DNA of 60,719 nt, counting the filler, from Globobulimina sp. (Eukaryota): NCBI GenBank assembly GCA_003354225.1. It is 11 parts of 11 records of this genome, joined end to end, with 100 filler letters (N's around TTAATTAATTAA, not from the genome) between each part and the next. Parts side by side here need not be neighbours in the genome. Positions count along the whole stretch, not along the records: positions 16,609 to 22,040 come from PIVH01000576.1; 10 more parts are not named here. One strand, given 5' to 3'. The notes under the pieces are model-generated. The model made no database searches, had not been told where the DNA came from, and saw nothing but the letters and a program-made list of their open reading frames with translations. The position numbers and the translations under genes were made by a program. Below, piece by piece: positions 1 to 60,719 of this stretch (position 1 is its first letter; each line of letters starts with the position of its first letter).

Positions 1-1313
1 AAGACGGCGGTGATATACCTTTTTGTAACGTTCGTGGACTGAGTGCATTATATGATGAGCGAACTTCATATTCCATCGCAGATTCATTTTTTTTTAATGA
101 ATACATTGGGAAATCACTTAGTGATTTATCCATTTGTTTAACAGCATTTGAAACAGCTTTACTAAATGATCTGGATGACACTGTTTCAAATTGTTTGCTG
201 TGTAAAATCGCAGTGCTATATGATTTTTGTAAGTGTTTTCTCTTTTTATTTTTCCGTGATTTGCAATTGGATTCTAAATTTGATGGAACATTATCAAACG
301 TAAATACTTGTTTTCCCGATCGCAAATAATCTCCTTTTCAAACAAAAATAAAAAAAATAAAAATATAAATATAAAAATATATATTTTAACATACGGTCAA
401 TGGCAGAATCGAGTGTTTTCAATAACATTCTCCGACTAAGCATGCCTTCGTTTCTTGTATCTTTCGGAATTTTGAGCAAAGTGTTTGTGGAACATTTAGA
501 AACGTATCGTTTTGTTCTTTTTAGAGTTTTTTTGCTTAAATAGGATTGTTTTTCTAGTTCATTTATTAGTTGTTTCCTATGCCACGATTGAATAAAAACA
601 GATATTGGTATAACATATTCATGCGTGCCATTATGCATATTGTCCCTCTCATATTTCATATATATTTGCCTTGAATTATTTTTATTTTTATTATTTGTTT
701 TTAATTCATCCAACTTTTTCCGCAGCTCAATAATGCGTTGCTGTCCTTCGGTTGGTGTATCTTTAATATATTGCATGTTTTTGATGTGTTGTTTTCGTTG
801 ATACCGCAATGAATTAATCCGATTCATCGATTTATTTTTTAATTTTACCTTAATATCATCCCTCAGCAATAACGCACAAAATTGTATAAAGGTAAGATGT
901 GGATATTTGGTAATATATGATTTATGCGTTACTCTCATCAATGTGGATAAAGTTATATCGGCCCCTAAACTCTCAAGCAATGAGGCCAATTTGCTTAAAC
1001 ATACAATACCACAATGTTTCGCATCTAAAATATCAAATAATGCTCGGAATGATTTTCTTTGTATGTCGGTCATTGACCGTAGAGACAATAATGTTGCATC
1101 TGATGTATGGGTCGATAACCAAGATCGTTGATGATGCAATCTTAGATTTTCTTTTTCTTCCATGGTTTCTTGTGCATCATCAGCGTCATCGCAATATTCT
1201 TCAAAGCGGATTTCATTGCGAGATGTTGGAGCCTTTAGTTGGGCCATACATATTTTTGTGGGAAACCGTTTCCGTTTTATGCGAACTGGAGAACATATTC
1301 CACTGAAACTCAT
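1..1313 (-). CDS. EF-hand-containing protein, 3'-partial, intron 334-394
   Basis: FRALFDILDAKHCGIVCLSKL...LTFIQFCALL EF-hand-like pair; removing the GTATGT...AAAG intron keeps the frame open to the contig edge. Confidence 0.6.
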
Positions 1314-1662
1314 AGTTTAATGTGCTGATCACTTTGATATATATAATGTTATGAGTTGTGAATTACACTCATAAACGCATGCATAATCAAATTAAGTCTA
1401 AATCACAACTGGTTTCATCCTATTCCTCCATTATTTTAATTCATTATTGGTACTTCAGTGCACTGTAATCTGATTGAATGGGACAGTGTCGGTTATTTTT
1501 AATTTAAGAGGCTAAAATTTAACAAGTAAAGCTAAGCAATCTTGGCAAACTACGAATTTACCAATGCAATATTGACAGAATGGTATTTATTTGGTCCGTA
1601 TATGTCATTATTAAATATACCTTAAAACAATTGACAAATAAACACTAAAAATATGAACAATG

Positions 1663-4600
1663 TTACATTTTCATTCTACTATTTTTTCGTGAAGTACGTG
1701 GTTTGTTAGTTGCAAAAGTTGAGGATTTTCTGCAACTTTTTTTCCGCTTTTTGGGTTTCATGAGTTCCACCATCAATTTTTCTAACGTTTGTTCGAATTG
1801 ACCTTTGTCTTTTTTTTCTTCTGTTTCTTTGTCAGATCGATCCTCTAACAATGTTCTCGCGATTCTGTCATATTAATTATTCTCAAATAAACACAAAAAA
1901 AGAAATAAAAAATAAGATTACTCAACGATTCTGAGACCACAGTGTTGATTAATTTGGGTCTATAAATTGAATGATCATCAAAATAGGACTTTCTTTTGAT
2001 TTGTGGCGAATTGGTGTGTTGCACATCATTGCTGTTCATTGCGTCCATGTTGCGGCCATTATTATTATCATTGGATACATTTTTGTTTGTGATGTTACCA
2101 AATAATTTCCATTCTATGTTTTGTCCAAATTGACCCAACAAAATTCCATCTAAATTCCATAATATTAATTGGCCGCTATCTGACGATGAACAAAACACAT
2201 CAAATCCAGGTATATATAATAACGATGTAATACATCCTTTTTGATGCGGTTTCCATTCTTTCACTAGAATAAAATCCATAGTTTTATGCAAGTTTTGTAT
2301 ATCAAACAATTTCATTGTAACATCACAGTCGGCGATCATTAATCTTGTACCTAACTCATTGACGGCAATGTATAATATCGGTTCATTAAATATATATTTA
2401 TCTGATATCGATGTGACATATTTAAAACACTGTTCCTTCTCAAAAATATGTATTATTCCCTCTTCTGTTCCAACAAATAAATACCAATTTGATTTGTTCC
2501 CATTTAATTTATGAGCATACATAGCTGTGATAGAAACATATGGCTGCTTACACTCAAATATTTGCGATTTTACATTTGAATCGATATGCCATTCAATAAT
2601 GACACCATCAGAAGAGCCAGTTAATAAATACTGCTTTGTTATACACATAGCTCTCACGTCTGTTTTATGCAATTTGTTTTGCAGAATAAAATTGGCTTCG
2701 CTGGGTGCTAAATGTGATGGGCATCTATTAACAATGCAACTATATCCACAGCAAACTACGCAATGCAACGTTCTTGGCAAATATATTAAATTTGTAATTT
2801 CAAAATTAACTCTGGGGAATTGGTGCATTACCGCACCATTATTAAAATTCCACATTTTAATTATTCCGTTTTGCGAAGCTGTCAATAATCGTTTGCCAAT
2901 CTCATCGATTGCTATTGTTGCTATTGAGTCACTTGAATTGGAATCACAGTTATTATTCATTTTGAAATTAAAACTATTTTGTCCGGTTTTAATGTCCCAT
3001 AAAATACACGTGTCGTCAACATGGACACTGATAATTTGCTTAGCGTATTAGCACACAACTTGTTATTCCGAAGTGTACACATTTATATTTTTTGCACCGT
3101 ATACAAGTGGTGTGACAATAAAAAATACCTGGAATATATTTGAATATACAATATCTATAATTGGTGCTAAGGTTTTATCCGTATTGTCATTACATTTCTT
3201 ATTTTGAACATACCATTTTCTAAATTTACTGCCAGCGGTAATCAGACAGGATTGATAAGGGTCATATCGAATGGCTGATATTTCATTAATGGGCGAATGT
3301 ATTGATGTATCACGCATTGTTTGCAAGCATTTCCATGTTCGCATGTCCCAGATTTTGATTTTTTTATCCCGCGATGCCGTAATAATTTGATTGCTTTGTT
3401 CGTTGATTAACACAGCAACAACGGAGGCAATATGTCCTTTTAATAAACCTAAAGGTTTTGTTATGTATGGATCCCAAACGCATATTTTGCGATCGTATCC
3501 CGCTGATATTAACATTCGATGTGACGTCGATGAGTATGCAATTGAATAAACACCGCGTGTATGACCAGACAACGTACGGATTTTACACCATTTCACACAA
3601 TCTGTGACATGGATGTTTGTATCCATTCCCGCACTCACAATGCCAATACGCGGTACGTTCTTAACTTGTTTTACGACACACGGACCATTGCTATTTTCCT
3701 CACCATGGCAACTGACGCGAACTAAGCAATTATGATCCAAATAGTTATATAATCCAATCGTGCCATATGTTTCACCAATCAATAATGTCGAATCTTTCTC
3801 ATTAAATATTTCCATACACATTGGAATGTCTAATGCAAAAAACGAGTGTTGCAAATCATAATAAATCTTATTATTGTTTTTATACTTTTTATTATCAATT
3901 ACATTAATTACTGATTGTTTGTTATTGTTGTTCAACGTTGGTGAATAAATATGGATCGATCTATCCATAAACGACACTGCTAATCGCGTCAGACCATCAC
4001 TTTCATTCCCATTCAAACAACATAAATTTGTACAGTTGTTATCTAAATTAATACTGCTTTCTAATTGTAACGACATCGCATTCCTTATTTGTATACAATT
4101 ATCAGATGTTAACACTGCATACTTGGAGCTATTCAATGTGCATTTTGAGCTTTGTTCGCCGTTAATTATACGTATTTTATCAAACATGTGATTTCCTGTG
4201 CAATTATTATAAACAGTGCTGAAATGTTCCTTGTAATAGGATACGTTTTTGTTTTCCTGTTGGTCCCAAAGATGTGCTTGTTGCTGCGATAAAAAACTGA
4301 CATATTCTCCCCATGATAACGTCTCATCTCCGTCGGCATCCATTTTCTGAAATAAAACGTCAAATTCTTGCTTTGGTTTCCCGAACATATTTGATAATAA
4401 TGATGAAAATTCCGAACAGGACAAACCATCGCCATCTACACATTCCCACAATTTCTCTACGAGATGAAGGCAACATATTAAGTCGTCATCGTCATTGTCA
4501 TTGTCATTATCTACGTCCTTGTATTCTCTTCTTATTTTTGACAATAATTTTCCAGCTTGTTTGAATGTCAATTTTCCAGAGGATAATTCTTGCCGAATTT

Positions 4601-4973
4601 TATCTAATTTTAGCGTCAATTCAGAGACTTGTGTACGTAGTTCTTGTTCGCAGTTTTTCCATATTTTATGATACATTTCGTCTCCATATTCTTCAAATGT
4701 CTTATTTTTTCTTGATGCGAATGCTGACGATGACCATAATTCAGGTCGTTTTGAATTGTATCTATTTGACTCAAATGTTAATGCTTTATCATATTCGACC
4801 TCTCTTACACTATTTAGTAATGCTGTTGTTTCTCGTGATGATAAGGCGTGATTTTGTGTCGGTAATTTATTCTATGTATATTCAATGCAATACAACCAAT
4901 AAAAATTAATAAATTGGATTACCAAATTGAGCTTTGGAACGATATGCTTTCTTTGGAAAGATTTCGTCTCCAT
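1663..4973 (-). CDS. EF-hand + WD40-repeat protein (WDR49/WDR64/EFCAB8-like), multi-exon
   Basis: EF loop DADGDETLSWGEY; WD40 repeats (GHTRGVYSIAY...ISAGYDRKICVWD, GHIASV...KIKIWD); ORFs 3063-4676, 1845-2960 and 1663-1851 join via short introns; first exon METKSFQRKHIVPKLNL from ATG 4973. Confidence 0.85.
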
Positions 4974-5014
4974 TAAGACTTCCGAGTTTTCAGTGTAAAA
5001 GATACTCATCAAAA

Positions 5015-5439
5015 ATGAGAGAAGCACAAGCTAGTGATCATGACTTGCGGCAGTTTCCTCACAATCCAGATAATGATAACAATGAAAATAAACAGAATGC
5101 ATGCTGTTGGAGTGGAACGTGTCGTCATTGGATATCGTTGATCGTAGCATTCCAAATGATGTTAGTAGCAGGGACATTATATTCATTTTCTGCATTTGCC
5201 GGCGCAATAAAAGCGCAATTATCCTTAACAGATAACGAAGCCACTTTAATTGTGTCAATTGGGAATTTTGGTTTATGTTTTGCTCCACCGTCTGGTTGGT
5301 TTTCTGATTATTTTGGTTGCAAACTGACAGCTATGGTTGGCGGCATATTATCTGTCATTGGTTTCATTCCATTCTGGTTAGCTGTCAATGATAACATAGA
5401 TATATTTGGTTTGAATCATAATATAAATCCCATATACTT
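5015..5439 (+). CDS. MFS transporter (nodulin-like/OFA type), 3'-partial
   Basis: GTLYSFSAFAGAIKAQL and motif-A-like PSGWFSDYFG, several TM helices. Confidence 0.8.
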
Positions 5440-5539
5440 NNNNNNNNNNNNNNNNNNNNNNNNNNNNNNNNNNNNNNNNNNNNTTAATTAATTAANNNNN
5501 NNNNNNNNNNNNNNNNNNNNNNNNNNNNNNNNNNNNNNN
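5440..5539. other. Artificial contig linker (N44-TTAATTAATTAA-N44); identical linkers at 10975-11074, 16509-16608, 22041-22140, 27573-27672, 33103-33202, 38631-38730, 44157-44256, 49680-49779, 55202-55301
   Basis: Identical 100-nt spacer with stops in all six frames; contig lengths fall from 5439 to 5418 nt along the window. Confidence 0.98.
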
Positions 5540-6484
5540 ATTGCATAACCGAGGATAAATGAACGTTTTTTGATTTACATTGTTTTCTAAAACCTGATGT
5601 TGCTTCTTTTGATAATGTAAATGATTTGGAATCAATTCTCCAATCTCTTATATCAATGCATTTTTGCAAATTCAGCGATAAATATTTTCCAGGAGTGTAC
5701 ATTTGAAATCTTATTCATACAGAAAGTAGTCAGAGTGCATCAGATATGAATGTATAACATAAATAAAGCCATACCTTAATATATCATCATGGTGTAAACC
5801 CAAAGGATTATATTTACTTAAAAAAGAGTTATTGGCATAAAATTTGCCAAATTTAATTGCCCATTTGACGGGTGTTAAACTTTCCATTTTTCGGGAAAAT
5901 GCGGAAGCCGCATATTTAGGTTCGATACATTGCTCAACATTCATATATGGAATAGTTGTATGTTCAAATGCATCCATATCATTATTTAACAAACATAACC
6001 AATCCGCATTCAATTGAAATGTGGAAATGCCGTCAACAATGGCATGATTAATATTTAATACATAAAAATCATTGCATATAAAGACACGATATAAGGGAGC
6101 TATCTAATTAATGTCATATTTGCCGTTTTTTAAATCTGGTGTTGTTAAATTAAAATCATTTAATATTGGAAATCGATAATTCAGTTCTCTGACAAATAAT
6201 TTATTAACATCTTCTTCATCGCATCTAACGATTTTAAATGGTAAACAACCAATATATATATCGTCATACTCGTTGACATCATTAACCGCCAATACCTGAC
6301 ATTGCAATGATTGAAATTTTAAATGAAGTGTATTCCACAAAGATTGTAGTTTGTCCAATGGAATTTGCGATAAGCCCTCAATTCTGGAGACAGCTGTTAT
6401 ACAACCCCATGAATCAAATTTATACTCATTGAATGCTGTGAACAATTGTTCCATACTCCCCATTTTACGAAAAAAGCGCAACAT
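5540..6484 (-). CDS. Hypothetical protein, multi-exon, 3'-partial
   Basis: Successive minus-strand ORFs 6104-6484, 5711-6013 and 5540-5702 separated by short AT-rich intron-like gaps; no recognised domain. Confidence 0.5.
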
Positions 6485-6567
6485 TATGGATCAAGTTTCT
6501 ATCCTATATTAATACTATCCTATACTGTACTAACTTTGTGTTGAGTTGAAAACTGCTTGCGATCACA

Positions 6568-7326
6568 ATGGCTTATTCAGCTTTAGGAGGAAATAACAAT
6601 AATAACAATAATGATCCATATTATTCAATAAAAAACGACATCCAAACAGCAGTGGAGAGATTTACCTCAGATTTCGATTCATGGAATGATATGTTGGAGA
6701 ACAAGAGTACACATCAGAACCGACAATTTAAAGAATTAACCGATTCCCTCAAATCACAATATAAATCAATCAATCGTTCATTAAAAGAATTAAACAAAAC
6801 CATAGAAACAGTAGAATCAAATCGAAATAATTTTGCCTCCATATCAACACAAGATTTAACTGATAGAAAATCCTTTGTAAAAGATATGAAATCCGCAATA
6901 TCTGATTGTCGCAGTAAAATGCAGTCTGACAAAACACGTGAAATTATCAATGAGCATAAGGAGCAATATGAAAGAAATCAAATTGAAACCCCACAAGAAA
7001 GATTTTCACGCATAAGAAATGATGAACATATTGACAATCATAATCGATTGGTGTCACAAGAGGTGAAACAACAAGATGAGATTTTTGATGATATGCATCA
7101 AACATTAAAGCGTTTGGGGGTTCATGCAAATGTAATCAATGTTGAGATCGAATCACAGACGCAATTATTAGACGAGGTTGACGAAGAAATGGATATTACT
7201 GGTGATAGGTTGACGCGATTAACACGAAAATTAGATGATTTGATGGGAAATTCAAACACCAAAAAAATGCTTTTAATTGTTATTTTAATAATTATTCTTG
7301 TGGTTATGTTTTACTTTATGTTTTAA
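6568..7326 (+). CDS. STX6: Syntaxin-6/Tlg1-like Qc-SNARE
   Basis: N-terminal DPYYSIKNDI (Syntaxin-6_N), SNARE heptads QQDEIFDDM...EIESQTQLLDE, C-terminal TM anchor. Confidence 0.88.
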   Translation: MAYSALGGNNNNNNNDPYYSIKNDIQTAVERFTSDFDSWNDMLENKSTHQNRQFKELTDSLKSQYKSINRSLKELNKTIETVESNRNNFASISTQDLTDRKSFVKDMKSAISDCRSKMQSDKTREIINEHKEQYERNQIETPQERFSRIRNDEHIDNHNRLVSQEVKQQDEIFDDMHQTLKRLGVHANVINVEIESQTQLLDEVDEEMDITGDRLTRLTRKLDDLMGNSNTKKMLLIVILIIILVVMFYFMF

Positions 7327-7344
7327 CTCTAGCTCTCACTCTTT

Positions 7345-9858
7345 TTAATCAAACTGGGAATCTTTTTGATAATGTATTTGTATTGGATGCGCTCCCTTTT
7401 TTCGTAAGAATTGTATCTCTTTCTTCAATTTCTCATTCTCAGTTCGCAAATTTATATATAATTCTCGTATTTGTTGCTGTCCGTTATCTTTATACATCGG
7501 CTTTCTTTTCATAATATGTTGTGGACAATTTCGGAGATGCCATCCGCGCCAAAATTGCAATATTTTTAACGAATACTTTGGTATTAATTGTTTTGTGGTT
7601 GGTTTGTAATAAATATTTTTAAATTTGTTAGCATTTGTGCAGTTTTGTAGATGTGTCCAAAAGGATAACGTTCTCTGTTTCAATTTGTATTTTTCTCTCT
7701 GCTTTAATTTATCGCATAAAAATGTGCCAAACTTACACGAATACAAATTATCCATGAAACAAATTAAAAATTTCTCATTAAACTCAAAATATAATGGATA
7801 TTGCTGTAATAATTGATATGTACATTCAATAAATTGTTCAAATATTGGCGACCTCTCATCTTCTTCAAAAGCATCGTCTTTGCGGTGTCCACATCTTTTA
7901 TCAAACTGATGGCCCACAGATAGCCATTCTTTATTGATTAATATAATAAAACCACGAATAGTTCGAAAATAGGAATCTAAGCATAACTGCACCAATGAGC
8001 ATAACTGCGCGGTTCGATCCCATCCATCGCTGCAATGGCATAATATCGATGCCTTTTCTTTGCTTAATACGCGACACATTGTATACGTCCCACGCAACAA
8101 TTCGCGAATATGGCACATCCACTCGGTACTACCCAAACTATTCAACCATTCCTTATCTTTGCTGCTCTTCAAATTGCCCAAATTATGGATCAAATTCGCT
8201 AAACTTTTACGCGATTTGCGCATAATATGAATATTATCAATATTTAAAAATTCTAATTTGGCATTTTTATAAAAATTTGTATTCTCAAAGCCGCCGCCTT
8301 TGATTTTGTTGACGCGCGCATTCAGCTTTGGCCTCGCATCCATTATATATAAGACAGAGGTTTGTATGGTGTTTGCCTCGGCGATGGATTGTATTAAATG
8401 TTCATCGGCGCGCGATCTGTTACTCGCCATGGCCACTTTGGGCTGACTGCAACGAAACAACGCTACGTTATCATGCATGGACTTCCACGACAATATGGGT
8501 ATTCTGCCTAAGCGACGAAATCTGGCAACTTGCGTCAACTCCCAATCTGTAATGGATGAGGGCACCACAAATAATTCAGGATAGGAATCGCAAATATTAT
8601 ATCGCTTGTTGACAGAGGTAAATCTGTACCGTGGGTATGGCTTCATTCCCGCATTTGGCGGCGGTGTCCGCGTCGAGGTATATTCCCGATGTCTTCTCAT
8701 TTTCTCTTCCTCTGCATTGGGTGCTGCGTGTTGTGGTGGTTCGACTTGAATATCTGATATTGATTTAGACATCAAATGCATTGTTTGTTCTTTACTATTA
8801 TTGTGGTTGCAACTCGAATCCATATAAATACCCATTCGGTTATATTCTTTCTCAATGTCATAAGTATCCCATCCCCAAATCTCCTCTTCAGCGCAATTAT
8901 TGCTGCTGTTATTATTATCGTTTTTGTTGTCATCGCTTTTGTTATCATTTTCATTCCCATTTCCATTGCCATTCTCGTTGTCATTCTTATCAATGGAATC
9001 TCTGCGGGGCGAAGTTAACACGATGGCTGTGTTATTTTTTTTGATTAATTTGACGATGCTCGGATGTCTTTTGTGGTATTCAAAGGCAAATAAATCAATC
9101 AGCCTCGATGGAAATGTTAATGCACGCAACATTTGTAATACTTTATCGGAGGATATATAATTTATGGTCTTATCAGATGCGAATCTAAACCGTACGGTTC
9201 TGTATATTCTGTTTGTTAGTACAATTTCTGTAAAAGTGCTTGATTTCTGTTGTTCTACAATGCGGGCTATCGATGCAATCGGTAATATTAAATGTTTTAT
9301 GCCGCCAGGAATATGTTTGGATTGTTTTGGTAAAAAATATAATAAGAAATTGGTTAAATGAATCTCGCCGTCAATGATGTCATCCTCAGACAAAACATAA
9401 CAAGCACCACAATGTAGCATAGCAGATTCATTGTGTAGTTTCCCATATTTTTCGTACTCATCTTCAAAAAGTCCCGATAATATGGTTTTTTTCAAAGTGT
9501 GTGTTTCGTGCACAAATAATGATGATTCATAGTCATTGTTAATAATGTTTTCACTGTTTTTATTCTTATCAAAATCGCCATTTATAATCATATCACTTTT
9601 TTTTATTGGAAAACCAGATATTTGTGTTTTATTCGTTGTATTAGATTTATCCAATTGGATAGTGTTTGAATGCTGTTGTCGTGGCGGTGGTGTTGGTGGC
9701 AATGGTTTTGATTCAACGCATTTTTTTGATTTATTTGATTGAGTTGTTGCTATCATGTTATTTTCTAAATCATCAAATTCATTTAATAGTGTATTTTGTT
9801 TCTTGTGTTGTTTGGCATTATTATCGCGTTCAAGTTGCTGAAGAGGATCTTCTGCCAT
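7345..9858 (-). CDS. Myotubularin-family phosphoinositide 3-phosphatase (PH-GRAM + active PTP domain + coiled coil)
   Basis: GEIHLTNF GRAM start; CDSYP, RCSQP, DARPKLNA, NIHIMRKS; intact catalytic HCSDGWDRT. Confidence 0.95.
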   Translation of the reverse strand: MAEDPLQQLERDNNAKQHKKQNTLLNEFDDLENNMIATTQSNKSKKCVESKPLPPTPPPRQQHSNTIQLDKSNTTNKTQISGFPIKKSDMIINGDFDKNKNSENIINNDYESSLFVHETHTLKKTILSGLFEDEYEKYGKLHNESAMLHCGACYVLSEDDIIDGEIHLTNFLLYFLPKQSKHIPGGIKHLILPIASIARIVEQQKSSTFTEIVLTNRIYRTVRFRFASDKTINYISSDKVLQMLRALTFPSRLIDLFAFEYHKRHPSIVKLIKKNNTAIVLTSPRRDSIDKNDNENGNGNGNENDNKSDDNKNDNNNSSNNCAEEEIWGWDTYDIEKEYNRMGIYMDSSCNHNNSKEQTMHLMSKSISDIQVEPPQHAAPNAEEEKMRRHREYTSTRTPPPNAGMKPYPRYRFTSVNKRYNICDSYPELFVVPSSITDWELTQVARFRRLGRIPILSWKSMHDNVALFRCSQPKVAMASNRSRADEHLIQSIAEANTIQTSVLYIMDARPKLNARVNKIKGGGFENTNFYKNAKLEFLNIDNIHIMRKSRKSLANLIHNLGNLKSSKDKEWLNSLGSTEWMCHIRELLRGTYTMCRVLSKEKASILCHCSDGWDRTAQLCSLVQLCLDSYFRTIRGFIILINKEWLSVGHQFDKRCGHRKDDAFEEDERSPIFEQFIECTYQLLQQYPLYFEFNEKFLICFMDNLYSCKFGTFLCDKLKQREKYKLKQRTLSFWTHLQNCTNANKFKNIYYKPTTKQLIPKYSLKILQFWRGWHLRNCPQHIMKRKPMYKDNGQQQIRELYINLRTENEKLKKEIQFLRKKGAHPIQIHYQKDSQFD

Positions 9859-10037
9859 TTAAAATAGCAGTTAAATAACTGGTGTTTTGCCCACCATAAA
9901 GCCAGCCACTAGGTACAACAATAATTAATAAACGCAATTTTTAAAAAAAGGTAGTCTTTCACAGCAGTTGGGTGCAATTTGTAATTTGAAAATATTCTCC
10001 GAATTACGCATTTCACCCAATTAAAAGGCAGTGCTTC

Positions 10038-10974
10038 TTAAACATTGGTACAAGTCTCAAACTGTACAGCTTTTGGATATTTTCCAAACCATTGATGTGG
10101 AATTTCTCTCACCATTACAAATGTATTAATGTGCTTCAATTTTAATACGGGACACCATGTCTTATTTGTCAGTGTCACTGATATTCCATTAATTGTTACA
10201 ATTTTATTTAATTTCTCATTTTCTTGTTTATTTTTAGATTTTGGTTCAATAAAATTAGGGCTACTAAATTGTAATTGTCCTTTACTTAAATCAACCATCA
10301 TATCAACCAATTTTCCACTCCATTGTTCTGTTTTAATTTTATTATTAATGTATATTCCATTTCGAATGCATACATTTTCGGTATTACATCCATATAAATG
10401 TTTAATGTCATATTTATTTGAATCCTTTTTATAGACAATACCCCATAACGCATAACAGTGTGTATTATGATAAAATCTATAACATTTTATTTTACCTTTT
10501 CCACTTAATCCATTTTTAATGTCCAATAATATGTAATCTTCATTCAATTCATTAATATTGAAATTAGCATGGTTTTTATGTGCGACTTTATTTTTATTTG
10601 TTAATTCAATACCAAATGATTTTAACTTTGATGAAAAGGAACATAATTCACCATATCGTCCACGCTTTTTATTCAATATCATTCCATCTTCCTCCATATC
10701 TTTTAATTCATCATTAATATTATAATTAACATCATTAATATTATTATTAATAATAATAATATTATTAGATTTAGAGGTTGATTTTTGTGTTGATTGATTG
10801 CTGTATGATATTAGTTTTATTTCTGTCTGTTTCTCATCATTCTCATAATTGCTTTCTTTTTCTCTTATAATTGATGAAGAATCCGTATCCGTACCACTCT
10901 GTTTATAGTCATCATTAACAATATCATTAAATTTTGATTTCGGATTTAATTTTAATTTTAATTTTGGTGTTTGT
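10038..10974 (-). CDS. Hypothetical protein with possible SPRY/B30.2-like C-terminus, 5'-partial
   Basis: Frame runs from the contig edge; WGIV...VDMMVDLSKGQLQF...WCPVLKL resembles SPRY strands. Confidence 0.45.
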
Positions 10975-11074
10975 NNNNNNNNNNNNNNNNNNNNNNNNNN
11001 NNNNNNNNNNNNNNNNNNTTAATTAATTAANNNNNNNNNNNNNNNNNNNNNNNNNNNNNNNNNNNNNNNNNNNN

Positions 11075-12571
11075 ATTAATTGCAGAATTTCATATGGATC
11101 TTTTGTACAATCTTTAGGTAATACTTGTGCCACATCCTCAGTAATTAATACAGTATCTTCAATTCGAATACCAATATTTCTATATTTCGGTTTAATTTTT
11201 TTATGATCAGGTAAATAAATACCTGGTTCAACCGCAATACACATCCCAGCTTCAAATTTTCTTTTATGCCCGATACCATTACAATCATGAATATCCATTC
11301 CAATCCAATGCGATACAAAATGAACACCACCTGAATGCCACTTTTTTTCAATATCTGCTTTTCTTTTCTTGTAATTCTTTTGTTTCTTTTTATTTTCATT
11401 TCCAGAAACATCTGTTTTGAGTAAAATATTTAATTGTTCTAATCCTTGACGCAATAATTTATCTGATTCAACATCTAATTTTTTAATACAACTGCCAACA
11501 ACACAATATTTTTCAATACATGTTTCTTGAACATGTAGTACTAAATTATAAATTTTTAATTGTTGAGGTGTATAAATACCGTTGGTTGGGAATATCCGTG
11601 TTATATCTGATGCATAACCAAAATATTCCGCACCTGTATCCATTAAGCAGATTGAACCATCAGTTATTACGCGATCATTGTTTAAATAATGTAAAATATT
11701 GTTTTCTGCACCATGACTTATTGTAACTGGAGCTGATAATCTAGCTGCTCCTCTCATTCTACATCCAAACTCAAACATAGATGCTAATCTATCTTCAGCA
11801 ATGCCAGGTGTAACTGATTGTATCATCTCTTTCATTGAAATTGCGGCAATTTTGGAACTTTCTTTCATTAAATATATTTCTTCTGATGATTTAATTAAAC
11901 GTAATTTTTCAATCATTGAACCAATTTTTTTGACATTTGTTTTTTTAATATGTTTACATGTTGAAATTATTCTTTCAATTTGTTGATGTAATAAAATATC
12001 TTTAAAATTAACTGTTTCTGCATCAAATTTTTTTGGTAATACATCAAAATAAATATTTTTGCAATGATTAATTAACCCTTTCAATGGTTTATCCATTTTA
12101 GCAATATCAAATGTTTCATGTGCAGCAAAAATCTAAACAAATATCAAAATAATAAATTTGATTTAAATATAAATTATACAAGTTAACTGTTTTTGCAGTT
12201 TTGGTTCCAGCGATATGACCTTGATATGTTGTTGTGCTTCGATCATATTCTGTCACGAAGAGATAAAAATATTTAGTCTCTTTATTCTTTTTATACAAAC
12301 ATAATACAGCAGATGGTTCAATAAATCCAGTTAAATATAAAAAATCTGGATCTTGACGATATCTATGAACAATATCAGGGCTCATATATTTTTGTGGTGC
12401 AGATGGTAAAATCAAAACACTATTATTTATCATTGCATCAAATGCAGCATTGCGTCTTCTTGCAAATTCTTTTTTCGTAATTCCAGGTGTTATTTCATCA
12501 CGTTTTACCAATGTTGGGCTGCTAAATTGTGTTGGTTGATTAATTCGTTTTGCTAAATATTGTGTATGCAT
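11075..12571 (-). CDS. Xaa-Pro aminopeptidase (M24B, XPNPEP3/Icp55-like), at least 2 exons, 3'-partial; start uncertain
   Basis: EITPGITKKEFARRR, YRQDPDFLYLTG; metal ligands MDTGAEYFGYASDITR, HWIGMDIHD, VEPGIY, GIRIEDTV. Confidence 0.92.
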
Positions 12572-12892
12572 TCAATATTACAAAGATATAAATAGGTTCT
12601 AAATATAGCTGAACAGGCCACTAAATATAGCTCATCCAGAGGCATCAGCTACATTCTGAAGAAAAATGTTGGCTTTACTGGTTGATAAGTTGTTTAAATT
12701 TGGTTCAACGATAATTTATTCCGCGAGCCTTTTAATGTTTGAAAGATTTGATTATTTTTCGTATATGATTTGGTTTGCAAAGTGAATGCAAACTATACAT
12801 TTACTATTGTTTGCAAAGTGAATGCAAAGTGAATACAACTTTCTATTGATCGATATGTACAAAGGGGTTATGTCTCAAAACTCATGGTCTAT

Positions 12893-14562
12893 TTACATTG
12901 CATCATTATTATTGGTTGATCCATAATTGGCATAATCAGAAACACAATATTTTATTCTCGTTTTTGATTCACGCAATGCGATTTTCCAATTAATAAAACA
13001 TCCTAAAATCACAATTAACGAAATTGCAGCCAAAACAAAACCCAGTGATGTAGCTCCCCATAGTGCAAACAGTCCATATTCCAAATCCATTCTTAGATCC
13101 ACTCCAAATAACAATATCAATGTGATTGAAAATGCAATACAACAATGACAAACTACCACAACATATGCAACATATCTTTGGTATCCTAATCCGCGATAAA
13201 TCCCTGCCACATTGATATAAATCATATATACAAATCCTCGAACTGTTAAAAAATATATCACTTTACTGCATAAATCAGCAATTTCCGTCACATTTGTAAA
13301 TAAATATGGCAATACAGTCCTTAGTGATAAAGTCAATGTTATGAATAAAGCACTCCATATTGCAACCAATACAAATCCACACAAAACTGCTCTCTTCGCG
13401 TATTCAATGGAACCAAATCCAATATATACCCCAACACGAATCGTGATGGCTTCATATAATCCTTCAGTTACCTCTGCAAACAATACATTGATTGAGCCAA
13501 CAATAATCGTTGTGCTTAGAGCTATATTTGGATTGCTTATATATCCCGATAAAATAGCTAACATTTCAAAGAGCCACCAAGGCAGCGCATCCATGAAAAA
13601 CCCAGGAAGTGACAATGATACATATTCATACAACCCTCGATAGTTTACAACTGTATTAAATGGCAATGGTTTGAATATGTACCCATAGCCATTCTTAATT
13701 AAAACATATAGCATTCCTATGCAAGCAATGAAGGCGCAGATATCAATCGATATTGCAGTGCCAAGATAGCCCAATTCACAGTAATATACAAAAAAGAAAT
13801 TCAATGGAATTGATGAGAAGCCACCAATAATATTACAGTAAAATAATGCTGTATTAAAATGTAACGCTCTGCCAATCTGTTAATGAGTGTTAAAATGAAT
13901 TATGTGGTTAAGAAATGTTTTAACTTTTAGGCAAATAAGTTGAGCAATAATACCCCATAAATATACAATTAATACACGGCAATATGTAGAAATAATAGGG
14001 AATAGTTCTTCTGGTTGACCTGCAAAAAATGTCAGAGCCATATACCAAACTTAAATGTTTCTATCTGACAATATGACGGTGTATTGTTGTTTTGGAATAT
14101 GGCTCTGGCATTTTTAGTAGATGTGGTACCAATTTTTATCATAATAAAGCCACCAAAGAATTGAATAATGGATAGAACGATTAATAACAATGCGTTGATA
14201 AATATACATCGTTGCACATAAATACCAATTTTTGATTTTTGATTGGCACCAATTGCTTGCGGTAACAATGTCATGAGTCCAGATGACATTCCCCAAGCAA
14301 TGGATGTCCCAGTAATCATTGTAAAGGTTCTAGCAAGTCCAGCTCCGGCAATGTATGGTGCTGCGTTTGCTAAATGGCCAATAAACATATTGCCAACAGC
14401 AAACGGCAATATTTGACCAACATTCTGAAGAGCAATGGTTACAAACATATGCAGAATTATCTTTATTTCTTCTGTATTTGATGAGGCGAATACAAATGCA
14501 CCATTTCCCTCTGTTGCTGATATTTCTGGCTCATTTTCTGTCAGTTTACTGCAGTTGGTCAT
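12893..14562 (-). CDS. MATE-family efflux transporter, 3 exons
   Basis: MFIGHL, WGMSSGLMTLLPQAIGA, YVQRC, SLPG...WWLFE, IRVGVYIG; two short introns between the ORFs. Confidence 0.9.
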
Positions 14563-15222
14563 TGTAATTAAGTCAGAGCTGATCAGAGCTAGGTTTTTAG
14601 TATGACAGCAAGTATGACAGCATGACAACTAGCTATAGGTAAAAGCAATCGAAGCACACATACAAATGATAGGAAGCCATAATATATTCTATTTCTTCTA
14701 TATTCTATTCGAATTCCATAGAGAGTAAATTATTGCAACGAAGTTAAGACAAATTACTAGTATCAATTGCAAATTATGAATTATGTGACACAGTAATTCA
14801 AATTGAGCGTTCATAGAAATATGATCGAGCGCGACTGGAAACGTAAGTAAGTATCAGTGGATGAAATGTCGCAGGCTGTGGATTGGCAAGAAATGGTTGA
14901 TGCTGAAAATAATCAGGAAACAGATGAAATTGTGCTTGGAAAAAAAATTATAATGTAAGATTCTTATACTTTTATTTCATTCAATTATACTTTTTATACA
15001 GTTCACGTTTGTTGGAAATGCAATGGAAAAATCCGAGCCATTAATTTTTTATTTGAAATGAACCATTGATATCAACTTCATATTGTATAAAATTATAAAT
15101 AAATATTATATAATTATGTTACTCTTCCCATCATCGTAACTAATTGATAGAAAAAGCAGTAACATATACAACACAGTGCAACACACATAAAAAAAGAAAA
15201 ATAAAATTGCTAATATTAATAT

Positions 15223-16127
15223 TCACGCGCTTAAATTAGCTATTTGCGTATCAATACTATTTATCTCATTGGTAATTGCCTCTATTCTTTGTTGAATTGC
15301 GTTTGCCTGATCAACGAGAGCATTTTTATTAGATTTCAATCCATCAATAGGCGACCTTATATTATCACATATAAATCTATTTTGCGGGATACAATCTATA
15401 AATTGCAACAATTTCTCCGTATAATTATCCAAACCGATGGGAATCACAGCAACATCTTCATTTACTCCATTACATAATGCCGATACATCATCTTTCATTT
15501 GTTGCGTTTTATTCGCAGCTTTAAATTGGAATTCAGCAATACCTTTATCGATACGGGTTAACACAACAATTAAATGACTCCAGAATGCAGTATCAAACAC
15601 ACTGTCGGGAATTCTTTTTCTTCCGTCAAAATCTGATCACATAAGTCGGGAATTTCTGCTTCCACACAACTTAATTCATACGTTATTATTCGTTGTCTCT
15701 CCGCTGATTTCTCATTCTTTAATGCGTTCAAAGATATAATTTGTGATTGTCTCAATTGCCTCTCGTGTTCTTGTTGCTGTTGTCTTAATTGTCTGTCATA
15801 TCTCTCTTGTTCTGCTCTTCGAACTGCTTCAATCCTTTGCCGTTCTTGTTCTTTTCGTCTCCTTTCCTCTTCTTCTCGTCTGCGTTTTGCTTCTTGTTGT
15901 GTTAACCAATTTGAGATCCATGCTCTTGCTGCCCTTTTCGCCGCAGGATCTGAGACATGATAACTATGATCACTTGTTTCTTCAAATATAGCACCTGAAT
16001 TATAATGGGTTACTCTCGAATGACGCATATTAGATTCGAACCAGCCTCTTGTTTCATGCCATGTTTCTAATAAACAAGATTGGCCACATATTTTAATCTG
16101 CTCATTTCTGTAGTATTCTCTTCCCAT
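15223..16127 (-). pseudogene. Coiled-coil protein joined out of frame to the C-terminal half of an AIG1/GIMAP-like GTPase
   Basis: Second ORF FDTAFWSHLIVVLTRID resembles the G4 region; no P-loop; frame change near 15600 without a usable intron. Confidence 0.45.
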
Positions 16128-16608
16128 TGTTTAGCTGTAAGATTGAGTTGTGAGTGAGGGTGGAAATGCAAAGGAAAATTGAGTAGTGAGTACCTAGCTA
16201 GGTTTATCTGAACATTTTAACGATATAGATATTTAGTGCTGACTCATCGTTTGCCGTTTGGTTATTTTACAGGATGGACGTTCATTTAGGGCACATTGCG
16301 ATATTTGGTGGAATTGTTGTAAATTTGCCAATGGGACTTACCTACGTGTTTGTCATACTTGAGCATGTAAATGAAGTTTGTTAAATAATAGAATTTGGAA
16401 GGAAAATAGGTTAATAATAAAATGTTAAAGGTAACATTTAACTTTTTGCTTTTCAGTTTGAAATTACTGTTTTTTACTGAAACTCTTTGAATTTACAGTT
16501 TTTTACAGNNNNNNNNNNNNNNNNNNNNNNNNNNNNNNNNNNNNNNNNNNNNTTAATTAATTAANNNNNNNNNNNNNNNNNNNNNNNNNNNNNNNNNNNN
16601 NNNNNNNN

Positions 16609-18126
16609 ATCGCTGTAATTGATTCCGTTGTCAGCCCTTGGTTGCGAAAAGGATCCGAGGAAATTTTTGGCTTCCAAGTACATTTGTGTCTTTTTCCTGG
16701 TCGTGGGGTTATATGGAATTCTGGGAAACGAATCTGTTCCAGAAACGAGACGTATATCTGTCAAATATGTGTGACTTATAAGCCACGGAGTGGTCAAGTA
16801 CGTTCCGATTCGTCGATCTGTAGATACAACAAACAAGAAGACGGTAGAAGGCAGGAAATTGTCATTAAATATGGTTTCCCTTATCGTTTGTACACCGATT
16901 TGCTTGGAAAATTCGTAGCCTACAATAAATCAAAATTTTCTAACAGAATTTGGCACAATTCCCACTAAATGTGGCCCACAGAAAATTCTGACTAAATTTG
17001 AACCATAAAATTTCAAACTTACTTTTAAGCCATTTAACCGGATAAGCGGCCGGCGATTTTTGTACCGCCTCCATTATGGACAAATGAAGTCCAGTATTCA
17101 ATCTGATTTTGCGATAGGACATAGTGATTTGGTCTAAAAATTATATAATTAGCCAAAAAATTATAGAAACGGTCAATTTACTGATAACAATTTTCTGATT
17201 TCTTTGTTCCACCGGTACTATGTCACTTCTGACCAAAAATTTTGCGACGGACGGATGCAAAGTAAACGACATGTCCACCAAAGGAAGTAGAAGTCGATTT
17301 TGATTAGTTATGGGGCTGACGATTCTACAAATCATGTCAAAATCGATCGATAGTTGGCTTTCATTGCGTCTGGCTTTGAAACCTGAAAATATACCTAGTA
17401 TAAAACAGATGCAAAAACCATCATTTCAAATAATAAAAATAAAATAGTTCTGGTGAGGATCGAACTCACTTCTTTAAACGCACTACGTTCAACGCACTAC
17501 CGGTAGTGCTACAGAACTACAGAGTTAAAAAGCAAAAACTTTGGCTTTTATAGTAGCAATCACACTTTTTCAACTTAATTTCGAAGAATATACATACCCA
17601 GATTTTCGTCAGTGGCCAAATCGAATTTTGCCATAGTATCCCGCCAAATGAAGGAAACAAAGTTGTACTGACCACCATATTCGGTTGATTTTCTGAAAAC
17701 GTTGTCCAAATAGGCGACATACGGATATGTATCAGCATTGGAAGTGACAGAAGTGGAATTTCCGACTACAACATTCACTCAACTGAACATACTCATGGCA
17801 AAATTGGCAATAGGTGCGCAGGGGGCATTTTGATCTGCGATTTGACTTCCATCTCCATTTACTACTTTGGCATTAATATGCAATCTAATACTGGATGGGT
17901 CGAGAAATCGTTCCACATCGCCTTTGATATTGAAAATGATATCGGATCCTTCAGTGTAAATGCCTGTGGGTAATATTGATTCATCATTTATTTCTTGGAT
18001 TTGTACTTGAAGTTCCTTTTTAAGGAAAAGGTTTAGTTCAGGCAAATCTACTACCGGTTGAAGTCCCAGTTGACTTGATGTATCAATGGGAGTGCCAGAA
18101 TGACGCTTTTTACCTTTAGGGGCCAT
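16609..18126 (-). CDS. Maverick/adintovirus major capsid protein (PY/hexon-like), exons 18126-17598, 17382-17182, 17133-17023, 16919-16609 (384 codons, 3'-partial), one in-frame TGA at 17779-17781
   Basis: ELNLF, IIFNIKG, FLDPSSIRL, NFAMSMFS, TYPYVAYL, WRDT, NQNRLLL, AAYPV, LPSTVFLFVV and DNGINYSD follow the Maverick MCP motif series in order after splicing. Confidence 0.85.
16920..17022 (-). other. Predicted spliceosomal intron 3 of the capsid gene (103 nt, phase 1)
   Basis: Donor A|GTAAGT, acceptor TTGTAG|GC; joins YPVKWLK-S-YEFSKQ in frame with ORF 16561-16836. Confidence 0.82.
17134..17181 (-). other. Predicted spliceosomal intron 2 of the capsid gene (48 nt, phase 1)
   Basis: Donor A|GTAAAT, branch-like GCTAAT, acceptor TTTTTAG|AC; removes an in-frame TAA; gives KIVINQITMSYRKIRL. 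Confidence 0.78.
17445..17518 (-). ncRNA. tRNA-like Pol III ncRNA nested in capsid intron 1
   Basis: AGTTCTG/CAGAACT 7-bp acceptor stem, GCAC/GTGC D-stem with GG loop, TTGAAC/GTTTAA stem with loop GTAGTGC, GTGAG-TTCGATC-CTCAC T-arm, then A and TTTT. Confidence 0.75.
17546..17552 (-). promoter_or_regulatory. TATA box (TATAAAA) at -34 to -28 of the tRNA-like RNA
   Basis: Position matches upstream TATA elements of TATA-assisted Pol III genes. Confidence 0.55.
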
Positions 18127-18566
18127 TATGTAAACAGTTTCAAAAGGTTGGTCAAAGCTTGGACTTTTTTGGTAGGCTTTTTCTGAGCAACTTTCTTTCC
18201 ACCAACTGTCTTTGGATTGATTTTCTTTTTATTACCAGCTTTATTGACAGGTTTTTTGGCTTTACTATTTTTGCCAGAAATGATGGGGATCGCTTTTTTC
18301 TTAGTTTTCGGTTTAGGAGGGGGATCCGGAGATTCTGGGGAATCGGAAGGTTCAGGGAAGGTCAAGGTTTGTACATCAGACGAAGAACAATGTCCTCCTG
18401 TCGGCAAGGGGTTGTCAAAACCGTGGCTATATTGCCAGTAGAGATTTTGGGGACCAACTGATTGGGGTGGACCAGAAAGCAGGTTACTGAACTTCTTGGC
18501 GAACTGTTGCTGGATAGTTTCGCCTGGCAATTCCGTTTGAAAGTTGTTAGACGAGTAAGTAGCCAT
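18126..18566 (-). CDS. Small Lys/Pro-rich basic protein between the capsid genes (putative DNA-binding core protein)
   Basis: 146 aa, histone-H1-like K-rich C-half; stop overlaps the MCP start (TAATG). Confidence 0.65.
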   Translation of the reverse strand: MATYSSNNFQTELPGETIQQQFAKKFSNLLSGPPQSVGPQNLYWQYSHGFDNPLPTGGHCSSSDVQTLTFPEPSDSPESPDPPPKPKTKKKAIPIISGKNSKAKKPVNKAGNKKKINPKTVGGKKVAQKKPTKKVQALTNLLKLFT

Positions 18567-18595
18567 AGCGACCGATTATCGATTGATGATTCACA

Positions 18596-19345
18596 CTAAA
18601 TGACACGCCTTTTCAATGTCATCTCTATTGCGCAATAGCTATGATTCATAAAGCGTGGGCGTGTTGCGAAATCGTTTCCAAACAGTTTTATAGGTATACG
18701 ATCGAAATGATTGACAGCAAGTTCCGTCCACCGTTCACTACCTTCGAAGGTCCATGATACGAATCTGCTGTAGGTGGTTTGTTTGGGATCAAATTGCAGC
18801 ACACGCAAAATGGGTAAAGCCCCAACAGGTGTCCACTGTGGTTTGACCAAATCGGACGAAATATACATGGGGGTCACTTTATCGTACATATCCGGCAAAA
18901 GTTTGGCCAGACTAGTTACATTGTATATCGAAGGGGCCGGTTCGAAACCAAGTATACTGGCCAAAGCTGGCGAAAATTTGACCCTGACATTGCCCGTTAG
19001 TGTCAGTTTTATTTTTCGGGTACTTTCCTGCAAACTAAGATTAACAGAAGTCGGTGTTCTGCCATTCAAGTAAGACGTTATCGCTGAAGGAATATCACAG
19101 TTTTTGGGTTCGCAATAAACGGGTCGAAAATCGGCTTCCGTAGGCCTTTTGTAATAAAGAATACAGTTTTGGTCCACATTTTCGATATTGCACTCCAAAG
19201 TAACCGATTTTATTGCGACTTGATAAGGACCAGTCAAAGACAAAGTGCCAGGCAATTTTGCTTCGAATTCGCCATTTCGCCATGATTCAGGTTCGCGGGC
19301 CATTTTTGTAGAAATAAATAAAGTAAAACTTCCATCGTCAGCCAT
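18596..19345 (-). CDS. Maverick/adintovirus minor capsid protein (penton-like)
   Basis: FTLFIS...FEAKLPGTLSLTGPYQVAIKSV; MYISSDLVKPQ...LPILRV; C-terminal MTLKRR; 8-nt overlap with the integrase stop. Confidence 0.85.
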   Translation of the reverse strand: MADDGSFTLFISTKMAREPESWRNGEFEAKLPGTLSLTGPYQVAIKSVTLECNIENVDQNCILYYKRPTEADFRPVYCEPKNCDIPSAITSYLNGRTPTSVNLSLQESTRKIKLTLTGNVRVKFSPALASILGFEPAPSIYNVTSLAKLLPDMYDKVTPMYISSDLVKPQWTPVGALPILRVLQFDPKQTTYSRFVSWTFEGSERWTELAVNHFDRIPIKLFGNDFATRPRFMNHSYCAIEMTLKRRVI

Positions 19346-20465
19346 TTCTTTTGGACAAGGGTAATTTCAATTTTTCATAAGTCGATTGATCCAACCATCT
19401 ACGAAAGTTCTTGCTGTGACCAATAAAATCGACCAAATATTCCTTTTGACCGTTTGCCAAAGTACGTTGATCGATAGTTTTATCGATGACCCTGAATTTT
19501 TCAAAGTCAGGTTCACTTGCTATTAAGTCCCGTTCATGAAAATATCCTCTTACTCGATCTCCCGCTGTGTCAACGATTTCATATGTTACAGGATAGGTTT
19601 GGCGTTGGGCGCTGATTCTATAGACAGCAGAACTGAAACCAGGCAAACTTTTCTTGTAAAATGGTGACTTTTCTGTCACATGAATTCTGACAAAGGATCC
19701 CACTGGAAATTTGGGGTTCTGAACAGCCATAGTTTTGTCCTTTAAATATTTGGCGTAACGCATATTGAATACCAGTCCTGCATTTTTCAGTTCACTCGCT
19801 TCTTCCGGACTTAGTTTGGTCACTGTATTCGGGGTTTGGTTTATAGAAGTTAGAATTTTCGGTAAAATAGTAGAAACGTCGGCCGATCTGCCCATATGGG
19901 TACTGTACTTGTTCAATTTAGCCCTAATTCGTGAAATTGCCTTTTCACTTAAAAAAGCTTTTTGAAATCGACCGTGTGTGACAGAATGTTTTGTGTCAAG
20001 ACCTTTTGCCAGCGTTTTGTATTCTGTTCCCATATCTGTTCTAATTGTCAGAGGGGTAATGCCCGAATTCTGGTCCTTTATGATCTTTTTCAGTGTATCC
20101 ACAGTAGTTTTGGCCTTTAAATTTCGTTGACATTTGGCTAACACTTTTCCGGTAAATTGATCTACGCATACTTGCATGTATTTCAATTTACTATGTTTAA
20201 ATTGCCCACTATCGCATTGCCAGTTAAGATTTTTGTTGGTGACCACAAATCTGGGGTATTGCGTATTTTTGAATTTAGGTTTTCTCGGTCTTAAATGGCG
20301 TAAATAGACGTTCTGGTTCAATAAAAATCGCCTGACTTCTTTCATCGATACAGTGGGATTGAATTTTTTGGCTGCCAGATATAGAACATTTATTCCGGAA
20401 TAACTTCCTGGCTGGTCCAAATCGAAATACAGTTTTTTCAACAAATTTTCGTTAGGTGAAGCCAT
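19338..20465 (-). CDS. Maverick-type retroviral-like (rve) integrase with C-terminal chromodomain-like region
   Basis: LYFDLDQPGSYSG; DDE triad in WQCD / RTDMGTEY / KAFLSEK; PKFPVGSFVRI; PVTYEIVD...GYFHERDL; KEYLVDFIGH...RRWL. Confidence 0.93.
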   Translation of the reverse strand: MASPNENLLKKLYFDLDQPGSYSGINVLYLAAKKFNPTVSMKEVRRFLLNQNVYLRHLRPRKPKFKNTQYPRFVVTNKNLNWQCDSGQFKHSKLKYMQVCVDQFTGKVLAKCQRNLKAKTTVDTLKKIIKDQNSGITPLTIRTDMGTEYKTLAKGLDTKHSVTHGRFQKAFLSEKAISRIRAKLNKYSTHMGRSADVSTILPKILTSINQTPNTVTKLSPEEASELKNAGLVFNMRYAKYLKDKTMAVQNPKFPVGSFVRIHVTEKSPFYKKSLPGFSSAVYRISAQRQTYPVTYEIVDTAGDRVRGYFHERDLIASEPDFEKFRVIDKTIDQRTLANGQKEYLVDFIGHSKNFRRWLDQSTYEKLKLPLSKRNG

Positions 20466-20820
20466 TTTTTACAAATCAACAACAAAACACAACCTACTTC
20501 ACTACACGACAAGTGGGTATTATGACCGAACATGTTATATTGGTGCCAAATTTAAATAACATTTATTTTTTCAAAAAATCGAAAATCACAACAAAACCTA
20601 ATGCATGGTTAATTTAATTCGATCAGTTATTAAAAAAGTCCAGTCAAATGCTATGCAGTGTAGTGTATCGATTTGGAAGGGAGCCAACCAGGAGCCTAAT
20701 ACACCCACACACATTGCGCAACTGCAATTCTTGTGTCATAGGCGATGAATCTCGACACGAAATTACTTACTGCAATCCTACGAAATCTTGTATTACGTCA
20801 TACAGTTGTGTGTTTTCAAT

Positions 20821-21270
20821 ATGGCAGGTAATCTAATGTTTTACAAATCCCTTGAAGAAGTGCTTCCCCTGAACGATGTTATCAAAGAAAATTGCTTCGG
20901 TTGCAGTGTCAACCATCCAAGTCAGAAACAACACGATCTTTGTTTAATGAGTGGTTATGGTACAAAAGTAAGATTATGTTACCAAGAAGCTTTGAACCGA
21001 GTTCCTAGAAATATATTGATGGAAAACCTTATGAATCGAATCAAAAATTCCGACAAAGATTTCAAGGACATTTTCGAACAACTTTTCTTCGAATCCGATC
21101 CATTGGAACGAATCAAGTACGATGGGGAAATGCAACTTGAATTTGTATGTCTTCTATTGCACAAGGAAATGCCCTATCAAATCAATGGTTCAGACAGAGG
21201 TAAAATCTATGCCATTTGCGAGCAATATGACCACGATCAAGACCAGATAAAAGTGAATTTGACCAAATAA
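20821..21270 (+). CDS. Accessory protein with CxxC-x3-HPSQ-x2-H-x2-C putative Zn-binding motif
   Basis: ATG 20821; CFGCSVNHPSQKQHDLC; AATAAA overlapping the stop (21266-21271). Confidence 0.7.
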   Translation: MAGNLMFYKSLEEVLPLNDVIKENCFGCSVNHPSQKQHDLCLMSGYGTKVRLCYQEALNRVPRNILMENLMNRIKNSDKDFKDIFEQLFFESDPLERIKYDGEMQLEFVCLLLHKEMPYQINGSDRGKIYAICEQYDHDQDQIKVNLTK

Positions 21271-21403
21271 ATATTGTTTATTGGCTTTCATGGGTTTCGT
21301 CAAATAAAATATATTATTCTTAAGACACTTAAGACACACGATGTCAAATCAGGCCCATACGATTATTATTATTTTATTATTACGTCATAAAAATACAAAT
21401 CGA

Positions 21404-21880
21404 TCACTTTTCTTTTATCACGTGTGCCCATGTACCGTTATTTTGTATCCAGTCAGTCAATCGAGAATCAATATAGACTGCGAGCCAATCGCAAACGTTT
21501 CCAATTACTTGAGGTATGGCCTTTTCCAAACAATGGATTGAAAGTTTGCCGCAAAAGGCGAACAATACATAGATTTTAGCCCAATCCGAGCCACTGTCAA
21601 ATAATCTAGTATTAACCAGGTCCATAAATTCAGGAAAAGCGGTTTGTGGGGAAATTTTTAATTCAGATATCATATCAAATATCAACCCGTCCATGGTCAA
21701 TTCCTTTTCTGTGCATTTCATTCTCAAAATATAATCAACGGATTCGGGTTCAGGTAATTCTGGGCAATCTTCGAAATCGAATTCCTCTATTGAAAGTCTC
21801 CATTTAATATATTGCAAGGATGTAATACTGAGAAAAGCTTCGGGTAAATCGCCATCGAAATCAGGTACTAACGAAGCCAT
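21404..21880 (-). CDS. Bcl-2 family protein (vBcl-2-like), 158 aa, no C-terminal TM anchor
   Basis: BH4-like YIKWRL...CPELPEP; BH3-like LRMKCTEKE; BH1 LFDSGSDWAKIYVLFAFCGKL; BH2 WIQNNGTW. Confidence 0.88.
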   Translation of the reverse strand: MASLVPDFDGDLPEAFLSITSLQYIKWRLSIEEFDFEDCPELPEPESVDYILRMKCTEKELTMDGLIFDMISELKISPQTAFPEFMDLVNTRLFDSGSDWAKIYVLFAFCGKLSIHCLEKAIPQVIGNVCDWLAVYIDSRLTDWIQNNGTWAHVIKEK

Positions 21881-22140
21881 ATTTGATATCAAACAGATAT
21901 CTATAACGTTCAACAAGTGGTACTGAATCAAAAAATAATTACTATTTCTTCACTTACTTTTCTTAAATCGATCAATCAGCGACGAGCAGACAGTCTTAGG
22001 ACATTACGTAATCGATTTCGTAATATATTATAATAGACGCNNNNNNNNNNNNNNNNNNNNNNNNNNNNNNNNNNNNNNNNNNNNTTAATTAATTAANNNN
22101 NNNNNNNNNNNNNNNNNNNNNNNNNNNNNNNNNNNNNNNN

Positions 22141-23620
22141 GACATTTGGATTGAACCTCGAGACCGATATCTGGCCGACATAAAGCACTGCATTTTTAAA
22201 TGTTTTTGTGTCTTGTAATATGACGTCCGTTTCTTTTTTGGTTAAATGTTTACAAAATTTATTTCGATTTCTTCGCCGTCTTTTTGGCTGGTTTGTGTCA
22301 TGGGTATTTTGCTCTAAATATGCATCCAACACCGCTGCTTTATTCTGTTTGTTGTTGTTATATCTCGGTCTATCGCGTTTATTTCGTGGTTGGTGTACTT
22401 GATCGTGGCGCAATACAGTCCTCCGGGGTCTGTGTAGTGTGTAGTATTGCATTTATATCACATCATCGACATCCTTGCACTCATTTATTTTGGAAAAAGA
22501 AAGTGCTGACAATGAATATTTAGTGGCTCGTTGGAGTTTAAAGGAATGTATTTGATGTCTGGATTTATGAGAGGTTTTGTGCTGATCGGGTAAGCGTGGC
22601 TGTGTATGGAGTTGCGACACTAATTCCCAATTCATAGGGGGCACTGCGGATTGTTTGTGTTGTGGCCGAGGCGGCGATTCTATGCATTGTTGGATGTGGT
22701 TATGGTCCACATACACTGGGTATAGGTCATTTTTATTATTATAACTATCAGTCACATTGACTAAGTTTGAAAAGCGGTCATTGCCTCCATTTTGTTGCCT
22801 GTTTATTAAAATAACAAACAACAACACACATAATGTAATTATTAAAGATAATTAAAAATATGATTGGCGCAAAAAAAGAGGTTGTTGTCTGTTATCTTAA
22901 TGACTAATTATTCATTGTTTTCTTATACATTACTAAACTTTGGATAATAGTCGACATAAAATTGGTTTTTTTTACGTGGTTTATGTTCGGTTTGGTATTT
23001 ATACGGTTTCATATTTAGAATGGCCGGGTCATTTATGGTTGAATTATTGGCTTGTTTTTTAATTAATTTTACATATTTTCTATTATTATTATTATTATGG
23101 TTATAATTGGTGTGGCTGGGATGGTGTTGATGTGCAGGTTGATGTTGATGTGGATGTGGATGTGGATGCGCATATTGTTGCTGTGGATATTGTTTCTTTT
23201 GCTGTTTAACCATAACCATCGGTTTTCGGCTCTGATTATTTGGGTGTTTGCTTTTTCGACTTTTACATTGTTTTAAATATTGCGTAGGATCCAGATCGAC
23301 TCTGATCCATTTATCAGTTTTCCGATTCTTTCTCATTTCTGACCATTCAATTTCGGAATAGTTTTTATTTTGTGATAGTGTGCCAATATAATATCTTTTT
23401 GCTTTGCCGCTGGATCGGAAATCCCAATGCGCCTTCAAATTGCTTTGCGGTTCAGAGGTCAATGTGTATTCTTCTAATGAAGAGGCTTCGGTTAATGTAC
23501 ATTTATCATTGCTGCACATTATTACCATTCTCTCGCCATTCCAACGACTTTTGTTTAATATTATATTCGGATGTGGTCAGAAAGGATAGTGGCAGAAGAA
23601 GTGACTGATAGATAAGTTAC
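22141..23620 (-). CDS. Hypothetical low-complexity (Q/H/N-rich) protein, multi-exon, 3'-partial; start uncertain
   Basis: Chain of minus-strand ORFs 22923-23528, 22453-22827 and 22141-22452. Confidence 0.45.
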
Positions 23621-23762
23621 CTATTTCCACGTATTTCCCATACGCCCTGCCATTGGGGGTGCAAAGAGTATTGCATTGTATTGGTTTAATTAATTTTATA
23701 TAAGTTATGCTAGCATCATAACAGTTCACTTGTTTAGTTGAGTAAGTTTTTGTATGAATTGA

Positions 23763-26700
23763 ATGCAACCTCGTTACACACCGTCATCCAATACTAGTAT
23801 GAGACGAAAAAGAGCTGGTTCTTCTTCATCGAATGCGAATGATCACACAAAGACCGATTTTTGGCAATTTAAAGGTACAACACCATAGAATAACATTTTA
23901 AATATTTAAATACATTTTTGTAAACATATGATAGGTGGAAAAATTAAATTGGATAAAACTAAAACAACTGCAACAAAATCAGCAAAGTATGCATATAATT
24001 CAGCTTTTGGATCGATCTCAGTATCGAATGGTAAACACATTTGGAAATTAGAGGTGATACGTTTAACAAAGAAAATGTGCGTCGGCGTAACCTCATCGAT
24101 AAAAACATTGGATATGAACTTCCATAAACAAGACACTTATCCACATTTTGGATACACATCCGGCGCAATGAAAATATCACAAAACACGCAATATGAGAAA
24201 TATGGCATAAATATGAAGTCCGGACAAATAATCACAATCATTTTAGACTTAAATTACAGATACATCTCTTTTATGAACAACAATGACGACTTAGGAATAG
24301 CATTCAAACGCATTGAGATTGGGCCGAATATAAATTATCGATTAGCCGTCAGTTTGTTGGATAAAAATGATTCAATCAAAATTATTGGATATGGAGAGTT
24401 TTTTGATGGCGATGCCGATGATGACGAGGATGGCGATGACAAACAAGAAGAATATAATGAGTGGGATATAAAAGAAATAAAATCATGGAATGATATTATG
24501 GTTAAACAATTTATTAAAAAAACGTTGATCACTAAGACGTCGATACATGATGGAAATGATTTGAATGAGATATATTATGAAATAAATCAAAAGGAGACTC
24601 ATAAAAATACCCAGTCATTAACAAAGAAAATAAATAAATGCAAACAACATATATTTGTATTAAAAGATGAAATGATATCAAAAGCAAAGGGGTTTGAACA
24701 GGAAATGAATGATTTTAATATTTCAGTCTCACGAAAGATTAAAGCATTAACAGAGGACAATCAGCAACAATTAATTCAGCAAAAAAATGAATATAACAGA
24801 AAAAGTCAGCAAAATCAAGTAAGAATCAATAAATTTAAAATTGAATTCGAGAGAGAAAGAGAACAAAACGCAAAGTTATTGGCGGAGATAAATAAATATA
24901 AATTAGCAAAGGAGCAACTATTGAATGGCTATAATCAGTTAACGGGAAAAATAAATGAGTCAAATATACAAATTGTGACATTAACAAAACAAAATCAAGA
25001 ATTAGCTAAAAATTATTGCACAAAAAATAAATATGAGCTATTGTTAAATACATACAATGTTCACGTTAAACAGTTGGAAGATGAGATAGAAAGCAATAAA
25101 AATGAAAAAAGTCAGTTAAGGAAACAATTAAAGTTAAAGCAGAATGATATGAAAAAATTAAGCAAACAGAATGAAGAATTAATTGAAGCCAAAGATGAAT
25201 TTGAAAGTACAAACAGTCAAATATTGGATAAATACATTGGAATACAAAAAGAGAAAAATGCGTTAATAGCAGACAATGATGAATTGATTGATAAACATAA
25301 AAATGAACGGCGATTAATGGAGACACAAACAAAAAAATATAATCAATTATTACAAAATATATCTGCATTGACAGTGGAAAAGAATGAAAATGAAAACACG
25401 ATTAAAAACATGGCAGAAATATCAACAAAGGAAAAAAATGAATTTCTGAAACAAACCAACGAAATGGAAGAGAAATTAAATAATTTTGAATTAATAAATG
25501 AGGAACTTAAAGAAAATGAGAAATGTATTAAAATTGAATTAGAATCAGAGAGAAAACGATTCAATATGGCAATGGACAAAATTAAACAAGAAAATATTGA
25601 CAAATTACAGGTATTAACGGAACAGAATAAAGAGGCAAAGAATAAATTAAATAAATCGTTGGAAAATGAAAAATGTGCTACAATGGGACTAGAACAGAAA
25701 AATAATGAATATAATCAAATAGAAAAAGAGAAAAAGAAATATGAAGCAATCAACAAAAAATTAAATACAAAATCACAAGAATATTGCATAGAAATTAATG
25801 AAATAAACCAGGAAAATAATGAATTGCGGGAAAAAATAAACAAATGCTTAGAACTCGAGAAACAAAGCAAACAAATATTGAATGAATCCGATATCAAAAA
25901 TGACGATTTATTAAACAAAATCAAACAAGAAAATGCTACAAATGCCAAAGCGTATAATGACAAAGTTCAATTACTAACAAATGAAAATAAGGCATTATTA
26001 CAGAAATATAATGAGTTGGCGCAAAAATTAAAGGATAAAATTGAAGAATTAAATGAATCGCTAAAAGTTAATAAAACAATACAAAATGAGCTAGAAATAC
26101 AAAACAAGAAAAATAGTGAATTGATTCAAACTGAACAACGATGGACAAAAAAGGAAATAAACAATGCACAAAAAATCCAAACATTAACAAAACAAAATCA
26201 AGAATTAATTCAACAACAAAATGAGAATGATAATGAAAATCGAGAATTGAAACAAAAATTAAACGAAAATGAATCAATAAATAAACAATTAACTGAAAAA
26301 ATAACTAAATGCAATGCTAAAATTGAGTCATTGACTGAAAATGTGGAAAAACAATGCAATGTGGAAGAAAAACAAAAAAATGAATGGCGACAGAAAAATG
26401 AAGAATTGATTACAGAGAAAACTAAATGTAAACAGTTAACAGAAGAATTACATAAATCATTAGAAAATGAAAAGAAGCAAAATGAAAAAAGTAATCAATT
26501 ATTTCAACAAAACAATAATTTGAAAGCTACCAATCAGGAATTAAAAAATAAAAATGATGAATTATTAAATCAAATAAAACAAGAAAAAGACACAAACATT
26601 GAAAGGTATAATGAGAAGCAAGAATTAATAGAAAAAATGAACGGATTTACCGTGCAAAATAAAGAATTATTAAATAAAAACAATCAAATGAATAAAAATA

Positions 26701-27572
26701 AAAATGAATTGACAAACAAAATTGAAGAGTTAACAGACAATTTACATGGATCGCAAAAGGAGGCAGAAATGCAAAGGAAAGAAAATAGCGAACTAATTCA
26801 CAAAAATAATGAATTAATTGAGCATAAAAATAAAATAGAAATAAAAATTAAAGATAAAGACTCCGAATTGAATGATTTAAGAAAAGAAAAAAAGACAGTA
26901 ACCCAACAATTAAATCAATTGGTAGAAAATGAGAAAATTATTAAAGATGAGTTAAATGAGAATAAAGTAAGAAATGATGCATTGAGTGAAACATTGGAAG
27001 AATATGAGACAAAATTAAACAATTTAAAGCAAGAAAATGTTGATAAAAATGAACAAAATATACAACATTTAATAGATTATAACGAAAAAATTGAATTATT
27101 AACAAAGGAAAACAGAGAGTTAATGGAAACAAAGAATATTATTAATGAGAATCACGAATTATTAACGCAAGAATTGAATAAAACGATGGAAAATGAACAA
27201 TGTATAAAAAATAAACATGAGCGACTATTGGATAAATATAAAAATGATATAAAAAAATTAAGCAACGCAAAAGAGCAAAATGAATTATTGGATAAATGCA
27301 TTGCAATACAAAAAGAGAAAAACGATGAAGTGACTCGTAAGCACAAAAACGAAATGCAAGTAATGACCAAAAATAATGACAATCAACAAAATGATATAAA
27401 TGAAAAATTACATAAAATACAAGAATTGGAATGTACAATAAAGGAATTACTGAATGAGAAAAATGAATTAATTCAAATATCAAAAGAATATAAAACGAAA
27501 AGTGATGAGGATTTAAGTAATATAAAACAAGAAAATGTTGATAAAAATAATAAAATTGAATTATTAACAAAA
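23763..27572 (+). CDS. SPRY/B30.2 domain + very long coiled-coil protein, 3'-partial; short first exon
   Basis: GKHIWKLEV, MCVGV, GQIITIILDL, DLGIAF, YRLAVSL SPRY strands; about 1000 aa of E/K/N/Q heptads; G|GTACAA...ATAG|GT intron links ATG 23763 in frame. Confidence 0.8.
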
Positions 27573-27672
27573 NNNNNNNNNNNNNNNNNNNNNNNNNNNN
27601 NNNNNNNNNNNNNNNNTTAATTAATTAANNNNNNNNNNNNNNNNNNNNNNNNNNNNNNNNNNNNNNNNNNNN

Positions 27673-27846
27673 AATGCACGCCTTAAGGATAGAGTTGATT
27701 AGAAAATGCGTTTTCTCCTCTTCTATGTCATTATAAATCTCAAATACATTTTGAATGAGTTTATTGTTATTGATTATATTGTATGCAACATTCTTGTTTT
27801 GCGATATGATTTGTTTAATCAGTTGATTGGCTCGAATGTTGTTCAT
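27673..27846 (-). CDS. 5' fragment of a hypothetical protein
   Basis: ATG 27846, open to the contig edge. Confidence 0.3.
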
Positions 27847-27943
27847 GCTTTGCAGCAGCCTGAAATTTCCAGAAAGTTACAGTAAAACTCCAAGCTCAGA
27901 CCTGACGCTCAGCTCAACTTAAAAAACTTAATCCTTTGTAAAC

Positions 27944-28924
27944 ATGAACGTTAATTCAGTAATATACAGCATTACATGCGCAATTATTTGGTGTTCATGC
28001 AGCAAAGGGCAGTGTGATAGATATATTCGATTCTTTGCAGATGGAGGGTTTGAATATCATCCTGTAATGAATGAGCATTCATTTATGGTTGCATTCGAAA
28101 ATTGTGTTGCAGGATTTGACGATTTTGAGTACACAATGGGATATAATGCACACAAAGCAGTGACAAATGGACCTGGACCCGGTGGTTGGGGTTTTGCATG
28201 GTGGAAACAGCGACGTCCAAACTATAATTCCATCTGCAATATGAACGTAAATGTGAGCGAGGCAGAGCTTTGTGATTCAGAAAATTGCGACGCATTCACA
28301 GATATGCAATTTGTACATCCAAGTATGGATGAAATGTGTCCGAGTACTATATCGAACGCGTACGTAGCATTTGCTTATTTTACAATGTATGGATATTATC
28401 AAAATCAATGTGATTTATCTGGTGAACAAGTAATATATCAATTGGAATGTGAGTGTAATAATACGTATCGATTGACATTTTATGAATATTATAAAAAGAA
28501 TAAAATCTGTTTATTTGAAACTACGTTTTTCGCAAATCAAACATATATGGAAACCATAAATTGTGTAAATCAGTGTACAGATAATTATGCTGAGGGTATA
28601 AATGATTATGTTGATGAAGCATTGATAGAGGATTTTGAGTGCACAAATCAGTGTACTAATGATTCATTGATTAGACAAACAACAACAACTTCTACAGAAG
28701 TAACAGAAGATGCTGTTGATGTTGATGAAGAATTACAACAATGGTTTATTATTGGAATTGTATTTGTTTGTTTGTTCGTCGTAGCATGTTTAATGAGTAG
28801 TTATATGGCTTATAAATTGTATATTGATGATAATGATAAATTGTACACTGATGATAAAATCATTGAGAAAAATGAATTTAAAGGTTTAACTGATGATATT
28901 GAAGCAACTGAAGCAACTCAATAA
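27944..28924 (+). CDS. Type I membrane protein with Cys-rich ectodomain
   Basis: N-terminal signal peptide, many Cys, TM WFIIGIVFVCLFVVACLM. Confidence 0.75.
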   Translation: MNVNSVIYSITCAIIWCSCSKGQCDRYIRFFADGGFEYHPVMNEHSFMVAFENCVAGFDDFEYTMGYNAHKAVTNGPGPGGWGFAWWKQRRPNYNSICNMNVNVSEAELCDSENCDAFTDMQFVHPSMDEMCPSTISNAYVAFAYFTMYGYYQNQCDLSGEQVIYQLECECNNTYRLTFYEYYKKNKICLFETTFFANQTYMETINCVNQCTDNYAEGINDYVDEALIEDFECTNQCTNDSLIRQTTTTSTEVTEDAVDVDEELQQWFIIGIVFVCLFVVACLMSSYMAYKLYIDDNDKLYTDDKIIEKNEFKGLTDDIEATEATQ

Positions 28925-29523
28925 TAACAATAACATTTAACTTGATTCTTGATTCCATTTTATTCGTTTTTTTTGCACGCTGTGGCCCTGTTTATTTAGG
29001 TGCTTCCTTTTTATTTTGTGCTTGGTTTGATCGTCCTGTGCGTTTCCCTCAATTAATTATAAATTAATTGTAAATCTAAAAACATATAAAAACACAGTCA
29101 CAAACAGTTTCATGCATACAAACCAATGCAATTATTATCATGCATATTTACATATTATTTTATAACATACACTGAGTTGATTATCGACTCTATTTTTGTA
29201 TTGTCTATCGATATTAGCGATTTTAATTCGAAAATCCACCAATTGTGCATTTCGATCGATAGACGAGTCGGTTCCGTGGAGAATCAAAATTCCACGAGAC
29301 AGAATCAAGAATCAACTTTAGTGAAATCAAGAATCAAGTTTTCGAAAATCAAAAATCAAAATCAAAAATCTATTAATTTATAATCTAAAAATAATTTATA
29401 CAAAAATAGCAAATACTCATCAACTACTAACACCTTCCAACATGTCACTGTTTGTATATGAAATGGTGATATGAGTTATAACATTGACATTGTCAACGTG
29501 GTCAGACTGAACGCCAGAACACA

Positions 29524-31020
29524 ATGTCTAAAAAAGGAAGCAATTGCAATTTTGAATTTGCACCATCAGCTACAGACGAAACTACAATTATACTTGCAAT
29601 GTTTACAAAAATCTCGTTGCAATTATTCTTCGAATTTTTGCCAGTGCTCATTGGTAACATGTTTATTGGACATATATCAAATAGCGGAATATTAATGGCA
29701 GCGTGCGGCATTGCAAGGTCATTCACGGAATCATCTGCATCCGGAATTGCATGGGGATTCACCACTGCACTCAAAACATTATTACCTCAGTGTATCGGTA
29801 TGCAATCTATGAATGACTATTTAATCTCGATATATGTACAAAGAGCATCAATAATAACGTGCATGGTATTAATTCCTTTATCCATCTTACAAATATTTGC
29901 TGGTCAGGTTATTGAATGTATTTATGGCAAAACCTATTGCGATGCAAATGATTTATGTCACATTATATGCATATATTGCAGATGTACAATCCCTTACATT
30001 TGGTTTAGAATTTGCATTGCGATCTGTCAGCGTATCGGGCAAAATCTGCAGTTAAACACAGAAATATCAGTTGCTTTGTTTATAAGTTGTATATCCTGCA
30101 TTCCTTTGAATTATTTTCTCATTTTTTATTTGCAGCTTGGATTTATTGGAGCCGCAGTAACCACAAATATCGTCAATCTGATCGCATGTTTGTTGCTGGT
30201 TTTTGTCATATATCTGAGGCATTTTGGGTACATATTTGTTCCCAAACCTCTGAGTAAAGTGTGTAGTTACAATGGAATGAAAGAATACATAAAATTAGCA
30301 TTGCCAGGCACGGGAAGAGCAGCGACAGAATTCTTTATTTTTGAAATATATGTATTGCTTTCTGCGTTTGTGCACAATCCAAATATTGCAGTGAGTGCTA
30401 GCACCATTTTATATGGAATTAATTTACTTTCTACAGTGTTTGCAGAGAGTTTGGGCTTAGTCTTATCAGTAAGAATTGGCAAATATGTGGGTGCTGCATC
30501 CATACAATACGCAAAACGAAGCATATTTATTGGCTTTATATTTGGTTTCGGATTGGCTGTAATAAGTTCTTTGATGATATATGTCGCATTTATTGTTTAT
30601 GGAGAACAGTTAATTCGTTTTTTATGGATAAATAACGATTATGTCGTCGATATGGCACAACGTTTAATGTATGTAGTTTTATTTCGAAATGTTATAGTTT
30701 GGTGGTACTATTGTTTAGTTGGCGTATTTTCTGGCATTGGATATCCTCAATACCCTGGCTATGGACTGTCATTTTGTTGTTGGTTCATTGCACTTCCCAT
30801 TGAATTCATTTTATTGTTTGTCTATAAATTCAAACAAAACACTGAAATCGCATTGTTTATAATATGGAGTGCTCCGGCCTTTGCTAGAACGATTTGTTCA
30901 TTGTTTCTGACAATTGCATTGTTTTGCAGAATGGATTGGAATGTTATCATTGCAAAGTCACAAAGTAGAATATTAATGGATGCAACCTGTACATCTCCAA
31001 ATTATGGGTCCATTCAATGA
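29524..31020 (+). CDS. MATE-family efflux transporter (intronless paralog)
   Basis: MFIGHI, WGFTTALKTLLPQCIG, YVQRA, LALPG, VRIGKYVG; about 12 TM helices. Confidence 0.92.
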   Translation: MSKKGSNCNFEFAPSATDETTIILAMFTKISLQLFFEFLPVLIGNMFIGHISNSGILMAACGIARSFTESSASGIAWGFTTALKTLLPQCIGMQSMNDYLISIYVQRASIITCMVLIPLSILQIFAGQVIECIYGKTYCDANDLCHIICIYCRCTIPYIWFRICIAICQRIGQNLQLNTEISVALFISCISCIPLNYFLIFYLQLGFIGAAVTTNIVNLIACLLLVFVIYLRHFGYIFVPKPLSKVCSYNGMKEYIKLALPGTGRAATEFFIFEIYVLLSAFVHNPNIAVSASTILYGINLLSTVFAESLGLVLSVRIGKYVGAASIQYAKRSIFIGFIFGFGLAVISSLMIYVAFIVYGEQLIRFLWINNDYVVDMAQRLMYVVLFRNVIVWWYYCLVGVFSGIGYPQYPGYGLSFCCWFIALPIEFILLFVYKFKQNTEIALFIIWSAPAFARTICSLFLTIALFCRMDWNVIIAKSQSRILMDATCTSPNYGSIQ

Positions 31021-31081
31021 TTTATTTGATTTGATTGTGTCCATTTAAAAAACTATAGTTGTAGCTCACTGAATTTTGATA

Positions 31082-32487
31082 ATGGCAACATCAATCTTGC
31101 AATTCTCGCATTGCAGACTATCATACCGCACAGTCAACAGATTCCGTTCTATTACACCACATATAACCCAGCCATCACTACATCTATTCCAATGTAGTTA
31201 TTTTGCAGCCAAACCGCGACCTAAAAGTATCACATCTCTATCAAATCCAAATCGAAGACGTTCTCCAGAATCAGATGACACAGCAACAGCATCCACCACC
31301 TCAACAGATTGGAATAATTACGACATTCAATTATTTCAATACTTTCACGATCCGCGCTCTTCGCAATTCCGTATATTATTGGATTATTTCAACATTGAAT
31401 ACGATTGTATTGAAGTAACACCATTTAAAAAACTGGAATTGTCTATATTTCAAATCCCCGAACAACATCACCATGCACCTTTACTCCGTATGGCTCATAA
31501 AACAAAATTGAAAGAAACCATCGACGCCTATAAAAAACAGGCAATCCAATATATTCCCAATGGATTTAGGCACGAAACGTTGCAAATTGCCAATGTTGCC
31601 ACCTTTCGGCAGAGGATCAAGGAACATATCAACAAACATGAAGGCAAAACCGCAGGTATTATTTGTGTCGGCTTTCCAGAAATTTCTCATGTATTCTTCC
31701 ACAATAAATAAGCGCGAAATATATACAGAAACGCATGTTTTTATGTTGCTATATAGAGGAAAAGGATGCATATAAAGAGAAAGTGGACGAATTATATGAT
31801 CATTATGATGCGATTTGCGACGAGAGATATAATTTTTATTTCCATCACAATGATTTATTCACCAGATTCCTCCCCTTAATTGACTCGCATTTAAGCAATG
31901 ACCAACGGCGCAGATTCATCAATGACAAATGTGACAAGGACAAAATCGAATTTTACAGCTCGAAGTATGCGTGGACGTTGCAAGCGTGCATTGCCAAATC
32001 GTTCCATTCCTGTTTCCAGCTAATGAGCTATGTCAAAATGTTTCGCAAAACGAGGAAATGGAGCAGATATAAGACGGAAACGACGCATTTATTTGGCGCT
32101 GTGAAAATGAGAGTGCTTCAAAAGCGGAAATATTGCAAACGGGCACAAACTGGAAACCAGCCAAGAGGCGCGGCTATGAAAATGACGTATGAGTTCTTGC
32201 AAACATTTAATGCGGATATGGCGGATTTGACATCGGGTGGCAAAGTGCCAAAAGAGAAAGAAGACGCGGAAGAGGATAACAGCAAAGCGGATATAACTTT
32301 GATTGGCAAACCGTTTCATGGTGGGAGGAGTCCCGACATTTTGGATATTTTGGTGTATGGCGCGTTGCGGGGAATACAAGGATTGGATGCTTATAACTTT
32401 TTGTTTAGGAAAACAACGCAAATCAATGACTGGTATACTAAAATGCAAGACGAAGTTGGCACAAGTGCTTGTAAAAAACATGCATGA
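31082..32487 (+). CDS. Prostaglandin E synthase 2-like glutaredoxin/GST protein, intron 31656-31756
   Basis: LFQY...LLDYFNIEYDCIEVTP Grx domain; PFHGGRSPDILDILVYGALRGIQGL...WYTKM GST-C; presequence-like N-terminus. Confidence 0.8.
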
Positions 32488-32598
32488 CTTTTCGGCTTGT
32501 AACCATACAGAATCTGTGTAGATATCACGTAAGATTGTCAACAGCTTAGATACTACAAAAAAAATCGCGAACCGTGACGCAGCTGTTAATAATATAAT

Positions 32599-33102
32599 AT
32601 GAACTTGTCAACCTCAGTCGGCACATGTGTGTTATTAATACAATTGCTAACTGCCACGACGAAAGTGTGGGTAGACACAGGTACTTCTTGATTTATACTG
32701 TTATCGTACGTCGATCTACGCAATTGAATTTATATTAATTACAGATATTGGTACGGACGTAGATGATACATTGGCAATATTAGAATTACTGTCAATATAT
32801 CCAGATATGGAAATTGTTGGTTGTTCGACAGTTGGACCTAATCCAACATTGGCAGCGATGATATTACAAAAATATTTATCCTATTTTGCGCACGCAAATA
32901 TTCCAATTTATGTCGGATTGAATGAAACAATGACACAGTGGCATCCCCCATATTATTATAACACGTACATTGATGAAGACATAATACATAAATCACAATA
33001 TTCATATTGGCACTCGTTTGTAAAACCATTCCCGCCGCCGGCAGAGTTATTTAATTCAGTCGACATTGTGTATGGCATTGCACCCTTAACAAACATCGCA
33101 TA
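32599..33102 (+). CDS. Inosine/uridine-preferring nucleoside hydrolase, possibly secreted, 3'-partial
   Basis: Spliced VWVDT-DIGTDVDDTLA (DxDxxxDD); IPIYVG; IAPLTNIA. Confidence 0.85.
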
Positions 33103-33385
33103 NNNNNNNNNNNNNNNNNNNNNNNNNNNNNNNNNNNNNNNNNNNNTTAATTAATTAANNNNNNNNNNNNNNNNNNNNNNNNNNNNNNNNNNNNNNNNNN
33201 NNCAAATTTCTATAGTTTAGACATGATTTTATTGCTTTTTTAGGTATGGGTTACTTTAACTAAGTAACTTGGTTTTTAACTAAGTATCTGGGCGCTGTTT
33301 ATCAAATACAAAAATTAAAAATGCGTCAAATTCTAAGCAAAAACTAAAAAAAGATTTCGAAATTGGAAAACAAAATGAGAAACCC

Positions 33386-36300
33386 TTGGATTTTTACATT
33401 ACAAAACATCAACAAAAAAATACAAAACTTGTATCTACTATCAGTAACCATATTGACAACGAAATTTCTATACAACCACCTATAATTGGTCTCAGTCACG
33501 ACGTTCTTTTCCCCCCCCCGATCTCCAGGCGCCGTTCTGGAAACCAATTCCGGCGCAAGAAATTAAGCTTTCGCACCAAAATGTGCGCGTCGAATAAAGA
33601 AATTCGTGCGTGTAATGGAATACCGTATACCAATCCTACAAAATTCTATACACCAAACACGAAAAACTACCGTATACAACGAAGAAAATCTTTACACAAA
33701 ACAAACGTCATTCTAGAAAAGTTTTCTCAAATTGCATCATTCTGCGGAAAAGTGATCTCGAAGTTTGGTATTATTACGGGTATTTCCCCAAGCTTTAAAG
33801 TGCCTTTTACTTCCGTGCCTTCTAAATCGCCTTCCTGTTCTTCTTCAAAACTTCTAAAGAAAAAACAACGAACACAAAAAAGGAAAATCACTATCAAAAA
33901 ATACGTAAGTAAAAATTACTATTATTATAATATGAGTGATAACGATAATATCGAAAAGGGTACAATCAATTCTATTGCATCAATTGCAAAATCAAACGAA
34001 ATGACCGATCTATCTTCCCAAAATCTAAGTACTAAAAATTCGAAATTACAAACTGATTCGGACAAAAAAGACGATCTATCTTCGCAGATATCTGTAGATT
34101 CTACAAATATCACACATTCTATCGATTCATCAATCTCCGTTTCAACCGATCTATCAACTGAATTAACTAAATCAACCGATAATACCGATATATCTTTGAT
34201 TTCATCTAAACCTTCGTCAACCTTAACGAAAACCAACGATAATTCGTTAAGTGAATTAGACGAAACCGCTAAATTAACTTTAGATCTGTCAAAATTCGAA
34301 ATATCTCCCCAAAAATTGGACGAATACGAATCGAACATAACTAACAGAACTACGCCAGAATACGATAATTCGATAATAGGAAAAATTCCTACTTCTTGCA
34401 CTAAATCAACAAATCATACTAATATTGCTAAATCAGACGAGGAGAAAAACGTGATAAAATCACCTAACCTCCCCCTATCGCCACCTAGACCATCAAGTGC
34501 CAGTAGTTATGGAAACGTGATGGACGGTAAAAAACAACGAAAATTTAGTGGGGAGCATCGTTCAAGAAGTACCCCTATCAAATCTAACTCTAAATCTAAA
34601 GCAATTTCTAAAACTAAATTAGGGTTACAAAAGGAGGAAAAGGATAAATTAACTAAAAAATTAGTACTGGATTCAACCGAAAAGGATAATCTTGAAGTAG
34701 ATGATACATCTATTAAAAATGTTAACGTTTTTAAAGGGGCAAAATCATCAAAATATCGAAATAAACCACCTACAGTATCACCGACACTGTACCGTCAAAC
34801 TCCAACCGCTAAATTTGCATCTAACGTATCAGATGTTGATATCGATAAGCCATATTTTAGTTACTCTCCTACCGATCCTCCTTCCGACAATCTTCTAAAT
34901 ACTCCTCATGACAATATTACTATTTCAGGAAAATTTCCACCAATGGAAGAATCTACCGAACAAAAAACGGCCTATGCTATCTTATCCGATGCAAGTGTCA
35001 GATTCCAAAATGGAAAAATTGTTGATTCTAATACTATCGAATCGCAAAATGCGATGATTACTCTATCTCCAGTGCTAAATGAGGAAGAGAAAACAATCCC
35101 ATCTATCCGTCAAAATTGTATCTGTAAATCAGGTCTTATTATCGACAATCAACTAAAAGAATGTAGAATTCTACAAAATACTATTAACAACATCAAACTA
35201 TCAATTGCCAATCAAATGGAGAATTTACAAACAGGTGGAGCCGATCTTGCAGGTATTGTCGAAAATTTTGATAAAATGTTTACAGTAATAACCAAAATGG
35301 TTTGCTCTCTAAGTGTACTTACAATGCAATCGACCGAAAATCTAACAGCATACGCTACAATAAATTCCGGCTATTTATGCAAGGACATGATCGAAAATAA
35401 AATTCTTCAATCGAACTTCAACGAACACGCATCAAACGCTCTAAATCACGATTGCAAAGTCGATTCTACAATAACCATACAATATGGTAAAAAAGTCACC
35501 GAAATTCAAGATGAAATCATAAATATGAAAAAAACCATAGATGGTGAATGGAGACGTCAGTTATCAGATAAAGTAACTCTATCTTATCTAAACGATTGCC
35601 TAAACAAAATATATGCGAAAATCGCAGAAATTCAACTGCCCCCATCTGATCAACAACCGATACAAACTCCGAACCTACAAAAATTGTTGGACAATAAAAT
35701 ATCTAAAACATATTTTAACGAACAGATAACAAAACTAAATGCGAAAATCGAAGAAAACCAAAAAGCACCTGCACATAAAACAGTCAAAAATCTAAATCAG
35801 CAAATTTCCAGAATGGAAGAAAAAATCAAAAATTTCGAACAATCTATTGTGGATTATGACGAACAATACGATAAGCTTACTACCGAAACTAATCTACAAA
35901 ACGATCTTTTCGAAGCATCTATAAAGAAAATTTCCGATAAATATGCCGCATCTAAAATCATAATTGAAAAAATGCGAACCCAAATACACGATCTTGAACA
36001 ATCTCAATCTACCTCATCATCTGAACCAGATCCATCAAAAGTGGAAGACGAACAAATAGAAGAAATAAACGAAAGAACAAAATTTGAATTATTCTTTGGT
36101 AATGTCAAAAATGATCCATTAAGTTGGCATTTCCCAGTTGAAGTTTATGGACCATTTCCTAAAGAACAAGCAATAGATGGAAGTGACGATAAATATGGTT
36201 TTCCATTTCAAACAGGTATGATTTACCAATGTTTCGATCACTATCTAAAAACTCATATGGCTTTGGAGTGTAACGATCTTGAACTTTTATCTTTACTATC

Positions 36301-38341
36301 TCAAAATCAATCATACGAACAGTTTCGCCATATTTTACAAGCTATACCTTTCGAAAATTGGAAAAATAATAGTGAAAAATTCACTTCAACTTACAAAACT
36401 ACTAAATATAAAAATTGGATCGAACTAAGAGCGAAAGATGATCCAAATTTTGCTGTTTTCATGGGCTATCTATCTAAATTCGATAACTACGAATTTAAAT
36501 ATCTATCACTCGATGCAGACCTCGGAATAGGATTCAACGCAAAGAAAAATCAAAATATCTATCTCGAAAAAATTGAAAAAGAAGACGAATATGGAAATCT
36601 TATTGGTGCTTGTATCAAAGATATGAGTCAACTACATGCGGACAATTACGATAATGCAACACAATCCCAAATACATAAAGCTCACCAACTAACAAATAAT
36701 TTGTTAAAAATATGGTCAGTATTTCATGGAAAATCTGACAATTTGGACGATATGAAACTTCAATCAATTTTACTAACTTCTCTATATACTCCAAATATAG
36801 CTGTGTCAACAGGAATAGACGATAATAGACCTCGACGAATCGACTTTTTCTATCAACGAAATGACACAAAATTTACAATGTCTAAATTACCATGGAGTAA
36901 AGATTTTAAAGAAATACTAGACTCAAAAAATATCCAACCCCCCAGACTCAGCCAAGGAGCTGCAGGTATCTCATACGATATGCCATCGGGACGAAGCTAT
37001 GCAGCTTCCGGTCCAACGTACAATCGACAATTCAGAGGATCAAACACGGACACAACTACCCGTCGACCACAAACTTTTGCCGATAAACGAAAAGCAGATG
37101 AAGAATTCGAAAATCTATCTTCCGAAGATAAAAGCAAAAAATTGCGATCTATGTTTTCCACATCTAAACTTTTTTCTCAACATTTAAACAAATCTGATCC
37201 AAGCCTTCCAGATAAACTATCTCAATCTTCACGATACAATTCACAAAATAAATTAAAATCCTCAACCGAATCTCTCAGCCAAAGTGCTGCTAAATCATCT
37301 ACAATTGATAAACAACGGGATAGTCTCGAAATTCAATACAAAAAAATTCAAGATACGGTATACCATGCTATAGGCGAACTACCTTATACTACCGAAAGAT
37401 TAACAGCAAAACAACTAAAACCAAGAGTGTTTGAAGATTGCGATGATAAGTCTGAAGATCGATCTCCTAACTTTCCAACTCGTATACGAACAATCAACAA
37501 AAAAGCTGAAGATTATAAAGATCTACCGACTATACCTAATCTAAAACTTCCCGATATCCAAGAACGAAAAGGCCACAAATTGGCACATGCTATATCTCTA
37601 AAAGAGTTCAAAATTCCAACAATCCAATTTTTTATCGCTGGTGATTCAACAAGCTCCTATCTACAAAATAGCCTAATGGATGCCTACCTTGAATCTGAAT
37701 TTCGAAATACGGTACAATACAATGGACTATACGATCTTGGAAAGGGAAGTGTCAGTCACAGACTTAGACACATGCAACATATCATTCCAGCTCTAACTAA
37801 ACCTGATACTACATGTATCATTATCAAAGGCATTATGGACTTCGCCGATCTTCTAGCCGATTGGCATAATAAAAAAGATAGTCAAAGAACTAACTTTTTC
37901 CGAAATAGATCAACCGATATACTATTACGAATAATTGGTACGGTACATGGATACTGTCCCAATGCGGTAATCTTAGTTAATTTAACTCATCCTATCTATG
38001 ATGACGAAACTTTTATATATGACGAAAGAGACGTTGGCAATATCGCCTTTGCTAAAACCGTGGAATCGGACTTAACTGACGATATTAGAGAATTTGGTAA
38101 AAAATACAAAATAGCTTGTCGATATATACAACTTGCACATGCTATCGACGAAGAAACTAAAATTCTATCGGAAAAACTTAAGGTACCCACGGAGGTAGCA
38201 CTTGAATCTCTATGTTTTGGAATCCATCTTACCGAAAATGGCAAAAAAATATTAGCTAACGAGATCTGGCGCGAATGCATCTATGGATGGGCCGATGGTC
38301 TTTGCAATCGTGAACTCAAACCAAGACCTTCGGAAAACTAG
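33386..38341 (+). CDS. Large intronless protein: S/T-rich region + coiled coil + C-terminal SGNH/GDSL esterase (retroelement ORF1-like); likely start ATG 33932
   Basis: FFIAGDS (block I), IIKGIMD (block III-like), FGIHLTENGKKILA (block V); A/C-skewed strand and codon usage unlike the neighbouring contigs. Confidence 0.65.
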   Translation: MDFYITKHQQKNTKLVSTISNHIDNEISIQPPIIGLSHDVLFPPPISRRRSGNQFRRKKLSFRTKMCASNKEIRACNGIPYTNPTKFYTPNTKNYRIQRRKSLHKTNVILEKFSQIASFCGKVISKFGIITGISPSFKVPFTSVPSKSPSCSSSKLLKKKQRTQKRKITIKKYVSKNYYYYNMSDNDNIEKGTINSIASIAKSNEMTDLSSQNLSTKNSKLQTDSDKKDDLSSQISVDSTNITHSIDSSISVSTDLSTELTKSTDNTDISLISSKPSSTLTKTNDNSLSELDETAKLTLDLSKFEISPQKLDEYESNITNRTTPEYDNSIIGKIPTSCTKSTNHTNIAKSDEEKNVIKSPNLPLSPPRPSSASSYGNVMDGKKQRKFSGEHRSRSTPIKSNSKSKAISKTKLGLQKEEKDKLTKKLVLDSTEKDNLEVDDTSIKNVNVFKGAKSSKYRNKPPTVSPTLYRQTPTAKFASNVSDVDIDKPYFSYSPTDPPSDNLLNTPHDNITISGKFPPMEESTEQKTAYAILSDASVRFQNGKIVDSNTIESQNAMITLSPVLNEEEKTIPSIRQNCICKSGLIIDNQLKECRILQNTINNIKLSIANQMENLQTGGADLAGIVENFDKMFTVITKMVCSLSVLTMQSTENLTAYATINSGYLCKDMIENKILQSNFNEHASNALNHDCKVDSTITIQYGKKVTEIQDEIINMKKTIDGEWRRQLSDKVTLSYLNDCLNKIYAKIAEIQLPPSDQQPIQTPNLQKLLDNKISKTYFNEQITKLNAKIEENQKAPAHKTVKNLNQQISRMEEKIKNFEQSIVDYDEQYDKLTTETNLQNDLFEASIKKISDKYAASKIIIEKMRTQIHDLEQSQSTSSSEPDPSKVEDEQIEEINERTKFELFFGNVKNDPLSWHFPVEVYGPFPKEQAIDGSDDKYGFPFQTGMIYQCFDHYLKTHMALECNDLELLSLLSQNQSYEQFRHILQAIPFENWKNNSEKFTSTYKTTKYKNWIELRAKDDPNFAVFMGYLSKFDNYEFKYLSLDADLGIGFNAKKNQNIYLEKIEKEDEYGNLIGACIKDMSQLHADNYDNATQSQIHKAHQLTNNLLKIWSVFHGKSDNLDDMKLQSILLTSLYTPNIAVSTGIDDNRPRRIDFFYQRNDTKFTMSKLPWSKDFKEILDSKNIQPPRLSQGAAGISYDMPSGRSYAASGPTYNRQFRGSNTDTTTRRPQTFADKRKADEEFENLSSEDKSKKLRSMFSTSKLFSQHLNKSDPSLPDKLSQSSRYNSQNKLKSSTESLSQSAAKSSTIDKQRDSLEIQYKKIQDTVYHAIGELPYTTERLTAKQLKPRVFEDCDDKSEDRSPNFPTRIRTINKKAEDYKDLPTIPNLKLPDIQERKGHKLAHAISLKEFKIPTIQFFIAGDSTSSYLQNSLMDAYLESEFRNTVQYNGLYDLGKGSVSHRLRHMQHIIPALTKPDTTCIIIKGIMDFADLLADWHNKKDSQRTNFFRNRSTDILLRIIGTVHGYCPNAVILVNLTHPIYDDETFIYDERDVGNIAFAKTVESDLTDDIREFGKKYKIACRYIQLAHAIDEETKILSEKLKVPTEVALESLCFGIHLTENGKKILANEIWRECIYGWADGLCNRELKPRPSEN

Positions 38342-38730
38342 AATTAAAGGCAAAATTTCCAAATTATAACTATCATATAGGATCCCTATATGATAAGTTA
38401 CCAAATACGAAAATTCAAAATTCTAAATATTTTACTAACAATATTTTTGATGTATTTAATGTATCTAAAGTATCACCATTATGTAACATTTCTTGTATTT
38501 CTCCGCATAAACATATATTATGTAAACCTTTATGTATACCTAAAAATATTCCTGTATGTAAAAATATATTTATCAAATATAAACCTTTAACAATTTTGTA
38601 TAACAATATTAACTCAGTGAACTCAAAAATNNNNNNNNNNNNNNNNNNNNNNNNNNNNNNNNNNNNNNNNNNNNTTAATTAATTAANNNNNNNNNNNNNN
38701 NNNNNNNNNNNNNNNNNNNNNNNNNNNNNN

Positions 38731-39247
38731 ATTTAGTAATCATAATTTGTCAGTTCAACATAAAGAAACAACACATTGCTCAAATGAATTTCTCAGGTTA
38801 TACGATAAAATATCTCTTGGACATATGGATGATTACGGTTGTTATAAGCACGAAGCGATAAAAGATTGTTTTGTGTATAGCATTAGATTTCGTGTTGATG
38901 ATATATTTGAAACAGCAAATAATTTTAATTTTCTCCGTATTGGGTTAGTATTTAATTCCTTATTGGCTGGAATCAGTAATGTTTGGTGTGTATCATTTAA
39001 GCAACCTGAAGGCAATAAAATGTTCTCTAAAAAAGGAGCAATAAGCAATATATCAGTTGGTGATATTATTGAATTGACAGTCAATACAACATCTTTGCAT
39101 ATGACTGCTGAAAATATCACTAAACATGAAAAGAGTGCTGTTAAATCATTTGGGTGGGTCGAATTTATTCAAATCCAAGTTGTTTTACGAAATGTAGCGC
39201 TCTCAATTGTAACTCAGTGGTGTGTTGATGAGGAAACGTTGTGGTAA
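38731..39247 (+). CDS. Hypothetical protein, 5'-partial (possible SPRY-like strand pattern)
   Basis: Open frame; RIGLV...VGDIIELTVN. Confidence 0.4.
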
Positions 39248-39373
39248 CTGTGTTTTTTGTGTTTGTAACACCTAAAAAGTCCATTTGAAAAACAACAATT
39301 TTAAACTGTAACGTAAACAGTTCTCCATAACAAGTCAATTCAATTAAATCATTACAGAGTCAAACAAAACAAT

Positions 39374-40530
39374 TTATTGATCATCTTTAACATCATCATC
39401 TTTTGTTGTTTCCTGTTTCTTCTTCCCTTCATCCTCTTTGATAACTTTTAAATGCGCATCAATTAATGCTTGAGCATTATGATAGGCCATGCATACTTTA
39501 CTTGCAATGTGCCATTCTGGAGAGCCTAATGCTTGAATACTCCAATCATTATTGCCTTTCCCAGCTCTAAATAATCTGCACATAACCACAGATCTTGCTT
39601 TTGCCGCTTGTTCAATGCCATATTGTATCAAATTAATATCTTCTTCGCCATGTTCATATAATGAGATCACTGGTTCTTTAAAAGATGATAAATCACTTGG
39701 TCCACATGCACACAATGTAAAAAACAATTGTTTTACCTTTTTATCTAAATCCGATAATGCTAAATTTATAGTATGTACAGATTTGCCATGCACTTTTGTA
39801 TCCCCGCTATGTTTAATAACATTATTATAATTTCTGTCGCTGTAATGGATTACTTTCATGCATGTATCCTTAAAATCATACACCAAACAGGCACCACATA
39901 ATATACTCGATGTATCAGAATCTAATTGCAACGTAATACCGTCAATTGATTTTGGTTCGGCCGGTTTGTCAAATGCTAACGCACTGCCTTTAATGCCTAA
40001 ATTTGCTGCGACTTGTTGTTGATATGCATTATTTTGTGCATATGCTTGTTGTGCTTGCTGTTGATTATCAAATACAACTTGATATGATATTTGTTGACGA
40101 TTTGCATTGTTATTATAATTTGATTGTTTTGATTGGATTTCGACTCTTGCATTTGCGCCATATGCACTTTGAACTGATTCTAAAAACTGTGCTTCATTCA
40201 CATTACTATCAAGTTCTACATTATTGGTCATTTTGGAGACTGGTATATTTGCTGTTTGTTTTGATCTTAATTTTCGACCTGTTTTTCTTTTCTTTGCACG
40301 TTTTTCTTGGTTTACTGCATTGTGTTACTGTATGATGATATTTGCTGTTGTTGCTGGTATTGTGGCGGTGCTTGCCGAGAGTATGAGTTGTTATTGTTGT
40401 TATTGTTCATATACGATTGAGACTGCATTTGTGGTTGTGGTTGTGGTTGTGGTTGTTGTTGCTGCTGTTGCTGAGATTGTGTGTTCGTTTGTGATGGTGC
40501 ATTTTTATTTCCACTAAACCAACCAAACAT
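39374..40530 (-). CDS. TerD-domain protein with Q/N-rich N-terminus; frame break near 40320
   Basis: ACLVYD...IKHSGD...HTINLAL...LFFTL...VMCRLFR...WSIQALG TerD pattern. Confidence 0.7.
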
Positions 40531-40638
40531 GATTTATGAATGATGTATTCTGCGTGAGAGGAGAAAGTATTAAATGCGATAAGATGAGTAATGTAGGAAG
40601 TAAAGTGCAGTTTTGCGTTAAAAACAACCTCAAAAAGA

Positions 40639-42190
40639 ATGCTTTCTTTGTTGGTACTATTACGTGTTGCATTTGTAAATGCTGAACATGATTATAGAGT
40701 AACTGCAGCACAGTTACCGTTATCAGTAAAAGGTCGTTATGTTGTTGATTCAGCTGGAAGCAGAGTAAAATTAGGTAAGTAACCATAAACAATAAATGAT
40801 AACAAAAATATTATATTAAAATACAAAAAAATAGGATGTGTAAATTGGTATGGCGCGGATCAACGTGATTTTGTGGTTGGTGGTTTACAGTATGTAATGA
40901 TATTTAGTTAGAACAATATTAAAAATTTAACTCTTCTAATTAGGTGGCAGTCAATTTCAACAATATCTGGTTTAATTGCAGGATATGGTTTTAATTGTAT
41001 CCGGCTTCCATTTTCATTGGAATTAATTGCTAAAAACCCAACCATTTCAAATCGAACCATTATCCAACAAGAACCATCTTTATTGGGTAAAAAAGCAATG
41101 GATATATTAGATGCCGTAATTACTGGCTTAAGCAATCATAATTTAATGATTATATTAGATAATCATATAAGTGATGCAGATTGGTGTTGCAATGGCAATG
41201 ATGGCAATGGCTTATGGTATACCAATAATTATCCTGAAGCACAATGGTTGTCCTTATGGTCGCAGATTGTCACACGATATGCCTCCAATAAATATGTGAT
41301 TGGCTGTGATTTACGTAATGAGTTACGGTCCACCAATGTATGTGTTTAAATATTCTCTCATTTCTGTGTTTCATTTATCTTTATTAATTTATTTAGGTGA
41401 ATGGAAAAAATTTATCGCCAAGTTGGGGTTCTGGAAATACAGCAACTGATTGGAGATTGGCAGCAATTAAGGTCGCAAATCAGATACAGAAAATAAATCG
41501 CAATTTATTGATTATTGTGGAAGGTTTAAACTATGGCTTAGATTTGCGAGGGATTGCATCGCATCCAATATTAGCGTCTGATTTGACAGTTGCAAATAAA
41601 TTGGTATATTCATCGCATGATTATAGCTGGTCTCAAGGCGGTAATAGTTATCAACAATTGAGTAGTACATTAAATACAAACTGGGGATATATATTTGCTG
41701 ATAGTAGTAAGCCATATTTTGCACCTGTATGGATGGGTGAATTTGGCGAATGTCATCAAAATAATAAAAATTGTTTACAATCAGAATGGTGGAAATCAGT
41801 GACACAATATGCTGCAACATATGATATTGAATGGTAAAATGTTAATAGGTTATATAAAAAACAGCGCATTTAGTTTATCGGATTTATATCCAAGAAACAA
41901 AGCTGTTTTCAATCTTATTTCTTTCTTATTTGTTTTGCATCAATATGTTATCTCTCAATTCGTATTAAATTGTAGTGATATATTGATGCGAAACAAATAA
42001 TGAAAATGATTTTAGGGCTTATTGGGCTATCGATGGTACAGAGTCAAGTGGAAAAGGTCGAACATATGGAGCTGAGGAAACCTTTGGTGTATTCAATAAA
42101 ACATGGAATGGCGTTGCAAGCACTGTTTTGCTTTCAGATTTACAAAAAATGTTGAAACCAAAATCAAGAGAACATCCTCGTAGTGTATAA
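40639..42190 (+). CDS. Secreted GH5 endoglucanase (cellulase), 5 exons
   Basis: Signal peptide; GCVNWYGA, FNCIRLPFS, IILDNH, acid/base DLRNELR, YSSHDY, nucleophile APVWMGEFG, WAYWAIDG after splicing. Confidence 0.9.
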
Positions 42191-42294
42191 ATATTATTAT
42201 ACAAATTTGTACATGTTTATGATCTAATTCTAAATCGTTGATCCGATCTTGATCCCAAAACGTTTTTTGAATTAAGTCCTACAAAGTTTAACCA

Positions 42295-44156
42295 TGTCAA
42301 AAAGCAAGAAAGCAATGTCAACAAAGTACAGCGCAATTGGTACAACAATCGTACCATTATCACAACAAATGCGTAACAGCAATCCACGATCTCCCTCGAG
42401 CTCAACTCCAGCCACAAAGCAAGTTAAGTCAATAACAATCAAATCTGTGATTAAACGATAAACACCATCCTGTTTTATAAACAAACAATAAATAACAGAC
42501 TGATAATTTCTTTGATGACATTCTTGCAGATTGGGACCAACCAGACACTGCCAACAAAAAAGAAAATTTTGGCATAGGAATCCATAACAATAATAATGAT
42601 GTGTCTTCATCCTCGTCTTTAGCATTTACGCCAACTCCACCATCACCAAACAATCAGCATAGCCACAGCAAAAAATCTAAACTTAACCGTAACCAATCTC
42701 CAAGTGCAAATTCTAATGATCGTAGCATTTATATCCTGCGCGATGATCCCATAAAAGACAAGGGACAAATTCCTGAAAATTCAAACTATACACAACATAT
42801 ATTCGATGATATAATCACAATAAATAAACCAACACAAAATGGCGCCATAACTAGCAATAACGCCAACACTATGGAACAACCTCAAGAACCTCTATATGAG
42901 TCAGAAGTGATTGTAATCGATGAAACTATCCGTAATGATCCAAATTATCTGCCTCCACCTGACGATACCTCTGCACATAAACATAAATCCGACATTATAA
43001 ATAGCAAAAACGCTAAAAACACTAAAAAAAAGAAGTCAAAAGTGCTATTAGAACCTTTGGGAGATGACAATACATCATTAGTTGCAGCTGTTGTACCATC
43101 AACACCAGATTTAAATCCGTGGGCACATTTAAATAAAACCATAGAGACAAACATAATGGAAGCACCCGTCGACGTCGAGGATAACGATGATGATGAGGGT
43201 CAATATGAGGACAGAGGCTTTTTAAAACACGAAGCAGATGACATTGGTCATGATATGAAGAAGAAGAAAAATATAACACCATCCGCAGCAACAAAGAATA
43301 TATTCTATTGTATAATATTTGTGATTGGTATTGTTATTGGTGTTTTATTGACCATTTCATTGATCAGACACAAAGCAATTGACGCAAATTATTTATTTGG
43401 TCCCACAGGGCAAGAAAGTGAAAATGACAGTGTTATTGCTGCTGAAATTGGTGGAATAAATGTGTATGATAACAGTACTCATGTTATTGAGGAGCATGAA
43501 GGTGATGATGGCGATGTATTTGAGCATATAAGAGGTAATACAATAAGTCCACCAACGGAACATAATACAATGACACCTACACTGTCAACACAGCAACATA
43601 GTACTAGTCAAACAGTAACAACAACAGATAAACCTACATTACTGCCAACAGGATATCCATCGCCTAAGCCATCAACAAATCCGAGTCAACGTCCGACACA
43701 TTCACCAGTTGTGACTGACATAGCAATGACGGTAACGGATATAAATTCTGTCGACGAAGCATTGCAAGATGAGGATGGTTTAAGTGGATTAGTTGAGGTT
43801 AGTAATTTGAATGAAAATGACGATGAAATTCTGTCGGATGCGACACAAATAGATTACCATCATGTTGATGAAGGAATTGAGATTGCAAATAAACTAAATC
43901 ATGATAATAAGAGTGTGGATGATGATGATAATGATCCACCAATAGAGACTGCAGATTACCATCATGTTCATGCTGGAATTGAGATTGCAAATGAACTAAA
44001 CCAAGAAAATGAAACAAATGACAATATTGGTATGTCATACCCATGAATATATTGCTTGAATAAGTAATTGAGTATGCCACATAATATAAAATGTTTTTAA
44101 TTGTTTTTGGATTAAAAGACATGCGCACTTTTTTGCAAAATTCTGGCTCGCGTTTT
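42295..44156 (+). CDS. Single-pass membrane protein with PT-rich stalk, multi-exon, probably 3'-partial
   Basis: TM IFYCIIFVIGIVIGVLLTISLI; PTLLPTGYPSPKPSTNPSQRPT; duplicated DYHHVxxGIEIAN module. Confidence 0.6.
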
Positions 44157-44333
44157 NNNNNNNNNNNNNNNNNNNNNNNNNNNNNNNNNNNNNNNNNNNN
44201 TTAATTAATTAANNNNNNNNNNNNNNNNNNNNNNNNNNNNNNNNNNNNNNNNNNNNATTCTTTAACAACGTCATTGAGCAAGAAGATCAGGCAGATATCT
44301 CAGGATTCTTTAACGACGAAGAGCAAGCAGAGT

Positions 44334-44424
44334 CAGATCTCGCAGCATTCTTAATTGAGGATGAAGAGGCAGATCTCGCAGCATTCTTAATTGAGGATGA
44401 AGAGGCAGATCTCGCAGCATTCTT
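44334..44424 (+). repeat. 36-bp tandem repeat (about 2.5 copies) encoding DLAAFLIEDEEA at the 3' end of a partial acidic ORF
   Basis: cagatctcgcagcattcttaattgaggatgaagagg repeated; + frame open from the contig edge to a TGA near 44465. Confidence 0.8.
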
Positions 44425-45318
44425 TAACAACGTAGTAAAAGAGGATAAAGAGGCAGCGTCATATTGATTGCAAGCAGCATTCCTTAACGATTTATTCTCC
44501 AAATTATCACAAACTAACTGACTTGAACGAATATTGTTGTTTAAATAGTATTAAATACATTAATTATTATAAAATTGCAAAACAACCAAAACATCAATGC
44601 TTACTGCTCTTATTGCTCTTACTGCTTTACAATTGTGTGTTCAATAAACAACATCCAATTTAAAATTGGGTTTGCCAGTTTTTTATTCTTCCTCAATGGT
44701 ACGTAGTGTTGATAGGTAGAAAGAACATCCTTTTATCGCGTGTGTGAAAACCATTTTGTCTCAACCTTTTCAGTCTTTGAATGATTTTAGGATATCCGGA
44801 AGGATTTCAGTTGTATGGTACATACATATGAGGCCGTCTATGTCAATGGCCATTAACTTATTATTGGTCTGTTTTTGTATCAATACCATTGGAACCTGGT
44901 TTTTGTGTTCATTTGTTGTTGTTTTTTGCGCAGTATTATGGTGATGCGTATTGTTGGTAAGGATGGGAGTCATTGTAGATCATCACTTTGCACTTACAAC
45001 GTGAAGAAAATACAGAAAATGCAGGAAATTAATTTGTGGCTCTAACAAAGTGACTTGCGAATGTTCGGATTTTTACGCCGACGTGTTTCTAACTTGTCTA
45101 GGCTCTGATTGATCTGTTTTCATTTTGATGAAGATAAGAATTTCTACAACTTTTTAGTACTCTTGTTTGGAAAAAAAAATAGACCACACAAAAAAAAAGG
45201 GAGCTAAATAACTAGCAACCAATCAAAAAGAAAATAAAAAGAAATAGGAGATCTATATTAATAATTAATGTGCTATACACAAACAAATAAAACAAAACAC
45301 GAGCATACACAAAACGGT

Positions 45319-48300
45319 TTATACACTATAAACTTCCTCTTGTTCCTTTTTAACTGTTTTTGGTTTTTTTTTACTATCTTTTTGAACTTTTTTATTATTA
45401 TCATTCTCCTCATTCTCCCCATTGCTGCCTCCTTTCTTCTTATTCTTTTTATCTTTTCTTTTATCTTTATATGTGATGCCAGCTCGTAACACAACTAAAC
45501 CAAACACAAGCATCGGCGCCAAACAATACACCACAATCCATGCCAAAAACAGCCAGAACAATATAAGCTTCTGAATATTAGCAGGCGTACACTCTCCGAG
45601 CGCAATATCTGGATTATTCTCATTAGTGCATCCACAGTCAATTTGCGCGTCTGATTTGTCCCAATAAGTAAACGAATGGACGGCTAAACCAAACTGAATC
45701 ATCACAAGCACAACAAAAGCCACATAAAAAATTGGTCCATTAAACTTTTTAAATCGTTTCTTCCGAGACTTTAAGCGCATTTCTTTTTTTTTGGCCTTAA
45801 CAGCAGCAATATATTCCTCTCGTGTTCGAAAACCAAAATCTTGCCAATCTGTCGCGGTATGAGAACGATCGTAATTCCACGAAGTGACACGATGTTCAAT
45901 TTTGGCGTCGGCTAACATCGCTTGTGTGTCCTCGTGATATTTTACCATTTTGTCCTGTTCGTCGCCCCAACCAATTATGTCCGTAATTACATAGAATAAT
46001 ATCAACTAAATACAAATATATGATCAATAGTAATCTGTAGAATGACTAGAATATATAAGTACAAACCTGAATAAATGTAAATATTAAAATAAAAAATGAT
46101 TCAGCTGTGCTTTTATCCAATGTATGGCCGATTGCATTGTAACAGACATTGAAATCAATCATTGCGAATTGCAAAACTGAGGCTGGTAATTGGATGAATA
46201 CGTAGCAAAATAATAAAAATCCCACATACACGTTATTTATCCATCGATCTATTTTGTTTTGGCCGCAAAACATTAACCAAATGATAGACACAGCGGGCGT
46301 GATGGAGGAAAATAGGAAAATTAACATCCAAATTAAAAAAAACCACCATTCCACGCCCCGCAATGACTCTTGTGACCAAAATGAGAAACAATGAATAACG
46401 ATAAGCCACACCGCCACCGATACTGTCCAATATATATATTTTACGTAGATTTTGAATGGTTCCAAATCAATTTTTGGATGTGTTTTTTCGCGAATTTTGG
46501 GATCAGTATCGAAGAAAATATAGGTATAAATATAGCCGATAATCAAAGTTAGCCACGATAATAATAATAAAGCTTCGCCTTCGACGGACGAAATGGTTTC
46601 GACATTGCCTTTCCAGATTGGTATCAAATTCATTAAACAGCACGGAAGCTGAATGAATAAAAAAACAATTGTGCTGATCAGCATAGTTCGAAACATTCCA
46701 CCGCTTTCTCGAGTAACTCCGCCATAAAATGCCCAAGCAGCTAAGTAAAGGTTTTTGACTTTAATTTCTAGTTTCGACGTTATCTAAATATGTAAACAAA
46801 CCTGCTGGCAATGCAAATGTAGGTGCAACTAATAAAAAGGTGTCATATATTACGCTCATAATAAATATAACAGCAAACAACACAGAGGCCACTGTTGTGT
46901 TATCCACTGTGACCCAGAAATAAAAGGAACGGATGGATATTATATAGATAATAAATAAAAATATATACATCGGATAGATAGCAAAATCTCGCAAGAATTT
47001 GGTTTGCATACTTCGATAACACAATATCTGGAGCCATATCACCACAATAAATGAGACTGTATCACCAAAACTTAATTTAACGGTATCATTAATATTTGAT
47101 CCATCATCCAATACGACATATAACTGTCCAATGCATGCCGGTAATTGCAAAAACATCACACTTCCCATGATTAAGAAAGATAGAAATGGAATCAAATCAA
47201 AATGAATGCGGTTATAATTCAAACCGAACTCACACAACACGCCAATCATTGATATGCAATCATGCAACACCCAAAACAACATAAAATACCATAAAATCGA
47301 GTATAAATTGTCAGGTTTACACTGTGCATCCTTCCAATATTTATTTGCAAACACATAACCTCGAAATGCCAAAATTGTCACTACTACATTGCCACACATA
47401 TAATAGGTAAAATAATAAAAAAAGCAGTTATTTCCTTGTAAGCCCGCACGAATAAAATGGAAAACCAACGACAACACAACCAACGCAACGCATTCACCGA
47501 CACTTATTACACCATCGGCAATGTTACACGAATCTTCTCGAACTAATAAAAATAAAATAATCGTGGCTGGAAACTGGATCAATACCGGAATCACAGTGGT
47601 GAACATCTTAATATTTGCATATTGGTATCGCGGTTTGATATCATTTTTCATTTTCTGTTTGAAAAAGTTCAACAGCTCAACCTGAGAATCTTTGTGTTCA
47701 TTCGCTCCTTTTCTCTCAATAAAAGCTCGCGGGAAACTAAGTTTGATGTAACTTAGAAACGAGATGCCGGCATAGATGACGATCCATGCTAAAAACAACC
47801 AAAATAGCAAGTACTCCAAAGACCTATTCCGCTCTCCTGCTGTCCCACAAATAACACCGTCATAAAAATAAACTGCGAAGGAGCGGATACACAACACATA
47901 ATTGGTCAAAATGACACAGGATGCGATTGGCAACGAATAGAGAAATAAACTTTGCACTGTCTGTCCAGCACAGCATCCAAACCAAAACAACACTGACAAC
48001 AAACACAAAACAGACTGTATTCCGGAGAGGATAATCATCACTAAATGTTCCCGGCTGTGGACCTCAATATTTTCGTCAGGCACACACGTCTCCAGCCGCA
48101 ATAACACAAATTGCAGAACCGACGCAGTCAACGGCAACACCACAAACGACCCAGTCACCAACAACAACACCGATAATCGTTCCATAACCTCACTCATTTG
48201 CGACTTTGCGCCATTGTACTGTCGATGATGTTGCATAATCAGGTTTTTAGCCCGATCCACGCGGCCATCATCCTCCTCCTCCTCCACTTTGGGATATCCT

Positions 48301-49679
48301 CCAAATACATCCGTGTAATTATAGCGTTGATACGTGATTTTGCGCTTACTTTCATCCACCTTAAATACCGCCGGAGTGGATATTTTCCACTGTTCGTCCT
48401 CCACGATTTCCTTAACTTGCTCGGAATTCATCTGTAACTTCCTATTTTCCTCAGCGTTGACACTGACACTGTGCATCATAAATATAACATGATAGAGGAC
48501 ATAGGCAGTACCAAATACTGAGAACCAGAGCAAATTATAATTATTCGACTGGTACCACCAACATTGCGCTTCATCGTCGTAACAGCCCCGATCCTCTATT
48601 TTGAGTATCATCGGACTGTAATAGGTCTCAAAAGAAAAATGCAGCGCCATCACTATCAAAAACAGAAACGATGCGTAAAAATACCAATGTAATAAGGTGA
48701 CGATGGGAACAGGCGGCAAATCGATAAAAATAAGCGTCAATATTAAACCTAAGATGATGGCCAAACGTTCGTGCTTCACATCATCGGCAATGCTGTCGAT
48801 GGTGAAGGCAGTGAGCGATATGAAACAAACCGCCATGATCAAAAAAACATGCTCCAACAGATAAGGCGAGGACCTACGCTTCAATTTTAACATAATGCGC
48901 AATATATTGGTCTCCATCCTGCCACGCTTGTTATTGAACTCTGACACTGTGTTTTCCATCGACCAGCGGCCCAAATTTGTAGCATCGCCGGTGATAGTCA
49001 CAAATGCGTGATCTGGCTGGCCGGGGTACGCTGGAGCTAAAGTACGGAAGTTTGTGGGTTCAATAATGATTGGAATGTCTTGACAGTCATAGGGGAAATT
49101 TTCAATTTCAAACGGTTCGAATACGCGCACCTCACAATAATAAGTTACTTCTGCCATGTAACCAAACATTAGTTTCCTGATATGGTCCCATGGAACGTCT
49201 TTCTTTTTCGGCGATTCGCGCTCAAAATGTAAATTTTTCAATATCTCATCGCCGAAAAACGACTGCATTTCAATTAGATGTATATGTTGCTGCTGTTGCT
49301 GATCTGTGTCGTGTTTCAACATTAGAAAACATCAAAAGATATATCACAGAAATACCTCTATTCCCAATGGCGCGGTAGAAGTTGACCTCGGGCTTGAATG
49401 AAAATTGAATATCGCCGTCATTGAAGGCTCTGTTGCGTTTCTTGTTTTTCCTTCGAAACCGGTTATATTTAATATAGTCACTCTCAGACAGCATCCAATA
49501 CAATTTCACAGTTAATTGTATATCGCATTCGGCATTGCCAGTCTCCCATCGTTCAGAAATTGATAAATGGTTCAACTCGCAAGAAATATAAACCACTCGG
49601 TCGGGATCAGTGTCATCCGACGGGTAACACACCACTGCTTTCATAGGCTGCAATACCTCAATATCTTCCTTCTTTTCCT
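45319..49679 (-). CDS. Cys-less pentameric ligand-gated ion channel subunit with a long multi-TM repeat extension, 4 or more exons, 5'-partial
   Basis: Pro-loop FEIENFPYDCQD; pre-M1 LKLKRR; M1-M4 with ERLAI and LPPVPIVTLLHWY; GT-AG introns join ORFs 46761-49322, 46046-46696 and 45319-46005 in frame. Confidence 0.78.
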
Positions 49680-50122
49680 NNNNNNNNNNNNNNNNNNNNN
49701 NNNNNNNNNNNNNNNNNNNNNNNTTAATTAATTAANNNNNNNNNNNNNNNNNNNNNNNNNNNNNNNNNNNNNNNNNNNNAATTCAAATATTACACATTTT
49801 ATAAATAAAAATAATGATAAATTTATTAAATATGGATGGAAATTATCCAAAACAAAATGTAAAAGTATATTTCATCATCAATATACAGAATGTGATGATA
49901 CATTAACCATTCAGAGATTGTAATATTTGTTTATTTGCTGTGTTAATTACTTTTTCTTGTCTTAATTTCCCATTTTCTTTTTATGTTTTTTTGATGTTAA
50001 TTTACGTTGATCAAAGATTAGTGATTATTTGTCAATATGTTATGTTGCATGTGTCTGAATTAAATGTACAATATCCATCTACTTCGTATGTAATACTTTC
50101 ACATTTTCTCTCAGTAAAACGC

Positions 50123-52253
50123 ATGGCTACCTGTTCAGTGAAACAACTGAATACTCTTCGGAGTAGTACACCAATTCTCCGTTCATTCAGCTATTTTAGC
50201 AGCACCACACAAATTGATGCTTCCAGCCATAAACTAAATAAATACAGTTCAACCCTAACAGGAGCAGACTCTGGCGGTGGCAAAGCAATGTTGTACGCAA
50301 CAGGAATATCAGCCGATAAAATGCATTATCCACAAGTTACGTACTTAGTATTTATGCTTTCCAATCTTTTCCTGACAATATTTCGATAAAATGTACAGGT
50401 TGGTATCGCCTCATGTTACTGGGAAGGTAATCCATGCAATATGCATTTGAACACATTACAAGAACACGTGCATGATAACATGTTGTTGTCTGATAAAATG
50501 ATCCCCAGAAACTTCAATACAATCGGTGTAAGTGATGGGTTATCGCAGGGAAACCATGGTATGCGGTATTCGCTGCCATCGAGAGATTTAATTGCGGACT
50601 CCATAGAAATGCAAGTTGGAGCTACGCATTACGATGCTGTCATTACCATAGCCGGCTGCGACAAGAATATGCCAGGCTGTATTATGGCGCTTGCACGGCT
50701 CAACAGGCCTGGTTTTATGATTTATGGCGGCTCCATCAAACCAGGCACCGTCGACAGAAATTGTGTTTGTGATTATTATCAAGAAACACATAGACATAAC
50801 ATAACAAATAACGGTGCGGGCGATGCTATTGAGATTGACATAGTGTCCGCGTTCCAGGCCTATGGCGAACATAACGCAGGCAAAATAACAGCAGACGAAA
50901 AGGAATATATCATACAGAATGCTTTGGGGAGCAATAATTATGGCGCTTGTGGCGGAATGTATACTGCCAATACAATGTCTGTGGCTATCGAAGCATTGGG
51001 AATGTCACCGTTATACTCATCATCTGTTTTGGCAGAGAGTGCCCAGAAAATAAAAGAATGCGAGTCCACAGCCATTGATTTAATATATAATTTGTTAGAA
51101 AATGACATTAAACCCAGAGACATTATCACTAGGAAATCGCTACAAAATGCTGCTGCTTTGGTGATGGCTTTAGGTGGTTCTACCAACGGTGTGCTGCATT
51201 TATTGGCCATTGCATACGCAGCAAATGTGCCATTCACTATTGATGATTGCCAGGTTATTCTCCTATTATTTGTTGAAACATATGCTTTGATGATAGTTGT
51301 TATAATTATGGTGTACTTAGGCGGTAAGCGATGCAGTTCCGTTGATTGGCAATTTGAAGCCGTCCGGGAAATATTACATGAAATATTTACAAGAAGTTGG
51401 TGGTACGCCAGCATTGATAAAATATTTAATGTCTCATGGTTTATACCATGGCGATTGTTTGACAGTGACTGGTAAAACAATGGAAGAGAATTTGAAGCAT
51501 ATTCCCGATAATTTGATCTTTGACAATGCCGGGAATGATTTGCAAGATTTAATATATCCAATTGAAGCACCACTGCAATCAACTGGACATATTAAGGTAT
51601 CGTCGGAATTAATTACTGGAGTTTATATAATGCGACATATAGAATTTAGTGTTTCTGCATTGTATAAATTGCATTAATTTAATTGGTATAAGATATTATA
51701 CGGTAATATAGCACCAAATGGCTGCGTGGCTAAATTGACTGGAAAGCAAGGAAATAAATTCTTAGGTTCCGTCATTGTATTTGATTCTGAGGAATTGTTT
51801 ATGGAATCATTTAATAAGAATGAATTAACAAAAGATACGCTTGGGGACAAACGGTATGTGATAGTGATAAGATTTGAGGGACCAAAAGGCGGCCCGGGTA
51901 TGCCTGAAATGTTAACACCGACATCGGCATTGGCCGGAGCTGGATTGCTTGACCAAATTGCATTAATTACTGATGGGAGGTTTTCCGGCGGATCGCATGG
52001 TTTTATTGTTGGCCATATCACACCGGAAGCATTTGTTGGTGGCAATATTGGATTGTTACAAAATGACGATTTAATTGAAATTGATGCGGATAATAAAAAA
52101 ATTGATGTATTAATACCGCAAACTGTATTAAATCAAAGACGCGAGGAAAGAGAAAAAAATGGAATGCCAAACACACCAAAATATAGTCGTGGCGTTCTTG
52201 GTAAATATATAAAATGTGTACAAAGCGCATCAAATGGCTGTGTTACCGACTAA
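50123..52253 (+). CDS. ilvD: Dihydroxy-acid dehydratase, mitochondrial-type, 4 exons
   Basis: [77 protein letters not shown]. Confidence 0.97.
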
Positions 52254-52309
52254 ATGGACAAAATAACGTTTTAAATAAGTGATAGAGGTACAACTGTCAT
52301 CAAAGTGAG

Positions 52310-53158
52310 TCATTGTGTGTGGAAATAATTTTTGATTTGTCCATCTTTGTTTGTTTTCAAAACTAAATAATTATCCTCTTTCATTCTAACACCATTCTTT
52401 ACAGAGTCAGTGATCCATTCACTCGTCACATAAAACACATTATTCTTTCTATTTGTGGTTCTCTTCAGTTTCGAACGAGATACATTTGTGGTGACAATGT
52501 GCGTTACTTTGGAGTTTGAGTGCACACTGAAATTACCACCATTCATCAATAGCACTTTGTTTAAATGAAAAGATGACAAATCACTGGTTCTCCCGTTAAA
52601 ATATACAATTACTCCATCAAATATATTGCAAACATCATTAAGTTTCCTCCTCTTCTTTGTATCAATCTTTTCCTCATTCAATTTTCTTTTCTTTTTCTTT
52701 GTATTTTTATTAAAATGGATACCATTCGAACTTAGATCGCCATAAATCGAGTTATCAGTGTTTTTCATTTGCTTTCTCATTTTTTTATTTCTATGTTCAA
52801 AGTATCCTTTCCATGCTTTTTTGCCATCTGTCCGATCACTGTACGTTGGGCCGTGAAAATAATTCTGTTTACACCCGTTTAATACCTCAATGTTTACTGC
52901 TTCTTTCTTATATTTCTTATTCTCTGCAATCAATCGTTCCTTTGCACATTTTCTTTCTTCGCCGATCTTATCTAAAATGGGCGCATAATATGGATTGGCT
53001 TCATCTGTTTGTTTATTCCATTGCATTTTATTTAACACTTGTCGTAATTGTTGGTTTTTTGTTAATTTTACGTTTTTGTCTTGTGTTTTACGCGAATTAT
53101 CCTTTGAGTTTTGTGTAAAGAATGATGTCAATTTTGGTTGCTTTGATTTGGAAGTCAT
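52310..53158 (-). CDS. Stand-alone REV1-type BRCT-domain protein
   Basis: WKGYFEHRNKKMRKQ, IFDGVIVYFNGRT, THIVTTN, VTSEWITDSV; no polymerase domain. Confidence 0.8.
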   Translation of the reverse strand: MTSKSKQPKLTSFFTQNSKDNSRKTQDKNVKLTKNQQLRQVLNKMQWNKQTDEANPYYAPILDKIGEERKCAKERLIAENKKYKKEAVNIEVLNGCKQNYFHGPTYSDRTDGKKAWKGYFEHRNKKMRKQMKNTDNSIYGDLSSNGIHFNKNTKKKKRKLNEEKIDTKKRRKLNDVCNIFDGVIVYFNGRTSDLSSFHLNKVLLMNGGNFSVHSNSKVTHIVTTNVSRSKLKRTTNRKNNVFYVTSEWITDSVKNGVRMKEDNYLVLKTNKDGQIKNYFHTQ

Positions 53159-53226
53159 TGTTAAAAAATCGTTGATATCCGAATTAAGTTAAAAACTTTT
53201 TTACTCACCAAACCAAACTGAAAATT

Positions 53227-54434
53227 ATGACTTTTTTGCTCCTTACCAACAAACTGTTTGCATTGATTGTATTATTGCCTACCATATGCAACAGCGGCAT
53301 CATTAAATGTATTGGTGAGCAAAAATGCAAAGACGAAAATAAAATTTGTCTTAATGATGAAGCATGTTTCATCACATGCAATGGAACTACAAATGGTCAG
53401 CAAGCCTGCCAAAAAGCAGAGATAGACGGCACATTAGCTACAGCCGTCACATTAGACTGTGTATACAAACAAGACTGTCAAGATGCAAAATTAATTTGTG
53501 GCACAGGCATTTGTTCTATTCATTGTCACGGAAATAATGCTGACGATGAACAATGTAAATCCATCACACTGGAATGCGGTGTGGCTCCTTGCAAAATATA
53601 TGTTTAGTAATTGCAAATTCGTTTTCTTTTTGTTTGCTTTCAATGTACATCTAATTAACGCCTCTGCTTGTTTTCAAATATAAGTGTCATGCACCAAATA
53701 GCTGTCATGATTCAGATTTTGCCTTATCTTCAACTGTTTCGTTCGAATGCATTGGTTATTGTCCTTCATCATTTCCATCACCATTCGTTCGCGCAACATC
53801 CGCCCCAACAATATTCCCAACAACAAACCCTACAAAATATCCAACAACAAATCCATCCCAAACACCGACTATAGTGAATACAACAAAATATGCCACATTA
53901 TTAATAACTTCATCCACAAAGAATGAGGTTGAAATCATAGAAAACAAGAAAGATTTTCTGGATAACATACCATTGGTTGCCATATTTAGTTTGATATTGC
54001 TGATATTAATCTGTATGGCTTTTATTTGCATCTTTTATGTCAGAAAAATGCGACATTTAAAAAAGAAACAGAAACGAAATTCAGTTAAAAATATGAATGT
54101 TGAAGATAACAAACAGAAATATAACAATATTCCGATGCAATTAGGAAAAGATGGAGCCAGTCGCAATGATGAGGAAATAGTAAAAGCAGAATCTATATCT
54201 GATGCAAACTCATTTGATAATTGCAAAGGATGCACAGCAATTCAAATGGGAGAGAATAGTAAATTAATGAAGGAAAATGAGTGTATTGTCAATGTCGAAG
54301 CAGATTCAGATAAATCTAAAAAAAGTGTGGATTGTATAAAAACACCAAGCAATAGTTTTAGTAATGGAAATATGATTGATGTTGAATTAAATGGGGATGA
54401 GTTTGTTATACACGGGGAAACTGAAGGAAAATAA
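53227..54434 (+). CDS. Cys-rich repeat type I surface protein with PT stalk, 2 exons
   Basis: Signal peptide; repeated I/L-x-C-x-G...C units; PTTNPTKYPTTNPS; TM; the intron joins in frame to ORF 53874-54434. Confidence 0.78.
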
Positions 54435-54898
54435 GCTTAAATATTGCATTAATGCAAGTGTTTTGTGTAATTGGTTGTGTTTTTTTGCTGTGTCCGATCG
54501 GATATTAACTTAATTTGTATTTTCGTCAACAAATTAAGTTCATCTCAGTAAGTTTACAAGAAATATAACAGGATTTGAAGCTGTTTCTTTTTGATATCGA
54601 ATTTTATGCCACTTACTACTTTAAAATTGCACTCAATATTAAATCCATTTCGGAGACAAGGGAAAAGTATTCGTTGCACCTGAGCATCATGGAATGCTGT
54701 ATCTACTGTCATATCTTCAACCGCTTTCAACGACAAATGGATATCAAGAGATGATTATGATATATTGGGATCATTAATTCTCACTCATTTGTGATTTTTG
54801 AGTGACTTGGTTAGATGCTACATTTTATCAATAATTAAGTTCCTTTTTTTTTGCTTGTTTAAAAAGTGGCAGATATTGTCAATTAAATATGCATAGCC

Positions 54899-55201
54899 TC
54901 AATATTCACCACACCATGGCACCCAAATGGGACCAACAAGAGAATTATTTGGATGAATCACTGCTGGACAATTTTGATCAACAGGCGGCGTTGGATAATA
55001 TGGAGCTGACTTGAAAATCGCTTCCATTTCACTGTATAACTCAAGCACCAAATCACTATGATTCGAACTGATGTCATTATACTCATACGGATCATTACTA
55101 ATATTATATAATGGCATCATATTCGTAGCATTGTCATATCCGACTGACAACATCGGCGGCTTTACCCATCCATTCTCGTCCGGACTCCCTCCGCCTGTCC
55201 C
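54899..55201 (-). CDS. Arylsulfatase (ARSB-like) C-terminal fragment
   Basis: LYNISNDPYEYNDIS...LVLEL...WVPWC. Confidence 0.7.
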   Translation of the reverse strand, partial: GTGGGSPDENGWVKPPMLSVGYDNATNMMPLYNISNDPYEYNDISSNHSDLVLELYSEMEAIFKSAPYYPTPPVDQNCPAVIHPNNSLVGPIWVPWCGEY

Positions 55202-55820
55202 NNNNNNNNNNNNNNNNNNNNNNNNNNNNNNNNNNNNNNNNNNNNTTAATTAATTAANNNNNNNNNNNNNNNNNNNNNNNNNNNNNNNNNNNNNNNNNNN
55301 NTATTCCATTGCAATGGGATGGTAACATCACTCACTTCACCACCCAACCACAATCTGATCAATCTCAATCTCCGCCTTCCATACATATACAAACACAAAT
55401 AAAATCGCCTTTAAAAGATACCACAAAAGTTTAGTTCCATACACAAACTTAACATCTATGCACACATCGAATGATGACAACACATGTATCATCCTTGCAC
55501 GTTGAGATAGTTGATCTATTTTTACACCATTGTTATGACCATAAAACATTGGATACAACGTCTTTTGTATAAATGATTGTCATTCCTGACATGATATGCA
55601 ATAAAGCACAGACCATAAATATTCAATTAACTTTGTATATCATATCAGTAATTAGATTATACTTTTTATGCGCAATATTTCTAAACAAAAAGTAGTAATT
55701 ATCCATGACGATTCTTGTGGCTATTCCTGATCATAAACCACCTCATTTTCATTTGTTATCGCATTAATTTTGCTGATTTAGACAAACAACAAAAACACAA
55801 AAACATTTGTTATTAACCAG

Positions 55821-57804
55821 AGCTACAGAGACGAAACTAAAGCAATCCCGCCATGGATCAGCAGCACTTATCCCAACCACCACTTCATTGACAGACTGCA
55901 CATGGAATTGGTTGATTTTTGTGTGTATGTCAGCCCCACCAAACAGGAACATTCGACTCGCTTATCACTCATCGACAATATAACACAAATTGTGTGCTCC
56001 CTCTGGCCCAAAGCTACTATCCATATGTTTGGGTCCATGCAAACAAAATTATATCTCCCTACGTCCGATATTGACTTGGTTGTATATCCAAACCTCAATG
56101 ACATAAACAACAGCAGCGGTGACTATAAATTGCAGTTAGCACAAGCTCTAAAACAAGCCGATATGTGCTCCTATTTAGAAATAATATCCTCTGCGAGAGT
56201 GCCCTTGATCAAATTTACAGATTCCAGCTCCAATTTGTCTGTGGATATCATATTCGATCGCGAATCAGGTATGATCGCAGCGGATGAAATCAACAAATTA
56301 CAGGCAATGTATCCAGTGCTGCGACCCTTGACATACTTTTTGAAATATTTCCTATGGTTCCGCGATTTGAACGAGCCGTTTCGCGGTGGAATGGGTTCAT
56401 ACTTATTACAAATGTTGATTGTGAATTTGATTCAGACGCATCCGGTGCGTGCCACTCGCAAATGGCGCTATGTTGACTGCGAAATATCTTTAGGTGGCTG
56501 GCTGCTGGCTTTCTTCGAGTTATATGGCAAACATTTCAATTATTCTGAGCTGGGCATTGCTCCCTATCCCGAGGCACATTATTTTATTAAAGTTACAGTA
56601 CACCATTTTGTTGCATTTTTTTGTTGTGTTTGATAGTGTTTGTTTGCTGTAGGAAGAGCATGGAATGAAAGTGTATGATCGGCCATATTTGTTATGTTGT
56701 GAATGTCCGTTTGAATCGACAGCATCCAAACTGATGGACAGTGGGCGGAATACTTATAATATCATGAAAATAAAATGTGCGTTTGAATGGGCGTATAATT
56801 CATTGCTAGCAAATGCCGCAAATCACAGGAAATCTATACTGGGGCTCTTGGTGGGGATTCGTGGCCAAACGCTGCAGATTCGATCCAATGGTAACAAATT
56901 ATTACAGTTTGACCACAGCGTTGCTCAACACAAGGAAATTGATGATTTGTTGACCAAAACGTTCGAGCTCGAAACTATGAGTAATGGCAGTAGCAGTTGC
57001 ACCGAACATGAAAATGGAAATGGAAATGAATTGTTTATACCATTGGATGATATACCAATGGAAAATGATACAGCTTCATCCAGTTCGTATGAGTCATCAG
57101 CAACGGCGACATCTACTTCTTCGTCTTCGTCATCGTATGAGTCATATAATGGAGATATTGACATAGATGTTGAAGGTGATAAATCAGCATATTATGAAGC
57201 CAGTGAATTTCAACAGAAACATTTATTTAATGCACATAGCACATCGCCGAAGATATCAGCTTCGAAAATGAAAGGAAATGTTACATTTAATTTTGAGTGT
57301 GATTATCTTGAACATAATCCATATTTAAATGAGAAATATGATCCATTTCGGAATGGCAACAAAAGTAACAAAAAAAGGAGATTTTCTATGCTGAGTTTGG
57401 ATGAAGAGAGTGATGGGAATCTTAGTACTCAGCAACTAAAAAAAAGGAAAACCAGAGCTGTGTTGATGGATAAAGTTGGAATTGAGAGTGGTGTGGATAG
57501 TGATGACGAGTCAGAGGGAAGGAATAAGAATAAATTAATTCGATCATATTCAATGTCACATTTAAGGAAGTCAACGCCATGCATATTTTATCAAAAAGGT
57601 GGATGTAAAAAAGGGAAATTATGTGCGTTTCAACATGGTGATGATAGAAAAGGAATTGTTAAAAAAGAGAAAGAGTTTCTGGTTGATAGTGGTTTACAGC
57701 GTGGATTGGCGAATCAAGTGTGTTGGAATTTTGCTTCTGGTCATTGTCATCGAGGAAATAAATGTCGATGGTTACATTCTATAACTCCGATTTCGAAAAA
57801 GTAA
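55821..57804 (+). CDS. Non-canonical poly(A) polymerase Trf4/PAPD5-7 (TENT4)-like with two C-terminal CCCH zinc fingers; first exon uncertain
   Basis: FGSMQTKLYLPTSDIDLV, ARVPLIKF, LNEPFRGGMGSY, FFELYGKHFNY; CIFYQKGGCKKGKLCAFQH and CWNFASGHCHRGNKCRWLH. Confidence 0.88.
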
Positions 57805-58130
57805 TTTGTTTACAACTGAACCTCATGATTGGTTAGAATCGATAAATTAATACCTTTTTTGTTATATACCATCATCCAAAGATGATATTATAAGTTTGGA
57901 TCATAGAAAAAATAGTAATGTGGATTTCCGTCGTAGAATGCAAGGATTGTTGCTATAAACAAAAGTCGAAGGCAATCTGACAAATTAAACATTTATATTT
58001 TGGGACATATTTAAAAATGGTTACAAACGTGTAACGCATCATGTTGTGTGTTTTTTGCATAAATTTAACTATGATAGTACTATTTATTAGAGGTTATTTG
58101 ATGACGAAATGCCACCTTTACTTACAAAAC

Positions 58131-58186
58131 AAAAAAGATCAACCAATCACAAAAAAGGTCAACCAATCACAAAAAAGATCAACCAA
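58131..58186. repeat. 20-bp tandem repeat (about 2.8 copies) aaaaaagatcaaccaatcac
   Basis: Directly visible between convergent genes. Confidence 0.8.
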
Positions 58187-58221
58187 ACATATTTGATTAT
58201 TGTACATATTTATCATTTTTT

Positions 58222-60043
58222 TTATGAATGTATATTATGATTATTTCCAGGCAGCGACGGGAACGTAGTCTCAGTTGTGCTGTTTTGCGACGTTTTATGC
58301 CGCGGATTATATCCATCTGCAACAAAAGGTGAAGGTCCATATATCTGTGAATGCGTTTGATTTGTTGAAGGAACTTGTAAATTATCCGATAGTTTCGGAT
58401 TTGGAGCAGCATTGGCATAGTCAAATCCAAATGAACCATCTGTATTGCGTTCAGATCGTATTCCATACATATTTGTATTGGTTGTATTTTCATTATATAA
58501 ACCTTCGTGACTCGATGTACTCTCTGTGGACGTGGATGATGATGATTTAACGTCGTATTCCTCTTCACATCGTTTATCTGTCGCATCAGAAACGCGTATT
58601 ACTGGAGCCAGTTCAACTTTGATTTCATTCATATTGTTTGCTAAAAAAGAAAACAATTTGTTATGTTGGTTTGCAATATGAAACATGTCAAAATAATACC
58701 AGTCATTGATATATATATGATTGTATGCACTATATACATGAAAAAAAGATGACTGGCATTACTGTTATACAACGAACAAATTTTACATATATGCTTAACA
58801 TTTATCATTTGCATAAACACTGTGTGGTAAATAGGAAGGCAACGAATGTTCTGTTAAATTACCATCCAATGAATTGATAAAATTCTCTTGTTGTGATAGC
58901 ATCCTTCTATGCAATTCCTTTTGTTTAGTTTTGAAATATACAAAAATCACTACACAACAACAACACGCAATCACCAAAATAATAATTGCTATGGTTATTA
59001 ACAGCAATGTTATATCGTCCAGATCTAAATTGATCGACTTCACCTCTTCTTGCTGCTTAGTGTTGGATATAGACAGTTGGGTTTTTTTGGTGCGGGAGTA
59101 TGTCGGAGATAATGTGGTTCGCTTTTTAGTTGGTCGAAATGTCGGCATTTTTGTTGGAGAATATGTAGTTGGTTCCAGTGTTGGATTATATGTTAATTCC
59201 ATTGTTGGTTCCAATGTTGGTTGGAATGATGGATACTTTGACCGTGATAACGATGGCTTAAATGATGGATTTGCTGTCGCTGATAATGTTGGGTATAATG
59301 TTGTGATTAATGTTGGTTTAAGTGATGGATTTGTTGTCGGATTCATTGTATACATGGTCGGAAATGTGGTAGGTGACGTTGTCGGATTTGTTGTTGGATA
59401 TAATGTAGGAGTTAAAGTGGGTGCTCTTGTTATTGTGGGTGTCAATGTTGGATTTATGCTTGGAATATTTGTTGGTGACACACTAAATGGAGCAGGAAGT
59501 GTTGGTGGACAATAACCTGAGCATTCAAATGATTGTGGATTTGATGAAAGATCAATAGATCCCCAATCATCACACGCTGAAGAAACAACACATTGTAACT
59601 TACAATGACCAGTTCCACATTTAATGTCCATTCCGCGTTTGCAAGCATCTGTCTGTGTATGTTTGTTTTTTGTATGATTGGTTTGCACACAAATATACTG
59701 TATACCCCATCACAGATTACCAAAACATCCGTAGCTGTGTCTCCATTAATTTGTGTACGATCTGAACATGTGGTGTGCTCTATACATTTAATAATGCATG
59801 GATCACCAGTCCGGCAATTTAATGTGGATGCTTTGCAAATATCGATAGTGTCACAACTGAATATTGGAAATATGCAATATGAGAAGTCTTGTTCGGAAAT
59901 AGATATAAATATTGTACGTGCTTTAGTATGCATGTTTCTCCTGTACTCGGTATAGAAGCACAGTTACAGTCTCCGATACAATTGATTGTTTCACTATTTA
60001 CAGTGTAAGCAATTGATATCAATGCAAGTGTTAATGGTGTCAT
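58222..60043 (-). CDS. Cys-rich repeat type I surface protein with long PT stalk, 4 exons; paralog of 53227-54434
   Basis: Signal MTPLTLALISIAYTVNS; CGTGHCKLQC; SFECSGYCP; PTxxPT repeats; TM ending in CCCVVIF; phase-1 intron links the last exon. Confidence 0.78.
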
Positions 60044-60226
60044 TGTTAAAATACAGTCTAAAAACATGGTTCGAAATTACTTGAAAAGATTACTTGAAAT
60101 TTATATTACTTGAAAAGAGACTTGATTCCCCATCTTTATTATTCAAGCAGATCTACAACAACAAGGACTCGAGCTTAAGAATATTAAAGAAGTATTTATT
60201 AATAATAGTCAAGTATCATTACTCAA

Positions 60227-60719
60227 TTAAGGCGTAGAAATAGCATCCGAGTCAGTGATTAAATCGACAGTGGAAAGCATATCATCATCGTCATCGTCAT
60301 AGCTATCTCGATCTTGTACAAGCATTCCATGATCGACGTCGACTAAAAACATATGATCCGATTGGAAATTTAATATTCTTTTATTCTCTTTATAATTATA
60401 ATTATTTCTTCTTTTTCTTCTTGGTTTCACACTGAAATCGCCACATTTTGCCTCTTTGCATTGATAATATGACAAAATATCATTCATTTGTTATCACTCA
60501 ATATTTCCAATGGTTTTATTTGCTGCACAAAATATTTTCCATTCATTAAACCAAATCTCATAAATAAACAAATTGATTTTAATAATTCAAGTCCAATTTC
60601 ATTATTTGCATTTTTATTATTATTATTATTTAATTTCTGTCTTTTTTTTTGTGGTTCATTTATATTCGAACTTAATTTGATTGCTTGTTGTAATTCAAAC
60701 TCATTATTATCTTTAAAAA
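60227..60719 (-). CDS. 3' fragment of a hypothetical protein
   Basis: ORF ending at 60227 with an N-rich upstream frame. Confidence 0.35.

Follow-up and report, generated by a model that had tools for sequence, protein, structure and literature searches.

A tRNA-like gene with RNA polymerase III signals in an intron of a defective Polinton-like capsid gene

Introduction

What is a tRNA-like gene, equipped with RNA polymerase III (Pol III) signals of its own, doing within an intron of a viral capsid gene? The question is raised by a locus on the minus strand of the DNA analyzed here, a stretch of 60,719 bases to which we refer as the window. The gene could be a viral regulatory RNA, a tRNA carried as cargo by a virus-like element, an ordinary host tRNA gene, or a member of a dispersed gene family that came to lie in the intron and has no particular role there.

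Several families of Pol III RNA provide points of comparison. The TMERs of MHV68 consist of a tRNA-like head fused to pre-miRNA hairpins; adenovirus VA RNAs and the EBERs are about 160-170 nt in length, are not cloverleaves and form a long imperfect stem. A tRNA-derived SINE combines a tRNA-related head with a body and a tail, and is present in high copy number.

The original prediction made for this locus was that of a VA-RNA-like decoy or small-RNA precursor, able to adopt two folds and belonging to an adintovirus or other Maverick-type virus, a group for which genes of the tRNA type were believed to be undescribed. This last belief is outdated: in the text available from each source, 558 tRNAs are reported from a scan of 8300 PLV/virophage genomes (PMC12220804), and predicted tRNA genes are flagged on the maps of some MELD (mid-size dsDNA) viruses (PMC8502044). 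Our analysis of the gene, of the element around it and of its copies leads us to a more ordinary reading, held at about even confidence, in which it belongs to a small family of tRNA-derived Pol III genes dispersed in the source organism, was inserted secondarily and has no special role in the element.

Results

A tRNA-like gene with a full set of Pol III signals

ARAGORN reports a tRNA-Thr(agt) at 17444-17519(-), the sole tRNA that it finds in the window. The Rfam tRNA family RF00005 matches 17445-17518(-) with a score of 45.2 bits, its gathering score being 29. The E value is 1.3e-8 for a 401-nt segment and 1.9e-6 for the whole window, where this is the lone match at E<=1. A whole-window Rfam scan in gathering mode missed the gene, a failure that we attribute to the speed filters. 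The minimum free energy (MFE) fold of the RNA is itself a cloverleaf, at -24.7 kcal/mol (z=-3.67), a value equalled by 0 of 200 shuffles. Together with the whole-window E value, the shuffles rule out a chance tRNA match.

The elements anticipated for a Pol III gene of tRNA type are all present on the minus strand (Table 1). An A-box-like TAGCACTACCGG and a B box GTTCGATCC both lie inside the gene, 27 bases separate TATAAAA from the 74-nt cloverleaf, and TTTT at 17444-17441 begins a T-rich run that ends at 17428. By its sequence, the gene thus has the A box, B box, terminator of T4 or more and upstream TATA of a type-2 Pol III gene, an upstream TATA box being also present in such genes in some lineages. 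In the window, TATAAA has a background of 0.86 occurrences per kb and strand, which makes its presence at -30 improbable by chance (about 1 in 100 for the -30 zone). Pol III terminates at T4 or longer, and the T4/T5 run would accordingly be expected to serve as its terminator.

Table 1. Position of the tRNA-like gene and of neighboring features in the window. MCP, major capsid protein
Feature	Position	Strand	Basis and remarks
T-rich run (T4, then T5), TTTTATTTTTATTATTT	17428..17444	-	directly 3' of discriminator base
tRNA-like gene, nominal Thr, anticodon AGT	17445..17518	-	Rfam RF00005, ARAGORN, cloverleaf MFE; internal A and B boxes
TATAAAA	17546..17552	-	-34/-28 from first tRNA base 17518; read in sequence
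MCP exon 4	16609..16919	-	tblastn; enters masked stretch 16509-16608
MCP intron 3, 103 nt, GTAAGT..TTGTAG	16920..17022	-	colinear with relatives
MCP exon 3	17023..17133	-	sequence reading, tblastn
MCP intron 2, 48 nt, GTAAAT..TTTTAG	17134..17181	-	frame continues, matches protein of related locus L001
MCP exon 2	17182..17382	-	tblastn, sequence reading
MCP intron 1, 215 nt, GTATGT..TTTCAG, phase 1	17383..17597	-	tblastn, alignment; contains tRNA-like gene
MCP exon 1	17598..18126	-	translation, phmmer; in-frame TGA 17779-17781
Lys-rich ORF upstream of MCP	18129..18575	-	gene order same in L001
Penton-like (minor capsid?) ORF, 248 aa	18599..19342	-	lead only; without Pfam match
rve-type integrase, 374 aa, open frame	19341..20462	-	PF00665

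The host gene encodes a Polinton/virophage-type capsid protein

The intron that holds the tRNA-like gene was delimited with the help of P0005, a relative with 36% identity to exon 1. In tblastn, residues 1-156 of this protein fall at 18069-17593 and residues 155-254 at 17383-17033. Intron 1 opens with GT at 17597-17596 and closes with AG at 17384-17383, and its removal leaves the capsid protein colinear with its relatives across the junction of the alignment. The split match and the colinear junction indicate that these 215 nt are a true coding interruption with canonical splice signals. Intron 1 is the longest of the three introns of the gene (215 vs 48 and 103 nt). The tRNA-like gene lies in it in the sense of the capsid gene and starts 79 nt into the intron, close to the 80 or so announced.

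A phmmer search with exon 1, in which the TGA was entered as X, retrieved 478 proteins at E<=1e-3 among 1.84 billion representatives, the full-length members of the family measuring about 430-445 aa. An AlphaFold2 model of P0005, built from a 46-sequence alignment, has a mean pLDDT of 91.8, and Foldseek matches it to PBCV-1 Vp54 and to the capsid proteins of Sputnik and mavirus with E about 1e-15. On the strength of these matches, obtained for a modelled relative and not for the window exons themselves, the family is identified as a double-jelly-roll major capsid protein of the Polinton/virophage type. Placement of the tRNA-like gene in an intron of a Polinton/Maverick-type capsid gene, as first proposed, is therefore supported by tblastn, by the colinear junction and by phmmer and Foldseek. 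Other searches were less productive: no relatives came from a word-based search for capsid exon 1 among longer proteins, nor from scans of viral contigs that used the penton-like ORF or the capsid N-terminus as query, and a capsid-family profile run against PDB sequences gave a chance match only (E=0.029).

The surrounding element is defective

A complete Maverick/Polinton encodes a protein-primed PolB, an rve integrase, a packaging ATPase, a protease and both capsid proteins, and is bounded by terminal inverted repeats. In the window, integrase and capsid genes only are recognized. The integrase matches PF00665 at E=1.4e-7 with 32.1 bits, slightly below the curated cut-off of 32.6, and a 374-aa relative with 81% identity to it carries the same domain. 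For the penton-like ORF, atlas feature matches are to viral hypothetical proteins and, in a single row, to the Sputnik V18/19 minor capsid protein. The Pfam families of PolB, ATPase and protease are found in 0 of the 49 ORFs of >=55 aa in 14650-23900, and no long terminal inverted repeats were found flanking the element. In the capsid gene itself, the in-frame TGA stands where relatives have a sense residue, and the last ~100 residues of the relatives have no detectable match beyond exon 4, in a region that is partly masked.

Because of the in-frame TGA, the missing ~100 residues and the lack of polymerase, ATPase and protease, we conclude that this copy is a defective, endogenous Polinton/Maverick-like element; an active element is not supported. 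Nor does the name adintovirus fit, as it implies an animal host and an adintovirus-type PolB: no PolB was found, and among the flanking host genes, which encode MatE transporters, a myotubularin and a dihydroxy-acid dehydratase, the myotubularin has its best named homolog in the foraminifer genus Ammonia (58% identity). The host is accordingly likely to be a rhizarian protist.

An irregular anticodon arm in a single predicted fold

In a decoding elongator tRNA, the anticodon arm has a 5-bp stem and a 7-nt loop, with one base (position 26) before the stem, a pyrimidine at 32, U33, and A37 when the anticodon ends in U; decoding Thr tRNAs carry A37/t6A for ANN codons. Conserved tertiary positions are U8, A14, G18, G19 and a T loop UUCRA with C61. 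The tRNA-like RNA has U8, G18, G19 and a canonical T loop, and departs from the elongator pattern in its anticodon arm, the aberrant character of which had been correctly noted. One reading of this arm gives a stem of 6 bp and a 7-nt loop, GUAGUGC; ARAGORN draws a shorter stem, of 5 bp, and places one extra base between it and the D stem. The arm also carries G32, and G37 stands beside the AGU anticodon. In the D arm, which forms a perfect 16-nt palindrome, position 14 is U where A is conserved; the first acceptor pair is A1-U72 and G+C content is 46%. Given the extra anticodon-arm base, G32, G37 beside AGU, U14 and the palindromic D arm, the RNA is probably a poor or non-decoding tRNA.

The proposal of two folds was half right. 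The motif GTAGTGCGTT does occur twice in the gene, but the alternative fold, in which GCACUAC pairs with the second copy, reaches only -20.7 kcal/mol, 4 kcal/mol worse than the cloverleaf, and its key pair has a probability of 0.003 vs 0.99 for the cloverleaf D stem. Riboswitch-like switching between two folds can be set aside on both counts.

Diverged copies of the gene with unlike flanks

Public sequencing runs (X1 to X3) were compared with 17000-18200 of the window at >=80% likeness. X1 is the sole run that holds the locus, with 13 records matched to this interval, and its copies are known from summary tables of short contigs. A 535-nt contig covers 17263-17797 with a single difference, so the succession of exon, tRNA-bearing intron and exon is present in the reads (the assembly itself may have been made from X1). 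No joined (spliced) form was seen among the contigs. Two of the other records listed match the tRNA-like gene and little else, one at 17436-17538 only (14 differences in 103), the other at 17441-17520 only (12 differences and 2 gaps), and the rest of these records (425 and 916 letters) does not resemble the window. Three differences, at 17474-17476, are shared by a third contig. Read depth in X1 reaches 28.6 over 17451-17491, compared with 7.96 in the adjoining sequence, a ratio of ~3.6 that suggests some 3-4 copies.

From these contigs, at least three further copies of the tRNA are present, at ~85% identity and, to judge by their surroundings, not in a similar capsid intron. Their unlike flanks weigh against a VA-RNA-like decoy proper to the virus, and go part of the way towards the circumstance in which that idea was to be given up, namely copies lying mostly outside Mavericks. 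The flanks of the copies are readable to 30 letters, and could belong to other, more divergent virus-like elements.

When the tables are read against the predicted structure, 8 of 8 variable stem positions keep their pairing, including two double compensations, at 17506/17497 (D stem, C-G to U-A) and at 17489/17477 (anticodon stem, A-U to G-C). Such pair-preserving changes point to a family constrained as RNA and not drifting, and argue for a working RNA. In the anticodon loop, the UAGUG core is unchanged among the paralogs, the first base is G in the window and C or U in the copies, and one copy has 2 extra letters. Similarity to one copy continues for ~20 nt upstream of the tRNA, and in our own reading of one paralogous contig, ACTATAAA occurs at the same upstream offset, within a loose end of the contig. 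The shared offset favors a family of genes that carry their promoter over a set of retroposed transcripts. Next to none of the locus, and no cover of it, is found in X2 and X3, which come from the same sample as X1. The sample may therefore hold more than one organism, and that the copies share one genome is conditional on this point.

Related capsid loci and the surroundings of the insertion

Two related capsid loci could be compared with the window, closer relatives not being among them. L001, a single locus from a metagenome scan with one protein, is a 2987-nt contig with the same order of Lys-rich ORF and capsid gene. The contig contains a 49-nt intron (1858-1906) that coincides in position with intron 1 or lies no more than three codons from it, an extra intron elsewhere, and 0 tRNAs. 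L002, a 12.3-kb IMG/VR contig, has a capsid ORF without introns and again 0 tRNAs. Conservation of the gene in sister elements, which the decoy idea implied, is thus seen in neither of these two loci. The closest capsid relative, P0004 (80% identical), also has an intron at this position, as does P0001 (61%). Further capsid copies, of 84-92% identity, were glimpsed in X1. Among viral contigs, neither an exact 31-nt stretch of the tRNA nor a gapped pattern of its anticodon and T arms gave a match.

The tRNA-like gene lies between the arms of an 11-nt inverted repeat (17556-17546 / 17405-17395) and also between the two copies of an 8-nt direct repeat (17539-17532 / 17418-17411). Shuffled sequences produce repeats of these kinds in 25 of 100 and 67 of 100 cases, respectively; as they are within chance, we do not retain them as marks of insertion, in the form of either a MITE-like unit or a target-site duplication.

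Discussion

Origin of the intronic gene

We propose that the unit of interest, made of the upstream TATA, the internal A and B boxes, the 74-nt cloverleaf and the oligo-T terminator, would have entered capsid intron 1 secondarily and in sense orientation, by insertion at the DNA level of ~120-160 nt. This event would have stretched the intron from the usual ~50-100 nt to its present 215 nt. We infer that the gene is probably transcribed from its TATA motif together with the A and B boxes; Pol III would start ~30 nt downstream of the TATA motif and stop at the T4/T5 run, and RNase P and RNase Z would then trim the transcript to a 74-nt tRNA-shaped RNA. The intron would be an incidental address, and the gene would have no special role in the virus-like element.

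Among the alternatives, the one that fares best, while still unlikely, holds that the gene is cargo of the Polinton-like lineage, supplying or buffering Thr decoding (ACU/ACC) for viral genes, with the other copies being element copies or host donors. Published tRNA genes of Polinton-like viruses and virophages (PMC12220804) and those predicted on the maps of some MELD viruses (PMC8502044) provide a precedent, insofar as the available text of these sources goes. The intron shared with P0004 is in keeping with such cargo, and so is codon usage: ACT and ACC make up 46 of 83 Thr codons in the ORFs of the element vs 155 of 359 in flanking host ORFs, and Thr accounts for 7.9% of codons in the former vs 5.9% in the latter. 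This difference is small, however, and drawn from ~1000 codons, for which reason we discard a role in codon supply. Further objections are the G37 beside AGU, the extra anticodon-arm base and U14, all atypical of a decoding Thr tRNA, the related loci devoid of a tRNA, and the flanks of at least two copies, which are unlike the capsid gene over hundreds of bases.

Could the gene simply be a working host tRNA-Thr(AGU) that resides in an intron and owes its oddities to the lineage? We consider this quite unlikely. The Rfam score above the gathering threshold, the complete Pol III signal set, the paired substitutions around an unchanged UAGUG core and the frequency of intronic tRNA genes elsewhere are all compatible with it. 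Working isodecoders are usually near-identical, though, and here identity among the copies is only ~85% and the anticodon loop varies in length; G37, G32, U14, A1-U72 and a G+C content of 46% are atypical of cytosolic tRNAs; and 45 bits is a modest score.

A third possibility, very unlikely in our view, is that intact sister elements conserve the gene in their capsid intron, from which it would be released by Pol III or with the spliced intron to act as a non-decoding, structure-constrained small RNA, the invariant UAGUG core being displayed in an enlarged loop and the RNA tuning host translation or defense while the element is active; copies elsewhere would then be its host source or element copies. 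Finally, a Pol III decoy or small-RNA precursor of the VA RNA, EBER or MHV68 TMER type, modulating host defense, has in its favor the tRNA-type promoter with its own TATA, the non-decoding look and the location in a virus-like element, but is highly improbable in view of the copies outside a capsid context, the related loci without a tRNA, the defective state of the element and the negligible second fold.

Comparison with known systems

With TMERs, VA RNAs and EBERs, the gene has in common an internal Pol III promoter of tRNA type within virus-derived sequence. It differs from all three in being a bare 74-nt cloverleaf with a terminator at the next base, with neither the hairpins of a TMER nor the long imperfect stem of a VA RNA. 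This architecture rules out a TMER-like precursor and, like the conservation data, sets the gene apart from the viral Pol III decoys. tRNA-derived SINEs are likewise A/B-box sequences of tRNA origin found in more than one copy. The present family, in contrast, lacks a body and a tail and has ~3-4 copies by depth, and its upstream similarity and TATA motif are features that a retroposed Pol III transcript does not carry. The terminator that directly follows the cloverleaf and a depth only ~3.6 times that of the flanks exclude a SINE head, in agreement with the original prediction that this is not a simple SINE insertion.

In Caenorhabditis elegans, the share of intronic tRNA genes is as expected from intron content, according to the available text of that study (PMC4999229). 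There, as here, a Pol III gene of tRNA type sits in a spliceosomal intron of a Pol II gene, in our case on the same strand; particular to the present locus, by comparison with what that text describes, are a host gene that is a defective viral capsid gene, an irregular anticodon arm and an upstream TATA (PMC4999229). The tRNA genes of PLVs, virophages and mid-size dsDNA viruses resemble ours in lying within the span of a Polinton-type element, but are reported as viral genes, and the available text of the two sources mentions none in a capsid intron (PMC12220804, PMC8502044). The present gene differs from them as well in its copies outside an element context and in its absence from both related loci.

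If the ordinary reading is true, the locus is an annotation point: an intron of a decaying, endogenous capsid gene of Polinton-like type contains a tRNA-like gene, in a protist lineage that has been little sampled. The locus would still illustrate that Polinton-like elements can gain spliceosomal introns, with three in this element, introns at other positions in one relative and none in another, and that these introns can take up Pol III genes. The tRNA-like family deserves attention in its own right, for it combines pair-preserving changes with an anticodon loop that is irregular and variable in length. The gene would rank as the first candidate for a Pol III regulatory RNA in a Polinton-type virus solely if sister elements have retained it in the corresponding intron. 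Among the papers searched, none pairs 'polinton' with 'VA RNA', and a viral decoy, if true, would be new.

An effect on the capsid transcript itself is also conceivable. Nuclear intronic tRNAs of mitochondrial derivation affect splicing, as stated in the available text of one study (PMC7722341). The tRNA-like gene has no evident mitochondrial origin, given its canonical T loop and AGT anticodon, unlike those tRNAs; it shares with them a tRNA shape within an intron, which could act on the pre-mRNA of the host gene (PMC7722341).

A Bcl-2 homolog beside the integrase gene

The open reading frame found on the integrase gene's strand, about 940 nt upstream of that gene, is by sequence similarity a clear member of the Bcl-2 family (see the table below). 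It matches the Pfam model with an E-value of 9.3e-16 and the PDB entry with an E-value of 3.6e-19, and its nearest Atlas clusters are likewise Bcl-2, for the most part chordate. The host genes of this genome look rhizarian. One study reports Bcl2 homologs in adintoviruses (PMC8502044). In a protist, such a homolog next to a Polinton-like module may be either cargo carried by the element or the result of a transfer.

Features of the window and compared loci
Feature	Location	Strand	Basis
Bcl-2 family ORF, 181 aa	window 21407-21949	-	Pfam PF00452; PDB Bcl-xL; Atlas clusters
SPRY-domain open frame, 1236 aa	window 23910-27620	+	N-terminal SPRY
Compared capsid loci	L001 1292-2858; L002 9198-10619		intron content

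State of the capsid and integrase genes

The capsid gene carries an in-frame TGA (17779-17781, minus strand) at a position where its relatives have a sense residue, and no counterpart to the final ~100 residues of these relatives was found (region 16509-16700). The integrase reading frame is open and shares 81% identity with a full-length relative.

Intron content also varies within the capsid family. The window gene has three introns, the locus on the IMG/VR contig (L002) has none, and that on the metagenome contig (L001) has one intron absent from the window plus a 49-nt intron near the window's intron 1; this variation suggests that Polinton-like elements have acquired introns in their endogenous or nuclear lineages.

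Detection of the tRNA-like gene

A gathering-mode Rfam scan of the whole window returned no matches, despite the tRNA-like gene in capsid intron 1 scoring 45.2 bits in evalue mode, above the gathering score. An empty fast-filter result is thus not dependable for AT-rich tRNA-like genes.

Other features of the window

The long SPRY frame, located in a strongly AT-skewed stretch (24-28% G+C), probably represents a gene of the host whose body is of low complexity. Between positions 5440 and 55301, 44-base N runs recur in pairs at intervals of about 5.5 kb, and the pair at 16509-16608 covers part of the capsid gene 3' region.

Follow-up and report, generated by a model that had tools for sequence, protein, structure and literature searches.

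Predicted spliceosomal introns in the major capsid protein gene of a probable Maverick/Polinton element in an assembly of Globobulimina sp.

The core genes of Maverick/Polinton elements in vertebrates and nematodes, the capsid gene included, are described as intronless in the available text of the papers on them (PMC8097293; 10.1101/2022.07.12.499685), in keeping with the preliminary description of the locus studied here, which took Maverick core genes to be normally single ORFs. Adintoviruses are reported to include Bcl2 homologs among their accessory genes, and the main text of their description, as far as it is available, holds no word in 'splic' and a sole 'intron', which refers to group II maturases (PMC8502044). 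For Punuivirus, a giant virus that is endogenous in Chlamydomonas, the available text gives host-type GT-AG introns in 61 of 506 genes, which the first ORF-based annotation had missed (10.64898/2026.10.09.758095). As for spliceosomal introns in Maverick-type elements, the literature that we searched, in part available as excerpts, has dinoflagellate introners only (10.1101/2025.03.18.643946); an earlier mention is possible.

Here we describe a capsid gene from an assembly of Globobulimina sp. (GCA_003354225.1). The analysed window, a stretch of 60,719 nucleotides with filler included, consists of 11 unrelated contigs of about 5.4 kb that are joined by N44-TTAATTAATTAA-N44 linkers, and the contiguous DNA around the capsid gene is 16609-22040 only, one 5.4-kb contig. 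On its minus strand, a Bcl-2-like ORF, an rve integrase, a penton, a small basic protein and the major capsid protein (MCP) follow each other in this order (Table 1). Going by the sequence and its relatives, we consider it likely that this contig is a piece of a Maverick/Polinton (adintovirus-like) element, and that three U2-type (GT-AG), phase-1 introns in its MCP gene are an inherited trait of the lineage. The preliminary description had already placed the capsid gene and its interrupting segments correctly, including their GT-AG ends, their phase and the 384 spliced codons, and had noted the uninterrupted integrase and penton that adjoin the gene, which holds within 16609-22040 only. What needed correction was the concatenation of contigs, the truncation of the gene at a contig end, the tRNA in intron 1 and the state of the copy, which is probably defective. 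The stretch is contained in one run (X1, of unknown kind), and two sister runs have almost none of it. One X1 contig equals 16843-17242 without mismatches, covering introns 3 and 2, and another equals 17263-17797 with one mismatch, covering intron 1 and the in-frame TGA. None of the X1 contigs has a form in which exons are joined across an intron, nor would contigs be able to reveal one. Depth is low (5-9) in this single run and, since X1 is probably the source sample, the match is not independent support.

Table 1. Features of the capsid-bearing contig and of the linker next to it, with positions along the whole window.
Feature	Position	Strand	Description
Artificial linker N44-TTAATTAATTAA-N44	16509-16608	none	separates two unrelated contigs
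MCP (double jelly-roll) gene	16609-18126	minus	first 384 codons, 4 exons, ends at contig end
Exon 1	18126-17598	minus	529 nt; ATG at 18126; profile positions 13-159
In-frame TGA, codon 116	17781-17779	minus	inside exon 1
Intron 1 (predicted)	17597-17383	minus	215 nt, phase 1, GTATGT..TTTTCAG, 32% GC; junction codon at profile position 161
Predicted tRNA-Thr (anticodon AGU) gene	17445-17518	minus	inside intron 1, same strand, followed by T-run
Exon 2	17382-17182	minus	201 nt; profile positions 162-223, i-E 2.7e-13
Intron 2 (predicted)	17181-17134	minus	48 nt, phase 1, GTAAAT..TTTTTAG, 21% GC; junction at profile position 225
Exon 3	17133-17023	minus	111 nt; profile positions 227-258, i-E 4.5e-06
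Intron 3 (predicted)	17022-16920	minus	103 nt, phase 1, GTAAGT..TTGTAG, 30% GC; junction at profile position 262
Exon 4	16919-16609	minus	profile positions 269-349, i-E 8.6e-12; open into contig end
Small lysine-rich ORF	18126-18566	minus	between penton and MCP genes
Penton (minor capsid) gene	18596-19345	minus	uninterrupted
rve integrase gene	19338-20465	minus	uninterrupted; TGA inside penton start
Bcl-2-like ORF	21404-21880	minus	upstream of integrase; Pfam Bcl-2 E 9.3e-16

The exon structure emerged from comparison with an MCP profile of 435 positions, built from 48 full-length homologs. Five of the 103 six-frame pieces in 16609-18300 match this profile (i-E 2.5e-26 to 9e-5; next best E 0.89), all of them collinear on the minus strand and found without any splice model. 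Taken as exons, they reach i-E 5.5e-28 to 4.5e-06. Each split codon coincides with one profile position (161, 225 and 262), and the exon ends abut there with zero gap and zero overlap, so that the junction indels that would have spoken against splicing in the preliminary description are absent, and the 384 spliced codons contain no frameshift. The ATG of exon 1 overlaps the TAA of the upstream ORF, and the N-terminus that it opens can be aligned with the homologs P0003 and P0004; at the other side the gene breaks off at 16609, where the contig stops, and so lacks about 68 profile positions. Each of the three segments has GT..AG ends and a T-rich 3' end (TTTTCAG, TTTTTAG, TTGTAG), GC content is 21-32% in the introns and 40-42% in the exons, and intron 2 contains an in-frame TAA. 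The GT-AG ends, seamless junctions and AT-rich interiors support the view that these segments behave as spliceosomal introns. Group I or II catalytic introns were rejected, because Rfam gave no match to them in the whole window at gathering level and the 48-nt and 103-nt introns are too short for such ribozymes; for intron 1, a search of 17300-17700 at E<=1 returned the tRNA alone. The other 10 contigs of the window carry long uninterrupted ORFs, and a crude scan for short introns yielded 14 candidates there, mostly implausible and none similar, a result that neither links the capsid-bearing contig to the other ones nor sets it apart.

Could the gene be a pseudogene in decay, and the segments no more than junk or common insertions with GT-AG ends and frame-restoring lengths by coincidence? 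We find this scarcely credible. Vertebrate Maverick surveys do report, in their available text, that aligners model insertions in degraded copies as 'introns', which are taken there as a sign of degradation; what we see here are two to three precise capsid introns in each of three divergent elements. In the window copy, all three segments run from GT to AG exactly where profile homology stops, with no residue lost or doubled, for which a rough estimate inferred from base composition puts chance origin at <1e-5. A premature TGA in exon 1 would suit decay, as would the tRNA-like sequence in intron 1, being of the kind SINEs are built from, but the absence of frameshifts over 384 codons does not, nor do the related element L001, with a segment at the same position and in the same phase, and the five more segments in stop-free relatives.

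That the interrupted gene encodes a capsid protein is indicated by its homologs. Exon 1 as query, with the TGA read as X, found 478 proteins at E<=1e-3, and the best 150 include full-length forms of ~430-445 aa. The preliminary description expected a double jelly-roll, and this was assessed on the homolog P0006, which was modelled with a 48-sequence alignment (pLDDT 92.1, pTM 0.89). Its predicted fold finds the Sputnik MCP as best match in the PDB (3j26_A, E 7.5e-16, TM 0.69), with the SGIV, PBCV-1 and mavirus MCPs among the other best ones; in BFVD a protein of a Cotesia bracovirus ranks first (E 4.7e-24, 21% identity), ahead of adomavirus LO7, Adintovirus and MELD virus proteins. These results support the assignment of the window gene as a Maverick-type double jelly-roll MCP, the fold being that predicted for P0006 and not that of the window protein. 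In sequence-based searches, neither Pfam nor PHROGs offered a model for the small ORF, the penton or any of the MCP pieces, a PDB sequence profile search with the MCP gave adenovirus hexon only, at non-significant E 0.32 and 0.61, exon 1 matched nothing in a protein homolog search of longer proteins only, and a viral contig scan returned no relatives. Near relatives in protein databases are mostly short fragments (12 of the 14 best matches are <360 aa), partly because short contigs also contribute.

Among the neighbouring genes, the integrase matches Pfam rve at E 1.4e-07 (32.1 bits, slightly below the 32.6 cut-off) and the HTLV-2 integrase core at E 4e-4, and is 44% identical over 351 aa to the syntenic region 365-1408 of the relative L002. 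The penton ORF found no protein in a homolog search on its own, and a 3-sequence penton alignment found two proteins only. Its model (18599-19345, pLDDT 68.8) is matched by VIA-align to the pentons of mavirus (6g41_A, Z 12.4), PBCV-1 (Z 12.0) and Sputnik (3j26_N, Z 11.6), and among its matches in BFVD are adomavirus LO5, a MELD virus penton and the minor capsid protein of mavirus. The small lysine-rich ORF has no Pfam match, and its protein atlas leads are all below 0.9; ORFs in the same place in L001 and L002 are 24-31% identical, and a virion core or DNA-binding protein is our guess. The Bcl-2-like ORF, which has paralog contigs in X1, may be cargo of the element or a flanking gene.

The in-frame TGA at codon 116 deserves separate attention. 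Aligned relatives have a sense codon at this site, and a basic residue in the closest ones. An alternative code in which TGA is a sense codon was rejected: TGA terminates both the integrase and the Bcl-2-like ORF on the same contig, so it should be a stop here as well. It is probably a true premature stop, with a sequence error at this site as a possibility, and for this reason the window copy of the capsid gene looks defective and is probably dead. Lying ahead of all three exon junctions, the TGA would mark the mRNA for nonsense-mediated decay.

The relatives tell whether the introns are peculiar to this copy. L001 and L002 are divergent metagenomic relatives with no nucleotide similarity to the window and about 36-65% protein identity, and both retain the (integrase-)penton-small ORF-MCP order. 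They add five further introns of 46-53 nt, four GT-AG and one GC-AG, all of them in the MCP gene and with every exon stop-free; the two integrases, three pentons and three small ORFs of the window and its relatives have no interruptions. At the DNA level, L001 intron 3147-3192 corresponds to window intron 2 in position (225) and phase (1), and an intron at position 305 is common to L001 and L002. A nearby L002 intron, at position 158, differs in site from window intron 1 because it lies three codons upstream. Among proteins, the match to P0002, P0005 (80% identical) and P0012 ends at position 161 and that to P0003 at 224, and the tails of all four begin as expected for read-through into a GT... 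intron; P0004 carries a 17-18-residue in-frame insert at position 225. Judging by these protein tails, intron 1 appears to be common to P0002, P0005 and P0012. Intron 3 occurs in the window copy only, with no intron at position 262 in L001, L002 or P0004. Conservation of intron positions, which the preliminary description had suggested as a check, is therefore found for intron 2, suggested for intron 1 and missing for intron 3. Of the two histories considered there, the gain of introns in the capsid gene of a lineage is favoured, given that relatives of the same gene order carry introns in the MCP only, some at the same position.

The other history, in which the introns are real and were gained during long vertical residence in a host, by a lineage that is immobile or domesticated and whose capsid gene is host-like and no longer part of an active element, is in our opinion unlikely. 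It would explain why introns form a mosaic of six positions (78/79, 158, 161, 225, 262, 305), two to three per element, much like the turnover in host genes, and why the tRNA in intron 1 has look-alikes elsewhere in X1, which is what a family of host tRNAs should show. It would also suit the lack of TIRs, polymerase and signs of recent copies: TIRs, polymerase, protease and ATPase genes are not visible on the 5.4-kb contig, which has neither element end, a polymerase is likewise missing from the examined parts of L001 and L002, and a similarity comparison inside the window revealed no second copy. Against it, three elements at about 40-50% protein identity share one compact gene order, in which stops and starts overlap (TAATG, ATGA, ATGGCTGA), and keep their integrase and penton ORFs intact, and an integrase would not be expected beside a domesticated capsid gene. 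The MCP of L001 is complete and stop-free once spliced, and downstream of it are ORFs with weak likeness to a protease and an A32 ATPase, all sub-threshold (Peptidase_C39 E 0.022, C48 E 0.072, Pox_A32 E 0.0016). For the window copy itself, the premature stop and the compact viral order, with no host flank, make domestication unlikely.

Intron 1 is four times longer than the introns of the relatives because a tRNA-Thr(AGU) gene sits inside it. ARAGORN places a Thr(AGT) tRNA at 17444-17519, Rfam RF00005 covers it with 45.2 bits, well above the gathering score (29), the fold has a z of -3.9, and the model has two extra bases in the anticodon-arm region. A repeated, tRNA-like unit of this sort brings to mind introner-type or other mobile-element-derived introns that were inserted after integration, and introners are reported, in the available text, from ~25% of viral elements in some dinoflagellates, including full-length Maverick-like proviruses (10.1101/2025.03.18.643946). 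We judge such an origin very unlikely for the present introns, which are unlike each other and anything else in the window. Additional X1 contigs match the introns in the tRNA part only, and position 225 is shared at ~40% protein identity. Seven of the eight introns measure 46-103 nt, which is too short for typical transposon-derived introners.

We return to introns as a lineage feature, not decay, which is the most likely reading. Since MCP introns are also present in related elements, some at shared positions and some elsewhere, these would be an inherited trait and not damage and, as the element replicates as DNA, they would be copied along with it. RNA polymerase II would transcribe the capsid pre-mRNA in the nucleus and, after excision of the introns by the host spliceosome, the product would be a double jelly-roll protein, which in family members has ~435 residues. 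This late protein is abundant, and splicing may help its export and expression. Food for speculation is whether a whole Maverick/adintovirus-like clade retains host-type introns in its capsid gene because they are useful, with the introns serving as landing pads for extra cargo, a Pol III tRNA gene for example; we hold this to be rather doubtful. Introns might then tie capsid production to nuclear splicing as a late-gene switch, increase export and translation for the protein that is most abundant in the virion, or hide the transcript where the host screens for foreign genes by their lack of introns.

Whichever use they may have, introns that are confined to a structural gene and partly share positions across about 40-50% protein identity would suggest that a Maverick capsid is expressed in the nucleus and depends on the spliceosome. 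There is also a practical side. In large surveys of endogenous viruses, ORF calling is prokaryote-style, the stated ground being that viral genes are intronless, and the claim of the preliminary description that such surveys would miscall an element of this kind is upheld by published ORF-based surveys, which state in their available text that endogenous viral genes lack introns. A lineage with its capsid gene in three to four exons would pass for capsid-less or decayed, and searches that assume unbroken viral genes would miss intron-split capsid genes. Such miscalls would bias counts of 'intact' elements as well as capsid phylogenies.

To our knowledge, introns are not expected in the genes of virophages. 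The folds of the MCP homolog and the penton ORF are those of Sputnik (3j26) and mavirus (6g41-6g45) capsid proteins, at a sequence identity of only ~10-13%. An rve integrase, a double jelly-roll MCP and a penton are what the present element has in common with vertebrate and nematode Mavericks, and in the nematode elements, as far as described in the available text, cargo with intron-bearing genes lies between the element end and the integrase, which is the place of the Bcl-2-like ORF here (PMC8097293; 10.1101/2022.07.12.499685). MCP, penton and integrase are likewise shared with Adintoviruses, which are animal-associated and Polinton-like (PMC8502044), whereas no polymerase is visible by which the window contig could be placed among them. 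The introner-bearing Maverick-Polinton-like proviruses of dinoflagellates resemble our case in having spliceosomal introns, predicted ones here, in integrated elements that retain a capsid. In the available account, their introners, found in protists, are multi-copy, transposon-derived and mostly thought to have been acquired after integration (10.1101/2025.03.18.643946); the introns described here are instead short and unique, have positions shared between divergent elements and occur in the MCP gene only. Punuivirus, finally, has host-type introns that mark latency and not virion genes, and a group I intron in its MCP (10.64898/2026.10.09.758095, available text), whereas in the window element the predicted introns lie in the structural MCP gene and the integrase has none.

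On the minus strand of contig 4 (PIVH01000576.1, 16609-22040), the capsid frame opens with an ATG at 18126 and runs to 17598 with a single in-frame TGA at 17781-17779; three introns, all of phase 1, separate exons that total 384 codons. The GC content of the exons is 40-42%, versus 21-32% in the three intron segments. From the 150 top-ranking of 478 exon 1 matches, the 48 proteins of full length (410-480 aa) were used to build a profile of the major capsid protein (MCP, 435 positions). The region 16609-18300, cut in all six frames into its 103 stop-to-stop pieces, was compared with this profile without any splice model. Exactly five pieces matched (i-E 2.5e-26 to 9e-5); they all lie on the minus strand and follow the order of the profile. 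The sixth-ranked piece reached only E 0.89. Translated separately, the exons abut: the split codons correspond to profile positions 161, 225 and 262, with no residue lost or doubled. Judging from base composition, we roughly estimate the chance of GT and AG falling at all three homology boundaries at <1e-5. The coordinates, phase, GT-AG ends and codon count proposed in the preliminary description are confirmed, as is its gap-free motif order. The observation stands, with the qualification that the window consists of joined contigs, that the gene is cut by a contig end and that this copy is probably non-functional.

Coordinates of window features and of capsid introns in the related metagenomic loci L001 and L002 (own coordinates)
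Feature	Position	Strand	Description
Intron 1	17597-17383	minus	215 nt, GTATGT..TTTTCAG
Intron 2	17181-17134	minus	48 nt, GTAAAT..TTTTTAG
Intron 3	17022-16920	minus	103 nt, GTAAGT..TTGTAG
tRNA-Thr(AGU)	17445-17518 (ARAGORN 17444-17519)	minus	same strand as capsid gene; inside intron 1, followed by T-run
Small lysine-rich ORF	18566-18126	minus	TAA overlaps capsid ATG
Penton ORF	19345-18596	minus	uninterrupted, 249 codons
Integrase	20465-19338	minus	uninterrupted; Pfam rve
Bcl-2-like ORF	21880-21404	minus	Pfam E 9.3e-16
Linkers	5440-5539, 10975-11074, 16509-16608, 22041-22140 and six more		N44-TTAATTAATTAA-N44
L001 intron	3147-3192		46 nt, GTAAGT..TTTTTAG; profile position 225, phase 1
L001 intron	3434-3481		48 nt, GCAAGC..TTTTTTAG; profile position 305, phase 2
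L002 intron	2725-2773		49 nt, GTAAGT..TTTTCAG; profile position 78/79, phase 0
L002 intron	3015-3066		52 nt, GTAATG..TCTTTAG; profile position 158, phase 1
L002 intron	3518-3570		53 nt, GTAATT..TTTTCAG; profile position 305, phase 2

The window of 60,719 bases comprises 11 contigs of 5,418-5,439 bases each. Because the linkers join contigs that are not true neighbours, gene adjacency is meaningful only within 16609-22040, and it is the end of contig 4 that cuts off the capsid gene at 16609. Contig 4 has 38% GC. In the other ten, whose GC content is 29-38%, long uninterrupted ORFs encode ordinary eukaryotic proteins (myotubularin, WD40, SPRY, MatE), and no sequence common to them and contig 4 was found. 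Some of these ORFs are very long (e.g., an 837 aa myotubularin and a 1685-aa ORF), and a crude scan of contigs 1-3 and 5-11 revealed no clear ~50-nt GTAAGT..TTTTCAG introns. Contig 4 may derive from a different organism of the same sample.

The MCP pieces matched no Pfam or PHROG model. The closest full-length homolog among the best 150 of 478 matches is P0006, which shares 36% identity with exon 1. With its model, computed from the 48-sequence alignment (pLDDT 92.1, pTM 0.89), Foldseek retrieved double jelly-roll capsids from the PDB (Sputnik 3j26_A, E 7.5e-16, TM 0.69; also SGIV, PBCV-1 and mavirus). In BFVD, the model matched a Cotesia bracovirus protein (E 4.7e-24, 21% identity), adomavirus LO7, and Adintovirus and MELD virus proteins. 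The window gene is therefore predicted, as anticipated, to encode a double jelly-roll MCP, the fold being that of homolog P0006 and not of the window's own spliced protein.

The integrase and penton of contig 4 are both uninterrupted ORFs, as the preliminary description had stated. The penton model (four-sequence alignment; moderate confidence, pLDDT 68.8) resembles mavirus 6g41_A (Z 12.4), PBCV-1 (Z 12.0), Sputnik (Z 11.6) and the adenovirus penton base (Z 9.8), with BFVD matches to adomavirus LO5, mavirus minor capsid protein and MELD virus penton. The integrase matches Pfam rve at E 1.4e-07 (32.1 bits, slightly below the 32.6 cut-off) and the HTLV-2 integrase core at E 4e-4, and its TGA is located within the penton start codon region. 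Between penton and capsid, the small ORF has in-place relatives in L001 (1974-2354) and L002 (2093-2494) at 24-31% identity; all three share a lysine-rich tail and a PTGG-containing N-terminal part, and the ORF matched no known family. Stops and starts overlap (TAATG at 18124-18128, ATGGCTGA at 19338-19345, ATGA at ~2490-2497 of L002), a compact, virus-like arrangement that is kept in the relatives. Contig 4 carries a Maverick-type structural module; a polymerase, a protease, an ATPase and terminal repeats are all absent from it.

The Bcl-2-like ORF lies upstream of the integrase, the cargo site of nematode Mavericks; Bcl2 homologs are also reported in adintoviruses (PMC8502044). The only sequencing run containing contig 4, X1, holds diverged paralog contigs of this ORF, one of which omits 199 nt (21564-21764). 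A 35-nt GTAAGT...TTCAG segment noticed by eye directly upstream of its start codon (21923-21957, minus strand) could be a 5'UTR intron. Between this ORF and the integrase, a 173-codon ORF on the opposite strand (20749-21267, plus) matched no family (best Pfam E 0.25).

Intron 1 owes its length to the tRNA gene inside it, which scored 45.2 bits (gathering score 29) when Rfam was run on the region alone and was missed in the whole-window run. Several X1 contigs match only the ~80 tRNA bases of intron 1, and therefore look-alike tRNA sequences occur elsewhere in that sample. No tRNA was found in L001 and L002; tRNA genes are reported from Polinton-like viruses. At the TGA site, aligned relatives have a sense codon, the closest ones a basic residue. 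Since TGA also terminates two neighbouring ORFs on contig 4, we read it as a premature stop, and going by the sequence this copy is probably non-functional, bearing in mind that contig 4 has a depth of only 5-9 in a single run, that the covering X1 contig has one mismatch, and that a sequencing error at the TGA is possible. With three exon junctions downstream of the stop at codon 116, nonsense-mediated decay would be the expected fate of any transcript of this copy.

A scan of metagenome contigs returned the loci L001 (PJEL010007397.1) and L002 (PJEL010031851.1), both belonging to a single public record set. They are sources separate from the window, because the window contig fits both search patterns yet was not returned. 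Neither has nucleotide similarity to the window; capsid exon identity is ~36-65% to the window and ~30-58% between the two. L002 reads integrase (44% identical), penton (31%), small basic ORF (31%) and MCP, and L001 penton (26%), small basic ORF (24%) and MCP, followed downstream by weak protease-like and A32 ATPase-like ORFs. All capsid exons of both loci are stop-free, and the L001 MCP is complete (ATG 2360, stop after 3857). Window, L001 and L002 together have eight introns at six positions, all within capsid genes; none interrupts either of their two integrases, any of the three pentons or any of the three small ORFs. With regard to conservation of position, intron 2 recurs in L001 in both position and phase (225, phase 1), and intron 3 (262) is unique to the window. 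L001 and L002 share position 305, and the L002 intron at 158 was counted as a separate site because it lies three codons upstream of the window's 161. At position 305 (phase 2) the intron is GC-AG in L001 and GT-AG in L002.

Protein fragments from short public contigs, compared at the protein level only, offer an indirect further sign of introns at 161 and 224/225. The profile match of P0005 (80% identical), P0002 and P0012 ends at 161-162, followed by 4-11 unrelated residues that start as expected for read-through into GT(A/T)...; P0003 ends at 224 with an intron-read-through-like tail, and P0004 has an in-frame insert of 17-18 residues at 225. P0123 and P0076 also end at 162, with ambiguous tails.

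The capsid gene carries precise GT-AG interruptions whose position is partly conserved across an old divergence. That the segments are insertions in a decaying copy is highly improbable, given the precise junctions and the split capsid genes of the relatives. Introner-type insertions are likewise very unlikely, as no repeated intron sequence was found within the window. Long vertical residence in hosts, with host-like intron turnover, would fit the mosaic intron pattern; nonetheless the compact viral gene order is conserved and the neighbouring genes are intact, and we consider it unlikely. The interpretation first put forward is supported in part: the introns are more likely a lineage trait than a product of decay or domestication. 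The element presumably replicates as DNA, so that introns would persist in its copies, and the capsid pre-mRNA would be transcribed in the nucleus and then spliced by the host. The confinement of the introns to the capsid gene might reflect a gain in expression of the late protein made in the largest amounts.

In giant viruses, Mimivirus and Faustovirus among them, introns occur in capsid genes. In the literature consulted, spliceosomal introns in Maverick-type elements are described only as dinoflagellate introners, which populate Maverick-like proviruses (10.1101/2025.03.18.643946); an earlier mention elsewhere is possible. A 2026 preprint on an endogenous giant virus places host-type introns in latency and not virion genes (10.64898/2026.10.09.758095). 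Two survey papers justify ORF-only gene calling by endogenous viral genes lacking introns. The core genes of nematode Mavericks are called intronless (Widen et al., 10.1101/2022.07.12.499685). For vertebrate Mavericks, intact elements are reported to lack introns, and the 'introns' that an aligner models in degraded copies are attributed to insertions (PMC8097293). In contrast to the intronless core genes so described for nematodes and vertebrates, the capsid gene is split in the window, in L001 and in L002.
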